Positions 1 through 9,949 of a stretch of 9,949 nucleotides of DNA are shown here, one piece after another (positions within the stretch are counted from its first letter, which is position 1; the number at the start of each line of letters is the position of its first letter). A model generated the notes under the pieces. It ran no database searches, was not told the origin of the DNA, and saw nothing but the letters and a program-made list of their open reading frames with translations. A program made the position numbers and the translations under genes. Source of the DNA: a virus (taxonomy: Duplodnaviria; Heunggongvirae; Uroviricota; Caudoviricetes); IMG/VR virus record IMGVR_UViG_2695420478_000007; one strand, given 5' to 3'.

Positions 1-15
1 GAGTTGATGGCTCAT
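1..15 (-). CDS. Possible 5' end of a leftward gene that continues beyond the window start (only 5 codons visible: M-S-H-Q-L)
   Basis: ATG at 13-15 on the - strand preceded by a GAGGGA Shine-Dalgarno-like motif 4-5 nt upstream; too short to identify. Confidence 0.2.
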
Positions 16-283
16 GATGTCCCTCTGGGATGCGCTCCGGATGAATATGATGATCTCATATCAGGAACTTGTTCGCACCTTCCCTAGGTTTTTTCAGATA
101 GTTGCATTTTTTAAAAAGCATCCTAAGTTCGATCTCAGTGTCTATCTGGGGCCCATTTCTGTCCCATATATGCCCCAAAAAAACTCCTCAACAGATAAGT
201 AGTTTTTTCATGGAGTTACGCGTAAAATCAATAACGGCTGGAAATCATTCAATACTCGCACTATCGAAAAATTTACCAGCCAA

Positions 284-322
284 CCGCAGCACGTTCTTGC
301 ATAAGGCGTGTCTGCGGTTTTT
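284..322 (+). terminator. Candidate intrinsic terminator hairpin (stem CCGCAG-CACG / CGTG-t-CTGCGG, 13-nt loop, followed by TTTTT)
   Basis: Interrupted ~10-bp GC-rich stem read directly from the sequence, followed by T5 at 318-322; the gene it would terminate is unclear. Confidence 0.3.
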
Positions 323-641
323 CAACTATTCAGATACATCACTCCCATCACATTCATTCCTCCACATCAAAGGCATATAGGCTATATCACCTTGATATTT
401 TTCTTCTTCAGATAAAAACTGTTATCTATGTATACTTTTAAACCCAATCCGTGTAGAGTCTCTGCATAAGATAGTTTGCAGTTGCCACTTCAGCTTGCGC
501 CATAAACCGCCTGATTTTTGCCGCCATCTGTTAGCATTCCTGTATACCTGAAACGACAATGTTTATCTACGAACTTTAAGAACACCCAGGATAAAAATTG
601 TCAACTATATCATATATAACACATTACTAATTCGAGGCTAT

Positions 642-755
642 ATGAACAGCATACTGATAATCACTTCGCTCCTTATCATATTCAGCATTTTTAGTCATGC
701 TCTAATAAAATTAGGGATTGGCATATCCAATAACCCAGACAAAACCGATGTATAA
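642..755 (+). CDS. Hypothetical 37-aa small hydrophobic protein ([37 protein letters not shown]), predicted single transmembrane helix
   Basis: ATG at 642 with GAGG 4-5 nt upstream; N-terminal 20 residues are strongly hydrophobic; lies in the AT-rich leader upstream of ydfK; below the ORF-track length cutoff. Confidence 0.3.
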
Positions 756-823
756 GTCAACATATCCTGAATCAGACATACAATATCGCAATGAAAATCA
801 ATAATATTTTAAGGAATATATTC

Positions 824-1057
824 ATGAAATCAAAAGACACCCTAAAGTGGTTCCCTGCGCAGCTTCCTGAAGTCAGAATTATCCTAGGGGATGCTGTAGT
901 GGAAGTAGCAAAACAGGGAAGACCTATCAATACCAGAACATTGCTTGATTACATTGAAGGAAACATAAAGAAAAAATCATGGCTGGATAACAAAGAATTA
1001 TTACAAACAGCGATATCAGTTCTTAAAGACAACCAAAATTTAAATGGTAAAATGTAA
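824..1057 (+). CDS. ydfK: YdfK/YnaE-family small prophage protein (77 aa), reported cold-shock inducible
   Basis: ORF 791-1057 contains MKSKDTLKWFPAQLPEVRIILGDAVVEVAKQGRPINTRTLLDYIEGNIKKKSWLDNKELLQTAISVLKDNQNLNGKM from the internal ATG at 824, which has AAGGA 8 nt upstream; recognised from memory as the YdfK/YnaE family. Confidence 0.85.
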   Translation: MKSKDTLKWFPAQLPEVRIILGDAVVEVAKQGRPINTRTLLDYIEGNIKKKSWLDNKELLQTAISVLKDNQNLNGKM

Positions 1058-1373
1058 TATAATAAACTTACTTTTTTATCATTTTTCCACTTTAACAACA
1101 TTTTGCTCCACTTTTCCACGACCAAACAACTTGAAATCTGGTTAAAATAACACGCAACACTATTCTTCTTCCTTGAGTCCGCCCGGAACTCGAAAAACAA
1201 ACCGAGTTAAAGCCATTTTTCACAAAATCGATTTTGGGTCTCACCAAAGTTACGGGGTTGCATACGCATTCGTTTATTTTCGAACGTGTACATACAAATA
1301 TGCACAAAAATAATCAAAATTATTTTCTGAGATGCATTATGATATGAACACCAATTTCGTATAGAGTCTCACT

Positions 1374-1964
1374 ATGTCTCGAATTTTTGCTTACTGTCGG
1401 ATATCAACGCTGGATCAGACCACCGAAAATCAACGCCGGGAAATCGAAAGTGCAGGTTTTAAAATCAAACCTCAGCAAATAATCGAAGAACACATTAGCG
1501 GCTCAGCAGCAACCAGTGAGCGTCCTGGTTTTAACCGGTTGCTTGCTCGCCTGAAATGTGGTGATCAATTGATTGTGACAAAACTGGATCGCCTTGGTTG
1601 TAATGCAATGGATATCAGGAAAACAGTGGAACAACTGACCGAAACAGGTATCAGAGTGCATTGCTTAGCATTGGGGGGCATTGACCTGACCAGTCCAACA
1701 GGAAAAATGATGATGCACGTAATTTCAGCAGTCGCTGAATTTGAACGAGACCTTTTACTTGAACGCACTCATTCCGGGATAGTAAGAGCCCGCGGCGCAG
1801 GGAAACGTTTTGGTCGACCACCTGTGTTAAATGAAGAACAGAAACAGGTGGTATTCGAACGAATTAAGTCAGGTGTAAGTATAAGTGCCATTGCCCGGGA
1901 ATTCAAAACCTCGCGGCAAACCATTTTAAGAGCCAAAGCAAAACTTCAGACACCTGACATATAA
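1374..1964 (+). CDS. pinQ: Serine recombinase of the invertase/resolvase family (Pin-type), 196 aa, apparently intact
   Basis: N-terminal catalytic motif YCRISTLDQ (catalytic Ser11), conserved resolvase core (LDRLGCN...), and a C-terminal helix-turn-helix ([19 protein letters not shown]); the tfa gene is adjacent and convergent. Confidence 0.9.
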
Positions 1965-1985
1965 AAAATAATCTCGGTGTGAGAT
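1963..1985 (-). terminator. Weak candidate terminator between convergent pin and tfa (stem ATCTC / GAGAT, loop GGTGT, U-tract on the - strand)
   Basis: 5-bp stem followed on the - strand by a T-rich run (complement of AAAAAATAAT at 1963-1970); low GC content. Confidence 0.25.
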
Positions 1986-2061
1986 GCTTTACGTCTTCCA
2001 AGCCCCCTTCCTTGCCGTAAATGGAGAGATACATCTAATTATAGAATTTATATGTTTTACC

Positions 2062-2637
2062 CTACGGCAGTGCTGGCCATTCAATATCCGGTGCAGTTGA
2101 TGTATCAACACGGTTCAGCAACACCCGATACTTTTTCCAGGCTTCCAGCAACAAGGTTTCTTCCTCCGTTGCGATCTCCAGATCCACAGCATCCTGAAGC
2201 GGCGCTATATGCTCACTGGCTATCTGCATCAGGCTGTTTTTTGTTTCTTCCGCCTCCCGGATCCGGAACAGTTTTTCTGCTTCCGTATCCTTCACCCAGG
2301 CTGTGCCGTTCCACTTCTGATATTCCCCTCCCGGCGATAACCAGGTAACATTTTCCGGTAACGGACCGAGTTCAGAAATAAATAACGCGTCGCCGGAAGC
2401 CACGTCATAAACCGTTTTACCCCGATGATCTTCAACGAGATGCCACGATGCCTCATCACTGTTGAAAACAGCCACGAAGCCTGCCGGAATATCTGGCGGT
2501 GCAATATCGGTACTGTTTGCTGGCAGACCTGTATGAGGCGGAATATATGCGTCACCTTCACCAATAAATTCATTAGTTCCGGCCAGCAGATTATAAATTT
2601 TTATGGTCCGTGGTTGTTCACTCATTCTGAATGCCAT
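2062..2637 (-). CDS. tfaQ: Tail fibre assembly protein (Tfa chaperone), 191 aa
   Basis: Sequence is typical of lambdoid Tfa proteins ([18 protein letters not shown]...); its start overlaps the stop of the upstream tail-fibre fragment (TAATG coupling). Confidence 0.9.
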
Positions 2638-2945
2638 TACGCAAGCCTCACAATATAGTTAAATGCGATGTTTTTGACGGTGTTTTCCGCGTTACCAGCA
2701 GCGTTAACGGTGATGGTATGTCCATGTGAACCAATCGCAACGGAGTGCGTATGAGCACCAATACCGACAGTATGTGCGTGTGCACCTGCGCTTGCAGCAG
2801 TACCCGATACAGAGTGCGTATGAGCGCCTGCAGAAGAAGTGTTAACACTGTATTTAGAATAATCAGGTGATCCACTTCCCGGAGCACCACTGGAACCACC
2901 TGAAACAAATGTCATCGAATGGGTATGTGCACCGGCTGTCCCCAT
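2637..2945 (-). pseudogene. stfQ: C-terminal fragment of a side tail fibre protein (Stf), 102 codons, with repeated GAHTHS/GAHAHT His-x-His motifs; N-terminal portion absent
   Basis: Gly/Ser/His-rich repeats typical of phage tail-fibre tips; the frame begins at the junction with the J fragment; coupled to the downstream tfa. Confidence 0.8.
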
Positions 2946-4192
2946 GCATTTACCGCCCGGACTGTCAGCCTGTAATTTCCCAGCGCCAGCTGCGTGAAGC
3001 GATATGTGGTTTCCGTCGTCCGGGCCGTGCTGACCAACCGCTCACTGCCGTCGTCCGCTGCCACGGTCAGGCGAAGCATAAAGCTCACCCCCTTCACCAC
3101 CTTCGGCGTGTCCCAGCGCGCCAGCACCTGGTATTCCCCGCTGTCTGCGGTGGCTTCTGCGGTCAGGTGCTGAACTGCTGGCGGCGTGACACCATTCACC
3201 GTGCCGCTCTGGTCACCGTCAAAGTGCGCCCCGTTATCCACGATGGCTTCTTTCTCCGGTACATGCTGCACGGCAGTGATGGCATACGTACCGTCATCGT
3301 TCTCACGGATACTCACACAGCGGAACAGGCGCTGACGCAGCGTCGGCAGCTTCAGCCCCCACACGCTGTACTCGGCAACGCCGTCAGGAACCCGGCTCAC
3401 TTTCACCTTCACGCCGTCGGTGACGGACTGGACCTCCACGCTCACCGGATTACCCTGCCCGTCAACCAGGCTTATCAGCGTGGTGCCGGAGGATGGCAGC
3501 GTGATTTCACGGTCGAGCGTCAGTGTCCGCGTCTGGCTGTTCACCGCCAGCACGCGCCCGCCGATGCTGATCCCCGCATAGTCATCATCACAGATTTCAA
3601 TGACATCACCTGGTACATGGCGAAGCCCTTCGGCACCCACGCTGAAGTCCACGGTCTGCGTTTCCAGCAGTTCCGTTTTAATCAGCCACAGCCCGGCTCG
3701 GTGCGCCTGCCCCCGCCTGGTACAGCCAAAGGCATCCATCTTCGTGACGTTACGACCGTAACGGGCAATGGCCTGCGTGTCCTCCACAAGCTCTGTCGCC
3801 GTCTCCCAGCCGTTATCCGGGTCAATCCAGTTCACCTCAACGGCATTATGGCGGTCCTTCAGGGCGCTGAAGCTGTAGCGGAACGGCGCGCCATCATCCG
3901 GCATCACCACATTACTGCGGTTATAGGTCCACACCTTATCTGATGGTCGGTCCTGCACGAACGTCAGCGTCTGCCCGTTCCATACCGGCATACAGCGCAT
4001 CGCCGAGCAGAAATCACTGAGAACATCCCACGCCTTACGCTGTGTGGTCAGCCAGGCATTACAGGTGATGCGCGGCTCCGTGCCGCCAAAACCGTCCGGC
4101 ACCGACTGGTCGCAACACTGGCCGATGACATACAGCGCCCATTTATCCACATCTGCCGCACCAAGACGTTTACCCATGCCGTAGCGCGGGTG
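2912..4192 (-). pseudogene. Internal fragment of the lambda J-like tail tip / host specificity protein (about 420 codons of central region), lacking N- and C-termini
   Basis: Open frame 2912-4279 contains ...GMGKRLGAADVDKWALYVIGQ...NAWGQ, recognised as the central portion of lambda J; homology begins near 4192 and ends near 2936, where the frame switches to the Stf C-terminus. Confidence 0.8.
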
Positions 4193-4427
4193 GCTGGAGA
4201 TCTGTCTCGCTGGCCTGCCGCAGTTCTTCAACTTCCCGGCGCAGCTTTTCGTTCTCAATTTCAGCATCCCTTTCGGCATACCATTTTATGACGGCGGCAG
4301 AATCATAAAGCACCTCATTACCCTTGCCACCGCCTCGCAGAACGGGCATTCCCTGTTCCTGCCAGTTCTGAATGGTACGGATACTCGCACCGAAAATGTC
4401 AGCCAGCTGCTTTTTGTTGACTTCCAT
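4170..4427 (-). pseudogene. nohQ: N-terminal fragment (about 79 aa) of the terminase small subunit Nu1 homolog, truncated by deletion fusion to the J fragment
   Basis: MEVNKKQLADIFGASIRTIQNWQEQGMPVLRGGGKGNEVLYDSAAVIKWYAERDAEIENEKLRREVEELRQASE matches lambda Nu1 N-terminus including its helix-turn-helix; the frame then diverges and stops; the ATG lies 190 nt from the first base of the cohesive end, as in lambda. Confidence 0.85.
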
Positions 4428-4650
4428 TGTTCATTCCACGGACAAAAACAGAGAAAGGAAACGACAAAGGCCAAAAAGCCCGCTTTCAGCACCTGTCGTT
4501 TCCTTTCTTTTCAGGGGGTATTTTAAATAAAAACATTAAGTTACGACGAAGAAGAACGGAAACACCTTAAACCGGAAAATTTTCATAAATAGCGAAAACC
4601 CGCGAGGTCGCCGCCCCGTAACCTGTCGGATCACCGGAAAGGACCCGTAA
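4428..4650 (-). other. cos: Lambda-type cos site: cosB region (4428-4604), 12-nt cohesive-end sequence (4605-4616, AGGTCGCCGCCC on +, GGGCGGCGACCT on -), and cosQ-side flank (4617-4650)
   Basis: The - strand reads ...CCGACAGGTTACG/GGGCGGCGACCTCGCGGGTTTTCGCTATTTATGAAAATTTTCCGGTTTAAGG..., matching the joined lambda right end and left end as I recall them. Confidence 0.8.
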
Positions 4651-4652
4651 AG

Positions 4653-4667
4653 TGATAATGATTATCA
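4653..4667. promoter_or_regulatory. Perfect 7-1-7 palindrome TGATAATgATTATCA resembling the Fur-box core
   Basis: Palindrome read directly from the sequence; resemblance to the Fur consensus GATAATGATAATCATTATC is from memory; lies just outside cosQ and about 150 bp upstream of ynfO. Confidence 0.25.
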
Positions 4668-4815
4668 TCTACATATCACAACGTGCGTGGAGGCCATCAA
4701 ACCACGTCAAATAATCAATTATGACGCAGGTATCGTATTAATTGATCTGCATCAACTTAACGTAAAAACAACTTCAGACAATACAAATCAGCGACACTGA
4801 ATACGGGGCAACCTC

Positions 4816-5049
4816 ATGTCAACGAAGAACAGAACCCGCAGAACAACAACCCGCAACATCCGCTTTCCTAACCAAATGATTGAACAAATTAACATCGCTC
4901 TTGAGCAAAAAGGGTCCGGGAATTTCTCAGCCTGGGTCATTGAAGCCTGCCGCCGGAGACTGTGCTCAGAAAAAAGAGTTTCTTCTGAAGCAAACAAAGA
5001 AAAGAGTGACATTACTGAATTGCTCAGAAAACAGGTCAGACCAGATTGA
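4816..5049 (+). CDS. ynfO: Small basic hypothetical protein (77 aa), YnfO-like
   Basis: ORF with Arg/Thr-rich N-terminus (MSTKNRTRRTTTRNIRF...); occupies the position between cos and the lysis genes; weak ribosome-binding site. Confidence 0.65.
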   Translation: MSTKNRTRRTTTRNIRFPNQMIEQINIALEQKGSGNFSAWVIEACRRRLCSEKRVSSEANKEKSDITELLRKQVRPD

Positions 5050-5106
5050 AGCAATTTAGATAATCGTGCAGACTACGCCCCCTCATATCACATGGAAGGT
5101 TTATCT

Positions 5107-5517
5107 ATGGATCAGGTAGTCATTTTTAAACAAATATTTGATAAAGTTCGAAACGATTTAAACTATCAATGGTTTTATTCTGAGCTAAAACGTCACAATG
5201 TCTCACATTACATTTACTATTTAGCCACAGAGAATGTTCATATTGTATTAAAAAATGATAATACAGTGTTATTAAAGGGCCTAAAAAACATTGTGTCTGT
5301 CAAATTTTCAAAGGATAGGCATCTTATAGAAACGACCTCTAATAAGCTGAAATCCAGAGAGATCACATTTCAGGAATACAGAAGAAACCTTGCTAAAGCA
5401 GGAGTTTTTCGGTGGGTTACAAATATCCACGAACAAAAAAGATATTACTATACCTTTGATAATTCATTACTATTTACTGAAAGCATCCAGAAAACTACAC
5501 AGATCTTACCACGCTAA
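5107..5517 (+). CDS. ydfO: DUF1398-family hypothetical protein (136 aa), YdfO-like
   Basis: ORF 5092-5517; the internal ATG at 5107 has GGAAGG 7 nt upstream, so the start is assigned there ([11 protein letters not shown]...). Confidence 0.75.
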
Positions 5518-5525
5518 ACCATAAC

Positions 5526-5554
5526 GTCCGGCTTCTCTCACTCCTGAGCCGGAC
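5526..5554. terminator. Hairpin GTCCGGCT / AGCCGGAC with 13-nt loop, just after the ydfO stop
   Basis: 8-bp GC-rich stem but a large loop and a poor U-tract. Confidence 0.25.
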
Positions 5555-5620
5555 TGCATTGGTTTAATAAAAACCATCAACAATTGTGATTTAGATATTC
5601 GGAACCATTCAAATATAACA

Positions 5621-5645
5621 AAACCCCGTAAAAACGAGGTTTATG
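5621..5645 (-). terminator. Candidate intrinsic terminator downstream of gnsB (stem AAACCTCG / CGGGGTTT with one mismatch, followed by a T-rich tract on the - strand)
   Basis: Hairpin plus TTTGTTATATTT tail on the - strand about 25 nt after the gnsB stop. Confidence 0.35.
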
Positions 5646-5668
5646 GATAAATTTTATTATTGAATACA

Positions 5669-5842
5669 TCAGATTAAATTAATCTTGACATCATAGCTTT
5701 CAAGACCCGTCATTTTTTCCCGTGCGGTAAACTGAATACTGGTAACTTCTTTCCCGGTCTTTTTCTTAAGTTCAATAATTTTTTTTGTTATATATTCAGA
5801 AATATCTGCTTCTGCTTTTGTTTTTAAGTTTTCAATATTCAT
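5669..5842 (-). CDS. gnsB: GnsA/GnsB-family small protein (57 aa)
   Basis: Not in the ORF track (below cutoff). Hand translation gives MNIENLKTKAEADISEYITKKIIELKKKTGKEVTSIQFTAREKMTGLESYDVKINLI; GAGGAA lies 5 nt upstream of the second ATG of an ATGATG doublet; recognised from memory as the GnsA/GnsB family. Confidence 0.8.
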   Translation of the reverse strand: MNIENLKTKAEADISEYITKKIIELKKKTGKEVTSIQFTAREKMTGLESYDVKINLI

Positions 5843-6013
5843 CATTTCCTCTTTTAGTCTGTTATGACTTTCCAGTTACACAGTAAGTCGATTATATGGT
5901 GCAAACGTGTAAAAGATAAGATGAAACATCGCAATAATCAACATACGATAGTCTAAATTTTACACAAACAGACAAAGAGAATTTTCCTGAATTATCAATG
6001 CAATAGCATCAAA

Positions 6014-6169
6014 TCAACTCAAGAGCCTTATTGCTGCTTCCAGAATTTCTTCTGAAGTAACATGTCGATCCGCGGCTACATAAATGACTTTATGATCTCC
6101 GGTCAGAGATGGAAACCCTGCGGCCATTACAGTAAGGTGTGTTTTTTCGCCATTTGGATATTCACGCAT
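6014..6169 (-). CDS. ynfN: Small hypothetical protein, YnfN-like (51 aa from ATG at 6169; in-frame alternative starts at 6244 and 6286)
   Basis: Open frame 6014-6286; the longest version overlaps the cspI terminator U-tract, so a downstream start is more likely; GGAG lies about 10 nt upstream of the 6169 ATG. Start choice is uncertain. Confidence 0.5.
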   Translation of the reverse strand: MREYPNGEKTHLTVMAAGFPSLTGDHKVIYVAADRHVTSEEILEAAIRLLS

Positions 6170-6288
6170 GATGGTGTTAACTCCAGTCATCGCTGGCACT
6201 ACCACTGCTGGTTCAGAGTTAAAAAAAACTATGATTTTTTTCATGATGTTACCGTAGTATGTGAGTATCCATCGAATAGACACCAAGC

Positions 6289-6310
6289 AAAAAAGCTCCC
6301 GAAGGAGCCT
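6289..6310 (-). terminator. Intrinsic terminator for cspI: stem GCUCC / GGAGC with UUCG tetraloop followed by U6 (on the - strand)
   Basis: The - strand reads GGCTCCTTCGGGAGCTTTTTT; classic stable tetraloop hairpin plus U-tract. Confidence 0.7.
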
Positions 6311-6515
6311 TCATTTTCACTTTTTTAAATCCAACGACAGACGGCTGGCATTTAAGTATTGTGAAATATTATCAAATGTAATCATCATTGATTTACAAAA
6401 GATACATTTTGCCCCGAAAGGATTCATGTCAGAAACATCAAAAGATGATGTTCTATACTGGGAACCATGACAACACGGGCATCTAAAGTGAATATGGTTT
6501 GTAATATTGTCTACC

Positions 6516-6728
6516 TCAAAGCGCCACTACATGAACAGCGGCAGGACCTTTAGGTCCGTTCTCAATACCAAATTCAACTTCCTGATTCTCAGTTAATGTT
6601 TTGAAATCGTTGCTCTGAATTGCTGAGAAATGGACAAACACATCTTTGCTGCCATCTTTCGGCGTGATGAAACCAAAACCTTTTTCAGGGTTAAACCATT
6701 TCACTAAACCAGTCATTTTGTTAGACAT
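6516..6728 (-). CDS. cspI: Cold shock protein, CspA family (70 aa)
   Basis: [38 protein letters not shown]... carries the RNP1 (KGFGFI) and RNP2 (VFVHF) motifs; C-terminus and prophage position fit cspI. Confidence 0.9.
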
Positions 6729-6908
6729 AATTATTACCTTTTGAAGAAATTAGCCCTTGGGCAGAATGGTCCGAAAAAAAATATCAGAGAGAAAAACCAA
6801 CAAGGAAATCTCAAGAGGTACAAATAATAAAATTATAACAATGACTGCTTCAGATAAATTTGTAACAAACCAGAACACCATTAACGCATGATTAACCACC
6901 CATAGCAA
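6729..6908 (-). promoter_or_regulatory. cspI promoter and long 5' UTR: -35 TTGCTA (6903-6908), -10 GTTAAT (6880-6885), predicted start near 6872, leader about 145 nt
   Basis: The - strand motif GCGTTAATG...GGTTTG is also found upstream of cspB in this window and resembles the cspA promoter and 5' leader as I recall them. Confidence 0.5.
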
Positions 6909-7090
6909 GGATTACTTTTGTAAAGAAAAACACAGCAATGAAAGAATGGCTTTATTTATTAATAAAACGTGTCATTCTGATTAAGACCTTTTATCTTACC
7001 CTTAAGATTTCAGGAATTTTGGCTCATGGAAGAGTCCTTTTTATTTAAATTTTACATTCCGCGATGTAAATGTTCCGATTTAATATTACC

Positions 7091-8114
<1,024 letters not shown>

Positions 8115-8118
<4 letters not shown>

Positions 8119-8426
8119 AGATATTTATGATGAGGACGCTCGTGCTTATTGGCAGGATTTTCAATCTTAAAGGAGTACTGATGCTGCAGATAAGACTCAA
8201 CTTTTTCTGACAATTTTTCTGCTACTTCCAGGAAGACTTGCCGGACGCTCCTTCTGGCTGCTGCCTCATAAAACTCCAGCGCAGCTCCTTCAACACGGTC
8301 CATGGCGACATCCAGGTCAAAAATTTCACCGTCAAAGCGTTCTTTGTCCTGTAAGGCTACAGTTACCGTAACTTTATTCTCAAAATTACGGACTCCTTTC
8401 ACAACCAGTTCATAGTCTTGAGTCAT
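8115..8426 (-). CDS. ydfR: Hypothetical protein (103 aa), YdfR-like, located between holin and endolysin
   Basis: Open frame with start 4 nt after the holin stop and a stop overlapping the endolysin start; acidic protein with no recognisable motif. Confidence 0.8.
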
Positions 8427-8430
8427 TGGA

Positions 8431-8646
8431 TTACTCTCCTCTCGCAGCCTTACGCCTGTCTTCTTTAATCTTGAAATAAAGATTTGTCAGATACGTCAGC
8501 AGGCCAAAAACCAGGCTACCCAGCACACCGATTGCAGCCCACTGTGACGGAGTTACTTTATCGAGTAACTGCAATGCCCAGAAACCAGCATTACCCGCCG
8601 ATGTGCCATAGGCAACACCTGTTGTTAACTTATCCATTGATTTCAT
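8431..8646 (-). CDS. essQ: S21-type pinholin with dual-start motif MKSMDK (71-aa antiholin from 8646, 68-aa holin from 8637)
   Basis: [71 protein letters not shown]: two transmembrane segments and a charged C-terminus, like phage 21 S; the longer ORF start at 8721 is unlikely. Confidence 0.85.
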
Positions 8647-8865
8647 ATCCTCACCCCGATGTACACGGATGGTGCAATATGTTTGAAAAGATCGGAGTCT
8701 ACGGGGTAGTTTTGACAGCACACGTTGTTCTCAACGGCGCTAAAAAAACATACACATTAAAAATGTGGGTAATTATTTTGAAAGAAAGTCATATATAAAA
8801 TAATAATACGAGAAATGTTTTCATATTTAGTGTACTGTATACGGCCATTTATACAGGAAAAGCCT

Positions 8866-9036
8866 ATGTCAGAACGTAAAAACTCAAAATCACGCCGTAA
8901 TTATCTCGTTAAATGTTCCTGCCCAAACTGCACCCAAGAGTCAGAACACAGTTTTTCAAGAGTACAAAAAGGTGCCCTTTTGATCTGCCCTCATTGCAAC
9001 AAAGTATTCCAGACAAATCTTAAAGCTGTAGCCTGA
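8866..9036 (+). CDS. Small zinc-ribbon protein (56 aa) with two CxxC pairs (CPNC...CPHC); possibly one of the small proteins described in this prophage (ynfU?)
   Basis: ATG at 8866 with AGGAA 8 nt upstream; candidate promoter -35 TTGAAA (8778-8783), 17-bp spacer, -10 TAATAA (8801-8806); the gene name is an uncertain recollection. Confidence 0.6.
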   Translation: MSERKNSKSRRNYLVKCSCPNCTQESEHSFSRVQKGALLICPHCNKVFQTNLKAVA

Positions 9037-9095
9037 TTGATTTTATTAGTAACAAGTATTTTTTATATTTTAATAATATATTTAAAGCAGATAAT

Positions 9096-9120
9096 AAAAA
9101 ACCCGCCTGAGCGGGTTTGA
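9096..9120. terminator. Strong bidirectional intrinsic terminator (stem AAACCCGC / GCGGGTTT, loop CTGA); the stronger U-tract is on the - strand
   Basis: The - strand reads AAACCCGCTCAGGCGGGTTTTTTATTAT; the + strand has A6 before and TTT after. Sits between the convergent zinc-ribbon ORF (+) and the cspB-side transcript (-). Confidence 0.75.
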
Positions 9121-9399
9121 GATTGTGGTGCTTTTTGTGGGAGTCATCCACTTACGCACTTTGTTTTGCCATGCCAGCAGTTAGCTTCTGCTGTAAAACT
9201 ATTCATGCAGCAAACCTGCACTTCACCACAATGGTTAGCATACTTTTCCTGATTAAGATTTTGCCAAATATGCTAGCCATTGTTTCATGTATTGGACCTC
9301 CTTACTTTTTATTAAAGAGATCCAATATTCACTACTCTGTCCGTATCTCTACTCAGGCATCAGCCTTCTTCGTTATCGTATACAGACGAGCGATGAATT

Positions 9400-9615
9400 T
9401 TAATCAGTAATGATGACATTTGCTGCTGCAGGACCTTTAGCACCACTCTCTATAGAGAAGGTAACCTTTTGACCTTCAAATAAGGTTCGATAATTATCAT
9501 TCTGAATCGCAGAAAAATGCACAAACACATCTTTACTACCATCAACAGGAGAAATAAAGCCGAAACCTTTATCAGCGTTAAACCATTTTACTAAACCAGT
9601 CATTTTATTTGACAT
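9400..9615 (-). CDS. cspB: Cold shock protein, CspA family (71 aa)
   Basis: [38 protein letters not shown]... with RNP1 and RNP2 motifs; position upstream of the lysis cassette fits cspB. Confidence 0.9.
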
Positions 9616-9811
9616 TCTACATTCCTTAACTTGAGCCTTTCGGCATAAATGGTTTGCATAACAGAAACGACTTCGTACTTAATTGGAGAGACTCAAAGAA
9701 GGAATAAGTGAATAACACCTGAAATGAGAACTGCTTTAGTAAACTACTTCGTATATCGTCTGTTCTTCAAACCGACGCAATCATTAACGCATAGTTGAAC
9801 ATATGAAGCAA
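9616..9811 (-). promoter_or_regulatory. cspB promoter and long 5' UTR: -35 TTGCTT (9806-9811), 18-bp spacer, -10 GTTAAT (9783-9788), start near 9775 (GGTTTGAAGAACAGAC cold-box-like), leader about 160 nt with CCGAAAGGC motif
   Basis: Resembles the cspA promoter and leader (ACGGTTTGACGTACAGAC; CGCCGAAAGGC) as I recall them; AT-rich UP-like element upstream; mirrors the cspI upstream region. Confidence 0.5.
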
Positions 9812-9949
9812 TGTTTATTTTAGACATCCAGCCATCTTCAACCCCGGTAATGACTCCAACTTATTGATAGTGTTTTATGTTCAGATAATGCCCGATGACT
9901 TTGTCATGCAGCTCCACCGATTTTGAGAACGACAGCGACTTCCGTCCCA

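Follow-up and report, generated by a model that had tools for sequence, protein, structure and literature searches.

The 37-codon open reading frame upstream of ydfK in a Qin-type prophage is ynfT, a catalogued gene for a probable small membrane protein

A 37-codon open reading frame (ORF) lies just upstream of ydfK in a 9,949-nt stretch of Caudoviricetes DNA (IMG/VR record IMGVR_UViG_2695420478_000007; the whole stretch is referred to below as the window), and it raises the question of whether so short a frame encodes a protein and, if so, what kind of protein this would be. In an initial annotation made from the sequence, it was described as an unannotated hydrophobic mini-ORF with a plausible ribosome-binding site, whose architecture is shared by small membrane proteins and type I toxins. 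The ORF and its Shine-Dalgarno motif are present as described there:

Positions 642-755, plus strand: ynfT coding sequence, 37 codons plus stop, with an ATG start (ORF list, translation, RefSeq coding sequence, HMMs, hydropathy, dN/dS and published SPA tag).
Positions 633-636, plus strand: Shine-Dalgarno motif GAGG, 5 nt before the ATG (read from the sequence).

The ORF is not unannotated, however. It is ynfT, an already catalogued gene of the E. coli Qin prophage, whose paralog in the Rac prophage is ynaM. A RefSeq coding sequence named 'YnaM/YnfT family protein' (WP_120795384.1) has coordinates that correspond exactly to window 642-755, and the encoded amino-acid sequence is identical to the K-12 YnaM/YnfT proteins. 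The peptide is recognised by the Pfam family PF23676 'Protein YnaM-like' (96.2 bits, cut-off 27, aligned over all 37 residues), by NCBIfam NF041477 (63.9 bits against a cut-off of 35) and by the PHROG family phrog_35882, which is of unknown function (E 3e-20). When window 400-1100 was used as a megablast query against complete E. coli genomes, it was matched in 2,809 of 5,426, and match rows were sampled evenly along the ranking. Every sampled full-length match was annotated with both ynfT (or ynaM) and 'ydfK: cold shock protein YdfK', and RefSeq/PGAP placed ynfT at the exact coordinates in all 28 of the sampled full-length genomes, out of 2,793 records covering at least 80% of the query. At the Qin site the coding sequence lies between truncated ydfJ and ydfK, while at the Rac site of K-12 it is named ynaM and lies between uspF and the ydfK paralog. 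The window copy likewise directly precedes ydfK/ynaE, at that end of a lambdoid prophage where pin, tfa and stf lie; it is the same protein in the same position as other members of the YnaM/YnfT family, and nothing of substance differs. Since RefSeq, Pfam, NCBIfam, PHROGs and publications on small proteins already cover the gene, its translation and its family, there is little new in ynfT as a discovery.

The allele present in the window is nucleotide-identical to the one found at the Rac position in K-12-like genomes (loci L013 and L014), despite its location at the Qin site. The allele at the Qin position (L012) is that of phage mEp460, which is three synonymous changes away from the window ynfT. 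The identity with the Rac-position allele suggests that the two prophage copies have undergone exchange, or that a different phage lineage occupies this site.

Cataloguing aside, an ORF of this size could have arisen by chance in AT-rich prophage DNA and yield no product. Its length is uninformative in this respect, since 90% of 2000 composition-preserving shuffles of the 785-nt non-coding stretch (37% GC) contained an ATG ORF of 37 codons or more. The other features of the ORF argue against chance. A single transmembrane helix is predicted at about residues 4-22, which form the top 19-residue window of the protein (Kyte-Doolittle 2.52), and the tail is polar from N30 on (the last eight residues), in agreement with the hydrophobic N-terminus and polar tail described initially. 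An ORF of at least 37 codons with a transmembrane-like segment was found in 6.2% of the shuffles, and one that had a Shine-Dalgarno motif as well in just 0.3%; the combination seen in ynfT exceeds chance.

Comparison of ynfT copies points in the same direction. The gene is carried by functional lambdoid phages (mEp460, 2H10, Tritos, Turner, Kati and others), and diverged copies are found in Salmonella phage 118970_sal3 and on 270-kb Salmonella plasmids, where PGAP calls them YnaM/YnfT. In tblastn searches with the peptide, only the C-terminal 15 residues were aligned because the low-complexity filter masks the hydrophobic part, and the full copies were taken from fetched loci. In the comparison of E. 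coli with Salmonella, every copy is 37 codons long and free of indels. Relative to the window, the Salmonella copies show 21 and 25 differences, of which 13 and 16, respectively, are at third codon positions. The Nei-Gojobori dN/dS for E. coli versus Salmonella copies is 0.05-0.11 (dS 0.9-2.3), and none of the other five frames is open across ynfT. Among the copies the 12-residue polar tail and most of the helix are invariant, and GAGG and the ATATG context do not vary among the copies from E. coli, the Salmonella phage and the Salmonella plasmid. E. coli alleles are 2-5 substitutions apart, with at most one amino-acid change (S18G). From these substitution patterns, the amino-acid sequence of YnfT is judged to be under purifying selection. 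The initial annotation had named frame disruption in relatives, or the lack of a synonymous pattern, as grounds for abandoning the ORF; the frame is instead kept, with dN/dS of about 0.1 at dS of about 0.9-1.4, and a real gene is favoured. In one of 10 genome loci the frame is broken after codon 11 by several indels (L017, 2501-2620, at the Qin site of strain ECGI0523), which may represent either a decayed copy or a sequencing or assembly error.

The range of the family is narrow, comprising Escherichia/Shigella prophages and a few Salmonella phages and plasmids, and the conservation evidence consequently rests on few independent lineages. In a scan of one genome per species, ynfT was found only in Escherichia and Shigella and in three MAG contigs binned as Draconibacterium, Caldithrix and Alistipes (L008, L009 and L011). 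These three encode YnfT with 100% amino-acid identity and carry the mEp460 nucleotide allele, and they are almost certainly the result of contamination or mis-binning of E. coli DNA.

Expression of the gene has also been demonstrated. The initial annotation had called for ribosome profiling and for a western blot of a tagged fusion, and both had already been published with positive outcomes. In a table of small proteins, the identical peptide is printed twice, as ynaM between ynaE and ttcC (MG1655 1434406-1434293) and as 'ynfQ' between ydfJ and ydfK (MG1655 1632890-1633003), the latter locus now being named ynfT (VanOrsdel et al., 2018; Proteomics, PMC6001520). Both sORFs were chromosomally SPA-tagged and their products detected by immunoblot, and tetracycline ribosome profiling was positive for both loci (VanOrsdel et al., 2018). 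In stationary phase, YnaM-SPA accumulated above most newly detected small proteins, and YnaM was without start-codon ribosome density under retapamulin or Onc112 (Weaver et al., bioRxiv 10.1101/511675). Between 53 nt before and 22 nt after the ATG, the two copies of a K-12-like genome show no difference, and we infer that initiation footprints could not be mapped uniquely and were lost, which would account for the missing start-codon peak. The near-identity of ynaM and ynfT probably hides the gene from assays based on read mapping in general, and since the gene is duplicated in K-12, the effects of single knock-outs would be masked.

Taken with the conserved frame, the published tagged protein and profiling bear out the proposal of a real, translated gene for a small hydrophobic protein. 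The chance-ORF reading is refuted by the curated family cut-offs that the peptide passes, by the third-position substitution pattern in a frame that is conserved together with its length, with the other five frames closed, and by the tagged protein, and is left with a negligible probability. Very probably, then, ynfT is a real translated gene encoding a 37-residue, predicted single-pass membrane protein, and forms a cassette with ydfK.

The arrangement of this cassette is seen from the window and from related phages. The features that define it, in addition to ynfT itself, are the following:

Positions 39-84, no strand assigned: host/prophage junction on the attR side of Qin (truncated ydfJ ends at 38 and mEp460 homology runs from 84).
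Positions 593-641, plus strand: upstream block that travels with the sORF (homology to 118970_sal3 starts at 593; alignment of upstream regions).
Positions 824-1057, plus strand: ydfK, encoding 77 aa, annotated as cold shock protein; next gene downstream and near-constant partner of ynfT (RefSeq).

The window as a whole covers the right-hand part of a prophage of the Qin type, with a gene order of ynfT, ydfK, pinQ, tfaQ, tail-fibre and terminase remnants, ynfO, ydfO and gnsB, followed by ynfN, ynfR, ynfQ, cspI, rzpQ, rrrQ, ydfR, a holin gene, ynfU and cspB. As had been proposed, ynfT is located at the prophage edge: it lies about 560 nt inside the end, which is marked by the truncated host gene on one side of the junction and by the start of homology to mEp460 and other Qin-type sequences on the other. 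Homology to the Rac copy begins at window 280. Phage mEp460 has xis and int, then some 650 nt with attP, followed by ynfT, ydfK, pin, and convergent tfa and stf, and it is integration that puts int at one end of the prophage and ynfT-ydfK at the other. The two genes occur together in 13 of 13 phage records and in nearly all E. coli matches. Loci with ynfT are found at three integration sites, namely ydfJ, ttcA/uspF and prfC (the last in an O145 strain), so the phages that carry the cassette integrate at no fewer than three different sites. Salmonella phage 118970_sal3 is homologous in DNA to window 593-1061, that is, from 49 nt before ynfT through the end of ydfK.

One exception to this pairing is the Salmonella plasmid pLG24p2, where the ynfT sORF is intact and there is no ydfK within 2.5 kb. 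Similarity collapses there just after the ynfT stop codon, and a convergent tail-fibre assembly gene lies 35 nt past the stop. This arrangement indicates that ynfT is a unit of its own that is usually, and not necessarily, paired with ydfK. On pLG24p2 (L006, 1-5042), the sORF is flanked on one side by a colicin-like tRNase bacteriocin gene and a small downstream ORF, and on the other by phage tail, baseplate and tail-fibre assembly genes; this neighbourhood is unlike that of the lambdoid prophages, although in both the sORF adjoins a tail-fibre assembly gene.

The close association with ydfK raises the alternative that ynfT is a regulatory uORF, or leader peptide gene, in which the act of translation and not the peptide controls the downstream cold-shock gene, for example by translational coupling, by blocking Rho or through remodelling of the leader RNA at low temperature. 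Such a role would fit the position of ynfT on the same strand and 68 nt upstream of ydfK, a spacer in which the consensus scan found no terminator-like site, as well as the co-occurrence of the two genes noted above and the strong regulation that has been reported for ydfK and ynaE, for example in long-term stationary phase. A pure translational switch would have no need of the purifying selection seen on the peptide (dN/dS of about 0.1, with an invariant tail), and in tagged form the peptide has sufficient stability for detection. Such a uORF should also be found only before the gene that it regulates, and the intact sORF on pLG24p2 is found elsewhere. Regulation by translation as the function of ynfT is thus improbable, although ynfT may have a secondary regulatory effect on ydfK.

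The partner gene itself shows several features of its own. The longest ydfK ORF begins at an ATG at 791 and encodes 88 aa, as opposed to the 77 aa encoded from the annotated start at 824; the ATG at 791 is absent in 118970_sal3 and coding-type conservation begins at 824, which supports the annotated start. YdfK (824-1054) matched no Pfam family and had no relative among solved structures. Below threshold, it weakly resembles the regulatory protein YcgZ (NF040640; E 0.012, 15.9 bits where 80 are required), and a homolog is annotated as a predicted DNA-binding regulator in one phage record. The AT-rich spacer before ydfK (791-830) contains overlapping palindromic sequence at 808-829, and a minus-strand promoter-like site (833-806) overlaps it. 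A cluster of Fur boxes scoring 17.1 bits has been reported at '+8' relative to the ydfK/ynaE start annotated at the time (Chen et al., 2007; PMC2189734), and from conversion of coordinates we infer that this cluster corresponds to the palindrome at 808-829.

If YnfT is made as a protein, the second half of the initial proposal must be considered, in which the peptide would be a type I toxin that damages the inner membrane and is repressed by an antisense or divergently transcribed sRNA. YnfT resembles the known toxins of this class (Hok/Gef, Ldr, Ibs, TisB, ShoB, ZorO, DinQ and PepG1) in being a short hydrophobic peptide (37 aa, where the class is defined by fewer than 60 aa) with a polar tail, encoded on a prophage or other accessory element. 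It gives a very weak match to the PepG1 model (E 0.055), but at 13.1 bits this is far under the cut-off of 70, and PADLOC returned no match; no toxin family is thus matched at threshold.

An antisense partner for such a toxin could be sought on the opposite strand at 285-422, where there is a sub-threshold match to the Shigella sRNA CssrB, combined with a 19-nt repeat (411-429/590-608), an arrangement like that of tisB/istR and other divergent type I pairs; in addition, the minus-strand promoter-like site at 833-806 could drive antisense transcription. However, the best duplex predicted between a hypothetical minus-strand RNA (422-285) and the ynfT mRNA was equalled by 25% of shuffles, the 16/19 repeat was matched in 4 of 60 shuffles, promoter-like sites were not enriched over shuffles and no terminator-like site was called on either strand, and both the CssrB-like stretch and the first repeat copy are absent from the Salmonella copies, in which homology starts at 593. 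No Rfam family was matched at its gathering score, in a computational search that could pass over an unrecognised antisense RNA. The leader and ORF fold no better than shuffles (z +0.55 for 560-830 and -0.36 for 443-760), and there is consequently no sign of the stable structures sequestering the ribosome-binding site that are typical of hok, tisB and ldr mRNAs. The tagged protein is, moreover, tolerated at native level, YnaM-SPA being comparatively abundant from its own locus in stationary phase, although a C-terminal tag could inactivate a toxin. With no antisense partner above chance, no structured leader and a tagged protein that accumulates, YnfT differs from type I toxins in these respects, the earlier suggestion of a toxin finds no support in any feature compared here, and a toxin is very improbable.

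The sequence upstream of ynfT contains further elements. Within the block at 593-641, TATAAC at 615-620 (CATAAT in Salmonella) is a possible, conserved -10 element with no good -35, and no promoter was called there by the consensus scan, whose sole plus-strand promoter-like call upstream of ynfT is at 407-436. On the minus strand a consensus promoter-like site was called at 833-806. Enrichment of such sites over shuffles was not observed, and the same scan called no terminator-like site on either strand. The 19-nt direct repeat mentioned above consists of GATAAAAACTGTTATCTAT (411-429) and GATAAAAATTGTCAACTAT (590-608), which agree at 16 of 19 positions, a match equalled in 4 of 60 shuffled sequences; the first copy lies inside the promoter-like site at 407-436 and the second just upstream of the ynfT ribosome-binding site. 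In the diverged O145 allele (L019, 1512/1691) both copies are present at the same spacing of 179 nt, but the upstream copy is missing in the Salmonella loci. The CssrB match on the minus strand at 285-422 scores 28.7 bits against a threshold of 76, and a literature search on CssrB produced nothing relevant.

A strong plus-strand hairpin is found at 282-324 (CCGCAGCACG...CGTGTCTGCGG, -20.7 kcal/mol), followed by TTTTT, and it was not called by the consensus terminator scan. In mEp460 the corresponding stretch lies downstream of int and attP, and the homology with the Rac copy, which starts at 280, begins directly beside the hairpin. In lambda, the tI/sib retroregulation site occupies this position. 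Integration would part the hairpin stretch from int.

What the protein does can be approached by comparison with better known small proteins. A function or phenotype for ynfT or ynaM was not reported in the literature searched, and in a 2024 survey ynfT is still listed among the uncharacterised Qin genes; YnfT/YnaM is one of many validated E. coli small membrane proteins that have no assigned role. The 'small membrane protein' part of the initial interpretation is reasonable. YnfT would be made in the lysogen and, judging from hydropathy, inserted in the inner membrane as a single-pass protein, with an N-out/C-in topology weakly favoured because K23 follows the helix and the N-terminus has no positive charge.

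AcrZ, MgrB, MgtS, CydX and KdpF are characterised small E. coli proteins that span the inner membrane once and modulate larger membrane proteins. YnfT is like them in having fewer than 50 aa, one predicted hydrophobic helix and a short polar tail, and in having been detected by chromosomal SPA tagging; it is unlike them in showing no sequence relationship, in having no known partner, and in being phage-borne instead of belonging to the core genome. By analogy with most characterised small membrane proteins, it is tentatively suggested, at somewhat less than even likelihood, that YnfT binds and modulates a larger membrane protein of the host or of the phage, and the way in which it works is most plausibly that of the AcrZ/MgrB type. 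As such a modulator, YnfT would be a lysogen-expressed 'moron', possibly tied to the expression of ydfK in the cold and in stationary phase.

Other lambdoid morons offer a second comparison. Such genes near the tail-fibre region and att include HK97 gp15, which encodes a superinfection-exclusion membrane protein, and lambda lom and bor. Like these, ynfT is an accessory gene with a predicted membrane product, located at the end of the tail-fibre region that is nearer to att, and its expression in the lysogen is suggested by the tagged-protein data. We know of no sequence similarity of YnfT to HK97 gp15 or to lambda lom or bor, and of no exclusion phenotype of YnfT. A more specific, and rather doubtful, possibility is that ynfT and ydfK form a dedicated cassette for the lysogen in the cold or in long-term stationary phase, the peptide acting in lysogenic conversion and YdfK as its cytosolic partner. 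In that case YnfT could, for example, block the entry of DNA from superinfecting phages or tune a transporter or sensor in the host membrane. The evidence for this consists of the near-perfect co-occurrence of the two genes, the purifying selection and the moron-like location. For the membrane-protein gene itself, the fact that active lambdoid phages constantly carry it together with the cold-shock gene ydfK provides a concrete starting point for study.

The prophage segment in the window is rich in cold-shock-related genes in addition to ydfK, including ynfN, ynfR, ynfQ, cspI and cspB, with cspF just beyond; cold induction of YnfR has been reported. The cold-shock gene regions lie at 6249-6728 (cspI/ynfQ/ynfR/ynfN) and 9400-9615 (cspB), and they contain a 200-nt direct repeat with 73% identity (6529-6728/9416-9615), which corresponds to the paralogous cspI and cspB genes and adjacent sequence.

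Follow-up and report, generated by a model that had tools for sequence, protein, structure and literature searches.

How should a complete-looking cos packaging site be understood when the genes for the packaging machinery it would serve have been lost? The question is raised by the 9,949-nucleotide stretch of DNA analysed here (referred to as the window), in which a lambda-type cos is retained. One answer, put forward by the first-pass annotation, is that a superinfecting lambdoid helper phage could cut at this site and mobilise the DNA beside it.

The locus is the cryptic lambdoid prophage Qin of Escherichia coli. Of 5,426 complete E. coli genomes, 574 contain 80% or more of the window, with pinQ, tfaQ, rrrQ, rzpQ and csp morons annotated, and positions 4191–9845 match the MG1655 Qin prophage with 99.79% identity over 5,655 bp, with a further match of 97.9% over 2,746 bp. 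The K-12 prophage (cos–nohA) shares the gene order ynfO–ydfO–gnsB–cspI–rzpQ–rrrQ–essQ–cspB, the Nu1 homologue in MG1655 Qin is annotated as nohA, and ydfJ adjoins the left end in genomes which carry the same variant as the window. Qin, nohA and the adjoining cos are already standard E. coli annotation, and what we describe here is a rare deletion variant.

Two cold-shock morons, cspI and cspB, have been inserted into the prophage late region, and Rfam matches at the gathering score to cspA-type thermoregulator leaders were found upstream of them (6489–6874 and 9384–9776, both on the minus strand), as was a match to IS009 inside tfaQ (2096–2294, minus strand). The two edges of the window (1–83 and 9846–9949) probably reflect IS-associated rearrangements; one genome match covers positions 1–9845 (H2), another 84–9949 (H1), and K-12 covers 84–9845. 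In NZ_CP144926.1 (2455258–2501000), a seemingly complete lambdoid prophage of 45–50 kb lies between the left end of Qin and ydfJ, with int, a Q-like antiterminator, a DUF1441 small terminase and genes from portal to J, and with copies of ISKpn26 flanking it; no lambda-type cosN was found in this prophage.

The position of the cos is given by two abutting BLAST matches to the lambda reference genome (NC_001416), with window positions 4191–4616 corresponding to lambda 427–1 (98.1% identity) and positions 4617–4978 to lambda 48502–48141 (98.3% identity). Both matches are on the minus strand, which places the cos on this strand within positions 4428–4650, and the joint at 4616/4617 is a closed cos like that of a circularised or integrated lambda genome. 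The 12-nt cohesive end of cosN, GGGCGGCGACCT, is found at 4605–4616 (minus strand) as an exact match to lambda with the flanking bases also identical, and the predicted nick sites are at 4617/4616 and 4605/4604. This is the sole cosN in the window when up to two mismatches are allowed. The packaging-termination element cosQ (GGGTCCT) is at 4640–4646 (minus strand), corresponding to lambda 48473–48479 and lying exactly at −29 to −23 from cosN bp 1, and it falls within the terminal 289 bp of the lambda right end, over which the window is 100% identical. On the other side of cosN, the I2 bend at 4567–4599 (minus strand) is identical to lambda (its position at lambda bp 18–50, the critical bp 30–35 and its essential role were described by Feiss and colleagues, PMC4856287), and there is no difference over lambda bp 1–52, which covers both cosN and I2. 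The spacing from cosN to R3 is as in lambda, with the first indel only at bp 138.

The lambda right-end homology beyond cosN (4617–4978, minus strand) also includes the 5' part of ynfO (4816–5049, plus strand) and, between cosQ and ynfO, the sequence TTAAGTTGATGCAGATCAATTAAT at 4737–4760 (minus strand), some 120–145 bp from cosN and within a stretch identical to lambda. This sequence has been reported to bind FNR in vivo in K-12, where it occurs in the nohA/ydfO and nohB intergenic regions (PMC1802558).

All the elements of cosB could be located as well. R3, AGGTGTTTCCGTTCTT, is at 4552–4567 (minus strand; lambda bp 50–65) and carries the substitution C53T, while the IHF site I1 at 4531–4543 (minus strand; AAACATTAAGTTA on the plus strand of the window) is identical to lambda and is the site annotated at bp 74–86 of phage 434. 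R2, CTGTCGTTTCCTTTCT, is an exact 16-mer at 4493–4508 (offset 109–124) on the plus strand, and so inverted relative to R3 and R1, and R1, TGTCGTTTCCTTTCTC, is exact at 4451–4466 (minus strand, offset 151–166) and as annotated in phage 434. The R3–I1–R2–R1 series keeps the lambda order, orientation and spacing throughout, and the Nu1 start codon follows at 4427, 190 bp from cosN bp 1. The earlier claim of an almost base-for-base match to lambda is therefore right for cosQ, cosN and I2, which are identical, and too strong for cosB, which differs from the reference by C53T, A73G, T102C, A137G, one base missing at 138, and C151T (in lambda numbering, one base outside R1 and also found in phage 434). 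A subsite-by-subsite alignment nevertheless recovered cosQ, cosN, R3, I1, R2 and R1 with no disrupting mutation amongst them. With symmetric flanks to cosN, cosQ, I2 at its proper spacing and a full cosB all present, the site can be assigned to the lambda cos family on every sequence criterion, and it has cosQ, cosN and I2 in common with the cos of lambda, 434, 2H10 and PhiR70_1, as well as the order, orientation and spacing of the cosB elements and the distance at which Nu1 starts (one bp more in reference lambda).

The differences in cosB need to be considered further, as they bear on whether the site could still be used. We surveyed the alleles in 40 IMG/VR contigs in which the cosN core is present and Nu1 and A follow lambda colinearly over 2 kb or more, and amongst these the window alleles were found at 6/40 (T53), 25/40 (G73), 24/40 (C102), 7/40 (G137) and 5/40 (T151) loci. 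The one-base loss at 138 was found in all 40 intact loci as well as in the DE3 lambda and phage 434, making reference lambda the odd one out at this position, and it is this loss which gives the 190 bp from cosN to Nu1 in place of the 191 bp of the lambda reference. The Nu1 ATG had been said to lie at the expected distance, and it does, as 190 bp is also the distance in the DE3 lambda, in 434 and in 40/40 of the IMG/VR loci; we therefore rejected the shorter distance as a defect, since every relative but the lambda reference has it.

Close relatives could be identified amongst known phages. Over lambda 1–427, the window differs from PhiR70_1 at two positions, cosN bp 7, which is PhiR70_1's own variant, and bp 134, where the window carries the lambda base, and over the same interval one cosB base differs from 2H10. 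No viable phage was found with exactly this combination of cosB alleles, the nearest being one base off at bp 134. As each allele occurs in phages with intact terminase genes, the cosB differences are standing alleles of such phages and not the result of decay. Neither the cos nor the Nu1 stub described below carries private mutations and, by sequence, the cos of the window equals the sites of phages with intact terminase genes, several of which have been isolated.

It might be argued that the site is nonetheless a dead relic, with the change at the edge of R3, the particular combination of alleles, or the chromosomal setting blocking terminase assembly. C53T alters a base of the CGTTTCC core, which is conserved across R3, R2 and R1; amongst the R sites it is R3 that matters most, and the cosN–cosB geometry is sensitive (PMC9026076); and the exact haplotype is unseen in isolated phages. 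However, of R3 (bp 50–65), TerS contacts bp 55–63 with bp 56, 58 and 59 being critical (PMC9026076), and all of these are unchanged in the window, where the sole R3 difference is C53T. A 35-mer carrying T53 is found with 100% identity in 18 phage records, including 434, 2H10, 1H12, PhiR29 and PhiR70_1, and with T53 present in 434 plus 17 other records and outside the contacted bases, we rejected it as a disabling mutation. The spacing is also unchanged, I2 and I1 are identical to lambda, and helpers efficiently use the cos of repressed chromosomal prophages (PMC4669245). The chromosomal context could have an influence on the use of the site, but we regard a dead cos as rather improbable.

We also note that the 28-nt cosN core is identical in 118 IMG/VR contigs, in 45 of which the cosB is unrelated to that of lambda after approximately bp 45, and that several of these 45 contigs carry an A-like large terminase gene. 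One cohesive-end core thus serves several packaging specificities.

What has been lost lies immediately to the left of the cos. The truncated Nu1 gene for the terminase small subunit (4170–4427, minus strand) encodes residues 1–79 (with A75T) followed by six out-of-frame residues (PALRHG) and a stop, giving an 85-residue product which matches Pfam Phage_Nu1 with E=1.4e-48 over positions 1–81 of 164. Nu1 had been described as truncated after its DNA-binding N-terminus, and this holds, as residues 1–79 cover the whole of the solved DNA-binding domain (PDB 1J9I, residues 1–68); the fragment also matches 6HN7_B. It differs from lambda by three coding changes, all of them common to 2H10 and/or PhiR70_1, and the NZ_CP144926 annotation lists the remnant as a pseudogene of the terminase small subunit. 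At the deletion junction (4191–4193), lambda 427 in Nu1 codon 79 is joined to lambda 16347 inside J, with the two alignments overlapping by 3 bp. The junction is identical in two further loci (L001 and L063), and in all the exact Nu1–J junction was found in 26 of the 5,426 complete E. coli genomes.

To the left of the junction is a 1.26 kb internal fragment of the tail tip gene J (2932–4193, minus strand; lambda 17608–16347, 92.6% identity), which overlaps an ORF with Pfam Phage-tail_3 and Ig_J matches and is annotated as a host specificity protein J pseudogene. A second deletion joins the lambda 17608 end of this fragment to the end of the side-tail-fibre gene, which remains as a stub at 2637–2843 (minus strand, identified from the lambda BLAST and annotation), and to an intact tfaQ (2062–2637, minus strand; Pfam Caudo_TAP). 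Gene A, all of the head genes and tail genes Z to I are absent from the window. The statement that the terminase, head and tail genes are missing consequently applies to A, the head genes and most of the tail genes, and has to be qualified for the fragment of J, the side-tail-fibre stub and tfaQ, which remain. Compared with lambda-like phages, the cos of the window thus lacks a functional terminase operon (gene A is missing and Nu1 breaks off at codon 79) and is fixed as a single chromosomal copy.

The retention of a DNA-binding fragment beside its own binding site might suggest that the 85-residue product interferes with incoming lambda-type phages by occupying cosB or poisoning Nu1 dimers, with the cos acting as target or decoy. 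The fragment has the complete DNA-binding and dimerisation domain (1J9I) and the portion of TerS solved in 6HN7_B, and lacks the gpA-binding end; it lies directly after the cos, where phage-inducible chromosomal islands (PICIs) have rpp, and the cos and at least Nu1 codons 1–79 were spared in each of four independent deletions. Against this, the nohA promoter fusions of K-12 were weak (PMC1802558), this truncation is confined to 26 genomes with other variants having full-length or differently truncated Nu1, and the three coding differences are common to intact phages and so give no sign of selection. We consider interference by the Nu1 stub highly unlikely.

Comparison of related Qin prophages offers a simpler account of the missing genes. 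Three genomes have the same cosB haplotype and flanks which are 99.95–99.98% identical, but differ in their internal deletions: strain 1332KP keeps lambda 1–956 and 13434–17608, NCTC9040 keeps lambda 1–703, 2177–3470 and 16136–17608, and the window has the pattern lambda 1–427 joined to 16347 onwards. The K-12 Qin adds a fourth pattern, lambda 1–719 joined to 21245 onwards, in which the deletion (719 to 21245 versus 427 to 16347 in the window) and the cosB–Nu1 haplotype are both different. These patterns are not derivable from one another, with the exception that the window could possibly have come from the 1332KP or NCTC9040 type, and this suggests that the left arm was until recently far more complete and has been whittled down independently in each lineage. 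The arrangement in the window is best explained by deletional decay and not by satellite design. The Qin cos would have been orphaned by a deletion that began at Nu1 codon 80 and ended midway through J, and it may have been kept passively, with the recent and independent left-arm deletions having so far stopped before reaching it.

The cos-proximal endpoints of these deletions (lambda 427, 703, 719 and 956) destroy gpA in 4/4 cases and spare the cos and Nu1 codons 1–79 in 4/4 cases, though it should be noted that these are four cases only, chosen by their similarity to the cos-containing window, and so form a small and biased sample. The clustering of endpoints could hint at selection for keeping the cos and Nu1 stub, or against a resident terminase (gpA).

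The first-pass annotation had likened a cis-acting cos without its own packaging machinery to the arrangement of cos-type satellites, and there is a resemblance to the cos-type PICIs (EcCICFT073 and relatives), which also have a lambda-like cosN, no terminase or capsid genes, and a small winged-helix gene after the cos. The likeness does not extend further. PICIs have int, alpA and pri-rep, a private cosB and Rpp, and excise and replicate into concatemers; those of E. coli need int, alpA and pri-rep for excision and concatemer formation (PMC6092414), and their cosB differs from that of the helper and is read through Rpp (PMC9026076). No PICI integrase, AlpA-type activator or pri-rep was found amongst the ORFs of the window, where pinQ is an invertase-type resolvase and not a PICI integrase, and the private cosB/Rpp pair is absent, as the cosB is of the lambda type and the next gene encodes Nu1 residues 1–79. 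With these functions missing and with a single cos, the satellite comparison fails, and the Qin locus is not a PICI or other satellite.

Even so, the orphan cos might behave like a satellite and allow a lambdoid helper to package and transduce Qin or the neighbouring chromosome at a useful frequency, in the manner of the cos-type PICIs. The cos is intact by sequence, a chromosomal cos can be used by a helper terminase in trans (PMC4669245), and a plasmid with a cloned lambda cos can be transferred by lambda and phi80 (PMC6092414). However, transfer was <1 for islands which are locked in the chromosome (Δint or ΔalpA) with their cos still present, and the authors of that study held that PICIs are transferred because they excise and replicate to form concatemers (PMC6092414). 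Qin is without int, alpA, pri-rep and rpp, no replication genes are annotated in it, the K-12 intQ is a pseudogene disrupted by an IS, and neither the ORFs of the window nor the Qin annotation of two genomes includes an excision or replication module. The cosB is of the helper's own type and not private, and the architecture is rare (26/5,426 genomes) and one amongst several deletion variants.

The absence of a second cos also counts against transduction from the Qin cos. In the tandem-prophage assay of Feiss and colleagues, the helper terminase acts in trans on the cos of repressed chromosomal prophages, packaging runs from one cos to a second cos one genome length downstream, and 1–4 virions are produced per cell (PMC4669245). 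These passive prophages, like cosmids, combine a cis-acting cos with terminase supplied in trans by a lytic helper, the substrate being repressed in the chromosome; they have two cos in the same orientation one genome length apart, whereas the window locus has one. No second cosN with up to one mismatch was found in approximately 60 kb downstream in NZ_CP144926, which carries the exact variant, or in 56 kb downstream in MG1655. The prophage beside Qin in NZ_CP144926 was considered as the source of a second cos and rejected, as it has a DUF1441-type small terminase and is without a lambda-type cosN. The cos terminases need a second cos to finish filling the head, and without the terminal cut the protruding DNA blocks tail attachment (PMC6687093); lateral transduction is not done by cos phages (PMC12829572). 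Excision of Qin was also not seen by De Paepe et al. during lambda infection of MG1655 (PMC3945230). One cos in the chromosome is not enough on its own to mobilise DNA, and we find transduction of Qin or its neighbours at a useful frequency quite unlikely.

The earlier proposal that a helper could cut here and mobilise the adjacent DNA can therefore be divided. Cutting is plausible, with the subsites intact and terminase action in trans being known, and a helper terminase could probably cut the window cos and start packaging leftwards; mobilisation does not follow, as no second cos was found downstream in either of the two genomes and Qin does not excise. When a phage with lambda packaging specificity grows in such a cell, its Nu1/A terminase and IHF would bind cosB and nick cosN, the terminase would stay on the cosB end, and a prohead would fill leftwards with the remnants of Nu1 and J, then tfaQ, pinQ, ydfJ and the chromosome beyond. 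The head would not be closable by a terminal cut, because there is no second cos at genome length and Qin neither excises nor replicates. The realistic products would be a site-specific break in the chromosome, abortive packaging from one end, and a stimulation of recombination with the infecting phage, and mature transducing particles would not be expected from the single Qin cos. Taken as a whole, we consider it probable that the Qin cos was orphaned by deletion and has been retained passively, and that cutting by a helper would lead to breakage and recombination and not to transducing particles.

The products of one-ended packaging are the 'doc' particles of the classical lambda literature, which were reportedly described by Little and Gottesman in 1971 and by Sternberg and Weisberg in 1975, with the packaging size limits of lambda said to have been determined by Feiss et al. 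in 1977 and lambda–qin hybrids said to have been reported by Kaiser in 1980 and Espion et al. in 1983. A limited literature search returned nothing usable on experimental work with the Qin cos, on nohA function, or on one-ended lambda particles.

A precedent for recombination at such a site is provided by DLP12 (cos–nohD), a K-12 prophage which has kept a full-length nohD, unlike the Nu1 of the window. That its cos may be a recombination hot spot at which terminase cuts has been discussed before, with De Paepe et al. finding that 10 of 19 sequenced lambda–DLP12 recombinant junctions were directly beside the cos and proposing breaks at the phage cos and the DLP12 cos alike (PMC3945230).

A change of haplotype at the cos was also found when the window was compared with the K-12 Qin prophage. 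The 5.3 kb rightward of cosN holds 2 differences and the 280 bp of cosB–Nu1 holds 10; divergence then runs at 2.1% as far as the end of the prophage by ydfJ, and the chromosomal flank beyond returns to 99.9% identity. The switch maps to −17 to +53 of cosN with PhiR70_1 and K-12 as references, and was also considered by comparing window positions 84–4616 and 4617–9845 against loci L003, L001 and L130. The divergent module between the two Qin variants corresponds exactly to the cos-to-att arm, running from cosN to the end of the prophage. This points to an exchange in which a DNA end at cosN was involved, which would also be in keeping with helper-driven packaging from the site. We did not accept the switch as proof of cos-initiated transduction, because a crossover anywhere in linear virion genomes leaves such a switch where the cos ends join; across the 118 IMG/VR loci, lambda-like elements combine left and right cos haplotypes freely, and a change of haplotype at cosN is nothing out of the ordinary. 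We likewise rejected gene conversion from DLP12 as the origin of the cosB–Nu1 patch in K-12 Qin, as the DLP12 haplotype is unlike both Qin variants.

A more far-reaching reading would take the orphan cos of cryptic prophages to be live entry points for helper terminases, at which either the cut or a DNA end brought to cosN by transduction or injection leads to the entire cos-to-att arm of the resident prophage being replaced, with occasional one-ended packaging of the chromosome alongside. The haplotype switch would then be the footprint of such an event, and the deletion endpoints would reflect selection for the loss of gpA with the cos and Nu1 domain being kept. We regard this reading as doubtful. 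More generally, what remains that would be novel, either an orphan cos acting as an active entry point for recombination or packaging or a Nu1 stub interfering with incoming phages, seems to us unlikely.

Taken at face value, the finding of a cos in Qin is of little weight, and terminase cutting of a cryptic-prophage cos by an infecting phage has already been proposed in print for DLP12. What the locus does make clear is that an intact-looking cos beside deleted packaging genes marks a satellite only when it is accompanied by excision and replication functions, or by a second cos. Were the entry-point reading true, cos phages could move or remodel chromosomal DNA by way of orphan cos sites, contrary to the current view that lateral transduction is done by pac phages only.

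Follow-up and report, generated by a model that had tools for sequence, protein, structure and literature searches.

We propose, with moderate confidence, that YdfR is an accessory cytoplasmic protein made late in phage development, that host RNase E or RNA is the target of its conserved 72-residue domain, that its gene has settled opportunistically at permissive sites of the late operon, and that it is not a regulator of lysis. The accessory, not lysis-specific character of the protein is the part of this proposal that we hold more firmly than the whole, and the RNase E mechanism is the part that we hold less firmly. In the model, YdfR would be a small soluble protein of lambdoid phages of Enterobacterales, encoded late on one transcript with the lysis and morphogenesis genes. 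The genes of its family, DUF1327, fill a presence/absence ("moron-like") slot, which in E. coli phages lies behind the holin gene and makes use of the Shine-Dalgarno (SD) sequence embedded in that gene. In the Qin-type allele, a deletion has joined a longer ydfR frame to the 11 nt that immediately precede the ATG of the endolysin gene. The gene can then be pictured more clearly, as a 72-residue unit under selection from a family that is not tied to lysis genes, and with a 3' overlap that is a deletion scar.

The window, that is, the whole 9,949-nt stretch of DNA analysed here, is a cryptic lambdoid E. coli prophage of the Qin type, with the genes in the order found in MG1655: pinQ, tfaQ, stfQ/nohA, ynfO, ydfO, gnsB, ynfN, cspI, rzpQ/rzoQ, rrrQ, ydfR, essQ, ynfU and cspB. 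The open reading frame that runs from 8426 to 8115 is ydfR (b1555) of the Qin cryptic prophage. Its product is identical to MG1655 YdfR at 103 of 103 residues (UniProt P76160 for the E. coli K-12 protein) and matches Pfam DUF1327 (PF07041) with 179.9 bits, against a cut-off of 25, over profile positions 1–93 of 93. The first-pass annotation had located the 103-aa frame correctly at 8115–8426, on what proves to be the minus strand (ATG at 8426–8424, TGA at 8117–8115), but the gene that it called unknown is the K-12 gene, catalogued across RefSeq under the label "YdfR family protein". As a feature ydfR is already known: it has been named, assigned to a Pfam family and studied in a first experimental paper. 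Its function is listed as unknown by Pfam, the protein falls in families of unknown function in PHROGs, and a 2024 survey of the y-ome still counts the gene as uncharacterised (PMC11551758). None of the NCBIfam models matches YdfR, and a sequence search of the PDB returned no real match. The possibility of a chance open reading frame was rejected on the DUF1327 score together with the dN/dS ratio over codons 1–72, which is 0.17–0.47.

The surrounding genes, whose coordinates are collected in the table, form a cassette of a phage-21-type holin and an R21-related endolysin with a putative SAR N-terminus. The holin EssQ has the MKSM dual-start motif and a hydrophobic segment that peaks at KD19 1.72, and its gene ends with TAA at 8433–8431. 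RrrQ matches the solved phage 21 lysozyme R21 (3hde, E 2e-16) and also RrrD (4zpu), aligning from residue 9; its N-terminus is Gly/Ala-rich and weakly hydrophobic (maximum KD19 1.67 at residue 9). The 3' end of ydfR reads ...TAT CTA TGA, and the rrrQ ATG lies within it as CT-ATG-A (8118–8116). The 4 nt between the holin stop and the ydfR start (8430–8427) and the ATGA shared by the ydfR stop and the endolysin start (8118–8115) had both been noticed at first pass, and both are confirmed. The co-expression deduced from them is likewise borne out, by a strong SD in the last holin codons and by a crude consensus scan of the minus strand from essQ to rzpQ, in which no promoter- or terminator-like site was seen. 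The description of the protein as acidic is apt only in a mild sense: the whole protein has a pI of 5.56 and a net charge of −4, with a pI of 4.6 for residues 1–72 and of 8.1 for the tail. The GC content is 0.436 in ydfR, 0.463 in essQ, 0.506 in rrrQ and 0.434 in the window.

Table. Features of the Qin-type lysis cassette around ydfR (positions in the window).
Feature	Positions	Strand	Basis or remark
essQ, phage-21-type (class II, pinholin-like) holin, 71 aa	8431..8646	minus	PF04971, E 4.4e-34; PHROG holin families; MG1655 annotation
ydfR Shine-Dalgarno sequence GAGAGGAGAG	8434..8443	minus	within the last essQ codons; anti-SD duplex −9.5 kcal/mol
Spacer between essQ stop and ydfR ATG, 4 nt, TCCA on the coding strand	8427..8430	minus	
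ydfR codons 1–72, conserved DUF1327 core, pI 4.6	8211..8426	minus	alignments, AF2 model, dN/dS, stand-alone homologues
ydfR codons 73–103 and stop, allele-specific tail (helix, then disorder)	8115..8210	minus	pLDDT <50 over residues 77–103
What is left of the conserved endolysin leader without SD, CATAAATATCT, now the last ydfR codons	8119..8129	minus	deletion junction at ~8124–8129
ATGA overlap of ydfR stop and rrrQ start	8115..8118	minus	also in the complete phage PhiR42_1
rrrQ, 177-aa SAR-type lysozyme, no Shine-Dalgarno sequence	7585..8118	minus	PF00959; anti-SD duplex +1.2 kcal/mol
rzpQ, Rz-like i-spanin (DUF2514), with a GTG start that overlaps the stop of rrrQ	7091..7588	minus	PF10721, E 8e-39; phrog_312; MG1655 annotation
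rzoQ, o-spanin lipoprotein, nested within rzpQ in a different frame	7141..7395	minus	LTSC lipobox; MG1655 rzoQ at the corresponding position

What is the functional unit of YdfR? In alignments across the family, conservation is limited to the first ~72 residues, with Y5, Y53 and E54 among the conserved positions, and the C-termini are mosaic, with proteins ranging in length from 72 to 287 aa. Stand-alone homologues of 72–76 aa that consist of the domain only are found in Sodalis, Pantoea, Cronobacter and uncultured Enterobacterales phages. The dN/dS ratios given above were obtained between alleles whose synonymous sites are near saturation. As judged from these sequence comparisons, codons 1–72 are under purifying selection and the ~72-residue domain is the functional unit of the protein, the rest being mosaic and dispensable. 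An AF2 model built on a 28-sequence alignment (a single-sequence model was too poor, with a pLDDT of 48) predicts antiparallel strands at residues 5–14, 18–27 and 34–43 packed on a long helix at residues 50–83, with a pLDDT of 72–89 over residues 1–70 and a disordered tail. This beta-beta-beta-alpha arrangement is a generic unit. YdfR has no hydrophobic segment (maximum KD19 0.67) and should therefore be soluble and cytoplasmic.

How could such a domain act? In a genomic two-hybrid screen with RNase G as the bait, Gopel et al. 2026 recovered ydfR codons 1–72 three times; the 1–72 fragment gave stronger signals with RNase E constructs, and full-length YdfR gave a signal only with Rne1-597 (PMC13232886). 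In the same study, FLAG-tagged Rne1-598 co-eluted with Strep-YdfR from cell extracts, and the Strep-YdfR eluate contained large amounts of DNase-resistant nucleic acid, although by the authors' own account the RNA might have been bound by a contaminant; because the co-purification lacked a nuclease-treated repeat, RNA could bridge YdfR and Rne1-598 (PMC13232886). The link between YdfR and RNase E comes from this one paper, and the small number of transcripts changed by YdfR overproduction in that study counts against it. The fragment published as interacting with RNase E has exactly the limits of the conserved domain found in our alignments, and since the domain was defined independently, the reported interaction is more likely to be meaningful. 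Given the reported association of the domain with the catalytic N-terminal half of RNase E, and of the protein with RNA, YdfR most likely modulates or targets host RNase E or RNA late in infection and does not control holin or endolysin, an assignment that we make with the lesser confidence stated at the outset. If the RNase E link holds, then Stx-converting and other lambdoid phages would gain a late-expressed handle on host RNA decay. We put forward only tentatively, as a possible though doubtful extension, that the DUF1327 domain is a portable module, binding both RNA and the catalytic half of RNase E, with which lambdoid phages would late in infection steer how their long late transcript is processed or degraded; such a module could act on the sense/antisense RNA overlap made by the small convergent gene that often accompanies the family. 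If true, this would add a new class to the phage modulators of RNase E and would account for the free placement of the gene in the late operon.

How free is that placement? In Qin, PhiR42_1, mEp460, 2H10, Evi, Stx2-86, BP-4795, PhiR12_2 and the loci L033 and L034, the DUF1327 gene starts 3–4 nt past the holin stop. This junction was found in 7 of the 7 alleles compared, and the offset between holin and DUF1327 was 8 nt (7 nt in PhiR12_2) in all 12 phage records common to both tblastn lists. Elsewhere the gene occupies other positions. For example, in loci L031 and L032 it lies behind a holin of the unrelated family PF16080; in ES18, Oslo and 29485 it lies between tail genes M and L, the ES18 protein gp24 matching Pfam DUF1327 with 30.7 bits (cut-off 25). 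Similarly, the Sodalis ligni copy is found just upstream of tail gene L, the Pantoea copy between Q and a lambda-type holin that is followed by a GH19 endolysin, and the Cronobacter copy after Rz and before the terminase genes. Locus L029 again has the gene in the M/L interval, L030 has it directly after the tape measure gene, and L024 and L028 have it before J. DUF1327 members thus occupy at least five late-operon sites besides the one behind the holin, some of them far from any lysis gene; they accompany three unrelated holin families, and at all sites compared the gene lies on the late-operon strand. Because related phages carry the gene at so many different sites, ydfR is probably not part of the lysis machinery. 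Of 18 loci, 13 have a convergent open reading frame behind the DUF1327 gene; one family of such partners, phrog_25324, accompanies DUF1327 at four different sites. A single universal partner, and with it a universal two-gene system, was rejected because the convergent frames fall into at least two recurrent families (phrog_25324 and phrog_2572) and several unrelated ones.

In E. coli phages, the position behind the holin has a consequence for translation. The ydfR SD forms the strongest anti-SD duplex in the operon (−9.5 kcal/mol). In the 933W-like phage VT2phi_272, which is without DUF1327, the same SD and 4-nt spacer lead into a 177-aa lysozyme (−8.5 kcal/mol), and in 434 an overlapping gene for a 165-aa endolysin uses the SD inside the holin gene (−7.1 kcal/mol). 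In DUF1327-bearing cassettes the endolysin has no SD, the anti-SD duplex being +0.6 to +1.2 kcal/mol in 7 of 7 cassettes, and it is preceded by a conserved leader ending in ...GATAAATCCTGATAAATATCC-ATG. Because the same holin-embedded SD drives the endolysin where DUF1327 is absent, the DUF1327 gene has taken over the endolysin's translation start site. We infer that this capture, together with the coupling to rrrQ in the Qin-type allele, probably shifts the amount of endolysin made relative to holin. The presence of DUF1327 goes along with a move of the holin-embedded SD from the endolysin to ydfR, which matters for studies of lysis timing and for lysis devices. The statement in the first-pass annotation that canonical cassettes have nothing between holin and endolysin holds for 434, cdtI and VT2phi_272, none of which has a DUF1327 gene at that place, but not in general: among ~438 phage records with a phage-21-type holin, ~100 (~23%) carry DUF1327 and ~77% are without it.

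Does YdfR set the time of lysis? We consider it unlikely that YdfR is a cytoplasmic lysis-timing modulator, either with its acidic domain placed on the basic C-terminal tail of the pinholin or as a restraint or chaperone of the SAR endolysin. The fixed distance of 3–4 nt behind the holin in every E. coli phage examined would suit such a role, and to that extent it weighs against the accessory reading; co-translation from the holin-embedded SD and the contrast between the domain pI of 4.6 and the basic cytoplasmic holin tail point in the same direction. The distant members of the family fit it poorly, since they are found in tail clusters, before the holin or after the spanins, and with other holin and endolysin types. 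Lysis regulators need not adjoin holins, as is the case for T4 rI and rIII. The same type of domain is, moreover, paired with two unrelated holin families (PF04971 and PF16080), the majority of phage records with this holin do without DUF1327, and the alleles are recombinant within the DUF1327 domain, with no co-variation with the holin seen. Across the family, a consistent association of DUF1327 with a cognate holin was not found. YdfR also showed no similarity to the known antiholins (holin isoform, T4 RI and RIII, P1 LydB), as it has no TM segment or signal peptide and its fold is unrelated. When YdfR alone was overproduced, in an experiment in which the holin was not expressed, there was no growth defect (PMC13232886). 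A further observation in favour of a lysis regulator, and one that counts against an accessory protein, is that the Keio ydfR deletion was among the envelope-leakiness hits of the genome-wide screen of Paradis-Bleau et al. 2014 (PMC3879167); essQ and rrrQ/ydfQ were not found in the supplementary files of that paper. Because K-12 shows practically no expression of the ydfR operon under standard conditions (PMC13232886), we infer that a simpler explanation of this phenotype is transcription of the SAR endolysin gene downstream from the kanamycin cassette.

Of the roles suggested at first pass, namely a lysis-timing modulator, an endolysin partner or a moron, the last fits best; a dedicated lysis role is unsupported, given the sites elsewhere and the many cassettes without the gene. 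A more specific form of the moron idea, in which ydfR, perhaps with the convergent small gene, is expressed from the prophage and benefits or defends the lysogen, for example by protecting it from superinfection or by altering host physiology, seems to us quite improbable. It would account for presence or absence at several late-operon sites, for the frequent convergent partner and the joint movement of phrog_25324 with DUF1327, and for the judgement of the ES18 annotators, who called gp24 and gp25 "possible morons" with predicted terminators for the two genes; the cluster has also been reported to be induced by cold stress, in expression data cited in PMC13232886. Yet the PADLOC defence models gave no match for YdfR, its longer relatives or the convergent partners, and there were almost no ydfR reads in K-12 under standard growth (PMC13232886). 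Nor is there a promoter-like site before ydfR, whose start depends on the 3' end of the holin gene; its base composition is that of its surroundings, and the Qin allele, which has no convergent partner, is kept in active phages all the same. A classical moron with its own promoter was rejected for the Qin allele on the same two grounds, the absence of a promoter-like site and the unremarkable base composition.

What is the origin of the overlap between ydfR and the endolysin gene, in which the first-pass annotation saw selection for ydfR to stay in the cassette? The distance between the two genes varies, from the ATGA overlap of the Qin type to 50–55 nt in BP-4795 and mEp460 and ~320–450 nt in 2H10, PhiR12_2, Evi and Stx2-86, the last three of which have a convergent open reading frame in the gap. 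In the six other alleles, then, the DUF1327 gene ends 50–450 nt short of the endolysin, and all alleles besides the Qin type keep the leader ending in ...CCTGATAAATATCC-ATG. A blastn comparison of Qin with locus L033, which encodes a 174-aa version, gave two blocks, 50–593 matching 2326–2870 and 598–1137 matching 3451–3990. Between these blocks 580 bp are absent from Qin, with the join at a CCTNAT microhomology; with this DNA Qin has lost the 3' half of the long gene version together with a convergent open reading frame of 93 aa and most of the leader. As a result of this deletion, the last four ydfR codons (H-K-Y-L) and the ATGA overlap are what remains of the endolysin leader. The tail shared with the 174-aa and 206-aa versions extends only up to ...ERPH, and the ydfR tail is a truncated remnant of a longer C-terminal region. 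On the alignments, then, the overlap is specific to the Qin-type allele (with PhiR42_1) and is a deletion scar, not a feature of the family, and selection to stay in the cassette is not what it records.

Coupling to rrrQ may contribute to endolysin synthesis in the Qin allele; it is not a general requirement, because the other alleles express an SD-less endolysin without a nearby upstream open reading frame. It is highly improbable that the Qin frame is only a translational spacer with little protein function, delivering ribosomes to the endolysin by termination and reinitiation at ATGA: rrrQ has no SD and shares its ATG with the ydfR stop, what is left of the tail is truncated and disordered, and YdfR overproduction had almost no phenotype, being non-toxic and changing few transcripts in RNA-seq (PMC13232886), but the endolysin is equally SD-less in the six alleles with the upstream frame ending 50–450 nt away, and the N-terminal domain is kept by purifying selection and is found elsewhere as a protein of its own.

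Of 5,426 complete E. coli genomes, 3,647 contain DNA similar to ydfR, at up to six copies per genome, and 1,789 have the Qin-type allele across 80% or more of its length. The DUF1327 family is small: a set of 5.8 billion proteins contains 267–282 of its clusters at 90% identity, and a set of 1.84 billion contains 92 of its representatives at 50% identity. A species-level scan of genomes with peptide patterns of the E. coli type yielded Escherichia and Shigella only, a result that understates the range of the family because of the patterns used. Two matches, in Veillonella and Bacillota MAGs, were near-identical to the E. coli sequence and probably represent mis-binned contigs. The complete phage genome PhiR42_1 has the identical S-YdfR-R arrangement, including the 4-nt overlap, so this arrangement is not confined to the cryptic Qin prophage.

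How does ydfR compare with systems that are already known? With respect to YdfR/DUF1327 of K-12 there is no difference: the gene in the window is the same gene, in the same Qin order. The closest comparison outside E. coli is with ES18 gp24 and the stand-alone proteins of 72–86 aa in Salmonella, Sodalis, Pantoea and Cronobacter prophages, which share the same ~72-aa domain, the late-operon strand and the presence/absence position. These proteins differ from YdfR in that they are without the C-terminal tail and have their genes in the tail-gene region, upstream of the holin gene or downstream of the spanin genes, and not between holin and endolysin; most of their loci have a convergent partner gene, which the Qin allele has lost.

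Small proteins co-expressed with the holin are known from other phages: the cytoplasmic antiholin RIII acts on the T4 holin, and S71 is the antiholin form of the phage 21 holin. RIII is, like YdfR, soluble and cytoplasmic; neither RIII nor S71 is homologous to DUF1327, which is not restricted to the neighbourhood of holins. Morons in Hendrix's definition are extra genes with their own promoter and terminator and a deviant base composition, and the classical lambdoid examples are lambda bor and lom and those of the HK97 type. ydfR is likewise an extra gene between genes that are adjacent in a related phage (VT2phi_272), but it is without a promoter or terminator of its own and without a compositional signature, and it depends instead on a holin-embedded SD and the late operon.

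Finally, phages encode several modulators of RNase E, namely T4 Srd, T7 gp0.7 and phiKZ Dip, and the host itself has RapZ, which binds the RNase E N-terminal domain. YdfR may act in a similar manner to RNase E binders such as T4 Srd and RapZ, but no relationship of sequence or fold was found between any of these four proteins and YdfR, and YdfR differs from the phage modulators in being expressed late rather than early and in that its reported association is possibly bridged by RNA. What T4 Srd and RapZ share with YdfR, as reported for the latter, is their partner: each associates with the N-terminal catalytic half of RNase E.

What precedes the endolysin gene in loci that carry a DUF1327 gene? 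None of the endolysin genes downstream of a DUF1327 gene has a Shine-Dalgarno sequence. The A/U-rich leader in front of each, ...GATAAATCCTGATAAATATCC-ATG, is conserved (window 8119-8138; likewise in compared loci L001-L006). Alleles with a long spacer also have a conserved element, GCCAGTG...CACTGGC, that can form a hairpin 5' of this leader.

DUF1327 genes are also found beside two families of partner genes. In four loci, a convergent phrog_25324 ORF of 98-128 aa lies 20-30 nt past a 72-aa DUF1327 gene, and the partners from phage Evi, Cronobacter and Pantoea are 58-85% identical to one another. The pair occupies four different late-operon sites: between holin and endolysin, after Rz, between Q and holin, and after the tape measure gene. 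The pair thereby acts like a mobile cassette of two genes. The second partner family, phrog_2572, is found beside DUF1327 in phage PhiR12_2, in the loci where DUF1327 follows a PF16080 holin (L031/L032), and in L033/L034, where L033 encodes a 174-aa DUF1327 version.

Eight database proteins (P0034, P0052, P0075, P0083, P0096, P0099, P0130 and P0183) combine a PF04971 holin domain with DUF1327 in a single chain. They may not be true fusions: a frameshift or a miscalled gene spanning the 4-nt gap between holin and ydfR could have joined the two domains. The ydfR sequences on two Firmicutes MAG contigs, L008 (Veillonella parvula) and L010 (Bacillota), share 84-99% identity with their E. coli counterpart, and both contigs are probably mis-binned E. 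coli prophage.

The window's lysis cassette is flanked by cspB and cspI, and the lysis genes of 2H10 and PhiR42_1, both active phages, likewise have cold-shock genes around them. This placement, together with the cspA thermoregulator matches, may have a bearing on the cold induction that has been reported for the cluster. The divergently oriented ynfU lies between cspB and essQ, and a terminator-like hairpin follows cspB.

Features of the window and of compared loci (L numbers)
Feature	Location	Strand	Remarks
cspA thermoregulator (Rfam)	window 9384-9776	-	full length, 158.8 bits; over cspB 5' region
cspA thermoregulator (Rfam)	window 6489-6874	-	full length, 112.8 bits; over cspI 5' region
Terminator-like hairpin	window 9118-9099	-	downstream of cspB
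ynfU	window 8815-9036	+	small zinc-ribbon protein; PF23499, E 6e-31
Single 455-aa ORF	window 2912-4279	-	separate stfQ and nohA annotated there in MG1655
IS009 (Rfam)	window 2096-2294	-	full length, 221.5 bits; inside 3' part of tfaQ (tail-fibre assembly gene)
DUF1327 + phrog_25324 pair	L003:2501-3040
DUF1327 + phrog_25324 pair	L022:1226-1765
DUF1327 + phrog_25324 pair	L020:4001-4545
DUF1327 + phrog_25324 pair	L030:4001-4634

Finally, the window differs from MG1655 (L036) in the tail-fibre/nohA region, at about 2640-4430. Between tfaQ and rzpQ the coordinate offset relative to MG1655 shifts by 309 bp, and one ORF stands where MG1655 has stfQ and nohA; the window is therefore part of a Qin variant distinct from that of MG1655.

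Follow-up and report, generated by a model that had tools for sequence, protein, structure and literature searches.

The 56-codon gene that lies on the + strand between the holin gene essQ and cspB in the Qin prophage of E. coli K-12 is ynfU, the type gene of the YnfU family, whose identity and translation are already published and annotated. Its upstream block, Shine-Dalgarno sequence, selected ORF, short 3' untranslated region and terminal hairpin strongly indicate that the gene is a self-contained unit. The conserved feature of its setting across the family is linkage to csp genes, and an antisense relation to late phage transcription is not a family property. For the explanation as a whole, in which ynfU is a self-contained and csp-linked unit inserted into Qin that encodes a putative RNA- or ribosome-binding zinc ribbon, we would put the chances at about even. 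Since the gene and its translation, and the zinc-knuckle motif too, are already known the finding itself brings nothing new, and the additions made here are modest ones, namely the linkage to csp genes, the conservation of the upstream blocks and of the hairpin, and the mapping of the 3' end. Taken together the csp adjacency, the positive charge of the protein and the conserved control region provide a cheaply testable lead for a well-expressed orphan protein.

The window analysed, meaning the whole stretch of 9,949 nucleotides in IMG/VR record IMGVR_UViG_2695420478_000007, corresponds to Qin, a prophage of E. coli K-12. Using megablast, a 761-nt query covering positions 8640-9400 was 100% identical at the DNA level to K-12 MG1655, was found at an identity of at least 99% in 1444 E. 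coli records and was present in 1653 of 5426 complete genomes overall. Window positions are obtained by subtracting 861 from those of the annotated stretch (L001), and U00096.3 coordinates by adding 1,631,939 to the window position, a conversion based on the published ynfT coordinates together with L001 and verified with two Term-seq sequence strings. The gene order in the window runs pinQ, tfaQ, a tail-fibre remnant, nohA, ynfO, ydfO, gnsB, ynfN, ynfR and 'ynfQ' followed by cspI, rzpQ, rrrQ, ydfR, essQ, ynfU and cspB, with cspF and the antiterminator gene ydfT/quuQ coming after cspB, past the window end. The product of essQ we take to be an S21-like pinholin, from S of phage 21. A first-pass annotation made from the sequence had placed the small ORF in a gap of roughly 380 bp upstream of the pinholin gene; the interval from the essQ start (8646) to the cspB stop (9400) actually measures 753 bp, and 219 bp separate the starts of ynfU and essQ (Table 1). 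In several other E. coli strains IS1A or IS200C insertions occur within this essQ-ynfU-cspB interval (8640-9400), and in one bovine E. coli strain ynfU is annotated as two pieces.

Table 1. Features of the ynfU locus, in window coordinates
Feature	Position	Strand	Basis and remarks
essQ (PGAP name essD), holin	8431..8646	-	annotation; first gene of the lysis cassette, divergent from ynfU
TTGAAA-18-AATAAT, promoter-like match probably meant in the first-pass annotation	8778..8807	+	scan, 10/12
GAGAAA, candidate -35 region	8810..8815	+	inferred; poor match to TTGACA
TACTGT (conserved TAnnGT), candidate -10	8833..8838	+	inferred from conservation
Shine-Dalgarno AGGA	8855-8858	+	read from sequence; 7 nt 5' of ATG 8866
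ynfU CDS, 56 codons + stop	8866..9036	+	100% identical to MG1655 ynfU, WP_211180497.1
ynfU 3' untranslated region, A+T-rich	9037..9098	+	between stop codon and hairpin
Hairpin AAACCCGC-CTGA-GCGGGTTT	9099-9118	.	scan and Term-seq; + strand RNA 3' end at 9121
cspB, convergent neighbour of ynfU	9400..9615	-	annotation; assigned to the proposed ynfU-cspB-cspF insert

The first-pass annotation had described a 56-aa ORF with a good ribosome-binding site and this description holds, the ORF being the annotated ynfU (L001 9727-9897, product 'putative zinc-binding protein YnfU') with the GGA of its Shine-Dalgarno sequence invariant across 45 aligned ynfU upstream regions. A list of open reading frames gives a longer, 73-aa frame (8815-9036, +), and a protein starting from ATG 8815 was rejected on account of an in-frame TAA in the extension in several genera, so that the annotated start at 8866 is kept. 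YnfU was discovered by Weaver et al. in 2019 by ribosome profiling of Onc112- and retapamulin-stalled initiation complexes together with a chromosomal tag, its level being the highest among the newly identified small proteins that they compared, and was described by them as having 'a pair of zinc knuckles' (CPXC) and, on modelling, as moderately matching the PA0128 zinc domain (bioRxiv 10.1101/511675). Detection in that study was in stationary-phase samples at 37 C (bioRxiv 10.1101/511675), and cold is thus unnecessary for YnfU expression. The gene was independently recovered by PIRT-seq in 2025 (PMC12350097). Translation of the ORF is thereby established by published work, as is a + strand transcript by the Term-seq 3' end at window position 9121 (PMC7815308). 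In the literature naming ynfU we found no functional study and no published zinc-binding assay of the protein, and other papers merely cite the gene. Its protein is under strong purifying selection, with a median dN/dS of 0.12 over 844 pairwise comparisons of the first 49 codons and 99.8% of the pairs below 0.5.

We surveyed the genomic context of 80 ynfU loci, taken from contigs at one genome per species, with tblastn probes drawn from the proteins of the window itself. A csp gene was present within 1 kb of ynfU at 57 of the 80 species-level loci and the other 23 had none nearby. Among the 57 the csp gene was convergent and downstream in 39 cases, downstream in the same direction in 10 and upstream in 8, the commonest arrangement being one in which ynfU converges on a cspB-like gene with a cspF-like gene after it. 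In the majority of species the distance between ynfU and the csp gene is no more than a few hundred bases. As loci from different species are phylogenetically non-independent, 57/80 exaggerates how many independent events there were; when loci with common flanking DNA were pooled into distinct flanking contexts a csp-adjacent ynfU was found in 16 of 22, which is the safer figure. Background density of csp genes in flanks more than 1.5 kb from ynfU was 7 per 533 kb, so that adjacency by chance would be expected in around a few percent of cases. By comparison with this linkage a lysis or Q gene (holin, endolysin, Rz or Q homologue) was found within 2.5 kb of ynfU at only 10 of the 80 loci.

The individual settings are varied. 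In Klebsiella the chromosomal ynfU is flanked by a gene for a cysteine/methionine-metabolism enzyme and a CSD gene, after which come PTS genes, and in Enterobacter by a tautomerase gene and a regulator gene. The chromosomal ynfU of Kosakonia adjoins an HSP20 gene; at one such locus (L086 5314-5781) the two are convergent and no csp gene is present, the neighbour of ynfU again being a stress gene, here for a small heat-shock protein. Phage PHB10 carries a ynfU-csp-csp block near its integrase gene and umuDC, at a distance from any lysis genes. The Qin arrangement is also found in four to six inducible Escherichia phages, including PhiR42_1, HannyBb, Tritos and 2H10. G+C content is 31-38% over ynfU-cspB vs 47-51% over the lysis genes.

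YnfU matches both models of its family over their full length, scoring 107.3 bits against PF23499 (cut-off 27; residues 1-49 on a 49-position model) and 79.4 bits against NF038384 (cut-off 36; model positions 1-51 of 52), and as the sequence and locus are identical nothing differs from the family as described. The first-pass annotation took the two CxxC pairs to suggest a zinc ribbon that binds nucleic acid or protein. The ribbon itself is well supported, the knuckles C19-P-N-C22 and C41-P-H-C44 being invariant or nearly so among 25 aligned homologues and placed, as in zinc ribbons generally, on beta hairpins, and an AF2 model has four short strands with a pLDDT of 70; on the choice between nucleic acid and protein the fold is little informative. 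SEHSF and K35 are likewise invariant among the 25 homologues and are still present, along with the CPxC pairs, in distant members from Cronobacter, Erwinia and Hafnia. C17 is kept in close relatives and absent from distant family members.

A word-indexed homologue search returned 49 proteins, all of them containing the YnfU domain or fragments thereof, from Escherichia, Klebsiella, Enterobacter, Kosakonia, Citrobacter, Salmonella and related genera. When 1.84 billion cluster representatives were searched exhaustively with a profile, only 40 matched at E <= 0.001, the most distant members being from Cronobacter, Jejubacter, Mangrovibacter, Erwinia and Hafnia. The family is therefore narrow, limited to Enterobacterales and mostly chromosomal. 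Outside it only weak matches were seen. A profile search of PDB sequences had its best match in the DNL finger of Tim15/Zim17 (E = 0.012), followed by the zinc ribbon of ribosomal protein L44e (E = 0.028) and PA0128 (E = 0.52); sub-threshold Pfam matches were zinc ribbons throughout, and the best sequence and fold matches, weak as they are, include the L44e ribbon and small archaeal ribosome-bound zinc fingers. A PHROG search yielded nothing better than E = 0.002 and the best 25 of its 28 matches were all of unknown function. These matches support the fold and say little about the ligand.

Generic zinc ribbons such as those of PhnA/YjdM (PF08274, PA0128), L44e/eL42, LysW and the HVO_2753-type archaeal fingers resemble YnfU in being small and in having, on short beta hairpins, a pair of CxxC knuckles separated by about 18 residues, and several of them bind rRNA or the ribosome. 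They match YnfU weakly, remaining sub-threshold throughout, whereas YnfU stands alone with its own invariant SEHSF...RVQKG signature. Assignment to the PhnA/YjdM ribbon was rejected, the score being 22.4 bits against 30.8 and the C-terminal domain of PhnA being absent from a protein that ends 12 residues past its second knuckle.

The YnfU family is uniformly basic (median pI 9.6, median net charge +6.7) and the N-terminal arm is rich in arginine and lysine. Based on this charge, on the kind of weak relatives and on the Csp neighbours, YnfU may be a zinc-ribbon module whose basic N-terminal arm contacts a polyanion, with RNA or the ribosome as the likeliest ligand, and its function may be coupled to that of the adjacent Csp RNA chaperones. 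Binding to a polyanion of this kind is put forward as a tentative suggestion only, with the chances leaning against it. A fuller version, which we consider somewhat doubtful, is that YnfU could be a dedicated partner of CspB/CspF-type proteins, a basic RNA- or ribosome-binding zinc ribbon within a portable ynfU-csp stress module that would be kept chromosomally by enterobacteria and would have been acquired by lambdoid phages as a cassette of benefit to the lysogen.

The main rival to polyanion binding is a protein-binding role, in which YnfU would regulate or escort a larger protein, a role common among small bacterial proteins, for example as a DNL/Zim17-like partner of an Hsp70-type chaperone. 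The DNL finger (Zim17/Tim15/Hep1, PF05180) is the best PDB profile match and has the pattern CxxC-x3-S-x-H-x2-S...KG-x2-L-x-CPxC in common with YnfU, but unlike YnfU that family is eukaryotic and organellar. We rejected YnfU as a DNL finger because zf-DNL scores only 13.5 bits against a cut-off of 27 and the tail following CPxC is variable (TNL in E. coli), with the D-N-L motif missing from the family consensus. The scores are all below the thresholds of the families concerned, an HSP20 neighbour occurs in one context only and the high positive charge favours a polyanion as ligand, so that we regard this role as unlikely. An improbable further alternative is that YnfU binds DNA and regulates transcription, or serves as a zinc-finger activator of the phage type along the lines of Ogr/Delta or the Com protein of Mu. 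It is small, basic, four-cysteine and carried by temperate phages, and its weak Pfam matches include the Elf1 and TFIIB transcription-factor zinc ribbons; neither Ogr/Delta nor Com was found, however, among the best 25 of 30 Pfam and the best 25 of 28 PHROG matches, most ynfU copies are chromosomal and not in phage regulatory regions, and a conserved candidate target site was not found.

Upstream of ynfU a plausible sigma70 promoter had been proposed in the first-pass annotation. The match that was probably meant, TTGAAA-18-AATAAT, does exist, but promoter-like matches in the region are no more numerous than expected by chance (4 vs 4.6 +/- 2.2 in shuffled sequences) and the stretch holding this one varies between genera among the 45 aligned upstream regions. 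In the same alignment of orthologous regions conserved blocks are seen which end about 60 nt before the ATG. Of 81 unique upstream sequences, which come from many genera, 77 have a TAnnGT motif (TACTGT in E. coli) 33-36 nt 5' of the ATG, and in 76 of 79 sequences a near-invariant G (8812 in E. coli) is found exactly 21 nt 5' of the first T of TAnnGT. This spacing is that between -33 and -12 at a 17-bp spacer, and the T, A and final T of the motif are the key -10 positions. GAGAAA-17-TACTGT is therefore read here as the likely, though putative, ynfU promoter, with a predicted start near 8845 and a leader of about 20 nt. It agrees poorly with the sigma-70 consensus, at 6 of 12 positions (3 of 6 in each hexamer) and retains -12T, -11A and -7T. 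Alternatively the conserved blocks could be the site of a regulator or a leader (5' UTR) sequence.

No transcription start in the ynfU region was present in the Cappable-seq, SMRT-Cappable-seq or ROSE supplements, and comparison of the upstream block by eye with consensus sequences gave nothing convincing in the way of alternative sigma-factor, LexA, CRP or Zur sites. Across loci L003-L084 and at 8810-8838 in the window the signature reads RRGCWA-N17-TAnnGT, the fifth base of the second hexamer being invariably G. Such a G is not usual in the -10 element of sigma-70 promoters and could be the mark of a specific regulator or sigma factor common to all ynfU genes. In the leader a potential hairpin overlapping the ribosome-binding site (CTGTATA-N8-TATACAG, 8835-8856) was rejected at z = -0.92 relative to shuffled sequences. 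RNAalifold returned zero consensus pairs on 45 orthologous leaders, and a conserved RNA structure in the ynfU leader is excluded.

The terminal hairpin of ynfU has a stem of 8 bp, 5 of them G-C, that closes on a 4-nt loop. In the first-pass annotation it was read, at 9096-9120, as a strong bidirectional terminator that could also serve as a late-transcript terminator of the tR' type. On the - strand a canonical T-run, TTTTTTATTA, comes directly after the stem and makes it a canonical intrinsic terminator in that direction; on the + strand what comes after the stem is GAGATTGT, the only U-run being a UUU within the stem, after which comes GAGAUUGU. The published Term-seq data point the other way round. 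Adams et al. 2021 mapped a + strand 3' end to 1641060, which is window position 9121 and lies 3 nt past the hairpin; it occurs in two of their listed data sets, where its scores are modest at about 940-1030, and is labelled 'orphan' as ynfU is missing from their annotation (PMC7815308). No - strand 3' end at the hairpin is listed in Supplementary file 1 of the same Term-seq study (PMC7815308). For a bidirectional terminator the picture is divided, with a mapped end and no canonical T-run on the + strand and a T-run and no listed end on the - strand. The mapped + strand end indicates that the hairpin is where the ynfU transcript ends. A homologous hairpin (AAAACCCGC...GCGGGTTT) is found 60-110 nt after the ynfU stop in Escherichia, Citrobacter, Klebsiella, Raoultella and Superficieibacter, is kept even at ynfU loci without a convergent csp gene and, in orthologues from the Klebsiella oxytoca group, has T-runs on the ynfU strand, from which it follows that the hairpin is no less a part of the ynfU unit than of cspB.

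A lambda-type tR' is the first terminator after PR', located immediately past the Q gene and giving a short abundant transcript. The hairpin downstream of ynfU sits about 1.4 kb beyond the quuQ stop and was rejected as tR' on this position and on the Term-seq data. A 10-bp hairpin, AAAACCCGC...GCGGGTTTT, lies instead outside the window at L001 11282-11305, starting 106 nt past the stop codon of quuQ, and the Term-seq data place a strong 3' end of the - strand, 1642356 (L001 11278), at this quuQ-proximal hairpin (PMC7815308). Hairpin and 3' end together span approximately 106-133 nt after the quuQ stop, and by position and abundance the quuQ-proximal hairpin is the tR' equivalent of Qin. The late region of Qin should accordingly be read with its tR'-like site adjoining quuQ and with the hairpin at 9099-9118 as part of the proposed inserted ynfU/cspB block. 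About 70 nt upstream of 1642356 is a promoter-like TTTGCA-18-TAAAAT (within L001 11351-11380), and on sequence grounds this and the quuQ-proximal hairpin look like a PR'-tR' pair of Qin making a short RNA.

Two abundant - strand 3' ends at 1641224 and 1641226, window positions 9285 and 9287, have scores of 6e5 to 2.5e6 (PMC7815308). They fall just after a hairpin in the cspB 3' UTR (GGATCTCTT...AAGGAGGTCC, window 9255-9321, -). As no U-run follows the hairpin these are processed or non-canonical ends. The 3' arm of the hairpin is itself a very strong Shine-Dalgarno sequence, TAAGGAGGT, placed 7 nt before ATG 9289 (-), which opens an 11-codon ORF, MKQWLAYLAKS*.

Insertions of extra genes known as 'morons' occur in the Q-S interval of lambdoid phages, stx in Stx phages being an example. 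We suggest that ynfU-cspB-cspF would be such an A+T-rich insert between quuQ and the lysis cassette of Qin-type lambdoid phages, resembling the Q-S morons in that it has a promoter and a terminator of its own and is placed with the gene for the late antiterminator on one side and the lysis genes on the other. Unlike in those morons, ynfU faces against late transcription, and Q-dependent read-through therefore cannot express it; the cargo of the block also differs, consisting of stress-type host genes where that of the Stx-phage moron is a toxin. The antisense position of ynfU relative to the late transcript would then be a by-product of the site at which the block landed and not the purpose of the gene.

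The first-pass annotation gave that position a possible role, in that convergent transcription over the lysis leader could modulate late gene expression; on this model ynfU transcription runs against the late transcript and, by way of its promoter, its antisense RNA or the hairpin, affects how strongly the pinholin and the lysis cassette are expressed. The geometry is as it described, with ynfU on the + strand between quuQ, cspB and essQ on the - strand, and fits such a model, although it is a matter of geometry only. The arrangement is also kept in the inducible phages PhiR42_1, HannyBb, Tritos and 2H10, the Klebsiella phage ST13-OXA48phi12.4 has ynfU alone, without a csp gene and divergent from its holin gene, and on the - strand the hairpin has the form of an intrinsic terminator. 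As a role for the family the model does not hold, given the few loci with lysis or Q genes nearby and the many chromosomal copies outside prophages. Strong purifying selection indicates that the product YnfU matters and not the mere act of transcription, and the Term-seq data list no - strand 3' end at the hairpin. With the tR'-like site adjoining quuQ, late transcripts that reach the hairpin would, by lambda-type Q biology, already be Q-antiterminated. We therefore consider modulation of lysis by ynfU transcription to be very unlikely. Least likely of all is that YnfU, on the strength of five conserved cysteines in close relatives and of one preprint placing ynfU with iron-metabolism genes up in hypomagnetic cultures and in lag phase, serves chiefly in metal handling by buffering or storing zinc or iron, since one site per 56 residues makes poor storage, distant members keep four cysteines only, the weak resemblance to a Zur half-site between the upstream blocks in E. 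coli falls in a stretch that is not conserved between genera, and the surface residues that are invariant without being ligands (SEHSF, R32, Q34, K35) point to an interface with a macromolecule.

Qin encodes another small zinc-ribbon-like protein beside a csp gene. Directly downstream of cspI is the PGAP 'ynfQ' (6317-6505, -), annotated as a 'cold-shock protein', which has an ATT start and encodes a Cys-rich product of 62 residues with CPCC...CxxC. YnfR, the product of the neighbouring ynfR (6249-6314), is reported to be strongly up after cold shock (PMC6001520). Both resemble YnfU as small proteins encoded next to csp genes in the same prophage, without detectable similarity to it in sequence, and ynfU differs in converging on cspB where it might have followed a csp gene in like orientation. 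Homology of YnfU and the 'ynfQ' product was rejected, as BLASTP yields no alignment, and the likeness is a parallel only. An Rfam scan of 8722-9122 found zero known RNA families, and near the locus the only matches were to the cspA thermoregulator. These cover the 5' UTR and start of cspB (9384-9776, -; 159 bits) and of cspI (6489-6874, -; 113 bits), from which the prophage has two csp genes with cold-responsive leaders. Elsewhere in the window the Rfam family IS009 (RF02111) matched with 221 bits inside the tfaQ coding region (2096-2294, -).
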